Source: SAR86 cluster bacterium (GTDB lineage: Bacteria; Pseudomonadota; Gammaproteobacteria; Magnimaribacterales; TMED112). Taken from it: 64,000 bases of DNA. Shown one piece after another: positions 1 to 64,000 of the stretch. The stretch is taken from NCBI GenBank assembly GCA_016779525.1, contig JADHNL010000002.1:4437-68436 (forward strand), read 5' to 3'. The notes under the pieces were generated by a model. It made no database searches and was not told where the DNA came from. It saw only the letters and a program-made list of their open reading frames with translations. Both the position numbers and the translations under genes were made by a program. Position 1 is the stretch's first letter, and the number at the start of each line of letters is the position of its first letter.

Positions 1-1
1 G

Positions 2-358
2 GGCACACTTTTTTGGTACCTTCAAAGATTAAGCGCAGTGGTAATTTTATCTTATGTGCTTTATGTGGCCATAAGCTTTTTCGTAAAACCGTATAATATT
101 TCGGCAGCTATTTGGTCAAGCGACATTGATGGCATAAGTTTTAAGATCTTTTCTACATTATTTTTATTTTCTATGTTTTTTCATGGCATTGTAGGTCTAA
201 AAGCTGTTGAAGATGACTATCTATCAAAAAGGACAATTGGTTTTGTTTCGAGCACATTATCGGAATTTTCCTTGATTTTTAGAATTATTTTTAGAGTGTT
301 TGTTGCAATGGTGGTTTTAGTTACTACCTATGTATTTGTACTTAATTATTTGGTGTAA
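2..358 (+). CDS. sdhD: Succinate dehydrogenase hydrophobic membrane anchor subunit SdhD (5' end outside window)
   Basis: The frame is open from the window edge ([13 protein letters not shown]...). The product is hydrophobic, carries the [14 protein letters not shown] His motif, and lies directly upstream of sdhA. Confidence 0.8.
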
Positions 359-360
359 AG

Positions 361-2142
361 ATGGATTTAAATGGACAGAATATTTCAGAGAAAAACTTTG
401 ATGTTGTAATTGTTGGTGGCGGAGGTTCAGGCTTACGCGCGTCCCTCGAAATTTCTAAATCAGGACTGAGTGTAGCCGTAGTTTCAAAGGTATTTCCTAC
501 AAGATCTCATACTGTTGCTGCTCAAGGAGGGATTACCTGTGCAATAGCAAGTGCAGATCCTGATGATGACTGGAGATGGCATATGTTTGATACCGTTAAA
601 GGTTCCGATTATATCGGTGACCAGAATGCAATTGAGTATATGTGTTCAGAGGGTCCAGATGCAGTTTTTGAGTTGGAGCATATGGGTCTTCCATTCTCAA
701 GATTTGAAAATGGCAGAATATATCAAAGGCCATTTGGAGGCCAGTCCAAGGAATTTGGTGAAGGTGGACAGGCAGCAAGAACCTGTGCAGCAGCTGATAG
801 AACAGGCCATGCACTACTTCATACGCTATACCAAGCAAACTTAAAGGCAGGAACGAAATTTTTTAACGAATGGTTTGCAGTAAATTTAATTAAAAATACT
901 GAAGGATCTGTTGGTGGCGTGAGTTGCTTCGATATGGAGACTGGAGAATTGTCAATAATAAAATGTAACGCAGTTGTGTTAGCAACTGGAGGAGCTGGCC
1001 AAGTTTACGAGCAAAATACCACCTCTCTTATTTGTACCGGAGATGGCCTTGGTATGGTTTTAAGAAATGACTTACCACTTCAAGATATGGAAATGTGGCA
1101 GTTTCACCCTACAGGGCTTTATGGGAATGGATCATTAATGACTGAAGGCTGTAGAGGTGAAGGGGGCTATTTAATTAATTCAGAAGGTGAAAGATTTATG
1201 CCTACATATGCACCAAAAGCAAAAGATCTTGCCTCCAGGGATGTTGTTTCAAGGTGTATAGTGCAAGAAATTTTAGCTGGAAGAGGTTGTGGCCCTAAAA
1301 AAGATCATGTCTTGTTGAAAATTGATCATCTTGGTGAAGAAGCTATTAAACGTAAACTGCCTGAAATTAGAGAAATATCAATGACTTTTGCTAATGTAGA
1401 CCCTATTAATGAGGCAATTCCAGTTGTCCCAACCTGTCACTATATGATGGGAGGCATACCAACAAATATTCATGGACAAGTTCTTACTCAGGATCAAAAT
1501 GGTGCTGATAAGATCATAGATGGCTTATATTCTATTGGAGAGGCTGCAAACGTTTCAGTCCATGGAGCCAATCGACTTGGTGGAAATTCCTTACTTGATT
1601 TAGTTGTCTTTGGCAGAGCTGCAGGGAGGCATATCAATGAGAAATATAAAGATTCCGGCCGTCAAAACTTACCAAAGAGCGAAGTGGAAAACTCTCTTGA
1701 AGTAACATTCAAATTAAATGAAACCAAAGATGGTGAAAATGTTTTTGATTTAAAAGCAGAAATGCAGAACATAATGCAAAGTTACTTTGGAGTTTATCGA
1801 AATAAAGCACTCATGGAAAAAGGTATAAATAAACTTAACGAAGTAACTGAGAAAACTAAAAAACTCCATCTGAGAGATAAATCAAATCAGTTTAATTCTG
1901 AAAGGGTTGAAGCATTAGAGTACTTAAATATGCTTGATATTGCTAAAGCTACTGCTTTTTCAGCATTAGCTCGAGAGGAAAGTAGAGGTGCTCACGCAAG
2001 GGAAGATTTTCCTGAGAGGGACGATCAAAATTGGTTGTGCCATTCATTATTCTTTTCAAATAATAATGAAGTTAAGAAAAGAGAAGTAAATTTTAAACCT
2101 CAACAAGTGGAAAGTTTTAAGCCAAAAGCAAGAGTATATTGA
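361..2142 (+). CDS. sdhA: Succinate dehydrogenase flavoprotein subunit
   Basis: 593 aa. [14 protein letters not shown] motif, [14 protein letters not shown] and RGEGG motifs typical of SdhA/FrdA. Confidence 0.97.
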
Positions 2143-2855
2143 TGAAAGAGTTGCATTTAAGTTTATATAGATTTGATCCAGAAAAAGATCAAAGGCCTTA
2201 TATGTCTGATTATGTTATTGAAATGAATGATTCTGGAAACATGATGGTGATTGATGCTATCAGAAAAGCCCAAGAGCAAGATTCAACAGTGACTTTTAGG
2301 AGGTCATGTGCTCAAGGAGTATGTGGTTCTGATGGTGTAAATATGAATGGACAAAATGGTTTGGCATGCATAACAGCGGTTAGCGATGTTGCTATAGGGA
2401 ACAAACTTGAAGTACGACCATTGCCAGGGCTTCCAGTCATTAAGGATCTTATCGTTGATATGAAACCTTTTTATGATCAGTATGAAAAGGTAAAGCCGTT
2501 TTTAGATAATGATGAAGAGGTTACAACTGGCCATGAAAGACTACAAAGCCCAAAAGAGAGAGATAGGCTGGATGGGTTATATGAATGTGTACTGTGCGCA
2601 TGTTGCTCAACAAGCTGTCCATCTTTTTGGTGGAACCCTGAAAAATTTGTAGGTCCTGCAGCTTTACTACAAGCTTATAGATTTATTGCTGATACTAGAG
2701 ATAAGCAAAAAGCACAAAGACTGAAAAAGTTAGATGATGCCTTTAGTGTTTATAGATGCCATGGAATTATGAATTGCACATCTGTTTGTCCTAAAGGGCT
2801 GAATCCATCCAAAGCGATCAATGAGATTAAGAAGGAGCTAAGAAAAATAGGATAG
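2139..2855 (+). CDS. sdhB: Succinate dehydrogenase iron-sulfur subunit
   Basis: 238 aa. 2Fe-2S Cys cluster ([11 protein letters not shown]) plus [12 protein letters not shown] and [12 protein letters not shown] clusters. Overlaps the sdhA stop. Confidence 0.97.
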
Positions 2856-5647
2856 TGTCAAAATCAATTGAGGAGAAAATCCTAGACAGCTTTAAATATG
2901 GAGGTAACTCAAACTACCTCGAAGATCTCTACCAAAAATACCTTTTAGACCCTAATGAAATAGACAGTGATTGGAAAAATTACTTTGATTCCATCCATAC
3001 AAATGTAGAAGAGAGAAATCACCAAGCTATTCAAGACCGGTTTAAGAATATCCGACTCAGCAGAAAAAGCCGCAATGAAGAGAAAACTGTTCTTGAGTCA
3101 CCAAAAAGTTCGGAAGTACAAAATTTAATCAATGCATTTAGAAGAAGAGGTCATCAGGTAGCAAAAATTGATCCTCTTCACCTAAGAAAAGAAAAAAATA
3201 TCTCAGACCTAAATCTTTCATTTCATAACTTATCTGAAGTTGATTTAGAAACATCATTTGCTCTTTCAAATTTTCAAGACGGAAAAACAATGACACTAAG
3301 TGAAATCAAGACCTCAATTGAGCAAACCTATACTTCAAATATTGGTTACGAATTCATGCATATTGTCGATAGCAAGATTCGTAGATGGTTCCTAGATAAA
3401 ATTGAGGGAAAAGCAAACCCATACGCTTTTACTGGCGATGAAAAAAAACAAATTCTCAAGCGTGTTGTTGATTCAGAAGGTCTTGAAAAATTTCTAGCTT
3501 CTAAATACCCAGGTGCAAAAAGGTTTGGTTTAGAGGGGGGAGAGTCCTTAATTCCACTCTTAGATACACTTATTGAAGATTTTGGTTCTAAGGGGGTAAA
3601 AGAAGTTTGTTTAGGCATGTCTCACAGAGGCCGTCTGAACGTTTTAATAAATGTAATGGGTAAGAAGCCTAGCGAGCTATTTTCAGAGTTCGCCGAGGAA
3701 CTAGATGCACATGATGCCAGAACAGGAGATGTAAAATATCACTTAGGATTTTCCTCCAATGTTCTAACAAGTGGCGGCGAAGTACACCTCTCACTTGGTT
3801 CAAACCCATCTCATTTAGAGATTGTCAATCCTGTAATTCTTGGCTCAGTTAAAGCTCGACAAGACAGAAGACAAGATGAGAAGAAGAAAAAAGTTGTTCC
3901 AATCTTAATGCATGGTGATGCGTCTTTTGCTGGGCAGGGTGTAGTAATGGAGATTCTTCAACTGTCGCAAACTAGAGCTTTTGGAGTTGGAGGAACAGTA
4001 CACATTGTTGTGAATAATCAAATTGGTTTTACCACTAGTTTGAAAAAGGATGCAAGGTCAACTGAATATTGTACAGATGTAGGTAAAATGATTGAAGCTC
4101 CAATATTGCATGTCAACGGTGATGATCCAGAGGCTTGTGTTACTGCAGCAAAACTGGCTGTTGAATTTAGAGATACTTTTAAACGAGATATTATTATTGA
4201 TTTTGTTTGTTATAGAAGGAGGGGTCACAATGAAAGCGATGAACCGTTTGCTACTCAACCTTTAATGTATAGCAAAATCAAATCAAAAAAGACGGTTACT
4301 GAACTTTATTCTGATAAGTTAATTTCAAATAACACAATAAGTATTGAACAATTTGAAAACTTCAAATCAAACTACAGAGCAAATATGGAAAAAGGAGAAC
4401 TGGTGGCATTATCGATGGCTTCAGACCCTGACCGATCTATGTATTTTGACTGGACCCCATACCTGAAACCTGATAAGAAAAAAACCTACCCAACAGCTGT
4501 TAGTATGGCGCAGCTTAAAGAGTCATTTAAATATTGTTTAGAGATCCCTGAAAGTTTGCAAATGCAAAAACAAGTTGAAAAGCTTTATCAAGATAGAACT
4601 TTGATGGCAAAAGGAGAGATGAGAATAAATTGGGGTTTTGCAGAAATGGTTGCGTATGCCACTTTACTACAGGATGGTTACCCAGTGAGAATGACTGGTC
4701 AAGATTCTAGAAGAGGAACATTTTCCCATAGACACTTAGTTGTTAAGGATCAAATCTCTGGTGAAGGTTTTGTTCCTATATCAAGACTAAATAAGGGCAA
4801 TAAAAAATTTGAAATATTTGACTCTTTATTGTCTGAAGAGGCTGTTCTTGGATTTGAGTATGGCTACTCCTCAACATGGCCAGAGGGCCTAGTAATTTGG
4901 GAAGCTCAGTTTGGGGATTTTGCTAATGTTGCCCAGGTAGTTATTGATCAGTTTATAGTCAGTGCTGAAACAAAATGGGGAAGACTTTCAGGGTTGACTA
5001 TGTTTCTACCTCATGGGTATGAGGGTCAAGGCCCTGAACATAGCAGTTGTCGATTGGAAAGGTTTTTACAGCAATGCGCATATGATAATATCCAAGTCTG
5101 CGTTCCAACATTGCCATCACAAATATTTCATTTGCTAAGACGTCAAACTGTAAACCCACAGAGAAAACCACTGGTTGTCTTGACACCAAAAAGTTTACTG
5201 AGAAATCCTCAAGCAACTTCAGAATTAGCTGATTTAACTAATGGCACATTCAAAAATATAATTGTCGATGAAACAAACAAGCAACCAAGAAAAGTTATTT
5301 TGTGCTCAGGTAAGGTTTATTTTGATATCTTAACTGAAATAAAAGAGAAAAAAATTGAAGATATTCAGCTTATAAGAGTTGAGCAACTATATCCTTTTCC
5401 TGAATCTGAGCTTATTGCCTGTACCAAAAAAATTAAAAGTAAAGATTTTTACTGGGTTCAAGAGGAGCCAGAGAATATGGGGGCCTGGTTAATGATACGC
5501 CACAGGATAGAAAAAGTTCTTAATGAAACGAAAAAAGGATACAAGCTGAGCTGTATTGCAAGAAATCCATCGGCAGCTCCAGCAGGTGGATATCAAAAAT
5601 ACCATCAAAAACGACAAAAAGAGATAGTTAGGAAAGCTTTACAGTAA
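2855..5647 (+). CDS. sucA: 2-oxoglutarate dehydrogenase E1 component
   Basis: 930 aa with a GTG start at the sdhB stop. Motifs YRRRGHNESDEP, WEAQFGDFAN, GYEGQGPEHSS. Confidence 0.97.
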   Translation: MSKSIEEKILDSFKYGGNSNYLEDLYQKYLLDPNEIDSDWKNYFDSIHTNVEERNHQAIQDRFKNIRLSRKSRNEEKTVLESPKSSEVQNLINAFRRRGHQVAKIDPLHLRKEKNISDLNLSFHNLSEVDLETSFALSNFQDGKTMTLSEIKTSIEQTYTSNIGYEFMHIVDSKIRRWFLDKIEGKANPYAFTGDEKKQILKRVVDSEGLEKFLASKYPGAKRFGLEGGESLIPLLDTLIEDFGSKGVKEVCLGMSHRGRLNVLINVMGKKPSELFSEFAEELDAHDARTGDVKYHLGFSSNVLTSGGEVHLSLGSNPSHLEIVNPVILGSVKARQDRRQDEKKKKVVPILMHGDASFAGQGVVMEILQLSQTRAFGVGGTVHIVVNNQIGFTTSLKKDARSTEYCTDVGKMIEAPILHVNGDDPEACVTAAKLAVEFRDTFKRDIIIDFVCYRRRGHNESDEPFATQPLMYSKIKSKKTVTELYSDKLISNNTISIEQFENFKSNYRANMEKGELVALSMASDPDRSMYFDWTPYLKPDKKKTYPTAVSMAQLKESFKYCLEIPESLQMQKQVEKLYQDRTLMAKGEMRINWGFAEMVAYATLLQDGYPVRMTGQDSRRGTFSHRHLVVKDQISGEGFVPISRLNKGNKKFEIFDSLLSEEAVLGFEYGYSSTWPEGLVIWEAQFGDFANVAQVVIDQFIVSAETKWGRLSGLTMFLPHGYEGQGPEHSSCRLERFLQQCAYDNIQVCVPTLPSQIFHLLRRQTVNPQRKPLVVLTPKSLLRNPQATSELADLTNGTFKNIIVDETNKQPRKVILCSGKVYFDILTEIKEKKIEDIQLIRVEQLYPFPESELIACTKKIKSKDFYWVQEEPENMGAWLMIRHRIEKVLNETKKGYKLSCIARNPSAAPAGGYQKYHQKRQKEIVRKALQ

Positions 5648-5660
5648 TAGAATATAGACC

Positions 5661-6878
5661 ATGGCCGAAGATATTAAATCTCCAATCTTTCCAGAGTCAG
5701 TTTTCGAAGGAACTTTATCAAACTGGGTCAAAAAAGAAGGTGAAACATTTAAACAAGACGATGTTCTTGCTGAGATTGAAACTGATAAGGTTGTAATTGA
5801 AGTAACTGCTCCATCTGACGGAACTATAGAAAAGATTTTAATACCTGAAGGAACAACAATTAAAAGCTCAGAGGTAATAGGCAACTTTACCAAAGGAACT
5901 AAGACTTCAGCTCCAAAACCTGCTCCAAAAGAAAATATTAAAACAAGCAAACCATCCAATAAAAAAGATCAGTCAGAATCAAAACCCATTTCAGAGGAAC
6001 CTTTATCCAAGGGTTTTAGAATGGGACCAGCGGCAAAAAAACTACTTAATGAAAAAGATTTATCAATAGAAAGCATTGAAACTACATCTAAAAAAGGTGT
6101 AGTTACAAAAGCAGATATTCTAAAGGCACCAGATAAAAAACCTCAAAAACCTGTTGCGCAAGATGATTCTATCAGCACAACAAGGTCAGAAAGAGTTCCA
6201 ATGACAAGGTTAAGATCAGTAGTTGCTAATAGGTTGCTTGAATCACAGACCCAGACAGCATCTTTAACTACTTTCAATGAGGTTGATTTATTTGAAGTTA
6301 AGAATTTAAGAGCAAAATATAAAGATGTATTTGAACAAAAATTCGGAGTAAAGCTTGGATTTATGGGCATGTTTCTTAAAGCATCCTCAATTGCACTACA
6401 AGAAATGCCAATAGTTAACGCTTCTATCGACGGCGAGGATATTCTATACCATGGATACCAAGACATAGGCGTAGCAGTTTCAACAGACAGAGGCCTTGTT
6501 GTGCCAGTAATTAGAGATGTTCAGGATCTCTCAATTGCTGAAATTGAATTATCTCTTGTTGAATACTCTACTAAAGCTAGAGAGGGGAAGCTTTCAATTG
6601 AGGAAATGACAGGTGGAACTTTTACAATATCAAACGGTGGCGTTTTTGGATCTCTTCTTTCAACCCCAATTCTTAATCCACCTCAATCTGCAATTTTGGG
6701 CATGCACAAAATTCAGGATAGGCCAGTTGTAGTAAATGGCGAGATTCAGATTAGACCTATGATGTATTTGGCACTAACTTACGATCATAGGTTGCTAGAT
6801 GGGAAAGATGCAGTATCATTCCTTGTAAAAATTAAAGAATCTCTGGAATCTCCAGAGTCTATGATGTTAGGGGTATAA
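5661..6878 (+). CDS. sucB: Dihydrolipoyllysine-residue succinyltransferase (E2o)
   Basis: 405 aa. Lipoyl domain (EIETDKVV), Ala/Pro/Lys linker, catalytic [10 protein letters not shown] motif. Confidence 0.96.
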
Positions 6879-8297
6879 ATGGATTTTGATGTATTAGTGA
6901 TTGGAGGTGGCCCCGGAGGCTATGTAGCTGCAATTAAATCATCTCAATTAGGCTTAAATACAGCATGTATAGAATTTGATTCTACCGAAGATGAAAAGTT
7001 AAAACTCGGAGGTACTTGCTTAAACGTTGGATGCATTCCATCAAAATCACTTCTTGATTCATCATATAAGTTTCATCAATTAAAAGATGGCTTAGCTGAG
7101 CACGGCATCTCAGCAGGTAAGCCTAAACTAGATATTTCAAAAATGATGGATAGAAAAAATGCTATCGTAAAAAAACTTACTGGTGGGGTTTCACATCTTT
7201 TTTCACACAATAAAGTTACTTCCATTCATGGGAAAGGAAAGCTGGTAAATCCAACAACTGTAGAGGTCACTGACAATAAAGGCAAAAAAAATACTTATAC
7301 TGCTAAGAATATAATTCTTGCTGCTGGCTCTCGTCCAATAAATATACCAAGTGTGCCATGGAACGGTACAAGTGTAATTGGAAGTTCTGGTGCTCTTGAA
7401 CTCGAGGAAGTGCCCAAGAGCCTAGCAATCATAGGTGCAGGAGTAATTGGCCTCGAATTAGGAAGTGTTTGGTCAAGGCTTGGTTCTAAAGTTGAAATAT
7501 TTGAAGCTGAAAACAGCCTGCTCCCGATGCTTGACCGAGACGTGGTGAAGGTAATTGAAAGAGAATTTAAGAATCAAAATCTTAATATCAGCCTAGGTTG
7601 TTTTGTAAAAGGTTCAAAAACATCAAGAAGTGGAGTTTCTTTAGAGGTTGAAATTGAAGGCAAATTACAGAAAAAGTCCTTCGATAAAGTCATAGTTGCT
7701 GTTGGCAGAAGACCATTCACAGAAGACTTATTAGCTAAAGATTGCGGGCTAGAATTAGATGAGAGAGGATTCATTACTGTTAATGATTACTGCCAAACAA
7801 TATTGCCGAATGTCTACGCAGTTGGTGACATTGTAAGAGGACCAATGTTGGCCCATAAAGCTATGGAAGAGGGTGTAATGGCCGCTGAAAGAATTGCAGG
7901 GAAAAAAATGGAAGTTAATTATAACTTAGTGCCTTCAGTAATTTATACGCACCCTGAGATTGCATGGGTAGGTAGAACAGAGGAAGATTTAAAAAATGAT
8001 GGCGTAGAATTCAAGAAAGGGAATTTTCCATTTGCAGCTAGTGGTAGAGCCTTAGCAGCTGGCGATTCAGCAGGATTAGTAAAAATGCTTGCAGATAAAG
8101 ATACGGATGAAGTTTTAGGAATTCAAATTTTTGGGAACGGTGCTGCGGAAATATTGCAACAAGGTTTAATCGGTATGGAGTTTTCTGCTAGTTCAGAAGA
8201 TTTTGGTTTAACTATGTTCAGCCATCCAACTGTTTCTGAGGCTTTGCATGAGGCTGCACTCGCAGTAAACAAGCAAGCAATACATATTGGTAATTAA
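6879..8297 (+). CDS. lpdA: Dihydrolipoyl dehydrogenase (E3)
   Basis: 472 aa. GGGPGGY FAD motif, redox-active GGTCLNVGCIPSK, C-terminal HPTVSE. Its position between sucB and sucC matches Pseudomonas. Confidence 0.95.
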   Translation: MDFDVLVIGGGPGGYVAAIKSSQLGLNTACIEFDSTEDEKLKLGGTCLNVGCIPSKSLLDSSYKFHQLKDGLAEHGISAGKPKLDISKMMDRKNAIVKKLTGGVSHLFSHNKVTSIHGKGKLVNPTTVEVTDNKGKKNTYTAKNIILAAGSRPINIPSVPWNGTSVIGSSGALELEEVPKSLAIIGAGVIGLELGSVWSRLGSKVEIFEAENSLLPMLDRDVVKVIEREFKNQNLNISLGCFVKGSKTSRSGVSLEVEIEGKLQKKSFDKVIVAVGRRPFTEDLLAKDCGLELDERGFITVNDYCQTILPNVYAVGDIVRGPMLAHKAMEEGVMAAERIAGKKMEVNYNLVPSVIYTHPEIAWVGRTEEDLKNDGVEFKKGNFPFAASGRALAAGDSAGLVKMLADKDTDEVLGIQIFGNGAAEILQQGLIGMEFSASSEDFGLTMFSHPTVSEALHEAALAVNKQAIHIGN

Positions 8298-9460
8298 TGA
8301 ATTTACACGAATATCAAGCTAAAGAGCTATTTGAAAAATATGGTATGCCTGTATCTAAAAGAAGTTTAATAACTAATAAAGAAAACATTGAGGATGCACT
8401 CGATCAAATAAACTTCTCTGATGGTTGTGTTGCTAAAGTTCAAGCTCATACCGGTGGCAGGGGCAAGGTTGGCGGGGTTAAATTATGCAGATCAATTGAA
8501 GACGTAAAAGTTTTTGTCGATCAATGGCTTGGGAAAAATATTGTGACCATTCAAACCGACAATGAAGGTCTTCCTGTTAACGTAATTTCACTCGAAGAAT
8601 TAACAAATATAAGTAAAGAGCTTTATATGAGTCTTGTCGTCGATAGAGGGTCAAAATCTATTTCGATGATAGTGTCTGAAGCAGGCGGAATGAATATTGA
8701 AGAAGTAGCTGAAACAAATCCTGAGAAAATATTAAAAGCTCAGCTAAATTCAGATTTTAAAATTTTAGAAGATGAAGTTGCTCATATTGCAAAACAGCTC
8801 TCATTAAATGAATCTCAAAGCAAAGAATTTAATGAAATAATTGATAGCTGTTGTCGGTTGTTTAAAGACAAAGATCTTAGTTTGCTGGAAATAAACCCCC
8901 TTGTTATTACAGACAAAGGACATTTGCATTGCCTAGATGCAAAAATAAATGTTGATGAGAATGCACTTTACCGTCAAGAAGACTTAACAGTCTTAAGAGA
9001 TGCCTCACAAGAAGATCAAAGAGAATACGAAGCTAAGCAAAGTGATTTAAGTTATGTTGCCCTTGATGGCAATATTGGTTGCATGGTAAATGGGGCAGGA
9101 TTGGCTATGGGAACAATGGATACCATAAAATTATACGATGGTGAGCCTGCAAATTTTCTTGATGTTGGCGGCACAGCAACAAAAGAAAGAGTTTCAACAG
9201 CTTTTCAGCTGATTCTTTCAGACAAGAATGTTAAAGGTATTTTAGTTAACATCTTTGGAGGAATTGTGCGCTGTGATCTGATTGCTCAGGGTATTATTGA
9301 TGCAATAAAAGAAAGGAGCGTGGATGTACCAATAGTTGTTAGGTTGCAAGGCAACCAATCCGACTATGGCAAAGAATTGTTAAATCAATCTGGCTTGAAT
9401 GTTATTGGGGAAGACTCTCTTCAACTAGCCGCTCAGAAAATAGTGGAGCTAGTTAGATGA
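8297..9460 (+). CDS. sucC: Succinyl-CoA ligase (ADP-forming) beta subunit
   Basis: 387 aa. [13 protein letters not shown]-terminus, ATP-grasp, [15 protein letters not shown] motif. Confidence 0.97.
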
Positions 9461-10326
9461 GCGTCCTAATCAATAAAGAAACTAAAGCAATTTTTCAAGG
9501 GTTTACTGGGTCGCAAGCAACCATGCATGCTGAGCAATGCATTGAATATGGCACCAATGTTGTAGCAGGAGTTACTCCAGGCAAAGGTGGCATGACTCAT
9601 CTTGAAAAACCGGTATTCAATTCAGTCAAAGAGGCATGCACACAAACAGATGCTGATACAAGTGTAATTTTTGTTCCAGCTAAGTTCACTAAAGCAGCAA
9701 TTATTGAGGCTGCAGAAGCTGGAATTAGTTTAATAATATGTATTACAGAGGGTGTGCCAGTAATTGACATGATTGAAGTTACAAATGTGCTCAAGCAGCA
9801 CCCTGAAGTTAGACTGGTTGGCCCAAATTGTCCAGGAGTAATTACTCCAGGTGAGGCAAAACTTGGAATTATGCCAGCATCTATACATCAAAGAGGTTCT
9901 GTAGGAATTGTTTCAAGATCTGGGACTTTAACTTATGAGGCTGTTAAGCAAACGACCGATACAGGCCTTGGTCAAAGCACTTGTATAGGTATAGGAGGCG
10001 ATCCTATTAATGGAACTTCATTTATTGACTGCTTGAGAATGTTTGAAGAAGATCAGCAAACAGATTCAATAGTCATGGTAGGGGAGATTGGTGGTACTGC
10101 AGAAGAAGAGGCAGCTGAATATATTAAGAGTAATGTCACTAAACCAGTTGTATCTTATATTGCAGGAGTGACGGCACCTAAAGGTAAGCGAATGGGCCAT
10201 GCTGGAGCTATTATTTCCGGTGGTAAAGGAACAGCTCAAGACAAATTTAAAGCATTGGAGTCAGCAGGTGTAGGTGTTGTAACAGATTTAAACCTTATTG
10301 GCTCTACGTTAAAAGAGCTCCTTTAG
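9457..10326 (+). CDS. sucD: Succinyl-CoA ligase alpha subunit
   Basis: 289 aa. SRSGTLTYE and [11 protein letters not shown] (phosphohistidine loop) motifs. Confidence 0.97.
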
Positions 10327-11664
10327 TTTATTTTTCTTTGTTTTCAATCTTCTTAGATTCAGGATCATGCTAACAACGATACCAATAATCATTCCTATCC
10401 ACATGCCCTCAGCTTGGTTTCGTACATATTTTCCATCCCCAAAAGCAAAATAAACACCTAATGGCAAAGCAAAAACCCAGTATGAGATTACTAGATTAAC
10501 CATTGGGCCAAATGTGTCTTTGTGACCCCTTAACGAACCTACTGCAGAAAAACCTACTGCATCTGGAATTTGAAAAATTACTGCATAATACAAAAGAACT
10601 AAAGCCATCATTGCGACTTCAGAATTGTCTGTATAAATCGATATAAGAAATGAGCCAAAAACTATAATTGCTATCATGTTTACAGAAGCAACTAGAAGAG
10701 ATATTTTTAATGAAAAATTTGTAGCATAGTTGGCCTGTGTATAATTCTTTTCGCCAATGAGGTTGCCAACTCTAATAGCAGAAGCTAGACCCAGTGATAA
10801 AGGAAGCATGAAAAGCAGACCCACTAAATTTAAGGCTATGGTATGCCCAGCCAAAGCAGTTGCACCAAAAAAAGAAATTATCAAAGCTGCTCCACTGAAC
10901 ATGCTTAGTTCCACAAAAACTCCAAAGCTTATGGGGATACCTATCTTAAATAACTCTATTGAACTACTTATTTCAGGATTGATAAATTTGCCGTAAAGTC
11001 GTGTTTCTTTATACCTATCTGAGAAGAGAGTAATTAACCAAAAACATATTAACCCCATGACTACGAGCACTGTAGTTGCGTAACCACAACCCACACCACC
11101 TAAGTCAAAGTAAAAAATAAAGAGATAATTAAAAGGAATGTTTAAGAGAAAAATTGCCAAACTTATCAAAAAAACAGTTTTAGTTTCAGTAATGCCTTCA
11201 CTGTAACCCCGTAATGCTTGATAGATTGTCATTGGTATAGCGCCGAGGGAAATAATCTTTAGATAATCAATTGCAATTTGCTTTATGTTCTGTTCAGCTT
11301 CAATGAAGTTGAAAATTAAATAAGCATTGCTTAACGCTAAAAAAAATAAAAACCCTATAAAAAACGCAACCCAAATAAACCTTCTTATTTTTAGCTTAAT
11401 TTCTTCAAAACTTTTTTGACCATAAAGCTGTGCAACAATGGGGTTAATGCCAAACATGACACCAGCTGTAAGAAAATAAAGAGGGTTAAAAATTGATGCA
11501 GCTAAACCCAAGCCAGCTAAATCATCTGAACTGTAGTAGCCAGCCATGATGTAGTCTGTTGTTGTTAGCCCATACATGACTATTTGTGTCCCTAAAATAG
11601 GGACACCAATAGCTAAAAATCTTTTAGCTTCTCGGTAAAAATTTGCTACATTAAGGTCAATCAC
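10309..11664 (-). CDS. norM: MATE family multidrug efflux transporter (NorM-like)
   Basis: 451 aa with about 12 predicted TM segments and a MATE-like N-terminus ([18 protein letters not shown]). GTG start. Its 3' end overlaps sucD by 18 nt. Confidence 0.88.
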
Positions 11665-11816
11665 GCTAGATGTATTCTAGCTTATAATTTATTAAGGAGC
11701 AGAACATTAATAAAGAGCAAAGACCCTTCTGGCTAAAACAACTATTTAATTCATTCAGTGCTTTTTATATCCACCATTTTTTAAAACCTAAGTTCACAAA
11801 CTTTGGTAAGAGTGTG

Positions 11817-12419
11817 ATGATTTTAAAGCCACAGCACCTACGTATTTTTGGATCTAATATTCATTTAGAAGATTTTGTAACTATTATTTGTGCATCTGAT
11901 AAGAAGATTGATCTATCAACCTGGCAAACCGATAAATTAAATGGAGAGCTCCATATAGGAAGTTATGTTTTGATGTCACCAGGTATAAATATTAGATGTG
12001 CAAAGAAGATCACTATAGGCAAGTCAACCATGATTGCTAGTGATGTTACTATCACAGACTCCGATTGGCATGGTATATACGATAGAACTGATTATGTTGC
12101 GAACCCAAAAGAGATAAGTATTGGAGAAAATGTTTGGATTGGGGAAAGATCATTAATTTTGAAAGGGTCAAAAATAGGAAACAATTCGATTATTGGTGCA
12201 GGTTCAGTTGTTACTGGAGAGATTCCACCAAACTCAGTTTATGCAGGCAATCCAGCTAAGTTCATTAAAGAACTCAATGAGCAGGAATTTATTACCAGAG
12301 AAAGTCTATTTGAGGAATCCTCAACGTATTTAGAAGATTTACTAACAATTGAAAAAGGCATGACAAATGAAAATTCTTTATTAAGCTGGTTAAAATCATT
12401 GCTATGGCCAAAGAGGTAA
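11817..12419 (+). CDS. Left-handed beta-helix (hexapeptide-repeat) acyl/acetyltransferase
   Basis: Hexapeptide repeats (IGENVWIGERSLILKGSKIGNNSIIGAGSVVTGEIPPNSVYAGNPAKFI). The start is uncertain: GTG 11814, ATG 11817, or an upstream ATT at 11706 (see findings). Confidence 0.8.
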   Translation: MILKPQHLRIFGSNIHLEDFVTIICASDKKIDLSTWQTDKLNGELHIGSYVLMSPGINIRCAKKITIGKSTMIASDVTITDSDWHGIYDRTDYVANPKEISIGENVWIGERSLILKGSKIGNNSIIGAGSVVTGEIPPNSVYAGNPAKFIKELNEQEFITRESLFEESSTYLEDLLTIEKGMTNENSLLSWLKSLLWPKR

Positions 12420-13498
12420 CTCTATATATTGATCAGAACATTCCATACAGTGATGTTTTTTTTGAATCTCTAGGTCTTCCAATTTCTTACTTCGAAGATC
12501 AGGATTTTGATATTTCTTCCATCAATGAAGATGCCATTGTAGTCATTAGATCAACGTATAAAACACACAATAGAGATATTCCAGCAAATGTGAAGTTAAT
12601 TTGCTCAGTATCAACAGGTGAAGACCACGTAGATAAAAATCATCTAAAGCAAAAAGGAATAGAGTACGCTTTTTCAACTGGTGCAAATGCTCCTGCTGTT
12701 GCTGAGTATGTTTTTTCGAGCCTTGCTCTTTTGCTAAAAGATAAGCTTATTGCTCCAGAAGATAAATTTTTGATCATAGGACATGGAAATATTGGCTCTA
12801 AAGTTTATTCGTTCCTAAATAATTTTGGTTATTCTGTTGATGTATATGATCCCTTTAGTTTTTCGACAATAGATAACTTAGATTTCTTGGATCAATACAA
12901 ATTAATTTCTCTTCATGTTCCTCTAATCCACGATGGAGAACACTCAACTTACAATTTGGTAGATTCCAATTTTTTAGAAAGAATGGGCAACAGTACCTTT
13001 ATTATTAATTCCTCGAGAGGGGGAGTGGTAAAAGAAAAAGATTTTATCAGGCAAAACAAGGTGCGTATAATTTCCGATGTATTTGAAAATGAACCTAATA
13101 TAAATATAAATTTTCATAATTGTGCTTATCTCTGCACCCCACATATTGCAGGACACTCTCAATCAGCGAGGTTTGAAATGACCCATATGGCATATCAGAA
13201 CGTATTAAGATTTTTAAATATAAAAGAAAAGGAACAAAAAACTCTTTCTTTAACGAGAGCTTTAGATTTTTCTAAGCAATTAGTAGAAGGTGATATTGCT
13301 AAATATGGATTACCAATCTCTTTATTTCTAAATATTTATAATCCAAAAAAGGACTGCTTTTCTCCAGAGGATTTTAAAATAAAAAGAGACAGCTACAATA
13401 ATAGAATTGGTTACAACCAAGCAGATCTTAGTAAAAACTTCGATAGAAAATTTGAAAAATTCTTAAGTCAACTCAACATTAAAACAAGTTACAATTAA
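12404..13498 (+). CDS. pdxB: Erythronate-4-phosphate dehydrogenase
   Basis: 364 aa. D-2-hydroxyacid dehydrogenase fold, VAEYVFSSLALLL and TPHIAGHS motifs, and a PdxB-type C-terminal dimerisation tail. Confidence 0.87.
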   Translation: MAKEVTLYIDQNIPYSDVFFESLGLPISYFEDQDFDISSINEDAIVVIRSTYKTHNRDIPANVKLICSVSTGEDHVDKNHLKQKGIEYAFSTGANAPAVAEYVFSSLALLLKDKLIAPEDKFLIIGHGNIGSKVYSFLNNFGYSVDVYDPFSFSTIDNLDFLDQYKLISLHVPLIHDGEHSTYNLVDSNFLERMGNSTFIINSSRGGVVKEKDFIRQNKVRIISDVFENEPNININFHNCAYLCTPHIAGHSQSARFEMTHMAYQNVLRFLNIKEKEQKTLSLTRALDFSKQLVEGDIAKYGLPISLFLNIYNPKKDCFSPEDFKIKRDSYNNRIGYNQADLSKNFDRKFEKFLSQLNIKTSYN

Positions 13499-13502
13499 CA
13501 AG

Positions 13503-13889
13503 ATGAAAAAAATTAACGAGAACCTCACACCAGAAGAACTATTTGTGCTTAAGGACAAAGGTACTGAGCGTCCATTTACTGGGAAATTTGATAGTTTTTT
13601 TGAAGACGGAATCTATAAATGCAAAAACTGTGATGCAGAGCTATTTAGATCAGAATCCAAATACGATGCTGGGTGTGGGTGGCCAAGTTTTTTTGAAGCA
13701 GCCAATGAAAAAGCCATAAAGTATGAAGAAGATAATTCAATTTTTGGTCGACCAAGAACTGAAATTTTATGTGCATCTTGTGATGGTCATCTAGGACATG
13801 TTTTTGAAGATGGTCCAAAAGAAAAAACAGGTTTGAGGTATTGTGTCAATTCTATATCGATCGACTTTGATAAAGAGAAAAACAATTGA
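13503..13889 (+). CDS. msrB: Peptide-methionine (R)-S-oxide reductase
   Basis: 128 aa. CxxC...CxxC zinc site (CKNC, CASC), GCGWPSF, GHLGHVFEDGP, RYCVNS catalytic Cys. Confidence 0.95.
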   Translation: MKKINENLTPEELFVLKDKGTERPFTGKFDSFFEDGIYKCKNCDAELFRSESKYDAGCGWPSFFEAANEKAIKYEEDNSIFGRPRTEILCASCDGHLGHVFEDGPKEKTGLRYCVNSISIDFDKEKNN

Positions 13890-15265
13890 ATATATCTAAG
13901 TTCTGGAAATCCTCATTAGGTTTTTCTTTTTTTACATTTATTTCAAGAATATTTGGATATCTTCGTGATTTAGTTCTTTCTTCCAATCTGGGAGCAAGCG
14001 CTATCCACGATATTTTTGTTGTAATTTTTAGGATACCAAACGTTTTTAGAAGTTTTTTTGGTGAGGGAGCAATGTCTCAATCCTTGGTTCCAAGCATTAT
14101 TGAGGCAAATCAACATCAAACCAGATTTTTGAACCAAGTTTTTACCTTATTGGTATGTATTCTTGCTGTCTTTGTTTTATTTGTAGAGCTATTTCCCGTT
14201 TTCTTTGTAACTTTATTTGCGCCAGGCTATCTTGCAGATTTAGATACACTAAACAACTCAACTAATTTCTTACGACTAATTTTTCCATATATCTTGCTTA
14301 TCTCATTAGTAGCTTTTTTTGGTGCGATTCAAAATTCAAAGAAATACTTTCAGGTTGTGGCAGCAACCCCAATTATATTCAACATTACGCTTATACTATT
14401 TGCTTTATCTTTTTCAAACCTAACTTTAGGAGTTATTGGTATTTCTATTTTGATTGCTGGAGCTCTGCAGTTGTTACTGAATGTTTTATATACCGCTAAG
14501 CTTGGTTATCTACCAACCTTTGATTTTAATTTTGATGCTAGCTTGCTGCGGACTTTTTTTAACAGACTTTTGCCTGCTATCTTTGCAGCAGGCATATATC
14601 AAATAAATATACTGGTAGATACAATTTTCGCATCTTTTCAAGTGGCTGGAAGTCCAACTTGGTTGTACCTTTCAGAGAGAATCATTCAACTCCCTCTTGG
14701 TATGTTTGGTGTAGCAATAGCTTTGGTTTCACTGCCAAATATCACAGAACTATTTAAGAGCAAGAAATCAAAGGCGCTTTTGAAAAGTACCATGACAGGT
14801 TTTGCATCAGTCTCGCTTATTGGTTTTGGTGCATTTTTAGGTCTTTATTTTCTCTCAGAACCTATTATTCAAATGTTGTTTCAAAGAGGAGAATTTTTAT
14901 ATTCTGATACTCTCCAAACTTCTTCTAGCTTGCTTGCATATGCATTTGGTCTACCCTTTTTGATGTCAAATAAGTTTTTTAATACCATTTATTTTGCTGT
15001 TTCAAAGACAAAACTTGTGCTTTGGCTTGGCGTTTTTTCATTGCTATTAAATATCATTTTCAATTATGTTTTTGTTTATATACTTGAGCTAGAACATGTT
15101 GGAATAGCACTTGCAACTAGCATAAGCAGTATTTTCGTGTTTATTGTTTCTGTTGCATGGCTAAGCTTGAATAAGTTTTTTAATATGGGCGCTGTACTTT
15201 TGGCAATTGCATTTATCATTTTAATTGCAATATTAATTTCAAACACATATTACTTATATGGCTAG
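13886..15265 (+). CDS. murJ: Lipid II flippase MurJ (MviN)
   Basis: 459 aa polytopic membrane protein with a TTG start. MurJ-like N-terminus (SRIFGYLRDLVLSSNLGAS..FFGEGAMSQSLVP). Upstream of ribF-ileS as in many gammaproteobacteria. Confidence 0.9.
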   Translation: MNISKFWKSSLGFSFFTFISRIFGYLRDLVLSSNLGASAIHDIFVVIFRIPNVFRSFFGEGAMSQSLVPSIIEANQHQTRFLNQVFTLLVCILAVFVLFVELFPVFFVTLFAPGYLADLDTLNNSTNFLRLIFPYILLISLVAFFGAIQNSKKYFQVVAATPIIFNITLILFALSFSNLTLGVIGISILIAGALQLLLNVLYTAKLGYLPTFDFNFDASLLRTFFNRLLPAIFAAGIYQINILVDTIFASFQVAGSPTWLYLSERIIQLPLGMFGVAIALVSLPNITELFKSKKSKALLKSTMTGFASVSLIGFGAFLGLYFLSEPIIQMLFQRGEFLYSDTLQTSSSLLAYAFGLPFLMSNKFFNTIYFAVSKTKLVLWLGVFSLLLNIIFNYVFVYILELEHVGIALATSISSIFVFIVSVAWLSLNKFFNMGAVLLAIAFIILIAILISNTYYLYG

Positions 15266-16136
15266 ATTCGTAACAACAATTGGCAACTTTGATGGTATCC
15301 ATTTGGGACATCAAAAACTGCTTAATGATTTAAAAAGTATTGCAAAAAACCAAGGATTTAAAACAAGGCTGGTTACTTTTAATCCCTACCCATTTGAATT
15401 TTTTAAGCACAGCAAGAAGCGAATTCTATCAACCAAAGACAAAATAGATTTTCTTAACAGCATGGGGATTGATAAGGTTGTAGAAATTAACTTTGATGAA
15501 AGATTTAGGAAACTTTCCCCAGAAGATTTTTTTAATGAGTATCTTCTGAAAGAAACAAAAATCTTGATGGTTGGCAAGGATTTTAGGTTTGGCAAAGATA
15601 GGGAAGGTGATACAGAACTTCTTCAAAAACTATGTCAAAAATACAGCATTGAATTTATTGCTTTGAGTGATGTTAGTTTAAACAAGAAAAGAATAAGCAG
15701 CTCTTGGGTTAGGGAAGAGTTACATAAGGGAGCTTTTGCTAGCGCAGGTGATTTACTAGGCAGAGATTACACAATCACAGGAAAAGTATTACCTGGTAAT
15801 CGGATTGGAAGAAGAATTCAAACACCAACAGCAAACATAGAAATCGATAATTATGATTTTTGCTTTAGTGGGGTTTTTCTCTGCAAGGCAGGTTTTAACG
15901 GAAAAGAATACTTTGCAATAGCTAACTTTGGTCCAAAACCAACATTCAACGATTATCGGCAATCATTGGAGGTAAACATATTTGATTTCGAGGGAAATCT
16001 TTATGATGAAGTACTTAGAGTAGTTTTTTTATGTAAAATTAGAGATCAAATCAAATTTGAATCAATTGATGATCTAAAACGACAAATTACAAAAGATATT
16101 GAGGATGCTAAAAATCTAATTTCTGATAATGAGTGA
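15258..16136 (+). CDS. ribF: Bifunctional riboflavin kinase / FMN adenylyltransferase
   Basis: 292 aa. GNFDGIHLGHQ nucleotidyltransferase motif and a C-terminal riboflavin kinase domain (PTANI..). ribF-ileS-lspA synteny. Confidence 0.93.
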   Translation: MARFVTTIGNFDGIHLGHQKLLNDLKSIAKNQGFKTRLVTFNPYPFEFFKHSKKRILSTKDKIDFLNSMGIDKVVEINFDERFRKLSPEDFFNEYLLKETKILMVGKDFRFGKDREGDTELLQKLCQKYSIEFIALSDVSLNKKRISSSWVREELHKGAFASAGDLLGRDYTITGKVLPGNRIGRRIQTPTANIEIDNYDFCFSGVFLCKAGFNGKEYFAIANFGPKPTFNDYRQSLEVNIFDFEGNLYDEVLRVVFLCKIRDQIKFESIDDLKRQITKDIEDAKNLISDNE

Positions 16137-18867
16137 TAAACCTGACCTTAAATTAAATTTACCTTACACCAATATTCCTATGAAGGCTGGTTTGAATCAG
16201 AGAGAACCAGAGATTTTAAAAACCTGGGAATCAAAAGACTTATACAAAAAAATTAGAGCTTCAAGGAAGGGAAGAAAGACGTTTCATCTACATGATGGGC
16301 CTCCATATGCTAATGGACAAATTCATCTGGGCCATGCTGTAAATAAGGTGCTCAAGGATATTGTCATTAAATCTAAAACTTTGTCTGGTTTTGATGCACC
16401 TTACATTCCTGGCTGGGATTGTCATGGATTGCCCATTGAACTACAGGTTGAAAAAAAAATTGGAAGCAAAAAGAAAACAATTACTCAGGAGGAATTTAGA
16501 TCCTTATGTCGAGAATATGCTGGCCAACAAATTGAATTACAAAAATTAGATTTCATAAGATTAGGCGTGCTGGGAGAATGGAACGATAGGTATGCAAGTT
16601 TAGATAAGAGCTTTGAGGCAGATGCAATCGATGCTTTCTCAAGAATTTATCATAATGGTCATGTTGAAAAAGGTTTTAAGCCTGTGCATTGGTGTTTGGA
16701 ATGTTCATCTGCTTTAGCAGAGGCAGAGGTTGAGTACATTGATAAAACCTCAAATTCAATTGATGTAAAATTTAGTTTCTCTCAATCGAGCATTGAGAGA
16801 ATTCAGAAAAACTTATTAAAAGATCTCGGTGAAAAGTTAAGTTTAGTCATATGGACTACAACGCCTTGGACAATTCCTGGAAATCAAGCAGTCTGCCTTA
16901 ATGAGAAAATTAGTTACACCATACTTGAGGTAGATGATGAAAAATTAGTTGTAGCAAGCGAACTTGTAGATCAATGTAGTGAGCGCTGGTCAGAAAAAAA
17001 AATAAAAATTCTAGTGCCTAATTTAGTTGGATCAGTATTCAGTGGCACGACAGTAGTTCATCCAATATTCAAGAGAGAGGTTGCAGTTTTAAGCGGCGAA
17101 CATGTAACTACCGAAACAGGAACTGGTTTTGTACATACTGCTCCAGCTCATGGTGTTGATGATTTTAATGTATGCCAAGCAAATAATATTGAGCCTTTTA
17201 ATCCCATATCAATGAATGGTTGTTTCAAAGAGGAAATAGAATTTTTTGCAGGAGTTCATGTAAGAAAAGTTGAAAATCTTGTGATTGACAAGCTAAAACA
17301 GCTAGGTTCTTTAGTAAATTCAGCCGATTACAATCACAGTTATCCGCATTGCTGGAGACATAAAACTCCACTTATATTTATGGCAACACCTCAATGGTTT
17401 ATTTCAATGACAAAATCAGGCCTCCTTGATGGCACAATGAAAGCAGTATCTGAAATAGATTTTATACCATCATGGGGTAAGGAAAGAATGGAGATTATGC
17501 TAAAAGACAGGCCAGACTGGTGCATTTCAAGACAAAGAGATTGGGGGATTCCAATAACACTGGTATATGAAAAAGATTCTGGAGAACTGCATAGTAATCA
17601 AAGTGAGATATTTAACTTAGCTGCATCTGCAATTAGAGATAAAGGGATAGATTCATGGAGCAATCTAGGATTAGAAGATGTTTCAAATGATTATGAAAAA
17701 TCCAAAGATATTTTTGATGTATGGTTTGATTCTGGTGTTACTCATTATTGTGTAATGGATAAAAGTTTTGGCCCAAATGTCCAATCTGACTTATATCTTG
17801 AAGGCAGTGACCAGCATAGAGGTTGGTTCCAATCATCATTACTAACATCAATCGCCATGAAAGGAATGGCGCCATATAAATCAGTACTTACTCATGGGTT
17901 TGTTGTAGATGAGGATGGTAAAAAGATGTCTAAGTCTCTTGGCAATGTGGTTTCGCCACAAGAAATAATTGCCGAATCGGGAGCTGATATTCTAAGGTTC
18001 TGGATAGCTTCCACTGATTTTCGAGGAGAGATGAGTTTTTCTAAAGATATTTTCAGCAGATCTATTGATGGTTTTAGAAGAATCAGAAATACATTGCGTT
18101 TTATGGTTTCGAACCTTTATGACTTTGGTAAAGAATTTAATTCAGAGGACCTTTTATTTCTAGATAAAGCCATGGTTGTTAAAGCTTATCAATTGCAAAA
18201 AGATATAGCGCTGCATTACGAAGAGTATAACTTTCACCTAGTTATATCTAAGGTTCTAAATTTTTGTGTCAACGATCTTGGAGGGCTTTACTTAGATGTA
18301 ATCAAAGATAGGCTTTACACAATGAAATCCGACTCTCTTGGTAGAAAGTCTGCACAGTATGCCCTAGATAAAATATTAACTATATTAGTAAAATGCATTA
18401 GCCCAATACTTTCGTTTACGGCATATGAGTTTTCAGAGGAAATGAATCCAGGGAAAGGGCATGAAATCTTTCTTGCTGAGTGGGATGAGAGTGTTTTGCA
18501 TCTAAATGATCTTGAGAAGAAAAAATTAACCAAGCTTCTTGCACTTAGAACCAGAGTTTATCAAGCCATTGAGAGTGAAAGACAAAAAGGCGATCTCAAG
18601 AATGCTCTTGATGCCAATATTGAAATTACATTAAATAAAGATGATTTTGAGGACTTGAAAGAATTTAAAGAAGAAATTCATAAGCTCTTCATTGCATCAT
18701 CATGCAAATTAAATATAGGAAAAGAGGAAGAAATTAAGATAACCAAATCCACTGGCCAGAAGTGTGCAAGATGTTGGCATAAAGTTGATGAACTTAGTGA
18801 TAAAAATATTTGTTCTAGATGCGACAACAATATAAATGGCGATGGTGAAGATAGAGGCTTCTTTTAA
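16129..18867 (+). CDS. ileS: Isoleucine--tRNA ligase
   Basis: 912 aa. HLGH (HIGH) and KMSKS motifs, C-terminal CxxC zinc knuckles. Confidence 0.98.
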   Translation: MSDKPDLKLNLPYTNIPMKAGLNQREPEILKTWESKDLYKKIRASRKGRKTFHLHDGPPYANGQIHLGHAVNKVLKDIVIKSKTLSGFDAPYIPGWDCHGLPIELQVEKKIGSKKKTITQEEFRSLCREYAGQQIELQKLDFIRLGVLGEWNDRYASLDKSFEADAIDAFSRIYHNGHVEKGFKPVHWCLECSSALAEAEVEYIDKTSNSIDVKFSFSQSSIERIQKNLLKDLGEKLSLVIWTTTPWTIPGNQAVCLNEKISYTILEVDDEKLVVASELVDQCSERWSEKKIKILVPNLVGSVFSGTTVVHPIFKREVAVLSGEHVTTETGTGFVHTAPAHGVDDFNVCQANNIEPFNPISMNGCFKEEIEFFAGVHVRKVENLVIDKLKQLGSLVNSADYNHSYPHCWRHKTPLIFMATPQWFISMTKSGLLDGTMKAVSEIDFIPSWGKERMEIMLKDRPDWCISRQRDWGIPITLVYEKDSGELHSNQSEIFNLAASAIRDKGIDSWSNLGLEDVSNDYEKSKDIFDVWFDSGVTHYCVMDKSFGPNVQSDLYLEGSDQHRGWFQSSLLTSIAMKGMAPYKSVLTHGFVVDEDGKKMSKSLGNVVSPQEIIAESGADILRFWIASTDFRGEMSFSKDIFSRSIDGFRRIRNTLRFMVSNLYDFGKEFNSEDLLFLDKAMVVKAYQLQKDIALHYEEYNFHLVISKVLNFCVNDLGGLYLDVIKDRLYTMKSDSLGRKSAQYALDKILTILVKCISPILSFTAYEFSEEMNPGKGHEIFLAEWDESVLHLNDLEKKKLTKLLALRTRVYQAIESERQKGDLKNALDANIEITLNKDDFEDLKEFKEEIHKLFIASSCKLNIGKEEEIKITKSTGQKCARCWHKVDELSDKNICSRCDNNINGDGEDRGFF

Positions 18868-19318
18868 ATTGAAATACGTTTACTTATTTAGTTTTGTTTT
18901 GTTTATTGATTTAGGCTCAAAATACTACGTTTTAAACAACCTTAACGAGTCAATGACACTTTTACCAATTCTTGATTTATTGCTTGTAAAAAATACTGGA
19001 ATAGCCCTAAGCTTTTTGAGTGATCTTGAAGGGACAGGGAAAATTGTCCTTTCTTTATTTATCGCCGCGGCATTGGCATTTATTTTTTTTGAAATAAAAA
19101 AATCTCATAATCACCTACATAAATTTTCACTGACTTTAATATTGGCTGGAGGAGTTGGAAACTACATTGAAAGGCTATTTTTTGGGGCAGTGACAGATTT
19201 TCTTCATCTAAGAGTGGGTGATTTTTCCTTCTTTATATTTAACTTTGCAGATCTATTCATTACTTTAGGAGCCATATTGTTTGCTTATACTTTGCTTAGG
19301 AAACCAAAAAAAATATGA
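18836..19318 (+). CDS. lspA: Lipoprotein signal peptidase II
   Basis: 160 aa. IDLGSKYYV, NTGIALSF and FNFADLFITLGA motifs. Overlaps the ileS 3' end. Confidence 0.92.
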   Translation: MAMVKIEASFKLKYVYLFSFVLFIDLGSKYYVLNNLNESMTLLPILDLLLVKNTGIALSFLSDLEGTGKIVLSLFIAAALAFIFFEIKKSHNHLHKFSLTLILAGGVGNYIERLFFGAVTDFLHLRVGDFSFFIFNFADLFITLGAILFAYTLLRKPKKI

Positions 19319-20253
19319 ACAAAGAGATTATTTTAGCGAACCCAAGAGGCTTTTGTGCAGGTGTTGATAGAGCTATTGAGATAGTTGAAAAATCACTGGA
19401 GAAATTTAATGAGCCTGTTTTTGTGCGGCATCACGTAGTACACAATAAGAATGTTGTTGAGCAGTTAGAATCAAAGGGAGTGACATTTGTAAAAGAAGTC
19501 CATGAAATTCCTGATAACTCAATTGCAATATTTAGCGCTCATGGTGTTTCGTCTGAAGTAGAGGATTCTGCAAAATTACGAAAGTTTAAATATTTCGATG
19601 CAACTTGTCCTTTGGTTACTAAGGTGCATTTGGAGGTGCAAAAACATGCAAAAAAAGGTCGAGATATCATATTAATTGGACACAAAGGACACCCAGAAGT
19701 TATAGGCACACTTGGTAGACATCCAAAAGATTCCCTGACCAATATTTTTCTTGTTGAGACAATAAATGATATTGAACAACTAGAAGTAAACAGAGACAAC
19801 CTTGCCTACGTTACACAAACGACTTTATCGGTAGATGAAACTAAAGAAATTATTGCAAAATTGAAGAGTGTATACCCAAATATAATTGGACCCAGTGCTG
19901 ATGATATTTGTTATGCAACCCAAAATAGACAGGATGCAGTAAAGCAACTGGCTCTAGAATCAGATTTTGTAATTGTTATAGGATCAAAGAGCAGTTCAAA
20001 TTCTAATAGACTAAAGGAGTTAGCGGAAAACTGTGGCACCAGATCATGTCTCATTGATAACCCAGAAGATCTCGATATAAAGTTGCTTGATAATGTGAAA
20101 AGAATTGGCATTACAGCAGGTGCTTCTGCACCAGAATACATTGTTCAAGATTTAATTAACTTTCTAAAAAATTTAAACTTCACTTCATTAAGACATATAG
20201 CAGGAAGTAAAGAAGATATTACCTTTAAGCTTCCAAGGGAGTTAATTGATTGA
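19315..20253 (+). CDS. ispH: 4-hydroxy-3-methylbut-2-enyl diphosphate reductase
   Basis: 312 aa. NPRGFCAGVDRAI, ATCPLVTKVH, SSNSNRL motifs. Confidence 0.96.
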   Translation: MNKEIILANPRGFCAGVDRAIEIVEKSLEKFNEPVFVRHHVVHNKNVVEQLESKGVTFVKEVHEIPDNSIAIFSAHGVSSEVEDSAKLRKFKYFDATCPLVTKVHLEVQKHAKKGRDIILIGHKGHPEVIGTLGRHPKDSLTNIFLVETINDIEQLEVNRDNLAYVTQTTLSVDETKEIIAKLKSVYPNIIGPSADDICYATQNRQDAVKQLALESDFVIVIGSKSSSNSNRLKELAENCGTRSCLIDNPEDLDIKLLDNVKRIGITAGASAPEYIVQDLINFLKNLNFTSLRHIAGSKEDITFKLPRELID

Positions 20254-21476
20254 GCAAGATAGCGGTAATCGGAGCAGGCGTTACAGGAATCAATGCCGCA
20301 TATTTTCTTGCAAAAAAGGGCCATCAAGTAACTATTTTTGAAAACGAAAAATATGCAGGGATGGCAACAAGTTTTTCTAATGGTGCTCAAATAAGTGCTT
20401 GTAATTCTGAAACATGGACTAATTTGGAAATTGTTTCTAGGGGTCTAAAATCAATGTTTAAATCAGATGCACCTCTTTATATTAGACCATTTCCAGATTT
20501 TTCAGATTTGTCAGGAACATTTTCGAAATATATGTGGCTCAGTGAATTCTTTTTTACTAGCTTGAGCGGTAATCACAAAAAAAATTCAGAAAAAATATTT
20601 TCTATGGCCTTAAAGTCTAGAGAACTTTATCTAAAAATAATAGAAGAGGAGAACCTTGAATTTGATTTTTTACAGAAAGGTATTCTGCAATTCTTTGAAT
20701 CAGAAAGCGATTTAGAAAAGGCGTATTTAAAGAAAGGGTGGATTGAATCTATGGGGGTGGAGTGGGACAGACTTTCTTTTGAAGAAATTATTGAGCTTGA
20801 ACCAGCACTAGCGAATAATAAATCAATAGTTGGTGGCATCTATACAAAATCTGATGCCACTGGAGACATTCATAAATATTGTGTTGAGTTAGGCAAAGTA
20901 TTGGAGACTAAATATAGTGTCATCTTTAAATATGGCCAGCCAGTTCAAGATATTTTAGGTCAAGACAGACCCATAGTAGTCACGTCAAATTATGAACATA
21001 CCTTTGATAAGGTAGTTATTAGTGCCGGGGTTACAACAGAGCAATTCAAGAAAAAATTTGGCGACAATTTTAGAATTTATCCTGCGAAAGGATACTCCAT
21101 CACAATAGATATGGATGAGGAATCTCAAAAAGCTGCGCCCTTTGTTTCGCTAAAAGACGAATCAAATAAGCTTGTATGCTCAAGGCTTGGGAGTCGTCTG
21201 AGAGTTGCTGGTACAGTAGAACTCGATGGCTATAACAAAGACATAAGAGAGAATAGAGTCAAGCCACTTTTGAAATGGGTCAATAATATTTTCCCAAAAA
21301 TTAGCACAGAAAACTTTTTACCATGGACCGGGCTTAGGCCTATGACTCCAAATATGTTGCCTGTTGTGCAAGCATCGAAAAGAAGAAACATTTATTACAA
21401 CTCAGGTCATGGTATTTTGGGATGGACTCTAGGCACATCAACAGCAAAGTCTATATCTGATCTAATATCAGATTAA
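20250..21476 (+). CDS. dadA: FAD-dependent D-amino acid dehydrogenase
   Basis: 408 aa with a TTG start. IAVIGAGVTG dinucleotide fold, YPAKGYSITI, WTGLRPMTPN, NSGHGILGWT. These align by eye with E. coli DadA. Confidence 0.83.
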   Translation: MSKIAVIGAGVTGINAAYFLAKKGHQVTIFENEKYAGMATSFSNGAQISACNSETWTNLEIVSRGLKSMFKSDAPLYIRPFPDFSDLSGTFSKYMWLSEFFFTSLSGNHKKNSEKIFSMALKSRELYLKIIEEENLEFDFLQKGILQFFESESDLEKAYLKKGWIESMGVEWDRLSFEEIIELEPALANNKSIVGGIYTKSDATGDIHKYCVELGKVLETKYSVIFKYGQPVQDILGQDRPIVVTSNYEHTFDKVVISAGVTTEQFKKKFGDNFRIYPAKGYSITIDMDEESQKAAPFVSLKDESNKLVCSRLGSRLRVAGTVELDGYNKDIRENRVKPLLKWVNNIFPKISTENFLPWTGLRPMTPNMLPVVQASKRRNIYYNSGHGILGWTLGTSTAKSISDLISD

Positions 21477-21512
21477 CTGAATTATAGGCCTTCATAAGTT
21501 AAAATTATTTAC

Positions 21513-22034
21513 ATGAAGATCGTTGACCACTATTTAGATTGGGCTACAAAATCACCGTCACCCAATTTTTCGGATAGAAAAAATGATATCGATTTAATAG
21601 TGATCCATTGCATTAGTCTGCCTGAAGGAGAGTATGCCAACTCAAATATTGAAGACTTATTCTTAAATAAAATTGATTGCTTAAAACATGATTCTTTTAA
21701 ATCTCTTGAAAAGCTAAAAGTTTCATCCCATCTCTTGGTTAGAAGAGACGGTACCGTAATTCAATTTGTGCCGTTCGATAAGTGCGCTTGGCATGCAGGA
21801 GAGTCATCCTATGATGGCAGAAAAAATTGCAATGATTTTTCAATTGGTATCGAGCTTGAAGGGTGCATTGGTGATATTTTTACAGAACAACAATACACAG
21901 AATTAAGTGCAATCTTGAAAGAGCTTAAAAGTGTTTATGGCATTAAAAATATAGTTGGTCATTCAGATATTGCACCAGGAAGAAAACTTGATCCAGGAGA
22001 AAATTTTAATTGGGAGAGAGTTGCTGATGTTTAA
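21513..22034 (+). CDS. ampD: 1,6-anhydro-N-acetylmuramyl-L-alanine amidase AmpD
   Basis: 173 aa. Amidase_2 motifs (IVIHCISLPEG, AWHAGES, FSIGIELEG, GHSDIAPGRKLDPG). Confidence 0.9.
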   Translation: MKIVDHYLDWATKSPSPNFSDRKNDIDLIVIHCISLPEGEYANSNIEDLFLNKIDCLKHDSFKSLEKLKVSSHLLVRRDGTVIQFVPFDKCAWHAGESSYDGRKNCNDFSIGIELEGCIGDIFTEQQYTELSAILKELKSVYGIKNIVGHSDIAPGRKLDPGENFNWERVADV

Positions 22035-23565
22035 TAAGCTCCCACTTAATTTTGTTTTTTTTGGGATATCAGCTTCGTTACCATATTTTGTTACTGGGGC
22101 AGCTTTATCGAGATGGCTTCGAGTGGAGGGTCTTGATTTATCTGACATTGGGCTACTATCTTTAGGCGGCTTAGTTGTAGCATTTAATTTTTTGTGGTCA
22201 CCATTTATAAACAAAATAAAAATCCCAGTTTTATTTAGTTTTCTTGGGTTACGAAGGTCTTGGCTGCTGATTTCTCAACTGTTCTTGGCTATTGCTGTAT
22301 TTTATTTGTCAACGATTGACCCTATTTCAAATTACTCAGGTATCTTAGTACTAATTTTGCTTATAACTTTTCTTGGGTCCATCCAAGATATTGCATTGGA
22401 TGCCTATCGAGTAGAGTACGATGCTTTTTATCCCGCTGCTAATTTAGCAAGCACATATGTCATTGGTTGGCGCATGGGATCATACTTATTGGGAGGGTTA
22501 ATTTTTTCCCAAGAAACCTCACTGCAATGGCCAACAATATATAAATTTATTGCCCTACTTTTCTTAGTTTTGTCATTAACAACAATTTTCTCAAAGCGAG
22601 TTAATGAAAATAACCTTAAATTAGCAAGCTTTAGCCAGCTTTTTCAAGCTATCAAGAATCTCTTTCTAAAAAAAGATCTGGTATTAATACTTCTATTTAT
22701 AGCTTTCTACAGAGTATCAGATCAAGTGCTTGGTTTTATGGCTTATCCTCTGTATACAGACTTAGGCTTTACAGGAGAAAATTTAGCTGCAAAAAACTTT
22801 GGGAACTTTGTTGCAACATTCTTTGGAGCTTTTCTTGCAGCCTCAATTATTAATAGGTTCTCATTGCAAGTTGGTCTTTTTGTTGGAGCTATATTTATTC
22901 TATTAACAAATTTGCTGTTTTCTGCACTTTTTCTCCACCCAAATCTTACCAATTTATTGTTGATAAATTTCTTAGATACTGTTGCCCAAGCTTTTGCTAC
23001 TGCAAGCTTTCTTGCATATTTAGTTACATTAATTAACAGAAATTTTACCGCGATCCAGCATGCAATATTTACTTCATTAATGTTAGTTCCTGGGATGATA
23101 TTGAGAGGCTACTCTGGTTATCTTGTAGAATCATTTGATTACTATAATTTCTTCATTTTTTGTGGCTTCATGGGTATACCTGCAGTACTTATCTCATACT
23201 TTTTCGTAAGAGGCTCACAAGTAAACTCTGAAAATGGATTAAAAATGTTAACTATCCTATTGCTGATAGTAGTTTTTTTACTCTCTTTATTGCGGCTTGA
23301 TCAAGGACCAGGCATCGATGACAAATTTATACATTTTTCGGTTTATGGGTTTATTGCGTTCGTTGGCTTATTGGCAAGCAAGAATAATGCTAAATCTCTT
23401 CTAATTTTGATGTTGATATTATTTGGTGTATTTATTGAATGTCTTCAAGGCCTCTCTGGATTGAGGAATTTTGAGTATATGGATATAATAGCCAATTCTT
23501 TAGGAGTTTTCGGGGGAATTTTCTTATATATTTTTAGTAAAAATTACTTGAAAAAAAATACCTAA
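22027..23565 (+). CDS. ampG: Muropeptide MFS permease AmpG with a C-terminal VanZ-like domain
   Basis: The ATG at 22027 (MFNKLPLNFVFFG) overlaps the ampD stop by 8 nt. MFS/AmpG-like TM core, then a terminal ~110 aa with the VanZ pattern (DKFIHF..Y......E..QG....R......D...N..G..GG). Confidence 0.85.
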   Translation: MFNKLPLNFVFFGISASLPYFVTGAALSRWLRVEGLDLSDIGLLSLGGLVVAFNFLWSPFINKIKIPVLFSFLGLRRSWLLISQLFLAIAVFYLSTIDPISNYSGILVLILLITFLGSIQDIALDAYRVEYDAFYPAANLASTYVIGWRMGSYLLGGLIFSQETSLQWPTIYKFIALLFLVLSLTTIFSKRVNENNLKLASFSQLFQAIKNLFLKKDLVLILLFIAFYRVSDQVLGFMAYPLYTDLGFTGENLAAKNFGNFVATFFGAFLAASIINRFSLQVGLFVGAIFILLTNLLFSALFLHPNLTNLLLINFLDTVAQAFATASFLAYLVTLINRNFTAIQHAIFTSLMLVPGMILRGYSGYLVESFDYYNFFIFCGFMGIPAVLISYFFVRGSQVNSENGLKMLTILLLIVVFLLSLLRLDQGPGIDDKFIHFSVYGFIAFVGLLASKNNAKSLLILMLILFGVFIECLQGLSGLRNFEYMDIIANSLGVFGGIFLYIFSKNYLKKNT

Positions 23566-23575
23566 ATCCCAGATA
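23547..23575 (+). promoter_or_regulatory. Candidate sigma-32 heat-shock promoter for groESL
   Basis: CTTGAAA (23547-23553), a 14 nt spacer, then CCCAGATA (23568-23575), compared with the consensus CTTGAAA-N13-17-CCCCATnT. It lies about 30 nt upstream of groES and partly inside the ampG 3' end. Confidence 0.45.
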
Positions 23576-23604
23576 ATCCTTAGTTATTTGGAGGATAACA
23601 AAAA

Positions 23605-25544
<1,940 letters not shown>

Positions 25545-25565
25545 TCTTTTAAAATTTAAATTAAA

Positions 25566-25590
25566 GGGAGCTTCAAGCTCCCTTTTTTTT
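25566..25590 (+). terminator. Rho-independent terminator of groESL
   Basis: GGGAGCT-TCA-AGCTCCC hairpin followed by T8. Confidence 0.85.
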
Positions 25591-25624
25591 ATTCTTGAAT
25601 TAGAATATTAGTTGGAGAAAAATC

Positions 25625-26284
25625 ATGTATGAGTTTTTATCACAAATAGATCGTTTCCTTCATGTTTTATTCGGTATAACATGGATAGGTCTACTTTATT
25701 ATTTTAATTTTGTAGGATCAGGTTATCTTAAAGAGGCTTCACCTGAGGGGAAAAAAGATGCACTTCAGAAGTTGGTTCCTAATGCTTTATGGTATTTTAG
25801 ATGGGCAGCTCTATTCACCTTTATAACAGGACTTTATCTGCTTTATTACGTTTCTGAGATACCTGGTGCATATAACGTCGGGATCTCATTAGGCGCAACT
25901 ATGGCAACAATTATGTTCTTGAATGTGTGGCTGATAATTTGGCCAAACCAAAAGAAAGTAATCGCAGGCACTGCAGATGCAGCAGAGGCAGGTGCAAAAG
26001 CAGCACTGGCTTCTAGGACAAATACATTGTTTTCATTCCCAATGCTTTATTTCATGATCTATTCAGCGCATATAAATTATGGAAATGACCCATTAATTTT
26101 AGCCGGAGATTTTGGTCCAGGTTGGAGCTCCTATTCATTATGGGTAGGCACGTTAGTTATTCTATTGATTGAATTAAACGCCATCTTTGGAAAGATGAGA
26201 AAATGGTTTGAATCAGTAAAAGCAGTAATTCATTCCGGAATATTGCTAACAGTACTCTTTGGCGCTTTAGTCTATTATTTTTAG
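25625..26284 (+). CDS. Conserved polytopic membrane protein of unknown function (resembles the membrane domain of PuuD-type proteins; weak)
   Basis: 219 aa with about 5 TM segments. The N-terminal HVLFGITWIGLLYYFNFV motif is recalled from memory only. The coding call rests on ORF length and genome compactness. Confidence 0.65.
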   Translation: MYEFLSQIDRFLHVLFGITWIGLLYYFNFVGSGYLKEASPEGKKDALQKLVPNALWYFRWAALFTFITGLYLLYYVSEIPGAYNVGISLGATMATIMFLNVWLIIWPNQKKVIAGTADAAEAGAKAALASRTNTLFSFPMLYFMIYSAHINYGNDPLILAGDFGPGWSSYSLWVGTLVILLIELNAIFGKMRKWFESVKAVIHSGILLTVLFGALVYYF

Positions 26285-27534
26285 GAAATATCAGTGGAGT
26301 CTTCAGAGACTCTGCTGACTTTTACCTCTTTAATTAGGTTGTCTTCGATTCCTAGTGTTTCAAGCTTATAGCTTCCAAGAGTAATACAGATATTCGCGGT
26401 GGGAATCATATCCAATTCATCGGTGATTAGACCACTTATTGTTTTTTGGCCATCCTCTGGCAGATCCCAAGACATAAAGGCATTAAGCTCCCTAATCGTT
26501 GTTGATCCATCAGCAGTAACAGATAAATCATCGTTAATTAACATACCCAGATCTGTTTCTTCTTGGTTAAGTCTGCCAATAACCTGTTCAATAAGATCTT
26601 CTAGAGTAACTATCCCAGTAAAGTTGCCATATTCATCAACAACCATACCTATTTCATTACCTGTTTTTTGAAACTGTTTTAGTTGTGCAAAAAGCGATGT
26701 AGATTCAGGCACATAGTAAGGGCTGATTAAGATATCTCTTGCCGAGCTACCTAAAGCTTGCAATTGATCGGCCTCTTTAGAGTGTATGAAGCCAATAATA
26801 TCCTGAGAAGTTTCATCAAATACAGGGAAAAAGATATCTTTTTCAGGGAAATTTTTAATTTCTTCATCATTAATTTTGATAGATATTACTTCTTGTATGG
26901 GTATAAGGATGTCTTCAACGGTGAGTTCTTTAAGCTCTAGTAGTGACTTTAAAGCTATCATTTCATCTTCATCGACCTGTTCGGTATCTTTCTGTAAAAC
27001 TGATTTAAGCTCATCTCTATTTAGATTTTGTGAAAAATAATTTTCATCACTGTTCGTTCCTGTAATTAAATTTCCTATTGAAGTTAGAATTTTTGCAAAC
27101 CAACCAATTATATTTGTCAAAATTTCCAAAGGTCTGCTTGCAGGATATGCTATAGACTCTGGTTGCTTAGTAGCATAATTTTTTGGAGCAATTTCAGCAA
27201 AAATAATTACAACTATTGTTAAAATTAACGTGCCTGCCCAAACATACTGGTCCCCAAATTTACTAATAATATAGTAGGTTAGTAATGCCGATGCAGATAT
27301 ATTAACCAGGTTATTCCCAATAAGAATAACACCCAAAACCTCTGTAATTTTTGCTCTTAATGAATTTACTCTTTTAGCAGGTATGCTTCCTTTTTCTTCA
27401 GCATTATCAAGCTTGATTTGATTAATTGCCATTAGAGATGTTTCTGAACTAGAAAAAAATGCAGACAATAAAATAAGAATAAGCAAAATGATTGCTACAA
27501 GCAGATCAAAATTATCGAATGTAGCAATATCCAA
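26281..27534 (-). CDS. CNNM/DUF21-CBS-CorC_HlyC family transporter-associated protein (TlyC/CorC-like)
   Basis: 417 aa. N-terminal DUF21 TM domain (SSSETSLMA), a CBS pair, and a C-terminal CorC/HlyC domain (TISGLITDELDMIP). Confidence 0.88.
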   Translation of the reverse strand: MDIATFDNFDLLVAIILLILILLSAFFSSSETSLMAINQIKLDNAEEKGSIPAKRVNSLRAKITEVLGVILIGNNLVNISASALLTYYIISKFGDQYVWAGTLILTIVVIIFAEIAPKNYATKQPESIAYPASRPLEILTNIIGWFAKILTSIGNLITGTNSDENYFSQNLNRDELKSVLQKDTEQVDEDEMIALKSLLELKELTVEDILIPIQEVISIKINDEEIKNFPEKDIFFPVFDETSQDIIGFIHSKEADQLQALGSSARDILISPYYVPESTSLFAQLKQFQKTGNEIGMVVDEYGNFTGIVTLEDLIEQVIGRLNQEETDLGMLINDDLSVTADGSTTIRELNAFMSWDLPEDGQKTISGLITDELDMIPTANICITLGSYKLETLGIEDNLIKEVKVSRVSEDSTDIS

Positions 27535-27619
27535 AATTAATTAAGAAATAAGTAAATATTCTGTGAATCTTCTTCAGAAAAGGTGTAAAATGCCATTTTC
27601 AAATATTATACATTAAAAA

Positions 27620-28417
27620 ATGGTTGTAATTAGACTTTCTAGAGGGGGCGCAAAGAAGAGGCCTTTTTATCATATTTCAGTTTCAGACAGAAGAAATAAG
27701 AGAGATGGTAGCTTTATTGAGAAAATTGGCTTTTATAACCCAATAGCTAAAGATGGGGAAGAAAAAATAAAGGTCAATTTTGAGAGATATGAGTACTGGC
27801 TATCAGTAGGGGCTCAACCAACTGACACAGTTGAAATGCTAGTTAAAAGATCTGGCATGTCTGCAGAAGAGATTGAAAAAATTGAAAACAAAAAGAAAGA
27901 ACAACAACGTCTTAAAAAAGAAAAAGAAATATTAGCAGCTCAAGAAAAAGCTGCTGCTGAAGAAGCACCTGCCGAAGAGGTACCTGCCGAAGAAGCACCT
28001 GCCGAAGAAGCGCCTGCCGAAGAAGCACCTGCCGAAGAGGTGCCTGCAGAAGAAGCACCTGCCGAAGAAGCACCTGCCGAAGAAGCACCTGCAGAAGAAG
28101 CACCTGCCGAAGAAGCACCTGCCGAAGAAGCACCTGCTGAAGAGGTACCTGCAGAAGAAGCACCTGCAGAAGAAGCACCTGCAGAAGAAGCACCTGCCGA
28201 AGAAGCACCTGCTGAAGAGGTGCCTGCTGAAGAAGCACCTGCTGAAGAGGTACCTGCTGAAGAAGCACCTGCCGAAGAAGCACCTGCCGAAGAAGCACCT
28301 GCAGAAGAAGCACCTGCAGAAGAAGCACCTGCCGAAGAAGCACCTGCTGAAGAGGTACCTGCTGAAGAAGCACCTGCCGAAGAAGCACCTGCTGAAGAAG
28401 AAAAGAAAGATCAATAG
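27620..28417 (+). CDS. rpsP: 30S ribosomal protein S16 with a long C-terminal AEE(A/V)P repeat extension
   Basis: The N-terminal ~80 aa are canonical S16 (MVVIRLSRGGAKKRPFYHI..DGSFIEKIGFYNP). Residues 113-257 are 29 tandem AEEAP/AEEVP units. Confidence 0.93.
   Translation: MVVIRLSRGGAKKRPFYHISVSDRRNKRDGSFIEKIGFYNPIAKDGEEKIKVNFERYEYWLSVGAQPTDTVEMLVKRSGMSAEEIEKIENKKKEQQRLKKEKEILAAQEKAAAEEAPAEEVPAEEAPAEEAPAEEAPAEEVPAEEAPAEEAPAEEAPAEEAPAEEAPAEEAPAEEVPAEEAPAEEAPAEEAPAEEAPAEEVPAEEAPAEEVPAEEAPAEEAPAEEAPAEEAPAEEAPAEEAPAEEVPAEEAPAEEAPAEEEKKDQ
27956..28390 (+). repeat. 15-nt tandem repeat (29 units) encoding AEE(A/V)P inside rpsP
   Basis: Directly visible repeats of gca cct gcN gaa gaR with synonymous gcc/gca/gct variation and Ala/Val (gca/gta/gtg) alternation. 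Confidence 0.97.
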
Positions 28418-28418
28418 T

Positions 28419-28895
28419 ATCAATATTGTTTCCGTTGCAAAATTTGGAAAAACCCATGGATTAAAAGGGGAAATAAGGGTTAATTCATTTTGCAATCCAG
28501 TAGAAAATATTCTGTACTACAAAAAATTTTATTTAAAAGATGGATCTGAAATTCAGATTGATTTTTTAAATTCATCTCATCCCTACATTGCTAAAGTTAA
28601 AAATATAGATTCAATTGAGGATGCAAAAAAACTTGTTAACGAGGAGATATTTATTTTTGAAGGAGAGATGCAAAAAGATGAAGAAGCTATTTACTGGAAT
28701 GATTTGCTTGGGTGTGAGGTAGTCAATGATTCAGAAATTATGCTTGGAACAGTCTATAAAGTTGATAATCATGGTGCATCAGATTTAATTTTTATTAAGA
28801 CAGACAACGATGACATTATTATCCCACTAGAAGATATTTTTCTTATAGATTTTGATAAACACAATAAAATACTCAGGGTCGATTGGGATATATAA
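28419..28895 (+). CDS. rimM: Ribosome maturation factor RimM (no canonical start codon)
   Basis: The frame is open from 28419 (INIVSVAKFGKTHGLKGEIRVNSF...), matching the RimM N-terminal GxxGxxG(E)hxV motif, with the PRC barrel downstream (YWNDLLGCEV). The first ATG/GTG/TTG in frame is only at 28668. rpsP-rimM-trmD-rplS synteny. Confidence 0.75.
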   Translation: MNIVSVAKFGKTHGLKGEIRVNSFCNPVENILYYKKFYLKDGSEIQIDFLNSSHPYIAKVKNIDSIEDAKKLVNEEIFIFEGEMQKDEEAIYWNDLLGCEVVNDSEIMLGTVYKVDNHGASDLIFIKTDNDDIIIPLEDIFLIDFDKHNKILRVDWDI

Positions 28896-28912
28896 GATAT
28901 ATACTTTCTTTT

Positions 28913-29638
28913 ATGAATATAAATGTAATTGCTCTATTTCCTGAAGTGATTAAATCATCATTAGTAGGTGTCACTGGGAAAGCATTTGAAAATGAAAAAG
29001 CAAAATTAAACCTTGTTGATTTAAAAGACTTTTCTACAAACTCATATGGGAGTGTTGATGATTCTCCTTACGGTGGCGGAGAGGGTATGGTTATGTGTAT
29101 AGAGCCACTTGAAAAAGCGCTAAGAAGCATATGCAGTACTGGAAAGGTAGTTAATTTAAGTCCACAAGGGAAAATTTTTAATCATAAAAAAGCCATAGAA
29201 CTATCTCTGTTGGAAAACATCACTTTTATATGTGGGAGATATGAAGGCATTGATCAAAGATTTATTGATAGCTATGTAGATGAAGAAATATCTATTGGTG
29301 ACTTTGTTTTAAGTGGAGGAGAGATTGCTGCATCTGTAATTATAGATTCAATGCTAAGAAATCTTCCAGGAGTGATAGGAAATCAAGATTCTGTAAATAA
29401 GGATAGCCACAGCCATGGCAAACTGAAAGGATATTCCTTCACAAAACCAGCAACATATAACAATCAAGAAGTGCCTGAAGTGCTAACATCTGGCGACCAT
29501 GAAAAAATAGCTAATTGGAAGTTAGCAAATAGTCTGTGGGTTACTAAACAAAAAAGGCCAGATTTATTTGAACAATTACAACTTTCTGAAAAAGAAATGA
29601 TATTATTACGAGACTACGAATCTGGTAAACTTAGCTGA
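28913..29638 (+). CDS. trmD: tRNA (guanine37-N1)-methyltransferase
   Basis: MNINVIALFPEV aligns with E. coli MWIGIISLFPEM. Motifs DDSPYGGGEGMVM, CGRYEGIDQR, IGDFVLSGGE. An alternative upstream ATG exists at 28883. Confidence 0.95.
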   Translation: MNINVIALFPEVIKSSLVGVTGKAFENEKAKLNLVDLKDFSTNSYGSVDDSPYGGGEGMVMCIEPLEKALRSICSTGKVVNLSPQGKIFNHKKAIELSLLENITFICGRYEGIDQRFIDSYVDEEISIGDFVLSGGEIAASVIIDSMLRNLPGVIGNQDSVNKDSHSHGKLKGYSFTKPATYNNQEVPEVLTSGDHEKIANWKLANSLWVTKQKRPDLFEQLQLSEKEMILLRDYESGKLS

Positions 29639-29647
29639 TAAAGGGAA

Positions 29648-29995
29648 ATGACTAAAAATTTAGTAGAAAAAGTTGAAAAAATACAACTTAAAGAAATACC
29701 TGAATTTAGAACAGGTGATACCGTTGTTGTTCAAGTAAGAGTTACTGAAGGTGAAAGGTCAAGACTGCAAGCATTCGAAGGGCTTGTAATATCAAAAAAG
29801 AAAAGAGGCCTTAATTCATCTTTTATTGTAAGAAAAATATCAAATGGAGTTGGTGTTGAAAGAACTTTTCAAACGCACAGTCCATTAATAGAGTCTATTA
29901 AAGTTAAAAGAAGAGGGCTTGTAAGACAATCTAAACTTTACTATATTCGTGAAAGATCTGGAAAATCTGCTAGGATTAAAGAAAAAATTAGTTAG
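29648..29995 (+). CDS. rplS: 50S ribosomal protein L19
   Basis: 115 aa. [25 protein letters not shown] signature. Confidence 0.97.
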
Positions 29996-30891
29996 TGCAG
30001 TTCCAATCCAAATTATTAATTGAAAGCTTCTTAGACAACCTCTGGTTAGAAAAAAACCTTTCAGAGAACACTCTTGCTTCCTATAAGAACGATCTATTTA
30101 AGTTCAACCAATTTTTAGAAAAAAATAGAAAATCAGCATTAGATGCAGATCACTTTCTGTTAATTTCATATTTAAGTAGTTTGTTAGATAACAATCTTTC
30201 ATCCAAAACAATCTCAAGAAATTTATCTGCTCTAAAGAGCTTCTTCAAATATTTGGTGAGTATTGAACAGATCGATTTTAACCCCACTGAAAATATTGAC
30301 CCACCAAAATCAGGCTTGTATTTACCAACAACATTAACTACTGAGGAAACAGATAAATTATTGAATTCTCCAGATGAAGATAATTTTATCGAATTAAGAG
30401 ACAAAGCAATGTTGTATGTTCTATATTCATGTGGATTACGAGTTTCAGAATTAATAGGTCTTACGATCAATAATATTGACCTAAATAGAGGTTCAGTAAA
30501 GGTTCTTGGAAAAGGATCTAAGGAGAGACTTGTGCCAATGTCTGAGCAGTCTGTTGAGATGGTAAAAAAATATTTATCTTCATCAAGAGAAAAACTGGCA
30601 AAGAATAATGATTTTCATTATGTTTTCCTTTCAACGCATGGAAGGAGAATCACAAGACAAAGTTTTTGGCATAGAGTAAAGATATACATGAGAAAAGAAA
30701 ATATAGAAAAAGAAATTTACCCACATACACTAAGACATGCATTTGCAACACACATGCTCAATAATGGAGCTGATTTAAGATCTGTACAGCTATTGCTTGG
30801 TCATAGAGATTTATCAACAACACAAATCTATACCCATGTCGCACAATCTGAAATGAAGAATTTGCATAAAAAACATCACCCGAGAGGTTAA
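29995..30891 (+). CDS. xerD: Tyrosine recombinase XerD
   Basis: 298 aa with a GTG start. R..HxxR..Y catalytic pattern (HTLRHAFATHML, LLGHRDLSTTQIYTH). xerD-dsbC-prfB-lysS synteny as in E. coli. Confidence 0.9.
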   Translation: MQFQSKLLIESFLDNLWLEKNLSENTLASYKNDLFKFNQFLEKNRKSALDADHFLLISYLSSLLDNNLSSKTISRNLSALKSFFKYLVSIEQIDFNPTENIDPPKSGLYLPTTLTTEETDKLLNSPDEDNFIELRDKAMLYVLYSCGLRVSELIGLTINNIDLNRGSVKVLGKGSKERLVPMSEQSVEMVKKYLSSSREKLAKNNDFHYVFLSTHGRRITRQSFWHRVKIYMRKENIEKEIYPHTLRHAFATHMLNNGADLRSVQLLLGHRDLSTTQIYTHVAQSEMKNLHKKHHPRG

Positions 30892-30893
30892 AA

Positions 30894-31598
30894 ATGAAAC
30901 TTAGATTTCTGCTACTTCTAATATATGCCTTTACAGCTCAACCTTCAGAGGAGGTAAAATTAAAGCTAGAATCGATGCTTCCTCCAGGGGTAAATTTAAA
31001 TTTTTATGAAGACGCACAAATAGATAATTTCTACGCCCTTAATGTAGCAAACAATCAAGTTATTTATATTTCTAAAGATTTCCAGTTTATTTTTGCTGGG
31101 GAGGTAATCAAATCATTACCCTCTGGTCTGGAAAGTGTGAACGAACAGTACCAACGCAAACTTATTTTAAATTTGTTATCTGAAGTGCCTGAATCAGAGT
31201 CGATTCAATTTATGTCTGAAAATGAAAAGCATTCAATTTATGTTTTTACAGATGTGACCTGCGCTTATTGTCGAATATTCCATTCAAACATACGTGAATA
31301 TCTTGATAGGGGAATATCAGTATCCTACCTCGCATTCCCAAGAGATGGTATGGGTGGAAGTAGTTCAGAAAATATGAAAAGTGCTTGGTGCAGCAGTGAT
31401 AGAGCCTCAGCAGTCACACAATTGAAGTTAGGCAAAGATATTGCAAAAGCTAGTTGCAAAGACCCTATTGCAAAACATTTTGAAATAGGAAAGATGATTG
31501 GTGTAACGGGAACTCCATCAATCATTCTTGGTGATGGCCAAATGTTATCAGGCTATATTCCTGCAGAAGATTTAATTAAAATACTAGATAATGGATAA
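30894..31598 (+). CDS. dsbC: Periplasmic thiol:disulfide interchange protein DsbC/DsbG family
   Basis: 234 aa. Signal peptide, thioredoxin-fold CAYC active site, C-terminal GTPSII motif. Confidence 0.85.
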   Translation: MKLRFLLLLIYAFTAQPSEEVKLKLESMLPPGVNLNFYEDAQIDNFYALNVANNQVIYISKDFQFIFAGEVIKSLPSGLESVNEQYQRKLILNLLSEVPESESIQFMSENEKHSIYVFTDVTCAYCRIFHSNIREYLDRGISVSYLAFPRDGMGGSSSENMKSAWCSSDRASAVTQLKLGKDIAKASCKDPIAKHFEIGKMIGVTGTPSIILGDGQMLSGYIPAEDLIKILDNG

Positions 31599-32686
31599 TT
31601 CAGAACTGCTCTTAAGAATATCAAAAACCAGTGAGCGCATTGGAGAGCTTAGGGGGTTCCTTTGACCCTGACAAACTAAAACAAGAACTAGAACACCTAG
31701 ATAAATCTCTACAAGATCCAGAGAATTGGAAAAACCATTCAAAACTTAATGCATTAAACAAAGAAAAAACAACACTTGAACAAAAATTAGATGAATTTAA
31801 AAGAATTGAAGATGGTTTCAATGAGATTTCTGATTTAGTAGATATTTCTATTGAGCTTGGAGACGAAAATGAATTGTCCAATCAGGAAGGTGCGTTAAAT
31901 ATTCTTGACGAAGAGATAGACTCACTTGAAACAAAGCGTTACTTTTCACGCGAAAATGACCTCAATAATGCCTTTTTGGATGTTCAATCTGGCTCTGGTG
32001 GTACAGAAGCTCAAGATTGGGCAGAAATGCTATTCAGAATGTACTCTAGATGGGCAGAGGATATGGATTTTACTGTAAAGATAGAAGAATTTTCCCCTGG
32101 AGATGTGGCAGGTATTAAAAGTGCAAGCTTAAATATAAATGGTCCTTATGCTTATGGTTGGCTTAGAACAGAAACTGGAATACATCGTCTTGTAAGAAAA
32201 TCACCATTCGATTCTGGCAACAGAAGGCATACATCGTTTGCAGCTGTGTTTGTTTCTCCTGAGATTGATGATGACATAGAAATTGATTTAGATATGTCAC
32301 AAGTTAGGATCGATACTTATCGGGCATCTGGAGCAGGAGGACAACATGTCAATAAAACCGATTCTGCTGTAAGACTAACGCATATTACAAGTGGATTAGT
32401 TGTCCAATGTCAGTCACAAAGATCACAACACCAAAATAAAGATAGAGCAATCAAGCAATTAAAATCAAAACTATATGAGCTTGAATTGCAAAAGAGGGAG
32501 GAGGAGATAAAGAAAGTAGAAGATTCAAAAACAGATATTGGGTGGGGTAATCAAATCAGATCTTACGTCTTAGATCAGTCTAGAATAAAAGATATTAGAA
32601 CAAAGTATGAGGAAACAAATACTCAGTCAGTATTAGATGGTAAAATTAATAACTTCATAAAAGCTAGCTTAAAAAATGGATACTAA
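31591..32686 (+). CDS. prfB: Peptide chain release factor 2 (programmed +1 frameshift; join 31591..31662, 31664..32686)
   Basis: Frame 0 reads MDNSELLLRISKTSERIGELRGFL then TGA. The +1 frame continues DPDKLKQELE... with the SPF and GGQ (SGAGGQHVN) motifs. The AGGGGG-N3-CTTTGAC shift site is present. Confidence 0.95.
31651..31666 (+). promoter_or_regulatory. prfB +1 frameshift cassette (internal SD AGGGGG + CTT TGA C)
   Basis: AGGGGGTTCCTTTGAC matches the classic RF2 autoregulatory site (SD-like element 3 nt upstream of CUU UGA C). Confidence 0.93.
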
Positions 32687-34139
32687 AGAACTCAATAAAA
32701 TTCAAAGAGATAGAGAAGAAAAGCTCAAGCTTTTAAGAAAAGGGGGTTTTAACTTTCCAAATAAGTTTGAAAAAGTAGATAAGCTGGGCGATACGCACTT
32801 AAAGTTTAGCGACAAAAATAAGGAAGAGTTAGAAAATCTTAGCCCATCAGTTCAGACAGCAGGAAGAGTTGTCTTAAAACGAGTAATGGGAAAAGCTGCT
32901 TTTATAACCCTAGAGGATGAATCTGGTAGATTGCAGGTTTATTTTTCATTGAATAATTTAGGTGAAGCTTTTTCACAAATAAATGATTGGGATTTGGGGG
33001 ATATTGTTGGGGTAAGTGGAAAACTATTTAGAACTAAAACAGACGAACTTACTATTGAAGCAACAACAAGCATACTTTTGACAAAGTCACTCAATCCAAT
33101 GCCAGAAAAGCATAAGGGCTTATCAAACATTGAAACTATTTATAGACAAAGATACCTGGATCTCATGAGCAGTTCAGACTCAAGAGAATTATTTAAAAAA
33201 CGAAATAGAATAATTTCCTCTTTGAGAAAAAACCTTGAAAATCAAGGGTTTCTTGAGGTTGAAACTCCAATGATGCATCCAATACCAGGAGGAGCAAATG
33301 CAAGACCATTTGAGACGCACCATAATGCATTAGACAAAAAGCTTTATTTAAGAATTGCACCTGAACTTTATCTTAAAAGACTACTTGTTGGTGGTTTTGA
33401 TAAGGTTTTTGAAATTAATAGAAACTTTAGAAATGAGGGCATTTCAACAGTGCATAATCCTGAGTTTACGATGTTGGAGTTCTACGAATCATACGGCAGT
33501 CTTGAGAAAACAACTAAGTTTGTCCAAAAATTAGTCCAAGACAGTATCTTAGAGGTAAATGAATCTTTAAAGATTGAATACGATGGTAAACCTTTGGATA
33601 TGTCAGGAGATTTTAAAGTTGCTTCAATAAAAGAGTTACTCGAGGAGAAGTTAGGGTGTGAATTAACTTCTCCGAAAGCTGTAATGAGTGCTGCAAAAAT
33701 AATGAAACTTCCCGTCAAAGAAAATTGGGGTTGGGGAAAAGTTTTGTTGGAGCTTTTTGAGGTGCATATTGAAGAAGATCTTTGGGAACCAACTTTTGTT
33801 AAAGATTATCCTTATGAGGTTTCTCCTTTATCAAGAAAGAAAGATGACAATCCGGAGTTTACTGACAGAATTGAGCTGTTTATTGCTGGTAGGGAGTTTG
33901 CCAATTTCTTTTGTGAATTAAATGATCCAATTGATCAGGAAGAGAGATTCGATGATCAGCTAAAACAAAAAGATTTAGGTGATATAGAAGCTATGTTCTT
34001 TGATGAAGATTATATCAATGCGCTGAAGCATGGGATGCCGCCAGCTGTTGGTGTTGGGATAGGAATTGATAGATTGGTTATGCTCGCTACTAATAAAACT
34101 TCGATCAGAGACGTTGTTTTGTTTCCAACTTTAAAATAG
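32676..34139 (+). CDS. lysS: Lysine--tRNA ligase (class II)
   Basis: 487 aa. OB-fold anticodon-binding domain and class II motifs (FRNEGIS, GIGIDRLVML). Downstream of prfB as in E. coli. Confidence 0.97.
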   Translation: MDTKELNKIQRDREEKLKLLRKGGFNFPNKFEKVDKLGDTHLKFSDKNKEELENLSPSVQTAGRVVLKRVMGKAAFITLEDESGRLQVYFSLNNLGEAFSQINDWDLGDIVGVSGKLFRTKTDELTIEATTSILLTKSLNPMPEKHKGLSNIETIYRQRYLDLMSSSDSRELFKKRNRIISSLRKNLENQGFLEVETPMMHPIPGGANARPFETHHNALDKKLYLRIAPELYLKRLLVGGFDKVFEINRNFRNEGISTVHNPEFTMLEFYESYGSLEKTTKFVQKLVQDSILEVNESLKIEYDGKPLDMSGDFKVASIKELLEEKLGCELTSPKAVMSAAKIMKLPVKENWGWGKVLLELFEVHIEEDLWEPTFVKDYPYEVSPLSRKKDDNPEFTDRIELFIAGREFANFFCELNDPIDQEERFDDQLKQKDLGDIEAMFFDEDYINALKHGMPPAVGVGIGIDRLVMLATNKTSIRDVVLFPTLK

Positions 34140-34150
34140 ATATTTTTTAG

Positions 34151-35137
34151 TTAAATAAGTTCCTTTATAAAGTTTCTCTCTTCAAGCAATTCATTTGCAG
34201 TAATTTCAAGCTTATTTTTTGCAAAGTCACTTAAACTAAAATCTCTTACAATTTCAATATCTCCATTTCCATCAGAAATTAGAGGAAAACCAGAAAATAT
34301 GCCCTCAGGCATACCATATGCTCCATCACTTAATATTGCTGCATTAAAGACATCACCAGATCTTGTTGGATGCTCTACTGCTTTGACAGTGTCACATGCA
34401 GCTCTAGCCGCAGAGGATGCTGAAGATGCTCCTCTGGCTTTAATAATTTCTGCACCTCTTTGTTGAATGCGGGGCAGGTACTCATTTTCAACCCAGGAAT
34501 GATTGTTAATTAAGTCATAAGCATTTTGACCATTAATATTTGTATTCTCTAAGTCTGGAAACATGGTCGGACTATGATTGCCAAACACTGCCAGCCTGTA
34601 GATGTCATCAACATGACAGTTTAATTTTATTGATAGCTGAGCTTTTGCCCTTAAGGCATCAAGCATTGTCATAGCCATCCAAAACTGATTTTTATTTGGT
34701 GAATTGCTGTAACCAATAAGCGCGTTTGTATTTGCGGGGTTTCCAACAACAAGAATTTTGCAGGATTGTTTTGCCTTTTCACCAATAGCCTTACCTTGTT
34801 CAGTAAAAATACCACCGTTAATTTGTAGCAAGTCTGATCGTTCTTTAATTTCTTTACCATTAAGCACAATACCCCGAGGGATAGAGCCAACTAAAAGACA
34901 CCAGTCTGCATCTATAACTGCATCTTGAATGTTATCAAAGGTACTAATTGAATTTACCGTGCTGTATGCAGAATCTTCTAGCTCTTTGACAAAACCATTC
35001 AATCTTTCCATGGCTGAGGGAATTTCAACTAAAGCTAAATCTATTTTCTCGTTTGATTTAAATACGCCCTGTTGGCATAAAAATGGAACTAGTGAGTAGG
35101 ATATTTGGCCAGCAGCCCCTGTTATTACAACTTTCAT
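34151..35137 (-). CDS. mdh: Malate dehydrogenase (type 2, MDH/LDH superfamily)
   Basis: 328 aa. MKVVITGAAGQISYSL N-terminus, VGNPANTNA, GNHSPTMFPD motifs. Confidence 0.92.
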   Translation of the reverse strand: MKVVITGAAGQISYSLVPFLCQQGVFKSNEKIDLALVEIPSAMERLNGFVKELEDSAYSTVNSISTFDNIQDAVIDADWCLLVGSIPRGIVLNGKEIKERSDLLQINGGIFTEQGKAIGEKAKQSCKILVVGNPANTNALIGYSNSPNKNQFWMAMTMLDALRAKAQLSIKLNCHVDDIYRLAVFGNHSPTMFPDLENTNINGQNAYDLINNHSWVENEYLPRIQQRGAEIIKARGASSASSAARAACDTVKAVEHPTRSGDVFNAAILSDGAYGMPEGIFSGFPLISDGNGDIEIVRDFSLSDFAKNKLEITANELLEERNFIKELI

Positions 35138-35226
35138 AGCTTTGATTTATTCTTATTCTATGTTTACTTGTTATTTAATTCCATTAGAATCATCATTTCA
35201 TATATTAATAATTAAGGAGTCAGACA

Positions 35227-36138
35227 ATGTCACTAGATTTTAAGGGAAAAGTTGCAATAGTAACAGGCTCAGGAGGAGGCATAGGAAAAGGTTATGCACT
35301 TGAGCTGGCTAGAAGAGGCGCAAAAGTTGTTGTCAATGATTTGGGCGGATCTGTCGATGGTACAGGGGGTTCAGTTTCTGCTGCTGAAGCCGTAGTCCAA
35401 GAAATTGAAGCGAATGGAGGCGAGGCGTTAGCAAATGGAGCAAACGTCAGCAATCAATCCGATGTTAAAGATATGGTTGAATCAACAATCAGCAAATGGG
35501 GAAGGGTCGATATTTTAATTAATAATGCCGGCATTCTTCGAGATAAGTCTTTTGGAAAAATGGAATGGGAAGATTTTGTCGCAGTTATTAACGTTCACTT
35601 GCTTGGTTCAGCTCTATGTGCTCATAGTGTTTTTCCTGTAATGAAAGAACAAGAATATGGAAGAATAATTATGACATCTTCATCATCAGGACTTTTTGGT
35701 AATTTTGGGCAAACAAATTATGCTGCAGCAAAAATGGGAGTAGTGGGATTAATGAACACTCTTAAGCTTGAAGGAGCAAAATACAATGTTCATACCAACT
35801 CTATTGCACCTACAGCAACAACAAGAATGACTGAGCATTTATTTCCTGCTGAGTTTGGTGAGCAGCTAGATCCAAAATATATTATTCCAGCTGTTGTATA
35901 TCTTGCGAGTGAAAAAGCACCAAATGGAGAAATCCTAGAAGCAGGTGGAGGTGTAGTTGCCAACACATATGTTATGGAAACAATGGGTAAGTTTTTTGGA
36001 ACAGACGAAAGTTTTACAGCCGAAGCTGTAGCAGAAAGCTGGGCAGAAATAGCTGATACCAATGATGCTAGAAGGCCTTTTCAAGGTGGAGATGTTGCTT
36101 TGAAGCACTTTGAAACCATTCAAAAGACAAAGAAGTAA
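35227..36138 (+). CDS. Short-chain dehydrogenase/reductase (hydroxyacyl-CoA dehydrogenase / MFE-2-like SDR)
   Basis: 303 aa. TGSGGGIGK cofactor motif, NNAGILRD, catalytic Y..AAK (NYAAAKMG). Confidence 0.85.
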   Translation: MSLDFKGKVAIVTGSGGGIGKGYALELARRGAKVVVNDLGGSVDGTGGSVSAAEAVVQEIEANGGEALANGANVSNQSDVKDMVESTISKWGRVDILINNAGILRDKSFGKMEWEDFVAVINVHLLGSALCAHSVFPVMKEQEYGRIIMTSSSSGLFGNFGQTNYAAAKMGVVGLMNTLKLEGAKYNVHTNSIAPTATTRMTEHLFPAEFGEQLDPKYIIPAVVYLASEKAPNGEILEAGGGVVANTYVMETMGKFFGTDESFTAEAVAESWAEIADTNDARRPFQGGDVALKHFETIQKTKK

Positions 36139-36155
36139 ATTTCATAAATAAAAAT

Positions 36156-36184
36156 AAAAAAAAGGCTCTTGTGAGCCTTTTTTT
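36156..36184. terminator. Bidirectional intrinsic terminator between the SDR gene and nrdB
   Basis: A8-GGCTC-TTGT-GAGCC-T8. The hairpin is flanked by an A-run and a T-run, so it can serve both convergent genes. Confidence 0.85.
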
Positions 36185-36228
36185 ATTTAAAGCACCACCA
36201 TAGTTGCAGACCTACAGCAGCGCAACTT

Positions 36229-37443
36229 TTAATCGAATTGCAAAGAACCGCCAACCTGGTATTCAATGACTCTGGTTTCAAAGAAGTTTTTCTCCTTCCT
36301 AAGGTCCATGATTTCAGACATCCATGGAAATGGATTCTTAACACCTGGGTACTCTTCACTTAAACCAATCTGTACAAGTCTTCTGTTGCAGATAAATTTT
36401 AAATATTCTTCCATCATTACTGCATTCATTCCTAAGACTCCTCGTGGCATTGAATCTCTTGCGTATTCTATTTCATATTGTGTTCCTTCAAGTATTAAGT
36501 TTCTGGCTCTTGTCTTCATGTCCTCATCCCATATATTTGGATTTTCATTAATGATTGTATTGATAACATCAATTCCAAAGTTTACATGCATGGATTCATC
36601 ACGAAGTATGTACTGAAATTGTTCTGAGACTCCGGTCATTTTGTTTAATCTTCCCATTGATAGTACTTGCGTAAAACCGCAATAGAAGAACATACCTTCA
36701 AGCACACAATAATAAGCTATTAGATTGCTAAGAAACTCTTTATCACTCTCAGGTGTACCAGTACTAAAACTAGGATCAGAAAGAGATCTTGTGTGTTTTA
36801 GGCCCCAAGCAGCTTTTTTTTCAACCGAAGGCACTTCTCTGTACATATTAAATATTTCACCTTCATCCATACCTAATGATTCAACACAGTACTGATATGC
36901 GTGAGTATGAATTGCTTCTTCAAATGCTTGTCGTAGAAGATATTGTCTGCATTCAGGGTTTGTTATTTGTCTGTATACAGAAAGGACAAGGTTATTTGCT
37001 ACCAATGAATCTGCAGTTGAAAAAAATCCTAAACTTCTTTTAACAATCCTTCTTTCATCTTCTGAGAGACCATCATTACTTTTCCATAAAGCAATATCTG
37101 AAGTCATATTGATTTCTTGAGGCATCCAGTGATTGGCGCAACCATCGAGATATTTTTTCCAAGCCCATTCATATTTAAAGGGCACAAGTTGATTGAGATC
37201 TGCCCTTGAATTAATCATGGCTTTTTGATCAACTTGCACCCTGCCTTCTAATGTATCTAGATCTTCTTTAGCTAGCTTCATATCCTCTTCAGTGAGTGTA
37301 GAAACACTTGCAGCCTCTTGATTAGATGTATTTGTAACTTGCTCACTTTGTTGAAGCTGAACCTGTGGCTCTGCTCTTTCTTGTGCTTTCTCTTGTTTTT
37401 TTTCTGTTATTTCTTCTTTATGATAATCGTCCCAATTTAACAT
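36229..37443 (-). CDS. nrdB: Class Ia ribonucleotide reductase beta subunit (Pseudomonas-type long NrdB)
   Basis: Start [11 protein letters not shown] with a [36 protein letters not shown] resembles the Pseudomonas NrdB N-terminal region. Di-iron E..H motifs ([17 protein letters not shown]). Confidence 0.95.
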
Positions 37444-37451
37444 TTTTCCTC

Positions 37452-40259
37452 CTATTGGCATGCCTCACAATCTGGATCTAATATACTGCAAGCTTTTGGT
37501 GCAGAAGCAGAAGCTGTTGAGCTTTTAGCTGCAGTTTCAACTGCATTTAAATTACTTCTTTCAACAGTTGATTTTTCTGTTGAAGTTGCGCCCATCGATC
37601 TCAAGTAATATGTTGTTTTAAGGCCCTTGTACCACGCCATTCTATATGTGATATCAAGTTTTTTCCCATCAACATTTGCAATATATAAGTTCAGTGATTG
37701 AGCTTGATCAATCCATTTTTGTCTTCTGCTAGCTGATTCAACTATGTAGCGTGGCTCAACTTCAAATGCTGTCAAAAATCTTTTTTTAATGTCTTCAGGG
37801 ATTCTGTTTATCTGTGAAAGTGATCCTTCAAAATATTTAAGATCGCTTAGCATTACATCATCCCAAAGGTCTACTTTCTTTAATTCTTCAATTAAATAAG
37901 GATTAACTATTGTAAATTCGCCTGATAAATTGGATTTAACAAAAAGGTTTTGGTAGGTGGGCTCAATAGATTGGGATACTCCGGTAATGTTGGCTATAGT
38001 TGCAGTGGGGGCAATAGCCATAACGTTCGAGTTTCTCATCCCTGTAGTTTTAACTTTCTCTCTTAATTTATCCCAATCAAGATTTGTATCAGTATTTTGA
38101 TCAATAAATCCTTCTCCTCTTTGTTCTTTAAGTAGTTGGATTGAATCTATTGGGAGAATACCCTGATCCCAAAGAGAGTCTTTATAGGTCTCGTATGTTC
38201 CTCTTTCCTTAGCTAAGTCTGATGATGCATCTATTGCGAAGTAGCTTATAAGTTCCATTGATTTATCAGCGAAGTCAACGGCTTCTTCTGAATTGTATGA
38301 TATTCCGAGTTTATATAAGGCATCTTGGAAACCCATTAAACCCAAGCCAACTGGTCTGTGTTTTTTGTTGGAATTTTCAGCTTGAGGAACAGGGTAATAA
38401 TTTATATCAATAACGTTATCTAACATTCTTACAGCAGTATTTACTGTCTGTTTCAGTTGCTCCACATTTATTTTGCCATCTTGAATGTGCTGAGGGAGAT
38501 TTATGCTGCCTAAATTACAAACTGCTATTTCTTCTTCATTGGTATTTAAAGTGATCTCTGTACACAAGTTAGATGAATGCACTGTTCCTACATGCCCTTG
38601 AGGTGATCTTACATTGCATGGATCTTTGAACGTTATCCAAGGATGTCCTGTTTCAAAAAGCATGGACAGCATTTTCCTCCAAAGGTTTTTTGCAGGGATC
38701 TTCTTAAAGTGAGAGATAGTTCCATCTTCTGTCATTCTTTCGTATTGTTCGTACCTTTTTTCAAATGCTGAGCCATATATATCGTGCAGATCAGGCACAT
38801 CAGAAGGGGAGAAAAGAGTCCACTCCTTTTCTTCTTCAAGTCGCTTCATAAACAAATCTGGTATCCAGTTTGCTGTATTCATATCGTGAGTTCTTCTCCT
38901 ATCATCTCCGGTGTTTTTTCTCAGATCTAAAAATTCTTCCACATCCATATGCCAACACTCAAGATATGCACAAAATGCCCCTTTTCTTTTGCCACCCTGA
39001 TTAACGGCAACTGCTGTGTCATTGGAAACTTTTAGAAATGGAACTATTCCTTGGCTCTTTCCATTTGTTCCTTTTATTCTTGAACCAAGGGCACGAACAT
39101 TTGTCCAATCATTTCCAAGACCTCCTGCCCACTTTGAAAGCAAAGCATTATCTCTTATGGCTCCATATATTCCAGAAAGATCATCTGGCACTGTTGTTAG
39201 GTAGCATGAAGATAATTGTGGTCTATGTGTGCCTGAATTGAAAAGAGTTGGTGTTGAGCTCATGTAGTCAAAGGATGAAAGTAACTTGTAGAATTCTATA
39301 GCTCTTTCTGTTTTATTCTCTTCATTTACTGCAAGCCCCATTGCTACTCTCATTAAAAAGACTTGAGGCAATTCGTACCTGGTGTCTTCTGATGTAATGA
39401 AGTATCTGTCATAAAGTGTTTGCAAACCTAAGTATGTGAAATTGAAATCTCTCTTTTCATCAATTGCATCTTGGATTTTTTCTAAATCAAAGGTGAGTAA
39501 TTCTTTGTTAAGAAAATCAAGTTCGATACCTTTTTCAAACGTCTTTAACAATGCTTCTTTGTACATTTCCTTTCTGTTTGATCTTTTAGCTAAGTCAACA
39601 CCAAGAAAACTTAAAACCTCATTTTCTATGTTATTCAAAAGTATCCTTGCTGTGACGTATGAGTAGTTTGGTTCTTTTTCCACCAATGTCCTAGCAGCAA
39701 TTACCATACAATCAGCAAGATCTTTTTCTGTCATGCCTTCGTAGGATGAAGCCTTTATTTCTTTGATTAGAGCTTCAGGGTCTACATCGTTTAAGTCTGC
39801 ACAAGCTTTATTGATTATTGCGCTAATGGGGTTATCTTGGTCATCTTTTGTTGAATCTACTGGTATTGCTTCTTTCCTTTCTTGTTTTCGGGCCTCTCTA
39901 TATAACACATAGCTCCTTGCAACTTTATGATGCTCGCTTCTCATTAATTGAAGTTCAACTTGGTCTTGTATCTCTTCTATGTGGATCGTTCCACCGGATG
40001 GCATTCTTCTTTCAAAAACTTCTACGACTGCTTTTGTTAAGATGTCTACATTCTCATGAATTCTTGATGATCCAGCAGCTGTTCCGCCCTCTACTGCAAG
40101 AAAAGCTTTCATTATCGCAACCTTAATTTTTTCTTCTACGAAAGAGACTACTTTTCCATTCCGTTTTATGACTCTCATTTTTCCGGGTGTTAGGACTATA
40201 TTTGGTTGTTGCATTTCTTCGGTTTTGTTGCTTGCGCTTTGAATTGTTTGTTGATCCAT
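37452..40259 (-). CDS. nrdA: Class Ia ribonucleotide reductase alpha subunit
   Basis: Start MDQQTIQ at 40259 (the longer ORF to 40343 runs into the operator region). ATP-cone ([11 protein letters not shown]), catalytic NLCTEI, C-terminal CxxC tail (DPDCEACQ). Confidence 0.95.
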
Positions 40260-40306
40260 GACTATTGGTATTTTTATGCATATAAAACTTACATTCAAGC
40301 TTTTTA

Positions 40307-40353
40307 GCACAATATGTTGTGTTATTTTTTTTTGATAACACAATATGCAGTGT
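40307..40353. promoter_or_regulatory. Tandem NrdR boxes upstream of nrdA
   Basis: GCACAATATGTTGTGT (40307-40322) and ACACAATATGCAGTGT (40338-40353). Both resemble the 16-bp NrdR palindrome acaCwAtATaTwGtgt, and their starts are 31 bp apart (about 3 helical turns). Confidence 0.75.
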
Positions 40354-40359
40354 TTTACC

Positions 40360-40368
40360 TGTGGATAA
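40360..40368. promoter_or_regulatory. Consensus DnaA box in the nrdA/serA-like divergent region
   Basis: TGTGGATAA is the reverse complement of TTATCCACA. A degenerate copy (ATTGGATAA) follows at 40371-40379. Confidence 0.55.
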
Positions 40369-40447
40369 ACATTGGATAAATTGGGTACTTTTTTTTTATT
40401 TTTATTTCCATAGAGGCTTAAAGTATGTATTATCAGAAGCTTTCTAC

Positions 40448-41635
40448 ATGAAAGTAAAAGTTCTTAATAACATTGCCAAGACTGGCCTAGATATTCTTGA
40501 AAAAGAAGGATTTTTTTTGCAAGAAAATGATGGTTTGGATGGTTGTAGTGGCATTGTATTAAGAAGTCACAATATTGCTGAAGAAAAACTACCTAAATCA
40601 ATTTTTGCTATTGCCCGAGCAGGGGCAGGTACCAACAATATTGATGTAGAAGATTGCTCTCAAAATGGTGTTGTTGTTTTTAATACTCCAGGTGCAAATG
40701 CAAACGCAGTAAAAGAGATGGTTCTTTGCTCTTTGATTCTAGGAAAAAGGGACCTTGTTTCTGGGAATAGGTCTATTGATGCAATAGATATAGACAATAT
40801 GGATGATGAAGCTGTTATTAAAGAAATTGAGGCCATGAAGAAATTATATGTCGGGAGCGAAATTAAAAATAAAAATCTTACAGTAGTTGGGCTTGGTGCG
40901 ATTGGCTCTATGGTGGCAGAGCATGCAATACAGTTGGGAATGAATGTTACAGGTTATGATCCTGGGTTGACGGTGGAAACAGCACTAAGATTACCAAGCT
41001 CAATTAAAATGGCAAATTCTCTTGAAGGTTCTCTTAGGGATGCAGAATACATTTCTTTGCACATACCTCTTGTTCCAGACACCAAAGAAATCATCAATAG
41101 TAAGTTGATAACAAAACTAAATAATAGTGTGCTAATTAATTTTTCAAGAGGAGGGATCGTTTGTGAGGAAAGTTTGCTGGATGGATTAGACCAAAAGTTT
41201 TTGTATAAATACGTTACCGACTTCCCTACAAAGAAATTAATCAATAGAGTGAGGACAAAAAAAGATGTAGTAATCTTTCCACACTTAGGAGCCAGCACAA
41301 CAGAAAGTGAAATTAACTGTGCAGAAATGGCATGCTCTCAGCTTGCAGATTTTTTAAATAAAGGAAAAATAGTTAATAGCGTCAACTTTCCTAACATCTC
41401 ATCAGAAAAAGTAAGCAAACATAGAATATATTTTTCAAACATTAATGAGCCTGGAATCATTAGCAAAGTAGCAGATGTGCTTGCTCAAGAAAATGTCAAC
41501 ATTGTCGAATTTGTAAATAAAAGTCGCAACAATCTAGCGAGCAATATTATTGATTCAGATGATGAAATAGCGCCTCACATTCTTGATAGACTAATGAAAA
41601 TAAAGGGTGTGACAAATGCAAGACTTTGCTATTAA
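40448..41635 (+). CDS. serA: D-3-phosphoglycerate dehydrogenase-like 2-hydroxyacid dehydrogenase with a C-terminal ACT domain
   Basis: Start MKVKVLNNIAKTG at 40448. ARAGAGTNNID, GLGAIGSMVA NAD motif, FPHLGAST, and an ACT-like tail (IYFSNINEPGIISKVADVLAQENVNI). Confidence 0.82.
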   Translation: MKVKVLNNIAKTGLDILEKEGFFLQENDGLDGCSGIVLRSHNIAEEKLPKSIFAIARAGAGTNNIDVEDCSQNGVVVFNTPGANANAVKEMVLCSLILGKRDLVSGNRSIDAIDIDNMDDEAVIKEIEAMKKLYVGSEIKNKNLTVVGLGAIGSMVAEHAIQLGMNVTGYDPGLTVETALRLPSSIKMANSLEGSLRDAEYISLHIPLVPDTKEIINSKLITKLNNSVLINFSRGGIVCEESLLDGLDQKFLYKYVTDFPTKKLINRVRTKKDVVIFPHLGASTTESEINCAEMACSQLADFLNKGKIVNSVNFPNISSEKVSKHRIYFSNINEPGIISKVADVLAQENVNIVEFVNKSRNNLASNIIDSDDEIAPHILDRLMKIKGVTNARLCY

Positions 41636-41856
41636 AAAAACAGGCTTTTTTTTAGTAAAAAACCTTGCTTTTCACACAGGCCGCTAAAATCAATTTGTTT
41701 AGCTAAGTTGCAATCTTTTTTTTTATAAAAAATATTACCCATCCACCGAAGCTCGCTTTATTAAGGTGTTTGAAGTAGTTGCTTATTTTTTAACCAATCT
41801 ATTAAGAATGTTTGTGTTTAAGGCATTTATTAAATATTTCTTAGTTTTCCCCAAAG

Positions 41857-41879
41857 TTATCCACAGTTTCTGTGGATAA
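41857..41879. promoter_or_regulatory. Perfect palindrome made of two consensus DnaA boxes
   Basis: TTATCCACAG-TTT-CTGTGGATAA, 36 nt upstream of the ung ATG. Confidence 0.5.
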
Positions 41880-41914
41880 AAAAATATGTTATTTTTAAAA
41901 CTATTTTGGAGCCT

Positions 41915-42562
41915 ATGAATTGGGAAGAGCTAATAGAATTAGAGACTAAAAAAGATTATTTTAAGTCGATTAAAAAATCGATCTTAAGCGACAATAAGCA
42001 TGGAAAATCAATCTTCCCATATCCAAAAAATTATTTCAAAGCATTTGAATTATGCTCTTTCAAAGATTTAAAAGTAGTAATCCTAGGACAAGATCCATAT
42101 CACACACCAGGCGTTGCAGATGGTCTTGCTTTTTCATCTGGTATTGATAGCTATATGCCTCCATCTTTGAGAAATATTTTTTTAGAAATCGAAAGTGATG
42201 TGGGTATAAGAAATAAAATTGTTTCATTAGAAGGCTGGGCAAAGCAAGGTGTGCTTTTACTTAATTCATATCTATCAGTTCAAGAAGGCGAGCCACTCTC
42301 TCACGCAAAAATAGGTTGGGAGATTTTTACAAACAAGGTTTTAATTGAGGCAAGCAGAAAGTGTAATGTTGTCTTCATGCTATGGGGGAGTTATGCACGC
42401 TCAAAAAAAGATATTTTAAAAGGTGAAAATTTAATTCTAGAAACTACTCATCCATCACCTCTTTCAGCTCATAGAGGATTTTTTGGGTGTAAACACTTCT
42501 CAAGAGCAAATGCTTTTCTAGAGAAACATGGCACTAAAGAGATTGACTGGCAGCTAACTTAG
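41915..42562 (+). CDS. ung: Uracil-DNA glycosylase (family 1)
   Basis: ATG at 41915 preceded by GGAG. Motifs VILGQDPYH, GVLLLN, HPSPLS. Confidence 0.95.
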   Translation: MNWEELIELETKKDYFKSIKKSILSDNKHGKSIFPYPKNYFKAFELCSFKDLKVVILGQDPYHTPGVADGLAFSSGIDSYMPPSLRNIFLEIESDVGIRNKIVSLEGWAKQGVLLLNSYLSVQEGEPLSHAKIGWEIFTNKVLIEASRKCNVVFMLWGSYARSKKDILKGENLILETTHPSPLSAHRGFFGCKHFSRANAFLEKHGTKEIDWQLT

Positions 42563-43259
42563 ATTTAAGTAATTTATTGGCATGCTCGAAGCTCTTAAAG
42601 ATATATTGTCCGTAAGACATATTCTCTAACTCAATTTCAAAAATCTTCTTACCAATCTTTAGCAGTTGATTCTTTTCATCTGCATTTAGATTTTTAAAGA
42701 TTGCCAAGGTGCTGTTTTTTGACCCTAAGTATTTTAGCCTTGCAATTATTTCCTGACCTCTGTAGCACCCTTTAGTGAATGAAACATATTTTTCCAGACT
42801 GTATCCAAATTCATTTGGTCTATTTTTTAAGGACATATCTTTACTAATATCTATGTCAAAGTGTAAGAGTTTAAGAAGGTCCCAATTTTTTTTGTTAATT
42901 GGAGCGTTTGACATAGAGGTGGTTTTTATAAAATCCACTCCATCATAAATGCCTGAAATATTTTTTTCTTTGATTATGATTTCGCACTTATAGAATTTTG
43001 AATATTTTTCAAGCTCCCACTTTAGAATTTCTGCAACATCCCTTTTGATTATTACTTCTAAAGTTTCATTGTTTATTACAGTTGCATTAGTTATAACAAA
43101 GCCTTTTTCATCACAAAAGAGCACATCTTTGTTTTTGGTTTCCTCTGAGATATCACCTGAAGCTTGCCCTTGGATAAATTCTAAACATCTCTTGCCCCTA
43201 ATTTCCAAGGTACAATAATCATTTAAAGTAAAATAACTTATGTCTAAATTGCTGCTCAT
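42534..43259 (-). CDS. ygfZ: Folate-binding tRNA-modification / Fe-S repair protein YgfZ
   Basis: Start MSSNLDISYFTLNDY. GcvT-like fold and the KGCYRGQEIIARLKYLG signature. Divergent from sdhE as in E. coli. Confidence 0.84.
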   Translation of the reverse strand: MSSNLDISYFTLNDYCTLEIRGKRCLEFIQGQASGDISEETKNKDVLFCDEKGFVITNATVINNETLEVIIKRDVAEILKWELEKYSKFYKCEIIIKEKNISGIYDGVDFIKTTSMSNAPINKKNWDLLKLLHFDIDISKDMSLKNRPNEFGYSLEKYVSFTKGCYRGQEIIARLKYLGSKNSTLAIFKNLNADEKNQLLKIGKKIFEIELENMSYGQYIFKSFEHANKLLKSKLAASQSL

Positions 43260-43473
43260 AAAAAAACTTAATTTTAAAGCAAGAAGAGGAATGAAAGAAA
43301 CCTCTGAAATCTTACACAAGCTATTTGATTCCATTAATGAATTTACCGATAAGGAGTTAAATCAACTTGAATGCCTTCTAGACATAGATGATCAACATTT
43401 ATTTGATTTATTTTTCAAGGAAAAAGAGAAATTTGATGAGGAGTTTTACGATTTAAAAAAATATTTAAAATGA
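43240..43473 (+). CDS. sdhE: FAD assembly factor SdhE (YgfY)
   Basis: 77 aa. The ARRGMKE motif corresponds to the E. coli SdhE CRRGMRELD motif. The ygfZ neighbourhood is conserved. Confidence 0.85.
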   Translation: MSKLLLIKKLNFKARRGMKETSEILHKLFDSINEFTDKELNQLECLLDIDDQHLFDLFFKEKEKFDEEFYDLKKYLK

Positions 43474-43474
43474 A

Positions 43475-43502
43475 TGAACTTAATATAATTTATCGGGTCA
43501 AA
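43475..43502 (+). promoter_or_regulatory. Candidate sigma-E (RpoE/AlgU)-type promoter directly abutting rpoE
   Basis: TGAACTT (43475-43481), a 16 nt spacer, then TCAAA (43498-43502). This matches GGAACTT-N16-TCAAA. Confidence 0.45.
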
Positions 43503-43509
43503 AGTTAAT

Positions 43510-44049
43510 GTGAAAGGACAAAATATTTCAAAACTTGTGGAACTAGCCCAAGCTGGAGATGAGTCAGCTTTTGAAATATTGTTTAAAACTTTTCAAACAA
43601 GATTACATCATTCTTTATTCAAAGTGCTAAGAAACTATCATGAAACCGAAGATATTGTGCAACAGGCTTTTATGAAAGCTTGGGAAAAAATTGGAACTTT
43701 TAAAGGTGAGGCAAATTTTTATACTTGGCTTTATAGAATTGGCTTTAATTTAGCAATAACAAAAATAAATAAATCAAGAGAGAATCAAATAGATAAAAAT
43801 TTTGAGCTAACTCTCAGATCAGATGACAATGTAGTTCAAAATCTCACCGATAGACGCTTAGAAAAAAAAATAATTGGTTTGCTCAATCAGATATCAGAAG
43901 AACAAAGAACAGCATACATTCTATGTGAGATCGATTCTAAAAATTACGAAGAAATTGCGAATATTACTGATGTACCAATTGGCACTGTAAGGTCTAGAAT
44001 CTTTAGAGCAAGACAGTTTTTAATGGAGAATTTAAAAAACGAATTATGA
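43510..44049 (+). CDS. rpoE: ECF RNA polymerase sigma factor sigma-E (RpoE/AlgU)
   Basis: 179 aa with a GTG start. LVELAQAGDESAFEILF, FYTWLYRIGFNLA, VPIGTVRSRIFRARQ align by eye with E. coli RpoE. Confidence 0.93.
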   Translation: MKGQNISKLVELAQAGDESAFEILFKTFQTRLHHSLFKVLRNYHETEDIVQQAFMKAWEKIGTFKGEANFYTWLYRIGFNLAITKINKSRENQIDKNFELTLRSDDNVVQNLTDRRLEKKIIGLLNQISEEQRTAYILCEIDSKNYEEIANITDVPIGTVRSRIFRARQFLMENLKNEL

Positions 44050-44780
44050 GAGATATAACAGATTTTGATTTACAAAGACTATCATCGTTTATCGATGGTG
44101 AAATGAGCAGAGAAGATATCAAGGAACTTGTCTTTGATATGGGAAAAAATCATAAATTAAAAGAGTGCTACTTTAAGATGGTAGAGCTGAGCCATGTTTC
44201 TTCCAACATTAAAACATTAAGTTTTACCCAAAAATTTAGAAGCCTTTCATTTAATTCTCTGCTTAAAGCTTTTTTTGAAAAGCTGGTTGCTCCTGTTGGT
44301 GTTTTTGCAGCAGGCATTGTTATGAGCTATACAATTGTTAATTCTATTGTTTCAGAGAGTAATCAAGATAATGAAACAGCTACTCTTATTGCGCAAGCCA
44401 TTTCTTCATCGGAAGCAAAGCAAACCCTGCAAAACATTCAAAATGAAGAAATCATTCGATTTGCCTCAAGACACTTTTCAAACACTCCAGATGCAAATAT
44501 CCTTCCAGTTAGCTATGCTCCGAATTGGGTGCCTTCTGGTTTTAAATCGGATCCTGCTAGATCAAGCAAATTCATCAATAACACAAAGAGAAAACAATTT
44601 TCTATTTTTGTAACCAGTCCAGAAGCTTTTTCTTTGCCTGATGGCGCATACAGGAAAGAAAATTTTATACTAATTAAAGAAACCCATAATCACAATGGGG
44701 CTACCCATACTCTTGCAGTATTTGGTGATATAGATATTGAATCTGGAAAAAAAATCCTTAATTCTATAGAGATTAAATAA
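44046..44780 (+). CDS. Anti-sigma-E factor: RseA/MucA-like N-terminus and TM, with an RseB/MucB C-terminal-domain-like periplasmic region
   Basis: 244 aa. LSSFIDGEMS RseA_N motif, one TM (VGVFAAGIVMSYTIV), then NWVPSGFKSD...FSIFVTS...LAVFGDIDIESGKKILNSIEI, which resembles E. coli RseB TWLPQGFSEV...FSFSVNV...ITIVGELPPQTAKRIAENIKF. Confidence 0.78.
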   Translation: MRDITDFDLQRLSSFIDGEMSREDIKELVFDMGKNHKLKECYFKMVELSHVSSNIKTLSFTQKFRSLSFNSLLKAFFEKLVAPVGVFAAGIVMSYTIVNSIVSESNQDNETATLIAQAISSSEAKQTLQNIQNEEIIRFASRHFSNTPDANILPVSYAPNWVPSGFKSDPARSSKFINNTKRKQFSIFVTSPEAFSLPDGAYRKENFILIKETHNHNGATHTLAVFGDIDIESGKKILNSIEIK

Positions 44781-44786
44781 AACTCA

Positions 44787-46178
44787 ATGAAAAAAATAAT
44801 TTGTTTCTTTCTGTTGATTTCTTGTACTTTATTTACACAAGATCTCGATTTTTCCAAGCTTGTTAAAGAGCAGAGAAATTCAGTTGTAAATATAGAATCA
44901 ACCAGACGAATTGAAACAAGAATGAGTAGATCTTATGGAGGTTTTCCAGAAGAATTATTTAGAGAATTTGGTTTTCCAATGCCAGATCAAAGAGAGCCAA
45001 GATCACAACAGCGCCAGGCCGTAAGCACAGGATCAGGCTTTGTGATATCAAGTGATGGTTATGTGATTACAAATTTTCATGTAGTTGAGGATGCCGATGA
45101 AGTGGTAGTTAAGTTCTATGACAGAAATGAGTTTAAAGCAGAAATAATTGGCACAGATGAATTAAGTGATATAGCATTGCTAAAAATTAAAAGTGATGAA
45201 TTAATTCCAGTTAACCTGGGAAACTCAGATATAGTTGAGCAGGGGGATGGAGTAATAGCAATTGGATCACCTTACAACTATGACTTTAGTGTTACTTTTG
45301 GAATTATAAGCGCTAAGGGACGTGGCATCACGTCAGGGAGAGGGATAGGTGACTATGTGCCATACTTGCAGACTGATGCAGCTGTAAATAGAGGAAATTC
45401 AGGAGGCCCACTATTCAATCTTAATGGTGAGGTAATAGGTATAAATTCACAGATTTACTCAAGGTCAGGTGGAAATGAAGGCCTAGCATTTGCCATACCA
45501 ATTAATGTTGCCTTAGAAGTTATAGACCAACTTAAAGAGAGTGGACAAGTATCGCGAGGTTATCTTGGAGTGCAAGGTGGTGAGGTTTCAAGTGATCTTG
45601 CTACAGCTCTTGGAATGGATAAACCTTATGGCGCTTTGGTAAGGTCTGTAGTTGAGGGTGAGGCTGCAGAGTCAAGTGGAATCCTGCCTGGTGACGTTAT
45701 TGTTGAAATTGATAGCACGGAAATAATCTATTTTAAGGATCTCCAACATAATATTGGTAGAACTAGACCTGGATCTGAAGTAGACGCAAAAGTATTCAGA
45801 GGAGGAAAGTACATAAATGTTAATATTACTGTTGGTGAGTTACCTATAGTTCAAGAAATAAATGAAGCGAAAGAAGAGCCAAAAGATCCAGATTATCCAC
45901 TTGGTATGAGTCTCAGAGAAGTTAACCCAAACAGTAGAGCTCCAAATGATCCTGAATTTGGCTTAAGAGTAGTAAGAGTTTTTTCTAACTCTCCTGCTTT
46001 CGGCCAAATTTTTGAGGGCGACGTAATAACTAAAATCACCTTTAAAAATAAATCTTTTGAAATCACAACTTTAGATAGTTTTGTTAAAACACTTGAATCG
46101 TTTGATACAGGCGACATAATTCTTATAATTGGTACCCGCAATGGAGCCAATTTATTTGAGCCTGTAGAAATTGAGTAA
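44787..46178 (+). CDS. degP: Periplasmic serine endoprotease DegP/MucD (HtrA family)
   Basis: 463 aa. Signal peptide, His/Asp/Ser triad (TNFHVV, DIALLK, GNSGGPL), two PDZ domains. Confidence 0.93.
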
Positions 46179-47961
46179 TACAAGAAACTTTTCAATCATC
46201 GCCCATATTGATCATGGAAAGTCAACTTTATCGGATAGAATCATTGAATTTTGTGGTGGGCTTAGCAAGAGAGAGATGAAATCTCAAGTCTTAGATACAC
46301 TTGAGCTTGAAAGAGAAAGGGGTATCACTATTAAGGCTCAGTCGGTTTCACTGACATATAAAAATAGCACTGGAGAATACAATTTTAATCTAATTGATAC
46401 ACCAGGACATGTTGATTTTTCTTATGAGGTTTCACGTTCTCTTGCTGCTTGCGAGGGTGCCTTATTAGTTGTTGACGGTTCTCAGGGAGTAGAGGCACAA
46501 ACTCTTTCAACTTGCTACAAGGCCATTGATTTAGGATTAGATGTTATTCCAGTTATAAATAAAATTGACCTACCACAAGCAGACCCAGACAGAGTAAAAA
46601 GAGAGATAGAAGAAATCATTGGTATAGATGCATCAGATGCAATCTGTGTAAGTGCTAAAGATGGTACGGGTTTAACTGATCTTCTGGATCTTGTTGTTAA
46701 GGACATTCCTCCACCCAAAGACAAAAGTGATGATCCATTGCAGGCGTTAATAATAGATTCATGGTACGATAATTTTCTTGGAGTAGTTTCGCTGATCAGG
46801 GTGTTTAGCGGGAGCTTAAAAAGAGGAGAAAAATTTATTGTTAAATCGACTGGACAAACGTTTACAGCCGATACCCTAGGAATATTTACTCCGAAAAAGA
46901 GCGAGAAACAGCAGCTAAGTTCAGGCCAAGTTGGTTTTTTAGTTGCAAATGTTAAGGAATTAAAATCTGTTCCAGTTGGCGATACAGTTATTTCAGCGAA
47001 GCTTCCTGAAACAAAAGCCCTTGATGGATTTGAAAAAGTGCAGCCCCAAGTCTTTGCCTCCTTTTATCCTATCGATTCAAATGAGTATCAGGCCTTTAGA
47101 GAGGCATTACAAAAACTTAGCCTTAATGATTCATCAATTGTGTTTGAGCCGGAGAATTCAGAGATTCTTGGCAGCGGTTTTAGATGTGGTTTTTTAGGTA
47201 CACTTCATATGGAAGTAATCAAAGAGAGACTAGAAAGAGAGTACGGATTAAGCCTCATTACAACAGCTCCAAGTGTAGCCTATGAAATATCGAAAACAAA
47301 CGGAGAGGAGTTAGTGATATCTTCTCCTTCACAGCTGCCAACAACAAATGAAATAAATGAAATAAGAGAACCCATGATTAAATCAACTGTATTGTGCCCA
47401 GATAAGTACGTTGGAGACGTAATTGAGCTAGCTATGTCAAAAAGAGGAATCCAGAAGGATCTTCAATATTTGGGCGGACAGGTATCATTAACTTTCGATA
47501 TGCCACTTTCAGAAATAGTTATGGATTTCTTTGACATATTAAAGTCGAAAAGCCAAGGATATGCATCAGTTGATTTTGTATTTGATCGATATCAACACTC
47601 AGATCTAGTAAAAGTTGACGTTGCCATAAATGGTCTTGTAGTCGATTCTTTATCGGCCATTATGCATAGAAGCGATGCTCAAAGAAGAGGCAGAGAAATT
47701 GCCAAGCGATTAAAGGACGTTATTCCTAGACAAATGTTTGAGATTCCAATACAAATAATGTTAGGCAGTAAAATTATTGCTAGGGAGAGTGTTAAAGCTT
47801 TTAGAAAAAATGTTACTGCAAAACTATATGGTGGAGATGTCACCAGAAAAAAGAAATTGCTTGAAAAGCAAAAAGCAGGAAAGAAAAAAATGAAGCAGAT
47901 CGGAAAAGTGGCACTGCCACAAGAAGCTTTTTTAAGCTTTTTATCTAACGAGAAAAAGTAG
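46171..47961 (+). CDS. lepA: Elongation factor 4
   Basis: 596 aa with a TTG start overlapping the degP stop. [24 protein letters not shown], LepA C-terminal domain. Confidence 0.98.
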
Positions 47962-47963
47962 TT

Positions 47964-48872
47964 ATGTTAGAGGTATTTTTTTCACTGATTACGCCCTTGG
48001 CAAATATCTTCTGGTTTAGCCTTTTAAATTTAGCGATGTGTCTTATTTCAATTCATTGGATTTATGTTCGAAATCAAACCGGTGAGAATCCAAAGCAGCA
48101 CAGAGCCTTACAATCTTTTGGGCTTGTTCTAGCTCTCCTTGCTGTTGGGATCCTTTGGATAAAGCAATGGAACATTGGTGATTTGCTTGCCTTTTATACA
48201 GTTTTTTCGGGTGTTGTTTATTTATGCACTCTAAACCTAGATAAAAATGTTTCAAAAGAAGCAAGAGGTTGGTTTTTGTCGATATTGTTTGTATTTATTA
48301 TACGAGGTTATATTTATGAGCCATGGCAAATACCATCTAGCTCAATGAAACCCAACCTTGAGATTGGTGATTTTGTTTTGGTAAACAGAAATGCGTATGG
48401 ATTGGAAATCCCATTTACAGGCAGAGCAAAAATTTTATCTCGATCACCAGAAATTGGAGAAATTGTAGTTTTCTTCCCGCCTCATAAGCCAACAACACCA
48501 TTTGTAAAAAGAGTGATCGCAAAAGGCGGAGACAAAGTTACTTATGCAAATAAAAAGTACTTTGTTAATGGCAATGAACTTGAGGCAAGTTTCTTTTCTG
48601 AGGATATTTCAGGTGGCAATCTTTTTTACGAGAAAAACAGAAACCTTAGCTATGTCATAAGAAAAATAGGCTCTAGACCTGCTATAAATGGATCATGGGA
48701 AATACCAGAAGGCAGTTTTTTTGTATCAGGGGATAATAGGGATAATTCAAGCGATAGTCGCGAATGGGGATACATCACAGAAGATGTCATATGGGGCAGA
48801 GCAGACTTTATTTGGATGTCTTGGCCTCAAGGCAACTTTCCTAATTTTTCCAGAGTGGGCAGGGTTGAGTAA
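47964..48872 (+). CDS. lepB: Signal peptidase I
   Basis: 302 aa. PSSSMKPNL (catalytic Ser), KRVIAKGGD (Lys), GDNRDNSSDSREWG boxes. Confidence 0.93.
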   Translation: MLEVFFSLITPLANIFWFSLLNLAMCLISIHWIYVRNQTGENPKQHRALQSFGLVLALLAVGILWIKQWNIGDLLAFYTVFSGVVYLCTLNLDKNVSKEARGWFLSILFVFIIRGYIYEPWQIPSSSMKPNLEIGDFVLVNRNAYGLEIPFTGRAKILSRSPEIGEIVVFFPPHKPTTPFVKRVIAKGGDKVTYANKKYFVNGNELEASFFSEDISGGNLFYEKNRNLSYVIRKIGSRPAINGSWEIPEGSFFVSGDNRDNSSDSREWGYITEDVIWGRADFIWMSWPQGNFPNFSRVGRVE

Positions 48873-48881
48873 GATTAAATC

Positions 48882-49763
48882 ATGAAATGTGGGTTTGTGA
48901 CAATTATTGGTAAAACCAATGTTGGCAAATCTACATTTTTAAATACATTCATCGGCAAGAAGGTCTCAATAACTTCAAGAAAATCACAAACAACCAGATC
49001 GAATATTTATGCTGTAAAAACTACTGACAGCCTTCAAGCAATATTCATTGATACTCCTGGCATTCACCAAAGAACTGAAAAAGCTATTAATAAAGTACTA
49101 AGAAAAAAACCTCTGGAAGCTATTAATGATATTGATGTGATTCTTTATATGGTATCTGGCACAAAGTTTGATCAAGTAGATCAAGATGCCCTAAACCTAA
49201 TAAAAAACTCTACTGCAAAAAAGATTTTATTGATAAATAAAATTGATTTAGTCGCAGACAAGTCAGTTCTATTTGAATTTGTTAGAAACCTTGAAGAAAA
49301 AAATCTCTTTGAATCTATCATCCCAATTTCTTCAGAAAAGGAGCTAGGGTTTGATATTGTTTTAGATGAGCTTGGAAAAGTATTACCTGAAAATGACCTA
49401 TTTTATCCACCTGAGGGGTTTGATTTTCAGAGCATTAATTTCGAAATCAGTGAATTAATTAGAGAAAAAGTTATTCGGTTTCTTGGTGATGAGCTTCCCT
49501 ATGAAACTGCTATCTTCCTTGAAGGAGTAAGCGACTCAAAATCGCACTTAGACATTAATGCTTTAATTTATGTAGCAAAACAAAGTCAAAAAAAGATAGT
49601 CATAGGAGCAGATGGGTCAAAGATTAAACAAATTGGGACTAATGCAAGGAAAGAATTAGAGAATCATTTGGGTCGAAAAGTTAACCTAACCTTGTGGTGT
49701 AAAGTTAAGAAAAACTGGCTTGATAACCCCATCACACTAGAGAGCTTGGGTATAAAGAACTAA
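48882..49763 (+). CDS. era: GTPase Era
   Basis: 293 aa. GKTNVGKST, DTPG, NKID G-motifs and a C-terminal KH domain. Confidence 0.96.
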   Translation: MKCGFVTIIGKTNVGKSTFLNTFIGKKVSITSRKSQTTRSNIYAVKTTDSLQAIFIDTPGIHQRTEKAINKVLRKKPLEAINDIDVILYMVSGTKFDQVDQDALNLIKNSTAKKILLINKIDLVADKSVLFEFVRNLEEKNLFESIIPISSEKELGFDIVLDELGKVLPENDLFYPPEGFDFQSINFEISELIREKVIRFLGDELPYETAIFLEGVSDSKSHLDINALIYVAKQSQKKIVIGADGSKIKQIGTNARKELENHLGRKVNLTLWCKVKKNWLDNPITLESLGIKN

Positions 49764-50440
49764 TGATTAGCAATCTACAAGAGGCCTATGTTATCCATGC
49801 TAAAGCCTACAAAGAAACAAGCATGCTAGTAACTTTTTTTACTAGAAATGACGGAAAGATAAGTGCAATCGCCAAAGGAGCAAAGAGGCCAAAATCTAAA
49901 TTTTCAGGAACACTTGAACCATTTAAGAAAATTTCCATTGACTACAGCGGCAGAACATCTTTAAAAACGCTTAAAAGTAGTGAATGCATTGACTCATTCA
50001 AAGAGTTTTGTACTAGAAAAAATTTATATTCTGCCTTTTATGTGAATGAGCTTATTAATTGCATGGTAAAGTCAAATGAAGATCCAACAGAAATATTTAA
50101 CCTTTATGAGAAATGCATAAATCAACTGTATGACGATAGTGACACAAATACGGTATTGCGCAACTTTGAGCTTAATATGATGAAAGTATTAGGCTATGAA
50201 ATAAATTTTCAATCTGACTACAAGAGCGGAGAGGCGTTGGATGCTGATTCATTTTATACTTATGCCCCTCAAATGGGCTTCACTGTTTCAGATAGCGGGT
50301 ACGGCGGAGAACAATTAATTGAAATTAGAGAAAAAAAATTTAGTAAAAAAAATTTGGAATTAGCGAAACAAATAATTAAACAGACTTTAGACTTTTATTT
50401 TGAAGAGCTAAATATTAATAGCAGAAGTTTTTTTAGATGA
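49763..50440 (+). CDS. recO: DNA repair protein RecO
   Basis: 225 aa. OB-fold N-terminus (AYVIHAKAYKETSMLVTFFTRNDGKI). era-recO synteny. Confidence 0.87.
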   Translation: MISNLQEAYVIHAKAYKETSMLVTFFTRNDGKISAIAKGAKRPKSKFSGTLEPFKKISIDYSGRTSLKTLKSSECIDSFKEFCTRKNLYSAFYVNELINCMVKSNEDPTEIFNLYEKCINQLYDDSDTNTVLRNFELNMMKVLGYEINFQSDYKSGEALDADSFYTYAPQMGFTVSDSGYGGEQLIEIREKKFSKKNLELAKQIIKQTLDFYFEELNINSRSFFR

Positions 50441-50793
50441 TAAAGGGAATAGGGGCAGATTTAGTTGAACGCTCTAGAGTTGCAGCGCTGTTATCAAAGT
50501 ATGGCCAGAAGTTCTTAAACAAAATCTTGTCAAAAGATGAAATTTTTCATATTGGAAAATGCAGTAATGAGGACAGGTTAAATTTCATTTGTTCTTCATT
50601 TGCAGCTAAGGAAGCTTTTGTAAAGGCATTAGGCACTGGTTTTAGAGGTATTTATCCAAACCAAATTACATATCTGAAAAACGATAAGGGTAAGCCCTCC
50701 CTTAAAATTGAAAATCCCACAAATTACTCTATTCATCTATCAATATCTAATGCCGGTGGATATACTTTGTCTTTTATAGTTCTTGAAGAATGA
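50437..50793 (+). CDS. acpS: Holo-[acyl-carrier-protein] synthase
   Basis: 118 aa. GIGADLVE, FAAKEAFVKALG, SISNAGGY motifs. Confidence 0.9.
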   Translation: MIKGIGADLVERSRVAALLSKYGQKFLNKILSKDEIFHIGKCSNEDRLNFICSSFAAKEAFVKALGTGFRGIYPNQITYLKNDKGKPSLKIENPTNYSIHLSISNAGGYTLSFIVLEE

Positions 50794-51422
50794 GAATAAT
50801 ACTTTTAGGAATGCCGGGTGCTGGAAAGGGCACACAAGCTCAAATAATTGAGGAAGAACTTGCTATTGCAAATGTTTCAACTGGCGCAATTCTTAGGGAG
50901 GTTAGTAAATCTAAATCTGAACTTGGCCAGAAAGTTCAAATATATTTAAACTCTGGACAACTTGTACCAGATGAAATAATTATTGAAATGTTGGTCGAAA
51001 GAATATCTAAAGATGATTGTAATAATGGTTTCATACTTGATGGTTTCCCAAGAAATATTGAACAGGCAAAGTCATTGGATCAAGCTGGAGTCAGCATAGA
51101 TTTAGTAATTTACTTAAAGATTCTTGAAGAACAAATTATTGATCGCATGTCTGGCAGAAGAATACATTTACCTTCAGGACGCTCATATCATATTACTTTC
51201 AATCCACCAAAAGTTGATGGAAAAGATGATCTGACTGGAGAAGATCTAATTCATAGATCTGATGATGAACCCGAGGTAATTAAAAAGAGGTTAGAGGTAT
51301 ATTTTAATGAGACAGAACCAATGTTAGATTTCTATAATAATAAAGATATAAAATTTTATGAAATTGATGCATCAGAACCTGTGAAGACCGTTACAGAAAA
51401 AATATTCAAAATCATAAATTGA
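50790..51422 (+). CDS. adk: Adenylate kinase
   Basis: 210 aa. GMPGAGKGTQA P-loop, GFILDGFPRN, LID domain without Cys4. Confidence 0.96.
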   Translation: MRIILLGMPGAGKGTQAQIIEEELAIANVSTGAILREVSKSKSELGQKVQIYLNSGQLVPDEIIIEMLVERISKDDCNNGFILDGFPRNIEQAKSLDQAGVSIDLVIYLKILEEQIIDRMSGRRIHLPSGRSYHITFNPPKVDGKDDLTGEDLIHRSDDEPEVIKKRLEVYFNETEPMLDFYNNKDIKFYEIDASEPVKTVTEKIFKIIN

Positions 51423-51997
51423 ACCTTCTAGCATTAGACCTTACAAACGATATTCATTACGTTGCAGTTAAATTTTCTGAAAGAGAATATACTTTTGAGT
51501 TTTCAGAGAACAACAGATCGCAAAGGAACGATTGGGACGGAAAAATTGATGAAATCTATGACAAAATTCCAAATTTTGATCTAAAAAAAATTGCTGCAAA
51601 CATTTATGCTTCAGGCCCTGGTTCATACACAGGTGCAAGGCTGGCATATACTTTTTTTAGCACCCTTGAGTACATCCATAATATTCCTTTTTATGCAGTT
51701 TCAAACCTTGAGGCTATGGGTATTGAAAGCGTTGATGCCATGCCTTTTCTTGCAAACAATAACAAAGATTTTTTCTTTAGAATCAATGAAGAAGACAAGC
51801 ACACTAATAATTTTAAGGATATACAGGTTTTGGGAAAAAAGCTTATCGGTTTTGAGCAGAACAAGGATTTGGTTGATATAGTTATACCCAAAAATGTAGT
51901 TGTAAAAAATATTCTTGAGATTTTTGTAAAACAAAATTTAGCAAATAAAGAAAAATACCCCAATTACATTAAGGAATTAGCTTATAAGAAGTTGTGA
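51419..51997 (+). CDS. tsaB: tRNA t6A37 threonylcarbamoyl-transfer protein TsaB (YeaZ), short form
   Basis: 192 aa with a TTG start. LALDLTND N-terminus, SGPGSYTGARLAYTF motif. Confidence 0.78.
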   Translation: MNLLALDLTNDIHYVAVKFSEREYTFEFSENNRSQRNDWDGKIDEIYDKIPNFDLKKIAANIYASGPGSYTGARLAYTFFSTLEYIHNIPFYAVSNLEAMGIESVDAMPFLANNNKDFFFRINEEDKHTNNFKDIQVLGKKLIGFEQNKDLVDIVIPKNVVVKNILEIFVKQNLANKEKYPNYIKELAYKKL

Positions 51998-52761
51998 TGG
52001 AAGATTTAACATTAATCCAGATAATAATCTTGTCGATAATTCAAGCTCTTACCGAGTTTCTGCCCATATCAAGTTCTGCACATTTGCTCTTGCCCAGCAA
52101 ATTGCTAGGATGGCCAGATCAGGGCCTTTTCTTTGATATTGCAGTTCATTTTGGCAGCCTTTTTGCTGTATTGATTTATTTTTGGAAAGAACTCACAAAT
52201 ATTAAGTTTTATACCTCAAAGTTGTTCTTTTTGATTGTTATAGCTACCGTTCCGTTGGTATTGGCAACATTGTTTATTGATGAACTGGGCAGCTACAGGT
52301 GGTCAATTCAAACCATAGCTATATCTAACTTGATTTTTGCTGTACTTTTGTATTTGAGTACCATTGTTGGCAAAAATACAAGGCCTAATAAAGATATGAC
52401 TATCCTGCACGCATTGGGTATTGGTGTTTGGCAAATATTTAGTGCTATTTCTGGAGCATCGAGGTCTGGAACGGCTATTACTGGAGCATTATTTTTTGGC
52501 TATAGAAGAGAGGATGCAGCTAAATTTTCAATTTTACTTTCTATTCCCACAATAATGGGTGCCCTTGTTTTTATTATATCAAAAAATAGTAATTTAACGG
52601 AAGATAGATATATTTTAGACGCATTTATACCATTTTTAACAACATTTATAGTATCCTATTTTTGTATAAAGTGGTTTATTTCATTCGTTAAACAAGTTGG
52701 TTATCTGCCATTTATAATTTACAGGGTTGTTTTGGGAGGATTGCTTTTGTGGCTGATATAA
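51994..52761 (+). CDS. uppP: Undecaprenyl-diphosphate phosphatase
   Basis: 255 aa (GTG 51994 or ATG 51997). QALTEFLPISSSAHL, SGASRSGTAITG motifs. Confidence 0.93.
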   Translation: MMEDLTLIQIIILSIIQALTEFLPISSSAHLLLPSKLLGWPDQGLFFDIAVHFGSLFAVLIYFWKELTNIKFYTSKLFFLIVIATVPLVLATLFIDELGSYRWSIQTIAISNLIFAVLLYLSTIVGKNTRPNKDMTILHALGIGVWQIFSAISGASRSGTAITGALFFGYRREDAAKFSILLSIPTIMGALVFIISKNSNLTEDRYILDAFIPFLTTFIVSYFCIKWFISFVKQVGYLPFIIYRVVLGGLLLWLI

Positions 52762-53462
52762 GTCATGTCTGTTACAAGGAGAGCTTTAAAGATAAAGCAT
52801 TAATTCTTGCAGAAAAGTACTCTTTGAAGTTAAGTCCTCTCGCTGCACAACAGCCATATTTGTACATTAGTGAAAACCCACATATTAAATTTAAAGATAA
52901 AAAGATCATCAGTTCCTTCAGATCTGGTTCTTTCACCAACAGAATTAAAAATTTCCAACGTGAATCACATTTAAAAAAAGCAATTGGTTATGGTGGTGAA
53001 AGTTCAAAAAAGATTTTGGACTGCACTGCAGGATTGGGTCATGATGCATTTATCCTTGCTCTTTTAAAACAAAATGTAACTGTTGTCGAGAAAAATAAGG
53101 GTTTGTGTATATTATTTGAACTTGCTTTAGAAAACTTGCCACAAACCCCTTATTTTCAAGAGGCAAAAGAGAGGATTACAATTATTAACGATGATTCTGC
53201 ATCTTTTGTAGACAAATTGTTCGATTACGATGTTATATATATCGACCCAATGTTTGAGGATAGGGGGAACGCAGGCAGATCAGGTATGATGAGCTTAATT
53301 TCAGATTATTTAGACGATTTCACCGATGTTTCAGATGTTCTTATTCGGTCGAAATTTAATAGATTGGTAATAAAAAGACAAAAACAGTTTAAACAGTCTG
53401 GCAATATAGCGCCAAGCTTCATTCTTCACGGAAAATCAATCAATTTTCATGTATTTATTTAA
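52749..53462 (+). CDS. rsmJ: 16S rRNA (guanine1516-N2)-methyltransferase RsmJ
   Basis: 237 aa. ILDCTAGLGHDAFILA, IYIDPMFE, LVIKRQK align by eye with E. coli RsmJ (YhiQ). Confidence 0.84.
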   Translation: MADISHVCYKESFKDKALILAEKYSLKLSPLAAQQPYLYISENPHIKFKDKKIISSFRSGSFTNRIKNFQRESHLKKAIGYGGESSKKILDCTAGLGHDAFILALLKQNVTVVEKNKGLCILFELALENLPQTPYFQEAKERITIINDDSASFVDKLFDYDVIYIDPMFEDRGNAGRSGMMSLISDYLDDFTDVSDVLIRSKFNRLVIKRQKQFKQSGNIAPSFILHGKSINFHVFI

Positions 53463-53502
53463 ATCTGAGCATTTTGAATTTTTTTGATGGTAATATGTTG
53501 GA

Positions 53503-54033
53503 ATGAATTTTGGACAAGCTTTAGACTCCGCCCTAATCAAAAACTATAAGACATTTAAAGGTCGGGCATGCCGGGCAGAATGGTTTTATTTTTTACTTTT
53601 TAGTGTTGGCCTCACAATTTTACTATCAGTTATAGGAGGCATTGTCTCTGTTGCTGGGTTGGATGTTGAATACCTTGCAACTTTAAGCGAAGAACAGGCT
53701 GCAGAGTATTTGCTCGAAAGTCCACAGTTTGAGTACCTCAAATGGATAAGTATTGTTGTAGGTCTTTTACTTTTCCTCCCATCTCTTTCAGTAACTGTAA
53801 GAAGACTTCAAGATTTGGACTATTCATTTTATTGGGCAATTCCATATTTTCTAACTAGTGCAGTAGCATTAGTGATTAGCTTTGACCCATTAGCTGAGCT
53901 TGCTCAAAGGCTTGGTGGTGCAGTTAATCTAGTGAGCATTGTTTATATACTAGTCTTTTTAAGGAAGGGCTCTTACGGTCCAAATAGGTTTGGAGAGAAT
54001 CCTTTAGAAAAAAATCCTGAAGATACTTACTAA
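53503..54033 (+). CDS. DUF805 family inner-membrane protein
   Basis: 176 aa. FKGRACRAEWFYFLLF and VTVRRLQDLD motifs typical of DUF805 (YhaH/YhaI-like). Confidence 0.75.
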   Translation: MNFGQALDSALIKNYKTFKGRACRAEWFYFLLFSVGLTILLSVIGGIVSVAGLDVEYLATLSEEQAAEYLLESPQFEYLKWISIVVGLLLFLPSLSVTVRRLQDLDYSFYWAIPYFLTSAVALVISFDPLAELAQRLGGAVNLVSIVYILVFLRKGSYGPNRFGENPLEKNPEDTY

Positions 54034-54347
54034 TCTTCTACAACTACACCAGTACCATAAGCGACAACTTCCGATGCTCCTTGAGCTATAGTGCTTGATT
54101 GAAGACGAAAGGCAACTATTGCATTAGCTCCTTTTGTCACCGCATCCTGTTTCATTCGCTCCACAGCCTGATCTCTCGTTTGCTGAAGGAGTCTGGAATA
54201 TTCTTCTACTTCACCTCCAATGATATTTTTTAAGGAAGCAAAAACATCAGCTGCTGCATTTCTTGCTCTTGCAGAGCTGCCTTTTACGTAACCAATAGTT
54301 TTTATTATTTTTTTATCTTCTATCTTCTCAGAAGTTGTAATTATCAT
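54030..54347 (-). CDS. ybjQ: YbjQ/UPF0145 family protein
   Basis: 105 aa. MIITTSE..., GGEV.EY...L...R..A..RM...A...GANAIV pattern. Confidence 0.85.
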
Positions 54348-54409
54348 TCAGATATTATTTATTAAATTCCTTCCAATTCCAAATTAAAAAATATAGAATT
54401 CAAATCTTT

Positions 54410-54619
54410 ATGGCCGTACAAAAAAGCAAAAAGACAAGAAGTAGAGTTGGCATGAGAAGATCTCATGATGCTTTATCTTCAAACTCTCTTTCTACAGATC
54501 AAGTAAGTGGTGAAAAGCACTTAAGACACAACATGTCATCAGATGGGTTCTACAAAGGAAGATTAATAAAAGACCTCAAGAAGAAAGAAAAAGAGCCTGA
54601 AGAAGAGATTCAGCAGTAA
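54410..54619 (+). CDS. rpmF: 50S ribosomal protein L32
   Basis: 69 aa. [23 protein letters not shown]-terminus and an acidic/lysine-rich tail. Confidence 0.93.
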
Positions 54620-54624
54620 ATCCT

Positions 54625-55557
54625 ATGAGTTTTTCATTTCTTTTCCCTGGCCAAGGGTCACAATACAATGGCATGTTCAAGGACCATTTTGAAGAATTCC
54701 CTGAATTTTCAGAAATATTAGGACAAGGCGAAGAGTTTTACAAAGAGGACTTAAAAGACATTATCTTCAATGATGACCCAAGATTATCTGATACTTACTA
54801 TACCCAACCAATTTTATTGCTAATGAGTTATGCGCTTTATAAAGTTTGGGAGAGACACGGTTGCCCCAATCCAAAAGTAAGTGCTGGACATAGCTTGGGA
54901 GAGGTATCTTCATTATTGTGTGCAGGCGCTTTTTCGTTATCAGGTGCGCTTAAGCTTATAAAATACCGAGCTAGTTTTATGATCGAAAGTAAAGGTGAAA
55001 TGAAGACAAAAATGTCGGCTGTATTAGGCTTAGAAGGCGACAAAATAGTCAATATTTTAAAAAACAGAAGAGCAAATTTTCTTGAGGCAGTCAATCTAAA
55101 TGCACCGCAACAGACGGTCATTGCTGGTAATGCAGATGAGGTTGAAGCAGTAAAAGAGCTGCTCAAGACAGAGGGAGCAAAAAGAATCATAGACCTGACT
55201 GTCTCTGTTCCTTCACATTCATCTTTAATGGGTATAGCCTCATCAAAACTAAAATTAGTTTTGGATGACATAAACATAGATGAACCAAAATTTTCAACAA
55301 TTCAAAATTACGATTCCAAAGTTTCTATTTCAGAGACAGAGGTTAGACACAGGCTAGCTGAACAAATTTCTAATCCTGTTCAATGGGTAGAATCGATGAA
55401 AAAATTAAAAAAATATTCTCTGAATGAGCATCTTGAGATGGGTCCTGGGAAAGTTCTGTGTAGTCTAGCGAAGCAAAATAGGCTTAGTGGCTCCTTTTCA
55501 GCCCTAGATAATATTGATACATTTAAAGAGAAAATTTCAGAATATGGACAAAAATAG
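54625..55557 (+). CDS. fabD: Malonyl CoA-ACP transacylase
   Basis: 310 aa. FLFPGQGSQ, GHSLGE active-site Ser, PSHS motif. Confidence 0.95.
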   Translation: MSFSFLFPGQGSQYNGMFKDHFEEFPEFSEILGQGEEFYKEDLKDIIFNDDPRLSDTYYTQPILLLMSYALYKVWERHGCPNPKVSAGHSLGEVSSLLCAGAFSLSGALKLIKYRASFMIESKGEMKTKMSAVLGLEGDKIVNILKNRRANFLEAVNLNAPQQTVIAGNADEVEAVKELLKTEGAKRIIDLTVSVPSHSSLMGIASSKLKLVLDDINIDEPKFSTIQNYDSKVSISETEVRHRLAEQISNPVQWVESMKKLKKYSLNEHLEMGPGKVLCSLAKQNRLSGSFSALDNIDTFKEKISEYGQK

Positions 55558-56245
55558 AGTTTTAATCACTGGCGGCAGCAGAGGAATAGGAAAAGGTCTG
55601 TGCGATGCATTTCTCTCTGACGGTTATGAGGTTTTGGCCACTTGTCGAGATGCATCACAAATGAGCTCAAAGGACAAGAATCTGATTTACGAAAGCTTGG
55701 ATATCTCTAACCCAATTTCTCTAGAGCAGTTTAAATCAGTTGTTGATGATTTTAAGCCCAGCGTGTTAATCAATAATGCTGGCATTACAAAGGATAATTT
55801 ATTTCTACGAATGTCTGATGAGGAATGGACTGATGTCCTAAATACAAACCTCACCGGTACTTTTAGGGTCACTAAGCTCGTTGCAAAGTTAATGTTAAAA
55901 GCTAAGTGGGGCAGAATTATAAATATAAGCTCTATTTCTGGGATTATGGGCAACGCAGGCCAAACAAACTATTCTGCCTCCAAAGCAGGGATGGATGGTT
56001 TCACAAGATCGCTTGCTAAAGAATTGGGTGCTAGAAATATAACGGTCAATTCTATTTCTCCTGGTTTTATTGAAACTGATATGACCAAGGGGCTTATTGA
56101 TGAGAATTTAATAAAAAAAATACCTTTGGGAAGGGCAGGTCAAGTTAGTGATATTGCCTCTATTGCCTTATTTTTAGCATCGGAGAAAGCTAACTACATT
56201 ACTGGACAAACATTAGTGGTTGATGGCGGACTATTTATGAAGTAA
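55544..56245 (+). CDS. fabG: 3-oxoacyl-ACP reductase
   Basis: Start MDKNRVLITGGSRGIGKG. NNAGITKD, NYSASKAG catalytic motif. Overlaps the fabD end by 14 nt. Confidence 0.95.
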   Translation: MDKNRVLITGGSRGIGKGLCDAFLSDGYEVLATCRDASQMSSKDKNLIYESLDISNPISLEQFKSVVDDFKPSVLINNAGITKDNLFLRMSDEEWTDVLNTNLTGTFRVTKLVAKLMLKAKWGRIINISSISGIMGNAGQTNYSASKAGMDGFTRSLAKELGARNITVNSISPGFIETDMTKGLIDENLIKKIPLGRAGQVSDIASIALFLASEKANYITGQTLVVDGGLFMK

Positions 56246-56281
56246 AGTACGCCATTACTAATACTTATTTTTGGAGAAATT

Positions 56282-56515
56282 ATGAGCGAAGTTCTAAATA
56301 AAGTTGTAGACATAGTTTGCGATCAACTTTCTGTAAGCAAAGATGATGTTAACCCTGAGTCCTCTTTCGTAGAAGATCTAGGAGCAGATTCACTTGATAC
56401 AGTAGAGCTAGTTATGGCTTTCGAAGAAGAATTTGAGTTAGAAATTCCTGATGACGAAGCCGAAAAAATTACCACAATTCAAAGTGCAGTTGAGTGGATC
56501 GAAGGCAATAGCTAA
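56282..56515 (+). CDS. acpP: Acyl carrier protein
   Basis: 77 aa. The [19 protein letters not shown] motif contains the phosphopantetheine Ser. Confidence 0.98.
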
Positions 56516-57476
56516 GAAAACACTAATTGTATCAGTTGTAATTGGAGTTTTGCTTTTCGCAGCAAAATTCAGCTATTCAGTAAATCAAGAAATACCCCTG
56601 TCTGAGGGAAACACTACCTTTGTAATCAAGAAAGGGGATACATTTAATTCTGTTATTGAGAGAATAAGTAGGGAGCTTGGCACATCGGATGTATTTTGGA
56701 CAAAATTAGTTTATAAAATTCATGGCACACCAATTGTAAAAGCCGGCCGCTATAACATTTATCCTGAAACAAGACTTAATCAATTAATAAAACGATTCTC
56801 TGATGGAGATATTGAAAGATTCAGGTTCACAATTATCGAGGGCACCATTGCATCTAGAGCAGAGTTTAAACTTAAGGATATTATCGAGCTTAATAATTTA
56901 GATATATCTATCGATGAGGAAATAAAAGCATTTTTTTCAAAGGAAGCAATGATCTTTCCTGATACTTATTTTTTCTCTGACAGCGATGATTTAAAGAGAG
57001 TCCTGCAAACATCAAAAGAGTCGTTGCATGAATATTTACAGGACTTGTGGCAGCAAAAACCTAATAGCAATCCTTTAAAAACACCAGAAGAGGCTCTAGT
57101 GCTGGCATCAATGATCGAAAGAGAGGCCATGCTGACCTCAGAACAGCAAACTATAGCATCTGTATTCCTTTTTCGGTTGGTTAAAGGAATGAGACTGCAG
57201 TCTGACCCAACATCTTCTTATGGGTATTACCAAGATTATGGCGAAAAGATAGGCAGAAAAGTTCTGGTAGATCAAAATGAGTTTAATACTTATAAGATTG
57301 ATGGTCTTCCTCCAAGCCCTATTTGCTATCCTTCAAAATCAGCAATTGAAGCTGCAATAAAGTCTGTTCCTGGTGAATATCTTTTTTTTGTTGCGAAAGG
57401 GGATGGATCCCATGTATTTTCAAAAAACTACGAAGATCACAACAAAGCTGTAAAAAAATACATTTACAGTAAATAA
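56451..57476 (+). CDS. mltG: Endolytic murein transglycosylase MltG (YceG)
   Basis: 341 aa. N-terminal TM, LysM-like region ([10 protein letters not shown]), YceG motifs ([29 protein letters not shown]). Every candidate start (ATG 56451, GTG 56484, TTG 56490) lies inside the acpP 3' end. Confidence 0.88.
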
Positions 57477-57483
57477 TATAGCA

Positions 57484-58098
57484 ATGTTTATTTCTTTTGA
57501 GGGAATTGAAGGCTCCGGCAAATCTACTCAAATAAAATTACTAAGAGAGTTTTTAAATCAAGAGGGTTTAAGCCCAGTTGTCATACGCGAACCAGGCGGT
57601 ACGCAAATAGGGGAAAAGGTTAGAGATATTTTCTTAACAAAAACCGATGAGCATTTTGACCCTTTAACGGAAGTTTTATTGCTTTATTCATCTCGTAAAC
57701 AGCTCGATACCAATGTAATTAAACCAGCTCTTAAAGATGGTAAAATTGTGATTGCAGACAGATTTGCGGATGCAACTGTAGCTTATCAGGCCTATGGAAA
57801 GAATGTTTCCAAAGACTTTATTGCTCAATTACACAGTGATCTAGAAATATCAAATCCCGATCTAACCTTTTTCATCGATATTTCACCAGAATTATCAAAA
57901 GCAAGAATTTCAGATCGTGAATCAGACAGGATGGAAAGTGAATCCACTGAATTTTTTTCTAAAGTTAGGTCAGGCTATCAAGCTTGTGCCAATAATAGTG
58001 AGAAAGTTATAACCATTGAAGGAACAGACACAATTGAAAATATTTTTCTTAAAATTAAAGAGGCTGTCACAAAAAAATTAAATGTATCAATGGAATAA
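57484..58098 (+). CDS. tmk: Thymidylate kinase
   Basis: 204 aa. FISFEGIEGSGKSTQ P-loop, DRF motif, LID arginines. Confidence 0.95.
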   Translation: MFISFEGIEGSGKSTQIKLLREFLNQEGLSPVVIREPGGTQIGEKVRDIFLTKTDEHFDPLTEVLLLYSSRKQLDTNVIKPALKDGKIVIADRFADATVAYQAYGKNVSKDFIAQLHSDLEISNPDLTFFIDISPELSKARISDRESDRMESESTEFFSKVRSGYQACANNSEKVITIEGTDTIENIFLKIKEAVTKKLNVSME

Positions 58099-58888
58099 AG
58101 ATTTTTTAGCAAATCCACGAAGAGTTCGGCCTAAAACAATCTTTTATGGCAGCACAGGAGATGATATTCATAAAATTGTTTCAATCCTTGTGCTTAAACA
58201 CTTAAATCAAATATACAAAAAGGAAATTAAACTCACTCAAAGTTTGAACGATTTAGCGCTTCCTAATTTCTTCTTTTTAAAAAAAGAGGATGGGAAGTCA
58301 AATATCCCGATTGAGGAAATAAGAAAACCAAAAGAATTTCTTAACTTAAAAAGCACTTTCGGCAAAATGCTTTATATTCAAGGCGGACAAGATATTCGTG
58401 TCGATGGTTACAACGCTTTGTTGAAGACGGTTGAGGATTCAGATTCATCAACTTTTATCTGGATCTCCGCTGAAAATTTAAAATCAATTCCAGCTACTAT
58501 TTTAAGCAGATTTGATCAGGTAAAAATACCCTCTCCTAAAACAAGCAGCATCAAAGAATACTTTGAACAAAAAACAATAAAATTTGATGATAGAATGCTG
58601 ACTTTTTTAGCTCAAAATCCAAATGTAATGATGGTGGATGATTTTCACTTAGTGCTTAGAAGATTTGATGAGGTCTTGCAGTCAAAAGATATAGCTTCAA
58701 TTGAAAAATCTGAATTTAGACTATTCATTGACTACCTGATATTCAATAACAAGCAAGGGATACACTTAGACAACAAGCAAGCTTTAAAGAGGCTTAAGTT
58801 GTTAACAGAAGTAAAAAAATCTTTACTTTCAGCTCATAATCTTAGTCTTGATGTGATTCGGCTTAGAGTTACTTCTTGTCTCGGTTAG
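58082..58888 (+). CDS. holB: DNA polymerase III delta-prime subunit (short, divergent)
   Basis: 268 aa. YNALLKTVEDSDSSTFIWISAENLKSIPATILSRFDQVKIPSP aligns with E. coli ANALLKTLEEPPAETWFFLATREPERLLATLRSRCRLHYLAPP. tmk-holB synteny. Degenerate P-loop and no zinc module. Confidence 0.8.
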   Translation: MYQWNKDFLANPRRVRPKTIFYGSTGDDIHKIVSILVLKHLNQIYKKEIKLTQSLNDLALPNFFFLKKEDGKSNIPIEEIRKPKEFLNLKSTFGKMLYIQGGQDIRVDGYNALLKTVEDSDSSTFIWISAENLKSIPATILSRFDQVKIPSPKTSSIKEYFEQKTIKFDDRMLTFLAQNPNVMMVDDFHLVLRRFDEVLQSKDIASIEKSEFRLFIDYLIFNNKQGIHLDNKQALKRLKLLTEVKKSLLSAHNLSLDVIRLRVTSCLG

Positions 58889-60377
58889 GTCTTGGAAAAA
58901 AAGAGTTTTCTTGCTCAAATGCATAAGCAAAATTAATAATCTTTGCTTCTTCCCAAGCTGAGGCAAAAAATGATAGTCCAACTGGCAAGCCTTCAACGTA
59001 ATCAAGAGGAATTGTTATATGAGGGTAGCCGGCAACAGCAGATAAACCTCCATTCCCCCAAGAAAGCCCATTAAAGCCTCTAGAGTCGCCATTCTCATGA
59101 TCAGTTTTCCATGCTGGGTTTCTGGTTAGTCCTACCAGACCATCCAGGCTATCTCTCACTAACAAACCGTCTATTTGACTTTGAGCTCTAGATACAATTA
59201 ACTCAACGCCCTTTTGATACTTATCTTCATCTGTTGCTGACACGCTATCAAGAAAAATTTCATGGCCAAAGTGCTTTAAGACACTTTCAGAATTTTCTTC
59301 ATTAAAAGCAATTAAATCAGACAAGCTATTCATGCCCGATGCACTTGATTCTAGGTATTTATTAACTCCTTCCCTAAATTCATAAAGCAACACATAGTAT
59401 TCATTATCCCATTTGTAGTTGCTTTGGATATCAAAGTTAACTCTTAGCACTTCTGCGCCTAGTTTGCTTAGTATTGCTTCGGATTTTTCTAATAATACTT
59501 TTTCATAGTCAGAAACTTCTTCTGGAAAGATGAGGCCAATCCTTTTTCCAAGGAGCGATTGCTTACTCATGCTTAGCAGGGCTTCGAAATCATAGTTTTT
59601 TGGAATTTCTTTAGTAGCAGGGTCTTTAGGGTCTGTTCCAGATATGGCGTGAAGAACTGCAGCTGCATCACTGACACTTCTCGCCATTGGTCCGGCTGTA
59701 TCTTGCGTTTCAGAGATAGGAATAATTCCATCTCTACTTACTAAGCCAACTGTAGGCTTAATTCCAACAATGCCATTTATTGAGGCAGGACAGCTAATTG
59801 AACCATTTGTTTCAGTGCCTATTGCAACGGGAACAAGACCTTCAGCAACAACTGCTGCACTACCTGAACTTGATCCGCATGGGTTGAAGCTTAAGTCGTA
59901 AGGATTGTTAGTTTGCCCTCCATAACTTGACCACCCACTGGTTGAAGGGTTGCCCCTGAAGTTAGCCCACTCAGATAAATTTGCTTTACCAGCCAAGACA
60001 AAGCCCGAATTTTTTAGTAGTTTTACTATGTGTGCGTCATCTTTTGGGAAATTATCAAGCATTGCCAATGATCCTGCAGTATTTGCAAGACCTACCGAAT
60101 CAATATTGTCTTTAATTACGATTGGCACGCCTCGCCATGCCGACCTTCTGCTGTAAACGTAATTCTTATAAAGATCTTGATCAGAATAAAGGGCAATTAC
60201 AGCATTCACATCACCATCTGCTTCCTCTAAGTAACTTAGGTATTCTTTGTAAAAAGCTCTTTTGTTGTTTGAGCTATCAAGCAACTGTTTAAATTCATCC
60301 AGCGATAAGTCTTTAAAATTGTTTTCGCTGTATGCAAGGAAAGATATGAGGAAAAAAAAGATGGTTCTACTTAACAT
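58869..60377 (-). CDS. Secreted amidase-signature (AS) family amidase
   Basis: 502 aa. N-terminal signal peptide (MLSRTIFFFLISFLAYS), AS motif GSSSGSAAVVA, Ser-cisSer-Lys context (KDNID, TETNGSI). Confidence 0.88.
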   Translation of the reverse strand: MLSRTIFFFLISFLAYSENNFKDLSLDEFKQLLDSSNNKRAFYKEYLSYLEEADGDVNAVIALYSDQDLYKNYVYSRRSAWRGVPIVIKDNIDSVGLANTAGSLAMLDNFPKDDAHIVKLLKNSGFVLAGKANLSEWANFRGNPSTSGWSSYGGQTNNPYDLSFNPCGSSSGSAAVVAEGLVPVAIGTETNGSISCPASINGIVGIKPTVGLVSRDGIIPISETQDTAGPMARSVSDAAAVLHAISGTDPKDPATKEIPKNYDFEALLSMSKQSLLGKRIGLIFPEEVSDYEKVLLEKSEAILSKLGAEVLRVNFDIQSNYKWDNEYYVLLYEFREGVNKYLESSASGMNSLSDLIAFNEENSESVLKHFGHEIFLDSVSATDEDKYQKGVELIVSRAQSQIDGLLVRDSLDGLVGLTRNPAWKTDHENGDSRGFNGLSWGNGGLSAVAGYPHITIPLDYVEGLPVGLSFFASAWEEAKIINFAYAFEQENSFFPRPNRDKK

Positions 60378-60388
60378 AGAACCATCTT
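60351..60388 (-). terminator. Strong intrinsic terminator downstream of amtB, overlapping the amidase start codon
   Basis: The minus strand reads AAGAUGGUUCUA-UGUUAAG-UAGAACCAUCUU (12-bp perfect stem, 7-nt loop) followed by UUUUUUC. Confidence 0.75.
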
Positions 60389-60495
60389 ATAAAATTTATG
60401 GTAATTTTCTAGTACAAAGAATTAGAGAGAGCGCTTAAACTAAAATACAAAGGGCTATTAGGATTAAATCTAAACTCTCTCTCCAAACTCAATGA

Positions 60496-61743
60496 CTAAA
60501 ACTCTGGGTAGGCTTCAACACCTATTTCTTCAGCATCCAACCCTTTCTTTTGAATTTCATCAGAGGCTCTAACTGGAGCTACCAAATTTAGTAAAAATAG
60601 GAACGCATAGGTCAATACAAACCCCCAGAGGACAATTGAAACAACGCCATACAGCTGAGAACCAAATGTTGCTTCCGCGTTGGTAAATGGCACAACCATA
60701 ACACCAAATATTCCAGCTGCTCCATGGGCGGAAATAGCACCCACCGGGTCATCAACTTTAAAGAATTGTTCGAATGCAACCAATGCTCCATAACAAATTA
60801 GACCGCCAATAGCTCCAATTAGAGTAGCTTCATAACCACTTGGAGATAATGGATCTGCAGTTATTGAAACTAGTCCTGATATGGCACCATTTAATGCATA
60901 AATGATGTTGGTTTTTTTGAAGAACACTCTGGCAACCACTAAACATGAAATAACACCTCCTGCAGCAGCCATATTAGTATTTAGGAATACTTGAGCTACA
61001 GCATTAGCGTTTTCAACGTCTTGTATTGCAAGTTGTGAACCGCCATTAAAACCAAACCAACCCAACCATAGAACAAAAGTTCCCAATGCAGCAATTGGAA
61101 TATTTGCACCGTAAAGTTTATTTGTTTCAGCTACAGGAAAAAGCCCATAACGCTTACCTGACACTTTGCCATATTTACCGAGTCTTGGACCAATAAATAT
61201 TGCTGCAGCTAAGGCACATGCAGCTCCAATTAAATGGACTGTTCCTGAACCAGCAAAATCTGAGTAGCCATCTTGTTTTAAGAATCCGCCACCCCAATTC
61301 CAGAAACCTTGCACAGGGTAAATGAAAGCTGCTATAAAGACGACCAAAGCAAAAAATGGCCATTGGTTCATTCTCTCAGCAACAGCACCCGATACAATTG
61401 AGCAAGCTGTGGCAACAAAAACTACTTGAAAGAAAAAATCAGCAGATTCTGAGTAGCCATAACCATCAACGACTGTATCAGCAGTAGTGCTTCCAAAACT
61501 AAAATCGTAAGCTGGCACGATTGTTCCAACGGGAACGTCGCCTGGGTACATTACCATGTACCCACATAATAAATACATGAAGCAAGCAATTGAGTAAAGG
61601 CCGATATTTTTTGTAACTATTTCAGCCGTATTTTTTCTTCTGACAAGACCTGCCTCAAGCATGGTAAAGCCTGCTGCCATCCACATGACTAAAGCAGCAG
61701 TTATCAACATATATAACGTATTTAAAGCGTATTCGATTTCCAT
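60496..61743 (-). CDS. amtB: Ammonium transporter (Amt family)
   Basis: 415 aa with 11 TM-like segments. Motifs DFAGSGTVHLIGA, WLGWFGFNGGS, ISAHGAAGIFG. Confidence 0.96.
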   Translation of the reverse strand: MEIEYALNTLYMLITAALVMWMAAGFTMLEAGLVRRKNTAEIVTKNIGLYSIACFMYLLCGYMVMYPGDVPVGTIVPAYDFSFGSTTADTVVDGYGYSESADFFFQVVFVATACSIVSGAVAERMNQWPFFALVVFIAAFIYPVQGFWNWGGGFLKQDGYSDFAGSGTVHLIGAACALAAAIFIGPRLGKYGKVSGKRYGLFPVAETNKLYGANIPIAALGTFVLWLGWFGFNGGSQLAIQDVENANAVAQVFLNTNMAAAGGVISCLVVARVFFKKTNIIYALNGAISGLVSITADPLSPSGYEATLIGAIGGLICYGALVAFEQFFKVDDPVGAISAHGAAGIFGVMVVPFTNAEATFGSQLYGVVSIVLWGFVLTYAFLFLLNLVAPVRASDEIQKKGLDAEEIGVEAYPEF

Positions 61744-61752
61744 ATTAGCCCT

Positions 61753-62349
61753 TTAAAATGATGCTCCGACAGTAAAAAATAGCCCGTCCTCATCTTCTAG
61801 TCCTGATGCACTATCGGCCGTAAATGAGCTATAACCCAAAGACGCGTCATATTCACCTAAAGAAAATCCATAACCGACTAGAAAGTTAGATCCTGTGTCT
61901 TCGTAATCTCCATAAGAAAATGAGAAATCACCAAAACCATATGATATGTCGTAATAGTCACCAAATTCATCACCAAGGTAGTATGAGAAACCCACACCGG
62001 CATATGACAACGCTACGTAAATCTCTGAAAAATCGGCATCCGTTACCTCAGGGTAAGCATAATTGATGTAACCAACATCCCATCCAAGACCACCATCGGT
62101 TTCACCCGCGTAGCCTATATAGGTATCAAGTTCCAGACCTGCACCACCAAAAGCAACATTAGAACCCCAAGTACCAGCATAAAAGCCACCTTCAGAGCTA
62201 TAATCAAATCCACCACTGTATGCGGGAGCATCCATAGTTTGGGACATCCCTCGCCAGAAGTAATTTGATGAAAATGAAAAGTTTGAGGACACACCTGCAA
62301 ACACATTCAACGTTAGAAATATGGCTAAAGCCATCATTCCTTTTTTCAT
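61753..62349 (-). CDS. Small outer-membrane beta-barrel protein (TIGR02001/Gcw_chp-like) co-transcribed with amtB
   Basis: 198 aa. Signal peptide, SSNYFWRGMSQT and aromatic/Gly-rich alternating strands, terminal F. Only 9 nt upstream of amtB. Family assignment is from memory. Confidence 0.78.
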   Translation of the reverse strand: MKKGMMALAIFLTLNVFAGVSSNFSFSSNYFWRGMSQTMDAPAYSGGFDYSSEGGFYAGTWGSNVAFGGAGLELDTYIGYAGETDGGLGWDVGYINYAYPEVTDADFSEIYVALSYAGVGFSYYLGDEFGDYYDISYGFGDFSFSYGDYEDTGSNFLVGYGFSLGEYDASLGYSSFTADSASGLEDEDGLFFTVGASF

Positions 62350-62418
62350 AAAAACATCTCCTTATTAAAAATAAGTGTGTTAAGAATTGAAAAAGGGCTA
62401 AACCTTCATAGTTTAGTA

Positions 62419-62471
62419 GCCGCGTTCCTTCAGCTTTCGCTTACTTCCGTCCTCGAAGAGGATGAACGATT
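62419..62471 (-). ncRNA. glnA RNA motif (glutamine riboswitch) in the porin-amtB leader
   Basis: The minus strand reads AUCGUUCA-UCCUC-UUCG-GAGGA-CGGAAGUA-AGC-GAAA-GCU-GAAGGAACGCGG. This gives P1 CGUUC/GAACG, two GNRA/UNCG-capped stems, and the conserved ACGGAAGUA and GAAGGAACG junction strings of the glnA motif. Confidence 0.8.
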
Positions 62472-62478
62472 AGACGCT

Positions 62479-62556
62479 GCTCCTTTTTTACCATGGAGTA
62501 TGGTTTAACTTTTAACCCATGTTATATGGGCTCCTTTTAACCCATGGAGTATGGGG
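62479..62556 (-). promoter_or_regulatory. Three tandem mini hairpin / H-type pseudoknot units in the porin-amtB leader
   Basis: On the minus strand: CCCAU-ACUCC-AUGGG-UUAAAA-GGAG; CCCAU-AUAAC-AUGGG-UUAAAA-GUUA; CCAU-ACUCC-AUGG-UAAAAAA-GGAG. In each unit the loop 4-mer is complementary to the 4-mer after the A-rich linker. Confidence 0.6.
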
Positions 62557-62604
62557 ATAAAAAATATCTTCTTTATAAACACCATTTATAAATTAACATA
62601 AACT

Positions 62605-62633
62605 AAATTAATGTTGTAAGATGTAAATGTCAA
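62605..62633 (-). promoter_or_regulatory. Candidate sigma-70 promoter of the porin-amtB leader
   Basis: On the minus strand: TTGACA (62633-62628), a 17 nt spacer, then TAATTT (62610-62605). This predicts a leader of roughly 250 nt. Confidence 0.4.
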
Positions 62634-62764
62634 TAAAAAATACCGAGTATTTGATGGATCCAGAAGATGCAGAAAAAATTGATTTTGCTAATCAAAGGGT
62701 AGCTGTGCTGGGTGGTGGAGATGCAGCTATGGAAATAATCTTATACCTAAATAAAACCTGTTGA
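62627..62764 (+). pseudogene. Possible relic of a TrxB/AhpF-like pyridine-nucleotide-disulfide oxidoreductase (45 codons)
   Basis: The short ORF MSIKNTEYLMDPEDAEKIDFANQRVAVLGGGDAAMEIILYLNKTC contains an isolated NAD(P)H-binding VAVxGGGxxAxE..LYL motif. The rest of such an enzyme is absent. Confidence 0.3.
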
Positions 62765-62827
62765 TGTTCTAACTTTCAAAATTAATAAATGTTTGAAAAA
62801 AAATCGTTCTTGATATACATTGAAAAT

Positions 62828-64000
62828 ATGGGCTTTTTTAAAAAACTTTTAATAAGTGTTTCAATAATATTATTAGTCTTATCTTGTGGGTCATCAGATT
62901 CACCGGCACCACCCCCAGAATTTAAACCAATACCTGTAAATATTTCATTTAGCGCTTCTAGTGAACAAGTTCCTACAGATGCTGGAGATGTAACATTAAA
63001 ATGGTCAGCACTCACAGCTACTTATTGCGAAGCATCTGGAGACTGGTCTGGACAAAAAGATACAGTCGGTACTGAGGTAATCACATTTACTACTACTGGA
63101 GATCGAACGTTTACTCTTAATTGTCGAAATCGAACAAGTAGTTCTGAAGAGTCATTAAATGTTTACTATTTTGTACCTGCTGATGGTTATTTAGTTGACG
63201 GCTATATTGAGGGTGCATATTGTGTACAAAGTTCATCTTTGGAGTATGACGAATCATCGCGAATTGTCTCGTTAACAGATTCTTTTGGGTACTTCAAAGT
63301 TGAAGATGGACAGGCAAATGTTATCTGCAAGGATGGAACAGATAATTCTACTGGAAAAGATCTAACTGGATTGATTCTTTCCAATAATCTAGAAAATAAA
63401 GATGTAAATAATTTTTTTGTTACTCCGCTAAGTACACTAGTTTTAAATGTAGAAAGCCAAGGGAATTCTAATCCAGAGGAGCTTGCCAAAAATGCTTTAG
63501 GCATAGATTCGGAGATAAATATTAATGAGAAAGACCCATTTTCTGAAAGAGAGTTTAGCGAGGAAAATAAATTTTATTTTGAAAAAAATGCTCAATCTGT
63601 AGTCCTTGCTCTTGGTTTATCGAAAGTTTTTTCACATTCCAGTACCAATGAAGCTTTTGATGGAATCGCAAAAATATTGATTGAAGAATTTCAATCATTA
63701 TCGCAAGAACAAGCAATTAACATAGAGAATAAAGCTTTTATAGAAAAAGTAATGAAGTATATAAATAACTCAATGGAATTAAGTGAGGTGCAAAATAAAG
63801 CTTTAAATATGTTGAGCACCACCTTGCCAATTATATCGGTAAAAAACACAGAGAATAACACTAATGCTGTAGTAGGTTTTGCTACTAATACCCTTTTAAA
63901 AGATATTGCAGATTTAATTAACAATAATCTGGCAGATGATGTTTTTAACAACTATAGTGACGCTGAATCTTTAGTTGATTATATTGCTGCGGAGGAGGGA
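62828..64000 (+). CDS. Putative lipoprotein of unknown function (3' end outside window)
   Basis: Not in the ORF track because it has no stop in the window. I translated 391 uninterrupted codons from ATG 62828: MGFFKKLLISVSIILLVLSCGSSDSPAPPP... (signal peptide plus lipobox Cys), then Ig-like and helical regions. The three minus-strand track ORFs here are shadow ORFs. Confidence 0.75.
   Translation, partial: MGFFKKLLISVSIILLVLSCGSSDSPAPPPEFKPIPVNISFSASSEQVPTDAGDVTLKWSALTATYCEASGDWSGQKDTVGTEVITFTTTGDRTFTLNCRNRTSSSEESLNVYYFVPADGYLVDGYIEGAYCVQSSSLEYDESSRIVSLTDSFGYFKVEDGQANVICKDGTDNSTGKDLTGLILSNNLENKDVNNFFVTPLSTLVLNVESQGNSNPEELAKNALGIDSEININEKDPFSEREFSEENKFYFEKNAQSVVLALGLSKVFSHSSTNEAFDGIAKILIEEFQSLSQEQAINIENKAFIEKVMKYINNSMELSEVQNKALNMLSTTLPIISVKNTENNTNAVVGFATNTLLKDIADLINNNLADDVFNNYSDAESLVDYIAAEEG

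Follow-up and report, generated by a model that had tools for sequence, protein, structure and literature searches.

The amtB-amidase junction of a marine gammaproteobacterium with a genome of roughly 1 Mb (36% G+C) contains a perfect hairpin, referred to below as hairpin 2, which holds the start codon of the amidase at its apex and is followed by a U-tract. Our preferred explanation, to which we give an even chance, is that hairpin 2 terminates the riboswitch-porin-amtB transcript, and that a leaderless amidase mRNA starts within the loop and so escapes termination. Both steps, termination at hairpin 2 and transcription start at the amidase ATG, are ones that we infer from sequence. The first part taken alone, that hairpin 2 is an intrinsic terminator, is likely. 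The presence of a start codon within the terminator is probably an overlap of signals, not a paradox.

According to the proposed mechanism, a stretch of 38 bp would carry three overlapping signals. When polymerase arrives from the glutamine-riboswitch/porin/amtB unit, the RNA would fold into hairpin 2 with its U8 tract and transcription would terminate, which would insulate the amidase from the amtB operon. The DNA of the 5' arm would also serve as a sigma-70-type -10 hexamer, TAAGAT, from which a second set of transcripts would start at the first base of the ATG or adjacent to it. The resulting amidase mRNA would be leaderless and would present an unstructured 5' AUG to the ribosome; since it would lack the 5' arm, it would neither form hairpin 2 nor stop at the U-tract. 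Because one sequence would have to satisfy a -10 box, a stem and a reading frame at once, hairpin 2 would be frozen and the signal peptide would open with K/R-(T/A/I)-I-F-F.

Structure of the amtB-amidase junction

All coordinates refer to the window, i.e. the whole stretch of 64,000 nt that was analysed; the amidase, amtB, porin, riboswitch and both hairpins all lie on its minus strand. The porin, amtB and amidase genes are co-directional, and the stop codon of amtB is TAG (60498-60496).

Table 1. Features of the riboswitch-porin-amtB-amidase region, with positions in the window.
Feature	Position	Strand	Basis or remark
Glutamine riboswitch (RF01739), operon leader	62419-62470	-	67 bits vs gathering score 35
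Putative porin of the TorF/Gcw_chp family	61753-62349	-	profile matches
amtB, ammonium transporter	60496-61743	-	Pfam PF00909, 8e-87
Hairpin 1, long purine/pyrimidine stem right after the amtB stop, without U-tract	about 60419-60490	-	RNA folding
Candidate -10 hexamer TAAGAT, exactly at -12 to -7 of the amidase ATG	60384-60389	-	invariant; T60389 outside the stem
Hairpin 2, perfect 12-13 bp stem with the amidase ATG at its apex; candidate intrinsic terminator of the porin-amtB transcript	60358-60388	-	
Amidase ATG, where a leaderless mRNA is proposed to start	60375-60377	-	sole possible start
U-tract, run of 8 T	60352-60359	-	begins with the two bases that close the stem; codes for FFF in the signal peptide
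Amidase-signature enzyme with N-terminal signal peptide, closest to peptide amidase Pam	58869-60377	-	

Hairpin 2 is composed of the 5' arm AAGATGGTTCTA (60388-60377), the loop TGTTAAG (60376-60370) and the 3' arm TAGAACCATCTT (60369-60358), directly followed by TTTTTT (60357-52) and then C. Read on the minus strand, these positions agree with the perfect 12-bp stem and 7-nt loop described in the first-pass annotation, as does the run of T residues coding for the FFF of the signal peptide. The spacer after the amtB stop, which it gave as 108 nt, measures 107 nt up to the stem. RNAfold adds a U.G pair to hairpin 2 (13 bp, 5-nt loop), so that the first two bases of the AUG, A and U, both lie in the stem. 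The stem is AT-rich, with four G-C among the 13 pairs.

Folded alone, hairpin 2 has a predicted energy of -16.9 kcal/mol, and the whole 161-nt region gives a folding z of -6.1 against shuffled sequences. Perfect hairpins with stems of 12 bp or more number just four in the 827-kb genome, hairpin 2 among them, compared to none or one in shuffles. The start region of the amidase (-20 to +25) folds to -17.4 kcal/mol and is the most structured among 710 ORF starts, obtained by crude ORF calling, for which the mean was -3.2 kcal/mol (sd 2.5) and the runner-up -12.4 kcal/mol. A bidirectional terminator was considered and rejected, since no gene converges on the site and the plus strand lacks a T-run.

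The amidase ATG is formed by the last base of the stem and the first bases of the loop. No start is available further upstream because of an in-frame TAA at 60389-87, and the methionine is conserved in the orthologues, so the first-pass view that this is the only plausible start holds. The product matches Pfam PF01425 (5e-82, profile positions 5-444 of 445) and the periplasmic peptide amidase Pam (PDB 1M21, 3e-112); the latter alignment begins at residue 16, which leaves room for the signal peptide. The best NCBIfam family was PRK08137, with a score of 494 bits, below its curated equivalog cut-off of 534 bits. A search for a Shine-Dalgarno (SD) signal across this genome revealed none, and TAAGATGGT, considered as a weak SD sequence, was rejected for that reason. 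A small upstream ORF ending at the in-frame TAA, which could have coupled translation to the amidase, was also discarded, as a second stop interrupts the same frame 9 nt upstream.

Terminator features and conservation within the genus

About 25 canonical terminator-like sites were identified in the genome, consisting of short GC-rich stems with T-runs, usually located 17-25 nt after a stop codon. Hairpin 2 with its U8 tract is the third strongest of these by energy. It resembles canonical intrinsic terminators, including those of this genome, in its perfect stem-loop, the immediate U8, the stop codon upstream on the same strand and an energy within their range. It differs from them in its distance from the stop codon, in its 13-bp AT-rich stem and in a sequence that is frozen across species, and it is the sole strong site that covers the start codon of a downstream gene. 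The stable stem-loop, the adjoining 3' U-tract and the evolutionary tie to a co-directional upstream gene are what is expected of an intrinsic terminator. The original assignment of hairpin 2 to this class is supported by the 13-bp stem with U8, its conservation and its link to amtB.

A pattern search was performed in 30 species of the genus. The hairpin 2 motif was found exactly once per genome in 13 of them, always at the amtB-amidase junction. Among 236 other genomes of the order no true copy was detected; the search returned four matches with two mismatches, none of which forms a hairpin. In the first 23 amidase loci of the genus, amtB was located directly upstream in 12 cases, 11 of which carry hairpin 2, compared to none of the 11 loci with a different upstream neighbour. 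A metagenome scan yielded mostly distant soil and marine homologues of the amidase, and one extra locus of the genus, which lacks hairpin 2.

The compared species are well diverged (identity down to 54% for the amidase and to about 72% for amtB, dS 0.5-1.5). The 31-nt hairpin 2 is nearly invariant among them, while the remaining spacer can barely be aligned. All substitutions within its arms preserve pairing in the sense-strand RNA. Some create wobble pairs (A to G at two positions, C to U at one), and one pair appears in the series U-A in most species, U.G in G044 and C-G in G000, G009 and G042. Codons 5 and 6 of the amidase always end in C (ACC, GCC or ATC, followed by ATC), although ATC, ACC and GCC account for 15%, 18% and 14% of their codon families in this genome. 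The pair-keeping changes together with these fixed rare codons show that the coding arm is under selection at the nucleotide level. Since pairing requires both arms in sense-strand RNA, this in turn implies a transcript coming from amtB. The U-rich tail is kept in 13/13 species, being imperfect or interrupted in G008 and G001, and the amidase starts with ATG in all 13 hairpin-bearing species.

Hairpin 1 shows a different pattern. The pairing of AGAGAGAG with CUCUCUCU, pointed out in the first-pass annotation, proved to be part of this long and real structure, in which 7/10 predicted pairs display compensatory changes on both sides across species. Hairpin 1 remains after amtB even in genomes in which the amidase is located elsewhere, and therefore belongs to amtB. 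Where no amidase lies downstream, amtB is followed directly after its stop by a hairpin (hairpin 1 or another) with a U/C-rich tail. Where the amidase follows amtB, hairpin 1 lacks such a tail, which leaves hairpin 2 as the only canonical terminator for amtB. An Rfam search at a permissive threshold assigned hairpin 1 to no family beyond chance-level miRNA matches, and GCCCUUUGU, considered as a general loop motif of hairpin 1, was rejected since it is part of the stem in one clade.

It had also been suggested that the amtB 3' region could give rise to an sRNA. Hfq (PF17209) was not found in G000, nor in five members of the genus whose genomes reach 93-97% completeness, which makes an sRNA of the Hfq type unlikely. 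There may be an Hfq-independent stable 3' fragment of the amtB transcript.

The candidate -10 box of the amidase gene

The block of sequence that is invariant in the 13 species begins at T(-12), i.e. T60389, one base outside the stem, and includes the entire hexamer TAAGAT. Invariance of the AAGAT portion, which lies within the stem, is equally explained by pairing and coding. If transcription starts downstream of the 5' arm, no promoter is needed downstream of hairpin 2; the premise of the first-pass annotation that a separate promoter must fit there is not supported. A start within hairpin 2 would suffice, and the box at -12 to -7 is a candidate for directing it.

Leaderless mRNAs are generally rare in Gammaproteobacteria, which speaks against such a start for the amidase. 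The cI mRNA transcribed from the lambda PRM promoter is a known leaderless mRNA. Leaderless genes are recognised by a -10-like 'TA' signal some 10 bp ahead of the start codon (Zheng et al. 2011, PMC3160421), and 375 such genes have been mapped in Caulobacter (PMC4117421). A literature search for leaderless genes in this marine group returned nothing. The amidase shares with known leaderless genes a TAnnnT hexamer at -12 to -7, an ATG start, the lack of an SD sequence and an unstructured 5' end of the coding region: for an mRNA that begins with the ATG, the initial 45 nt give a folding energy of 0.0 kcal/mol, compared to -17.4 kcal/mol with the leader. It differs from them in that its candidate -10 box doubles as the 5' arm of the putative amtB terminator.

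The -10 offset typical of leaderless genes is enriched genome-wide in the host lineage too. In G000, the genome studied here, TANNNT occurs at -12 of 7.2% of the 710 ORFs, compared to about 3.5% at other offsets; about half of the hexamers at -12 are expected by chance. The perfect TATAAT was found seven times at -12, three to six times at each position from -17 to -13 and not at all from -11 to -6, with a background of 0.8 on average further upstream. The peak recurs in 400 kb of G008, a distinct species, in which hexamers matching TATAAT in at least five of six positions numbered 12 at -13 and 9 at -12, against a background of 2.7 ± 1.7. It should be kept in mind that TAAGAT opens with an in-frame TAA and that starts called by a crude ORF search tend to be preceded by in-frame stops, an artefact for which the counts of TAT-initial hexamers and of TATAAT control only in part.

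No conserved -35 or TGn element was found upstream of the amidase among the compared species, and a scan for consensus promoters called none at hairpin 2. The best -35 candidate, TAGAAA with a 16-nt spacer, is not conserved; weak -35 boxes are common to most of the -12 candidates in this genome. Amidase orthologues in other genomic contexts have no -10 box at -12 in G005, G016 and G019, and the orthologue in G011 starts with GTG.

A natural variant is provided by G004, in which amtB and the amidase are separated by the insertion of a secreted, EF-hand-like ORF of 77 aa that brings a terminator-like hairpin of its own. In this genome the stem has decayed (GGTTTT to AGTAAG, ATC to CTT) and the upstream 30 nt are unrelated, yet TAAGAT is retained with six of six matches at -12 to -7 of the amidase ATG. 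This case represents a single lineage.

Alternative explanations and significance

The alternative that survives best, although we consider it unlikely, is that hairpin 2 is a leaky terminator within an operon. The amidase would then have no promoter of its own and would depend on a minority of read-through transcripts, on which hairpin 2 would also throttle translation; as part of the same reading, little amidase would be made, in step with the riboswitch-controlled amtB operon. Partial terminators are known to set unequal expression within operons, e.g. between rpsU and dnaG in Escherichia coli, where a hairpin with a U-tract likewise separates co-directional, functionally linked genes. The genes studied here are also co-directional and functionally linked, as a periplasmic amidase produces the ammonia that AmtB takes up. 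The AT-rich stem, its unusual distance from the stop (107 nt, where 17-25 nt is typical), the U-tract interrupted in G008 and G001, and the lack of a good -35 box for the amidase are further points consistent with leakiness. However, the rpsU-dnaG type of terminator is located in a spacer upstream of a normal ribosome-binding site and, unlike hairpin 2, does not enclose the downstream start codon. In a genome without an SD signal, a stem of -17 kcal/mol over the AUG should nearly abolish initiation on read-through transcripts, yet the amidase is under strong purifying selection. Leakiness also leaves unexplained the invariant T at -12, outside the stem, and the retention of TAAGAT in G004 after loss of the stem, and no conserved antiterminator helix accompanies hairpin 2.

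It is improbable that the palindrome is primarily a protein-binding site, either a DNA operator at which a dimeric repressor would overlap the amidase promoter or an RNA operator hairpin for a repressor of translation. The MS2 coat protein represses translation in this way at the operator hairpin of the replicase start, and the MS2/Qbeta operator resembles hairpin 2 in that initiation is blocked by a small hairpin enclosing the start codon of the downstream gene. The midpoint of the repeat coincides with the start codon and the candidate transcription start, and its arms are conserved in sequence, without the covariation seen in hairpin 1, as would suit protein recognition. The phage operator is, in contrast, a coat-protein site with no U-tract and no role as a terminator, and no binding protein is indicated for hairpin 2, nor is a candidate regulator encoded alongside. 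The G.U wobbles pair in sense RNA alone and break the symmetry of the DNA, and the U-tract is conserved, which a protein-binding site would not explain. Moreover, the element was lost in G004 although the amidase stayed, whereas an operator of the amidase would be expected to travel with it.

Conditional antitermination, which the first-pass annotation had offered as one way of coupling amidase expression to the operon, is very improbable. Hairpin 1 and the spacer would act as a riboswitch-like leader that senses a signal and decides whether hairpin 2 forms, and the covarying hairpin 1 is indeed located just upstream. However, when the nascent RNA was folded without the 3' arm, the 5' arm found weak, species-specific partners and no conserved alternative helix; hairpin 1 is retained after amtB where the amidase lies elsewhere; and no Rfam family was recognized beyond the chance-level matches. 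The motif ACCAT in the G000 spacer was tried as an antiterminator and rejected, as it is not conserved.

Finally, no other start region of the genome is as strongly structured as the one that encloses the amidase start codon, which might point to a gene that is essentially silent, as suggested earlier, or decaying. This is hardly credible, since dN/dS is 0.05-0.12 in five pairs of hairpin-bearing species and 14 orthologues show no variation in the amidase-signature residues (KDNI motif, GSSSGS stretch, S193), and a gene under such strong purifying selection must be expressed.

We return to the preferred explanation, termination at hairpin 2 combined with a leaderless amidase mRNA. Its general form, that the palindrome is a long-conserved combination of terminator, core promoter and code for the start and signal peptide, in a lineage that routinely uses leaderless mRNAs, is a proposition we hold tentatively, at slightly under an even chance. 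Each ingredient is already known: intrinsic terminators, leaderless genes with a -10 box at -12, partial terminators within operons, and start codons in operator hairpins. In the literature we found no natural, conserved terminator hairpin that provides the next gene with a -10 box in its 5' arm and a start codon in its loop, nor any description of a start codon within a terminator loop. Terminator sequences with promoter activity have been reported and treated as unexpected (Bao & Forster, bioRxiv 10.64898/2026.02.12.705533). Those sequences are similar in that one short DNA has terminator and sigma-70 promoter activity depending on context, the promoter activity of hairpin 2 being predicted. 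They differ in being hairpin-less class II T7 terminators discovered by accident in artificial constructs, whereas hairpin 2 is natural and conserved in 13 species.

Should read-through be responsible for amidase expression instead, hairpin 2 would be an attenuator of a common kind within an operon, though unusual in its position. If the leaderless explanation is true, a streamlined genome of ~1 Mb packs a terminator, a promoter and a start codon into 38 bp, and this packing of signals dictates protein sequence, namely the K-T/A-I-F-F start of the signal peptide. For annotation, it would mean that a terminator hairpin over a start codon need not imply a silent or mis-called gene. Regulation of the amidase would be separate from that of the neighbouring glutamine-riboswitch operon, and the genome-wide -10 signal at -12 would provide a simple predictor of transcription starts for an uncultured and abundant marine group.

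The hairpin following amtB

Almost every species of the genus carries hairpin 1 after the amtB stop codon; in the window this long stem precedes hairpin 2, the candidate terminator of the porin-amtB transcript. Hairpin 1 folds at about -25 kcal/mol; purines dominate its 5' arm and pyrimidines its 3' arm, and it shows numerous compensatory changes across these species. It is also retained at amtB loci lacking a downstream amidase gene. No Rfam family matches it; candidate roles are a 3' stabiliser, a processing site or an old terminator. Rho is encoded in the source genome, G000. A search for Hfq (PF17209) in G000 and in five other genomes of the genus (the latter 93-97% complete) did not find it.

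Coordinates of features at the amtB-amidase locus and elsewhere in the source genome
Feature	Location	Strand	Remarks
Hairpin 1	60419-60490	-	orthologous positions in L053, L057, L061, L064, L065, L069
Amidase-holB overlap	58869-58888		tail-to-tail, 20 bp
Second perfect 12-bp palindrome with T-run	G000 contig C8, ~2631-2662		outside the window

Rearranged amtB-amidase junctions

Two other species carry altered junctions. In G004 (L004), an inserted gene separates amtB from the amidase gene; it encodes a secreted protein of 77 aa in which two loops resemble EF-hands (DSNGDGKIS and DKDKDGFL), and the insert brings its own 11-bp terminator-like hairpin. In G045 (L052), the amidase gene has been cleanly deleted downstream of amtB, leaving 7 bp of hairpin 2 as a remnant (AAGATGGATT ... 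AAATCATCTT) that lacks the ATG and the T-run; the convergent holB ends ~65 nt away from it. In the window, the amidase gene overlaps holB, which encodes DNA polymerase III delta'.

Possible leaderless start signals

In a clade whose amidase gene does not adjoin amtB (L005, L006, L027 and L075), TATCAT occupies positions -12 to -7 of the amidase start, a placement that again resembles the leaderless pattern, despite a GTG start in one member. The C8 palindrome lies 12 nt past the stop codon of one gene and ends 2 nt ahead of the ATG of the next, and its 3' arm places TACAGT at -11 to -6 of that ATG; it may be another overlap of a terminator with a leaderless promoter. No paper on leaderless or short-leader mRNAs in this lineage was found in the literature. 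Upstream of start codons in the whole of G000 and in G008:C1:1-440000 (from another species of the genus), -10-like hexamers are concentrated at -17 to -12, ending abruptly at -11, and a Shine-Dalgarno signal is absent. Going by this pile-up and the missing Shine-Dalgarno signal, roughly 5% of genes in the lineage seem to be expressed from leaderless or very short-leader mRNAs.

Follow-up and report, generated by a model that had tools for sequence, protein, structure and literature searches.

A glutamine riboswitch aptamer in the leader of a SAR86 porin-ammonium transporter operon, preceded by candidate tandem mini-pseudoknots

The 64-kb stretch of DNA analysed here (hereafter the window) carries on its minus strand a two-gene operon for a putative porin and an ammonium transporter. 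The first gene (61753-62349) encodes a 198-aa putative outer-membrane porin of the TorF/Gcw_chp type (PF09694, E 5e-20; TIGR02001, 99 bits), which bears a signal peptide and a C-terminal Phe. The second gene (60496-61743, minus strand) encodes a 415-aa ammonium transporter of the marine subtype (PF00909, E 8e-87), which scored 540 bits against TIGR03644 ("probable ammonium transporter, marine subtype"), a model with a cut-off of 514 bits; an identical Amt protein was found on MAG GCA_016778165.1 and on three other assemblies. The porin stop (61753) and the amt ATG (61743) are separated by 9 nt, and the operon is closed by a strong intrinsic terminator at 60358-60388 (minus strand), in which 8 U come directly after a 13-bp stem (-17.4 kcal/mol, z -7.3). 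Beyond the operon, downstream, an amidase gene is followed by a holB-tmk-mltG-acpP-fabG block, a gammaproteobacterial gene order.

The porin gene has the Shine-Dalgarno sequence AAGGAG (62358-62363, minus strand), which lies 8 nt before the ATG and is invariant in the 17 orthologous SAR86 leaders that were compared throughout this study. A candidate riboswitch aptamer is located further upstream, on the same strand as porin-amt and within a 5' UTR of about 250 nt, with 73 nt between the 3' end of its first stem P1 (62423) and the porin ATG (62349). An earlier note on this DNA had read the two genes as an outer-membrane barrel and amtB, with the RNA element about 70 nt before the first ATG and 9 nt between the genes, and both the gene assignments and the spacings agree with the present results. 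The absence of a glnK partner and of a sigma-54 promoter, also proposed there, was borne out as well: a tblastn search with GlnB and GlnK detected no PII homologue in the 64-kb window, and the leader contains no sigma-54 -24/-12 motif.

The element itself, AUCGUUCAUCCUCUUCGAGGACGGAAGUAAGCGAAAGCUGAAGGAACGCGGC (minus strand, 62470-62419), was matched by the Rfam model RF01739 at 67.0 bits with Infernal, against a gathering score of 35 (E 1.1e-12). The alignment spans model positions 1-53 of 53 and contains no non-canonical pairs, and RF01739 was the sole family with an above-gathering-score match in the window when all 4227 Rfam families were searched. The minimum-free-energy fold of the 52-mer is a three-stem junction with P1 CGUUC/GAACG (62464-62468 with 62423-62427), P2 UCCUC-UUC-GAGGA and P3 AGC-GAAA-GCU, and on reading the sequence both junction strands conserved in RF01739, ACGGAAGUA and GAAGGAACG, were found in the 52-nt aptamer. 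The three-stem junction is the one drawn in the earlier note, apart from the loop of P2, which is UUC (3 nt) and not UUCG. In the 17 orthologous leaders 94% of the cells of the aptamer stems are paired, compared with 28-51% in slid controls; two inner P2 pairs covary, with changes on both sides, and P1 is invariant. RF01739 also scored above its gathering score in 16/16 SAR86-type loci tested (58-71 bits) and in 0/4 of the sigma-54/glnK-type loci tested.

The glutamine-II riboswitch (Downstream-peptide motif, RF01704) was considered as another candidate and rejected, given its score of 15.2 bits against a gathering score of 33 (E 0.22); this sub-threshold match covers just the junction string that is common to RF01739. 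The proposed glnA-type identity therefore stands on a full-length covariance-model match and on stems kept in the orthologues, with RF01739 passing and RF01704 failing its Rfam threshold, and the minus-strand segment 62419-62470 is almost certainly a glutamine-I (glnA RNA) riboswitch aptamer.

To place the locus among related ones, a pattern for the aptamer core was scanned against one genome per GTDB species, which returned at least 119 stretches. The matches listed come from cyanobacteria, from many SAR86 and other marine Gammaproteobacteria, and from many marine Alphaproteobacteria (Pelagibacteraceae, SAR116 and others). The gene following the aptamer encodes a small cyanobacterial protein at 31 or more loci, an amt behind tandem aptamers in Alphaproteobacteria at no fewer than 21, a 477-aa protein at 17 or more, and glutamine synthetase at 16 or more; gltB, gltD, a TonB-dependent receptor and small SAR86 ORFs also occur among the matches listed. 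The order aptamer, TorF porin, amt was found at 8 loci or more, including SAR86 MED-G79, whose porin is 81% identical to that of the window, and SAR86 AG-349-I13. Among the matches listed, these two genomes have the closest leaders and operons, and the same leader and operon are also present in other MAGs and metagenomes of SAR86 or Gammaproteobacteria. Since the closest leaders and operons are those of SAR86, the window comes from SAR86, which narrows down the gammaproteobacterial host suggested earlier. The SAR86 leader type of porin-amt was found before glutamine synthetase as well.

To compare the regulation of porin-amt operons, metagenomes were scanned with a porin alignment, which gave at least 80 loci, and those whose upstream sequence reached 250 nt or more were counted. 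Among the matches listed there were 65 such porin-amt loci, 21 with the aptamer and 44 without it. The sigma-54 promoter motif TGGCAY-N5-TTGC was present in 44/44 of the aptamer-less loci, 43-104 nt before the porin ATG, versus 0/21 of the aptamer loci within 400 nt upstream. A glnK gene lies between porin and amt in 39/40 aptamer-less loci versus 2/20 aptamer loci, again among the matches listed. An Rfam scan of a sample upheld the aptamer-less status, so these loci are not misses of the search pattern. The two aptamer loci that keep glnK (L152 and L153) have two pseudoknot units of the kind described below, two aptamers and no sigma-54 motif; since they carry both riboswitch and glnK, the two are not strictly exclusive.

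The exchange of regulatory hardware at the porin-amt operon, from sigma-54/GlnK to a sigma-70-type promoter with an aptamer, thus has strong comparative support, although the compared loci are phylogenetically related and the clean split may therefore reflect few evolutionary events, possibly one. The suggestion that a riboswitch stands in for PII/NtrC-type control is in this way backed by the 65-locus comparison at the level of the porin-amt operon. In the SAR86 lineage, glutamine sensing by the mRNA would have taken over the role of NtrC/sigma-54 (and GlnK), and we consider it likely, from comparison of sequences, that a genuine glutamine riboswitch controls porin-amt in their place.

Upstream of the aptamer, a sigma-70-type promoter is predicted from a -35 box TTGACA (62628-62633, minus strand), whose TTGAC(A/T) is invariant in the 17 orthologous leaders, and a -10 region ATTAAT/TAATTT (62605-62612, minus strand) 15-17 nt after it. 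In the orthologues a conserved (T)ATTAATTT block stands 15-17 nt after TTGACA, and the intervening spacer varies. The porin-amt operon is thus probably transcribed from this conserved promoter, from whose position we infer the transcription start, near 62598. Just downstream of it lies another conserved block, TTTATAAA-TGGTG-TTTATAAA (62572-62592, minus strand), a candidate operator or 5' hairpin that every group-1 leader keeps as TTATAAAT-N-GTGTTTATAA. Two further candidates in the leader were rejected on inspection. An internal promoter at GGTTTGACC, which has TTGAC inside, was discarded because no orthologue has a -10 box at a usable distance, and small upstream ORFs (AUG-GGU-UAA in the second of the units described next, and the conserved CUAUG past the aptamer) vary in frame and length.

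The minus strand carries three tandem 25-nt units between promoter and aptamer: unit 1, CCCAU A CUCC AUGGG UUAAAA GGAG (62531-62555); unit 2, CCCAU A UAAC AUGGG UUAAAA GUUA (62506-62530); and unit 3, ACCAU A CUCC AUGGU AAAAAA GGAG (62480-62504). Each can be drawn as an H-type pseudoknot with stem 1 CCCAU/AUGGG, a 1-nt linker, stem 2 CUCC/GGAG and a 6-nt A-rich loop. The units are almost invariant in the 17 leaders, across which the aptamer stems, linkers and proteins have diverged and porin identity falls to 60%. Such variation as there is falls on the one linker nucleotide and on the A-rich loop, while the outer pair of stem 1 is C-G in some units and A-U in others. In unit 2 both the loop and the tail differ from those of units 1 and 3 with complementarity retained (UAAC/GUUA), and stem 2 also occurs as CCCC/GGGG in a SAR86 glutamine-synthetase leader and as the wobble form CUCC/GGGG in three leaders. 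Across 20 distinct units, 98.9% of cells are paired compared with 24-43% in slid controls, and 4/9 pairs, including 3/4 in stem 2, change on both sides; these changes amount to few independent events, tracing to unit 2 versus units 1 and 3, to leader L012 and to G-U variants.

In the 120 nt upstream of aptamers, 21/21 distinct CCAW-N4-5-ATGG hairpins are accompanied by the complementary 4-mer, as against 21/266 such hairpins elsewhere, and a sequence-blind pseudoknot descriptor found 74 sites in about 2.3 Mb, 68 of them just upstream of glutamine aptamers. In viral contigs the unit pattern gave 73 matches, none of which combined an A-rich linker with a nearby aptamer, and these were taken as chance. 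No Rfam family matched the upstream repeats, the best being a viral pseudoknot model at chance level (E 8.2). A preQ1-I-like reading of the repeats was rejected, given that both an Rfam match and the loop nucleotides for a pocket are absent; zero nucleotides separate stem 2 from stem 1 (L2 = 0), so that a ligand pocket would not fit. Because the conserved promoter lies upstream of the units, they are transcribed. The three mini-pseudoknot units would thus belong to the same transcript as the aptamer and are probably part of the device.

Past the aptamer, the leaders share a conserved string CUAUG...AAGG-UUUGAC-CCUUU(U)n, which is followed by a U-rich stretch, AAGGAG and the AUG. Part of this region could close a long-range helix around the aptamer, with the 5' strand GUUAAACC at 62502-62509 and the 3' strand GGUUUAGC at 62397-62404 (both minus strand), the latter being GGUUUGAC in most orthologues. 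The minimum-free-energy folds of 4/4 leaders contain this 8-bp helix, which encloses the aptamer. Over the 17 leaders 97.8% of its cells are paired and four positions vary with pairing always kept; the changes are one-sided alone (of the G-U to A-U type), with no compensatory double changes. In multi-aptamer SAR86 leaders, AGUUAAAAU precedes the first aptamer, and the last one is followed by a local hairpin, GUUAAAC-N8-GUUURAC. The 5' strand of the long-range helix shares nucleotides with the unit 2 tail and with the first stem of unit 3, so that the pseudoknots and the long-range helix would exclude each other.

Closer to the gene, the tract CCCUUUUU (62390-62397, minus strand) is a candidate occluder of the translation start, as it is complementary to codons 2-4, AAAAAAGG (62339-62346), and to the AAGG of the Shine-Dalgarno sequence. 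Its sequence is conserved, and in 4/4 leaders the minimum-free-energy fold has it paired to the beginning of the coding sequence; because the Met-Lys-Lys-Gly N-terminus fixes the coding side, this pairing is beyond a covariation test. In the folds the Shine-Dalgarno sequence is engaged by the U-rich stretch, and its unpaired probability is 0.0-0.5 across the 17 leaders. When the aptamer was enforced or P1 was blocked, the accessibility of the Shine-Dalgarno sequence and AUG was unchanged in the 17 leaders under a model without pseudoknots or co-transcriptional folding.

These features suggest how the leader might work. High glutamine would most likely turn the operon off, and the output step would most likely be translation initiation rather than intrinsic termination. 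The CCCUUUUU tract flanking the start region would pair with codons 2-4 and the Shine-Dalgarno sequence; GAAGG, which occurs both in the aptamer junction and in the linker, may compete for CCCUUUUU/CCUUU, and the long-range helix of GUUAAACC with GGUUURRY around the aptamer may also compete with this tract. Both the OFF sign and the translational output are proposed because of the regulation that was replaced and because the same leader type precedes glutamine synthetase. From physiology and from what the riboswitch replaced, we judge an OFF switch at high glutamine the better supported sign, and for the translational mechanism the chances appear about even.

Other explanations were weighed for the repeats and for the region after the aptamer. 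The 25-nt repeats might be DNA operators (palindromes CCCAT-N5-ATGGG) for a protein regulator that would provide the real nitrogen control, with the riboswitch merely fine-tuning it. Sequence-level near-invariance amid diverged stems and proteins is commoner for protein-binding sites than for RNA helices, the repeats are spaced by 25-26 bp just downstream of the promoter, and their variable position is the palindrome centre (loop position L1 in the pseudoknot reading). A DNA palindrome, however, needs no complementarity of its loop to a 4-mer 6 nt past the hairpin, which is always found near the aptamer; the G-U pairs and the A-rich linker exist just on the transcribed strand, and the units lie past the promoter. 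We regard operators as improbable. Similarly doubtful is transcription attenuation, in which the hairpin and U-run at 62389-62421 (minus strand), or a shorter AAGG/CCUU hairpin with U-run, would act as a glutamine-dependent intrinsic terminator. A hairpin followed by CUUUUUC does come directly after the aptamer, and several orthologues have a longer run, with 8-9 U after GGUUUGACCC. But the hairpin, although it exists as the earlier note had proposed, is weak and lineage-specific: at -6.7 kcal/mol (z -0.77) it is no stabler than shuffled sequence, with 37/200 shuffles folding at least as well, and falls far short of the operon's real terminator. It was not reported by a terminator scan, and its pairs are not conserved in the orthologues (52% of cells paired in 17 leaders vs 41-43% in slid controls). 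Leaders L108, L128 and L132 have just 3 U (CCCUUUAG or CCCUUUG), and the U-run is complementary instead to the start of the coding region. Given its weak fold, its absence from the scan output and its poor conservation, 62389-62421 was rejected as a conserved terminator, and the role of expression platform that had been suggested for it is not supported.

The sign of regulation could also be the reverse, with glutamine binding opening the translation start as in Synechocystis gifB, so that the marine Amt and porin would be made when nitrogen is replete, for example for ammonia efflux or low-affinity uptake. The sole glutamine riboswitch characterised in vivo, that of gifB, is an ON switch (PMC6212724, PMC6698751), genes associated with glnA RNA tend downward on nitrogen starvation (PMC2864571), and a start region that is predicted closed by default, as the low unpaired probabilities of the Shine-Dalgarno sequence indicate, is typical of ON designs. 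On the other hand, the riboswitch replaces an NtrC-type sigma-54 promoter that activates at low nitrogen in homologous operons, and before glutamine synthetase, which the same SAR86 leader type precedes, repression by glutamine is the sensible logic. The design also differs from two others: the cyanobacterial one has a P1-adjacent anti-Shine-Dalgarno (CGCCUC...GAGGCG), as does the SAR86 small-ORF design (CAUCU...AGGAGAUG), whereas the porin-amt leader is without one. An ON switch, and the nitrogen-replete role for Amt and porin that goes with it, is on balance unlikely, and the OFF switch acting on translation is the reading retained here.

Beyond the aptamer itself, a composite device is conceivable in which a previously undescribed tandem mini-pseudoknot module and the long-range helix act with the aptamer on porin-amt; we offer this tentatively, from sequence patterns, and rate it below an even chance. 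If it is true, exchange between pseudoknots and long-range helix would provide a second switch atop glutamine sensing, and it would be this composite device that took the place of NtrC/sigma-54 and GlnK as the SAR86 genome became streamlined.

Several parts of this picture have precedents. Weinberg et al. (2010) named ammonium transporters, PII, GS and GOGAT among the genes associated with glnA RNA and gave its distribution as "Cyanobacteria, marine" (PMC2864571). Klahn et al. (2018) characterised the ON switch on gifB in Synechocystis, and the marine metagenomic glnA RNAs were then of "unknown taxonomic affiliation" and their regulatory sign was unknown (PMC6212724). A 2025 long-read study recorded RF01739 in SAR86 MAGs and a porin with a glutamine riboswitch in a Pelagibacter MAG (PMC12379486). 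Smith et al. (2013) reported that Pelagibacter is without GlnB, GlnK, GlnD and NtrBC, and speculated about riboswitch-like leaders for its Amt paralogues (PMC3870248). The novelty attached to the locus in the earlier note is reduced accordingly, since the Amt association (PMC2864571), RF01739 in SAR86 (PMC12379486) and the idea of an Amt riboswitch without PII (PMC3870248) are on record and our genome scan shows the motif to be widespread in SAR86, SAR11-like and SAR116 genomes. Riboswitch class, associated genes and underlying idea were thus all known beforehand, and the detailed SAR86 architecture is undescribed in the literature searched, which also yielded nothing usable on the nitrogen-regulator content of SAR86 genomes. 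To our knowledge, glutamine riboswitches have been tested in cyanobacteria only.

The SAR86 porin-amt context is common in public data and barely described, and it bears on nitrogen sensing by some of the most abundant heterotrophs of the ocean. Through the locus and its relatives, a large part of the marine-metagenome glnA RNAs can be assigned to SAR86, SAR11-like and SAR116 bacteria. These loci also offer a clean natural experiment, since one porin-amt operon exists in two forms, in which a sigma-54 promoter goes with glnK and a sigma-70 promoter with glutamine aptamers. The shortness of the leader suits it to reporter and probing assays, which makes the replacement hypothesis concrete and testable. 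The mini-pseudoknots arrayed ahead of the aptamer may represent a new RNA motif.

Compared with known systems, the SAR86 element is of the same aptamer class as the Synechocystis gifB leader (PMC6212724), with the same P1/P2/P3 junction and the strings ACGGAAGUA and GAAGGAACG, and both are 5'-UTR elements of nitrogen-metabolism genes. The target of the gifB element, however, is a glutamine-synthetase inactivating factor, while those in SAR86 are a porin and an ammonium transporter of a heterotrophic gammaproteobacterial host. Relative to the cyanobacterial leader, that of SAR86 has its start codon 73 nt off, lacks the P1-adjacent anti-Shine-Dalgarno and has three pseudoknot units ahead of the aptamer, and its regulatory sign is probably opposite to that of gifB, with a mechanism that is probably not the cyanobacterial one. 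In marine Alphaproteobacteria (SAR11-like and SAR116; PMC2864571), which are likewise streamlined marine heterotrophs, the same aptamer precedes an amt of the same type with 45-50% identity, but these leaders have two aptamers, no porin gene, no pseudoknot units and a different linker (CGGAUCUUA...).

The NtrC/sigma-54 (porin-)glnK-amtB operons have homologous porin and amt genes, with the 44 aptamer-less marine loci as examples, and share with the SAR86 operon the task of adjusting ammonium uptake to nitrogen status. They differ in the TGGCAY-N5-TTGC promoter 43-104 nt upstream, in the glnK between porin and amt and in having no aptamer, whereas the SAR86 window has a sigma-70-type promoter, the aptamer and no glnK. 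'Candidatus Pelagibacter ubique' (PMC3870248) is similar to SAR86 in being a streamlined marine bacterium with Amt but without its usual NtrC/GlnK partners, and in the leader-RNA control proposed for it. It is, however, an alphaproteobacterium whose leader RNAs were not identified as glutamine aptamers, and the absence of PII is genome-wide in Pelagibacter (PMC3870248) but applies to the 64-kb window only for the SAR86 locus. As for the upstream units, they share with the preQ1-I riboswitch and the luteovirus frameshift pseudoknots a 5-bp first stem, a 4-bp second stem between loop and tail, and a 6-nt A-rich linker able to sit in the minor groove of stem 1. Unlike these pseudoknots, the units have L2 = 0 and no Rfam match, come in two or three tandem copies, and occur only upstream of SAR86 glutamine aptamers.

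Directly 5' of the glutamine aptamer in the window, tandem 25-nt repeats (62480-62555, minus strand) are predicted to form mini-pseudoknots. SAR86 leaders carry one to three such candidate units immediately 5' of their glutamine aptamers, with the consensus CCCAU-N-CUCC-AUGGG-A-rich-GGAG; the unit sequence is near-invariant among these leaders, and its loop and tail covary, changing jointly. Among the loci recovered in the genome and metagenome scans, the units were also found at L005, L009, L012, L028, L067, L070, L077, L087, L108, L122, L124-L141, and L152. A comparison of the units with Rfam returned no matching family. Downstream of the predicted -10 box and ahead of the first unit comes a block, TTTATAAA-N5-TTTATAAA (62572-62592, minus strand), both halves of which are individually palindromic. 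This block is kept in all 17 orthologous leaders and may represent either an operator or a hairpin at the 5' terminus.

When the window was compared with L001, a locus encoding an identical Amt, the similarity was found to end exactly at the -35 box, beyond which L001 has other neighbours (ClpB, infA). Therefore, the porin-amt cassette adjoins a rearrangement breakpoint. On this flank of the cassette, a 45-codon ORF (MSIKNTEYLMDPEDAEKIDFANQRVAVLGGGDAAMEIILYLNKTC*; 62627-62764, plus strand) is weakly similar (E about 1e-3) to the segment that binds NAD(P) in GltD or in enzymes of the thioredoxin-reductase type, and looks like a gene remnant. Downstream of the operon, the ATG (60377) of an amidase gene (58869-60377) falls inside the loop of the operon terminator hairpin (60358-60388). 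Since the amidase of L001 is broken into two ORFs of 275 and 233 aa, this gene may be decaying in some strains. At L145, where a SAR86-type porin-amt operon is preceded by three aptamers, the IMES-1 RNA motif (RF02034) is matched strongly, at 133 bits, next to the operon and just 3' of amt (3475-3600, minus strand of the locus); the 64-kb window gave no IMES-1 match.

In marine metagenome contigs (L146, L149-L151, and L154-L203), a TorF-family porin gene is followed by glnK and then amtB, with a canonical sigma-54 promoter in front, an order that constitutes a conserved operon widespread in marine proteobacteria. This conservation suggests that the putative TorF-family porins serve ammonium uptake across the outer membrane. 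In marine Alphaproteobacteria (L046, L059, L071, L092, L094, L104, L119, and others), about 45 nt separate the 3' end of glnB, encoding PII, from tandem glutamine aptamers, which are followed by glnA; thus, PII and the glutamine riboswitch coexist in those genomes.

Glutamine aptamers also stand 5' of small ORFs of about 53-71 aa at six SAR86 loci (L019, L027, L037, L106, L107, and L118). Three of these ORFs (L019, L106, and L107) are mutually related, and in the two seen at full length (L019 and L037) a PYYL motif lies at the C-terminus or close to it. These aptamer-linked small ORFs could be SAR86 counterparts of the glutamine-synthetase inactivating factors. Their leaders place an anti-Shine-Dalgarno sequence directly 3' of P1 (CAUCU...AGGAGAUG), a layout shared with the cyanobacterial gif leaders (CGCCUC...GAGGCG).

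Follow-up and report, generated by a model that had tools for sequence, protein, structure and literature searches.

The SAR86 leader analyzed here precedes an operon on the minus strand of a 64-kb window (the whole stretch of DNA under analysis), in which a porin gene is followed by the ammonium transporter gene amtB (Table 1). The porin is 99% identical to that of the SAR86 MAG MED-G83, and the operon lacks glnK, whereas relatives have it. Upstream of the porin lie a Shine-Dalgarno (SD) sequence, a conserved post-aptamer element, a glutamine riboswitch aptamer and, separated from the aptamer by a gap of 9 nt, an upstream array of three short repeats. The original prediction had placed a glutamine riboswitch beside the array, and this is confirmed by an RF01739 match of 67 bits whose model covers 62470–62419 only, not the array. 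Scanning the entire window against Rfam 15 at gathering thresholds returned the glutamine riboswitch only. The candidate sigma-70 promoter was not called by a simple promoter scan; from its position at 62633–62605, the array would fall within the transcript.

Table 1 Observed and predicted features of the SAR86 porin-amtB leader and operon (S1, stem 1; S2 and S2', 5' and 3' strands of stem 2; L1 and L3, loops)
Feature	Position in window	Strand	Description
Candidate sigma-70 promoter	62605..62633	minus	TTGACA-17-TAATTT; conserved in SAR86 relatives (alignments)
Pseudoknot unit A	62555-62531	minus	CCCAU-ACUCC-AUGGG-UUAAAA-GGAG; invariant but for L3 in 13 SAR86 species
Unit A, S1	62555-62551/62545-62541	minus	
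Unit A, L1	62550	minus	A
Unit A, S2	62549-62546	minus	CUCC
Unit A, L3	62540-62535	minus	UUAAAA
Unit A, S2'	62534-62531	minus	GGAG
Pseudoknot unit B	62530-62506	minus	CCCAU-AUAAC-AUGGG-UUAAAA-GUUA
Unit B, S1	62530-62526/62520-62516	minus	
Unit B, L1	62525	minus	A
Unit B, S2	62524-62521	minus	UAAC
Unit B, L3	62515-62510	minus	UUAAAA
Unit B, S2'	62509-62506	minus	GUUA
Unit B S2' with the next AACC		minus	5' strand of a possible long-range helix (RNAalifold, pair counts)
Spacer between units B and C	62505	minus	A
Pseudoknot unit C	62504-62480	minus	(A)CCAU-ACUCC-AUGG(U)-AAAAAA-GGAG
Unit C, S1	62504-62500/62494-62490	minus	(A)CCAU/AUGG(U)
Unit C, L1	62499	minus	A
Unit C, S2	62498-62495	minus	CUCC
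Unit C, L3	62489-62484	minus	A-rich
Unit C, S2'	62483-62480	minus	GGAG
Glutamine riboswitch aptamer, glnA type	62419..62470	minus	RF01739, 67 bits, gathering 35, E 1e-12
Conserved post-aptamer element	62392..62404	minus	GGUUUAGCCCUUU (GGUUUGACCCUUU in most species); RNAalifold
Porin Shine-Dalgarno and AUG	62347..62363	minus	AAGGAGAUG + AUG; conserved in all SAR86 species
Porin gene, Gcw_chp/TIGR02001 family	61753..62349	minus	198 aa; PF09694; first in operon
amtB ammonium transporter gene	60496..61743	minus	415 aa; PF00909 in syntenic loci; second in operon

Read on the minus strand from 62556, the array runs C-CCCAUACUCCAUGGG-UUAAAA-GGAG, then CCCAUAUAACAUGGG-UUAAAA-GUUA, then a single A, then ACCAUACUCCAUGGU-AAAAAA-GGAG. 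Each of the three 25-nt units, which together fill 62555–62480, consists of a 4–5 bp hairpin whose loop is 5 nt long, followed by an A-rich linker and by four bases complementary to the loop. The array is as the original prediction described it, with its coordinates (62479–62556) right to within 1 nt, and Tandem Repeats Finder reports a period-25 repeat of 3.0 copies at 62479–62555. The compensatory change proposed for unit B relative to units A and C is also present, with three of the four stem-2 pairs altered on both strands (CUCC/GGAG versus UAAC/GUUA). A nested minimum free energy (MFE) fold in ViennaRNA, whose model leaves pseudoknots out, gives stem 1 alone at −5.0 kcal/mol for a unit.

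The expectation by chance differs between a single unit and the array. A generic pseudoknot pattern (4 bp + 5 nt + 4 bp) occurs ~17 times per shuffled window, so that one unit alone carries little weight. The string CCATNNNNNATGG is found three times in the window, always within the array, and five of 100 shuffles also reach three occurrences. Loop-tail pairing at all four positions is seen in all three array units versus one of 45 other sites in the window that combine a hairpin, an A-rich linker and a G. Three adjacent units with stem 1 and A-rich linker in common cannot be put down to chance.

Arrays of the same kind are found in at least two bacterial lineages and in many uncultured phages. 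Viral contigs were scanned for a fixed stem 1 and linker with any loop and tail; the output was mostly noise but included several phage contigs that carry new, perfectly complementary loop/tail sequences and were found to hold arrays. Tandem-unit patterns identified 25 phage contigs carrying arrays and, with the SAR86 type left out on purpose and 120 matches listed, at least 69 metagenome contigs carrying them. Among the matches listed, arrays in uncultured marine phages and in other marine bacteria comprise 2–5 units spaced 0–2 nt apart. The consensus unit is nCCAU-A-NNNC-AUGGn-(U)UAAAA-GNNN, 24–26 nt in length. A scan free of the stem-1 constraint (three UUAAAAG, 25 nt apart) recovered unrelated perfect repeats and known arrays; it returned just three true arrays and no new stem-1 types.

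The matches listed yielded 59 distinct units, defined by stem 1 and L3 only, with stem-2 complementarity left unused. All three free stem-2 positions are paired in 52 of these 59, and two are paired in the other seven; when tails are shuffled among the units, an average of 9.2 and a maximum of 21 are fully paired. At least 16 different loop 4-mers occur, and every one has a tail to match, as in CUCC/GGAG, UAAC/GUUA, AGUC/GACU, AGAC/GUCU, GAAC/GUUC, GAGC/GCUC, GCUC/GAGC, GAUC/GAUC, GUAC/GUAC, CAGC/GCUG, and CAUC/GAUG. The 50 gap-free distinct units, drawn from SAR86, phages and other bacteria, have 98.3% of cells paired versus 75.2% in shuffles, and the covariation score of 0.589 (0.120 when shuffled, 0.04–0.12 when the partners are slid) is reached by none of 500 shuffles. 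Each of the three free stem-2 pairs shows 20–29 double changes, so the check on homologous arrays that had been proposed for the compact H-type geometry (L1 = 1 nt, L2 = 0, A-rich L3) supports it. The outer pair of stem 1 covaries as well (CG 35, UA 10, GC 5), and one unit has CGAU/AUCG. Since loop and tail pair so much more often than in shuffles, the second helix covaries, and the comparative evidence makes the units almost certainly H-type pseudoknots. An L1 of 0–1 nt across a 4-bp stem 2 is stereochemically tight. The bases conserved in sequence are CAU/AUG, the A of L1, UAAAA, and the closing C-G pair, with stem 2 otherwise variable; because part of stem 1 and L1 was preset in the search, the conservation of CAU/AUG is partly a product of retrieval.

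This loop/tail covariation has no rationale in DNA binding, and an operator at the DNA level, with CCCAT-N5-ATGGG palindromes binding a dimeric factor or unit C acting as a sigma-54 −24/−12 element (TGG-N10-GC), is accordingly very improbable. Such an operator would fit the 15-bp palindromes and their 25–26 bp spacing, the occurrence of TGGTAAAAAAGGAGC with GG and GC at sigma-54 spacing, and the sigma-54 promoter TGGCAC-N5-TTGCA that serves the operon in related lineages (L025-28, L094-97). However, arrays always lie on the sense strand, after predicted promoters or terminator-like hairpins, unit B lacks the GC, and the gap from GGAGC to the P1 stem of the aptamer varies between 4 and 10 nt, which would put a sigma-54 start inside P1 in L016 and L039. 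A sigma-54 or sigma-70 promoter inside unit C was rejected on the same variation of the gap, with the start falling inside the aptamer.

Upstream regions of porin homologues, taken from metagenomes and one genome per species, define the SAR86 set. All 13 species loci have three units, one aptamer, porin and amtB, so the repeats are kept in relatives as the original prediction would require. The array is nearly constant base for base, while porin identity falls to 63% and the flanking intergenic and promoter-proximal DNA has diverged. Most changes affect the linkers, which read UUAAAA, UAAAAA or AUAAAA and, for unit C, UAAAAAA, CAAAAAA, CUAUAAA, UAAUAAA or CUAAAAA; an A>U change is seen in L1, and the unit C loop is 4 nt long in one clade (L016/L039/L040/L339). 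Near-invariance means that SAR86 alone displays strong purifying selection and hardly any covariation. The stem-2 evidence internal to SAR86 amounts to one U.G wobble, which keeps the pair when GGAG becomes GGGG in unit C of L031, versus one uncompensated outer pair in L339 (AAAC/GUUA). The P1a and P2 stems of the glutamine riboswitch covary among SAR86 species. In some sister lineages the same operon is preceded by glutamine aptamers in tandem, two or three of them (L019, L021-24, L093), in the place where SAR86 has three pseudoknots and one aptamer.

No named family fits the array, as the original prediction had noted. A permissive Rfam 15 scan (E<=10) of 62340–62660 and of phage arrays gave nothing on the array above chance level, a full-text literature search did not find a description of the motif, and none of 50,697 isolate phage genomes matched the three phage arrays compared with them by BLAST. 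On these searches, the mini-pseudoknot array belongs to a widespread marine family new to Rfam 15 and to the searched literature. The only pseudoknot family to surface in the permissive scan of the SAR86 array is the upstream pseudoknot domain (UPD) of tobamo- and bromoviruses (RF01108; BMV UPD-PK1), at a chance-level 13.4 bits (gathering 38, E 6.5). The UPD resembles the array in its head-to-tail ~25-nt H-type pseudoknots, which may stack coaxially, but it belongs to the 3' UTR of eukaryotic RNA viruses, next to a tRNA-like structure, and has other conserved bases, whereas the array lies in bacterial and phage 5' leaders.

The likeness to preQ1-I proposed by the original prediction holds for the architecture and ends there: the units have no L2 pocket to carry the conserved C with which preQ1 pairs, RF00522 gave no match at E<=10 in 62340–62660 or the phage arrays, and no queuosine biosynthesis or transport genes are found among the array contexts listed. 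More generally, preQ1-I, SAM-II/V, guanidine-III and fluoride aptamers are likewise compact pseudoknots in 5' leaders, with ~5 bp in stem 1 and 3–4 bp in stem 2, a short L1, and an A-rich L3 that lies in the minor groove, and in these aptamers as in the array the stem-2 3' strand overlaps the expression platform. The array differs in having L2 = 0 in 59 of 59 units, with the last loop base abutting the stem-1 3' arm, and hence no obvious ligand pocket; in its unit size of 24–26 nt versus 34 nt or more; in its link to nitrogen assimilation rather than queuosine or SAM genes; and in always comprising, among the matches listed, 2–5 units with differing stem-2 sequences. Its polarity is apparently reversed too, in that the shared strand would be an anti-SD and the fold would mean ON.

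Several small modules per leader are also known from tandem glycine and tandem glutamine riboswitches, SAM-II/SAM-V, and mini-ykkC (guanidine-II). A mixed tandem SAM-II/SAM-V pair is known from another streamlined marine bacterium (PMC11508383). The array units are pseudoknots and not hairpins as in mini-ykkC, and they are far smaller than glutamine or glycine aptamers. Their loops (4–5 nt, A-NNNC, paired downstream) differ from the hexaloops of ANTAR elements (A1, G4) and the ACGR tetraloops of mini-ykkC.

Tandem short pseudoknot repeats are a hallmark of type III antitoxins (PMC4627078), and ToxI/CptI repeats also lie 5' of a protein gene. An antitoxin of this type, or another processed repeat RNA, is nonetheless barely credible as an account of the array. 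ToxI/CptI repeats are near-identical, 34–36 nt long and subject to processing, and the gene downstream encodes an endoribonuclease toxin that binds them; none of these features is found here: the units measure 24–26 nt, differ from one another in stem 2, and precede porin-amtB, gltB or 30–75 aa basic proteins, with no ToxN/AbiQ/CptN-like gene downstream.

The SD-like GGAG highlighted by the original prediction is present in units A and C but is not family-wide. A GGA core, as in CsrA/RsmA sites, occurs in 12 of the 59 distinct units (CUCC/GGAG type), and the others carry GUUC, GACU, GCUC and further 4-mers. Because most units elsewhere have 4-mers other than GGAG, the proposed CsrA or ribosome decoy role is disfavored. 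Such a decoy, or leader mini-ORFs reading AUG GGU UAA in units A and B with GGAG 10 nt ahead of the AUG in unit B, has scarcely any plausibility as an explanation, given that most family members lack both GGAG and an in-frame stop and that the linker variants TAAAAA and ATAAAA abolish or lengthen the frame in relatives. An M-K-V-stop mini-ORF after the aptamer was likewise rejected, as were the mini-ORFs in the units, since the frame is not conserved (L339).

Among the matches listed, arrays occur in three gene contexts only: the SAR86 porin-amtB operon, gltB, and genes for small basic proteins. The gltB context comes from an AT-rich marine bacterium with long contigs of cellular origin, where an array of two units begins ~7 nt after a TTGCTA-17-TATAAT promoter; on a gltB-array contig, the nearest named relative of an adjacent PrmA-like gene is from Ca. 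Dadabacteria, at 42% identity. Small basic proteins of 30–75 aa with a common core HSxALRxYQKxxxxK (ALRxYQK) are by far the commonest context among the matches listed. They have no Pfam, PHROG or PDB relative, and one of 73 aa has five homologues, none of them named. These proteins may resemble IF7; their assignment as IF7/IF17-like (DUF4278) factors was rejected, having no support from Pfam, PHROG or PDB. Some of these arrays lie in cellular contigs, as in L324, beside hisI-like and other housekeeping genes. In phage contigs, a major capsid gene, a hairpin and the array are followed by the peptide, an HNH endonuclease and a giant glycosyltransferase, and the capsid protein shares no more than 33% identity with isolate phages. 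Phage arrays thus positioned follow the capsid gene and hairpin, not an obvious promoter.

This gene set is shared with the glutamine riboswitches RF01739 and RF01704 (Downstream-peptide/glutamine-II). AmtB, gltB and short peptide ORFs are gene classes tied to the two glutamine riboswitch classes (PMC2864571, PMC6212724), and binding by glutamine-II also relies on a pseudoknot helix (PMC6698751). The array has no likeness to either class in sequence or structure, is adjacent to one of them in SAR86, and in gltB and small-protein leaders stands without a glutamine aptamer. Within the listed pattern-scan loci, an aptamer regex matched beside an array only in L339, a SAR86 leader; a second match, in L197, has no array beside it.

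In each context, segments of the array are complementary to downstream translation signals or, in SAR86, to the post-aptamer element. Two helices are predicted by RNAalifold in SAR86: one joins GUUAAACC, made up of the unit B tail, AA and the unit C arm, to the invariant GGUUUGAC after the aptamer, and the other joins AAAGG of unit A (L3/S2') to CC..UUU of the same element. All cells of this 8 + 5 bp pairing are paired in 13 of 13 sequences and four positions change in a pair-preserving manner; the changes in the long-range helix and in the anti-SD pairings are one-sided only, and the long-range helix is also matched by 500 of 500 shuffles. In aptamer-only leaders, the GUUAAAC/GUUUGAC helix is a local hairpin directly after the last aptamer. 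The double use of the unit B tail as a strand of the long-range helix would account for the different, frozen stem 2 of this unit. In addition, GGAGAUG of the porin SD/AUG may pair with CAU(A)CUCC of units A and C, a pairing that shows no covariation. An intrinsic terminator after the aptamer was considered and rejected; the sequence is not canonical, and the U-run is down to 3 in several species.

Comparable helices are predicted elsewhere. In many small-protein leaders, the stem-2 3' strand of the last unit and the next bases, GUUCAAAUAC, pair with GUAUUUGAA before the AUG, forming a hairpin that buries the SD (GUUCAAAUAC/GUAUUUGAA(AUG); −11.7 kcal/mol, z −3.6 in a nested MFE fold) and is kept through A-U > G.U and A-U > G-C changes. 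Other small-protein leaders pair GACAC with GUGUU of GAGGUGUU, and in two-unit leaders the stem-2 3' strand and the next stem-1 arm pair with the SD (CCUCUC/GGGAGG, CCUCAU/GUGAGG). In some SD hairpins, the pseudoknot would take only the lower 4 of ~14 bp, and the hairpin would survive.

Judged on these complementarities, the array has a slightly better than even chance of acting in cis as a regulatory switch between conformations, ON when the pseudoknots are folded. In this mechanism, stem 1 (nCCAU/AUGGn) would stack on the 4-bp stem 2, and since units are 0–2 nt apart the array could stack into one rod. Folded pseudoknots would lock away the 3' strands of stem 2 and the 5' arm of the next unit; on unfolding, the freed segments would pair with the downstream element, so that pseudoknot folding and the alternative helices are expected to be mutually exclusive. 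In gltB and small-protein leaders the downstream element is the SD/pre-AUG region, and the pseudoknot fold would therefore turn translation ON. Its SAR86 counterpart is GGUUUGACCCUUU, immediately 3' of the aptamer, and the aptamer would be enclosed by a long-range helix competing with units A–C. The SAR86 leader would thus have two inputs, the glutamine aptamer and the pseudoknots. Among the roles put forward by the original prediction, a second sensor that may act with the riboswitch is the most attractive. A compact, glutamine-bound aptamer is expected to favor the long-range OFF fold, which fits repression of amtB by glutamine, and a factor that stabilizes the pseudoknots is expected to favor ON. 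The assignment of the ON state, the link with glutamine and the presence of a trans-acting factor are inferences. A universal trans factor is indicated by the conserved unpaired bases, by the occurrence across lineages and in phages and by the narrow gene set, and the gltB and small-protein leaders contain no other sensor. We lean towards a small nitrogen-status ligand as the trigger, with a protein or the ribosome as the alternative.

A switch is not the only way to read a stacked array at the start of a transcript. At cellular loci, the array begins 0–10 nt past the transcript start predicted from the −10 box, and a constitutive 5' rod could shield the mRNA from decay, insulate the ribosome-binding site or enhance translation without sensing anything. 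Tandem pseudoknot domains in plant-virus 3' UTRs enhance translation, a precedent in line with such a rod, and the sole pseudoknot near-match in Rfam, at chance level, is one of these domains, UPD-PK1 of BMV. We regard this explanation as unlikely, because it leaves the complementarity between array and SD or platform in each context, the limitation to three gene classes among the matches listed, and the strict conservation of unpaired bases unexplained, and because phage arrays are internal to the transcript.

The conserved bases could instead be read by a protein. An operator array in which the pseudoknots are sites for an RNA-binding regulator or for S1/30S, setting translation or stability, would suit motifs that are small, repeated and sequence-conserved with a free stem 2, and the small, very basic downstream proteins make autoregulation conceivable. 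This, too, we hold to be improbable. Next to the arrays of SAR86 and of gltB there is no gene for a candidate protein, the number of units ranges from 2 to 5 among the matches listed, and the presence of the motif in SAR86, another lineage and phages means that the factor would need to be universal. The repeats of mini-ykkC also hinted at protein binding (PMC2864571) and were later reported as a guanidine riboswitch (reference 50 of PMC5737381).

Returning to the conformational switch with a small-molecule trigger, its most specific form is that the mini-pseudoknot represents a new riboswitch class, with the smallest natural aptamer (~24 nt), cooperative stacked arrays and a ligand that reports nitrogen status, such as glutamine, 2-oxoglutarate or ammonium. 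We consider this possible though doubtful; its support is indirect and comes from the pseudoknot fold, the many conserved bases, the presence in several lineages, the consistency of the gene set and the shared switching strand. If it is true, the pseudoknots and the glutamine aptamer would form an all-RNA two-input controller of ammonium uptake in SAR86, and marine phages would have captured the sensor to time the expression of small basic proteins, whose possible targets lie in host nitrogen assimilation.

Overall, the array is a strong candidate for a new class of regulatory RNA that works with the glutamine riboswitch. It provides a covariation-backed candidate for ligand screening and a lead on the uncharacterized small basic protein family that phages carry behind the array. 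As a building block, the 24–26 nt pseudoknot, in which each unit has a unique stem-2 'address', is a compact modular part for RNA engineering, and the SAR86 leader would be a natural case of two different RNA sensors wired together. In the surface ocean, where nitrogen often limits growth, SAR86 ranks with the most abundant bacteria. Our analysis suggests that amtB and gltB in streamlined marine bacteria may be controlled by RNA modules and not by the classical PII/NtrBC proteins.

The glutamine riboswitch in the leader of the gammaproteobacterial SAR86 porin-amtB operon is of the glnA type, and glutamine riboswitches were described as exclusive to cyanobacteria in a 2018 study (PMC6212724). 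In related uncultured lineages (L019, L021–L024, L093) glutamine aptamers occur in tandem, with either two copies, ahead of glnA-porin-amtB, or three. Other lineages (L025–L028, L094–L097) encode porin-glnK-amtB, whereas glnK is missing from the SAR86 operon; these lineages lack the riboswitch and transcribe the operon from a canonical sigma-54 promoter (TTGGCAC-N5-TTGCAT) that lies ~60 nt ahead of the porin start.

Two further elements flank the array of mini-pseudoknot units and the aptamer. The palindrome TTATAAA-N5-TTTATAA is conserved across all SAR86 species, but its mismatches are uncompensated, which fits an operator or promoter element acting at the DNA level better than a hairpin in the RNA. 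A mini-ORF, AUG AAG GUU UAG (M-K-V-stop), overlaps the conserved post-aptamer element. Its stop codon is preserved through UGA/UAG exchange between species, its reading frame is disrupted in one comparison locus, L339, and it is not present in aptamer-only leaders.

Coordinates of leader elements, promoter-divergent genes and genes behind arrays
Feature	Location	Strand	Position
Palindrome TTATAAA-N5-TTTATAA	window 62573–62591	−	shortly 5′ of unit A
glnA-type glutamine riboswitch	window 62419–62470	−	
M-K-V mini-ORF	window 62398–62409	−	
45-aa ORF	within window 62627–64000	+	
Lipoprotein gene	within window 62627–64000	+	next after 45-aa ORF, extending past window end
Small basic protein gene	L201 430–540		3′ of array
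Small basic protein gene	L230 9420–9524		3′ of array
Small basic protein genes	L324, L313, L284, L260		3′ of arrays

On the divergent side of the porin-amtB promoter, the neighbor in relatives L001 and L008 is gltB. In the window, the sequence departs right at the promoter, even from the 99%-identical L029, and the 45-aa ORF that comes before the lipoprotein gene is similar to the N-terminal part of an FAD/NAD-binding oxidoreductase. The change may mark a rearrangement breakpoint. Where arrays precede gltB (L248, L259, L283, L308), the interval from the array to the annotated AUG of gltB contains a strong SD (GAGGUG) and, after it, a conserved K-N-P-L coding stretch, either in-frame with gltB via a UUG/GUG start (some species) or as a short overlapping uORF (others).

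Other arrays precede genes for a family of uncharacterized, very basic proteins of 30–75 aa with the core HSxALRxYQKxxxxK, for which no relatives were found in Pfam, PHROG or the PDB. Among the matches listed, the array always lies ahead of the small basic protein gene, in cellular and phage contigs alike. Viral, giant-virus-like contigs (L367–L381, several labeled GVMAG) contain perfect 25-nt tandem repeats with TTAAAAG, which bear no relation to the pseudoknot family.

Immediately 5′ of the first glutamine aptamer in L019 (~235–275) lies a lone degenerate unit, CCAUAUUUUAUGGGUAAAAGUUAAAA. Its stem 1 and GUUA tail are identical to those of unit B, whereas the loop pairing is lost. The degenerate unit may be a relic connecting the two leader types.
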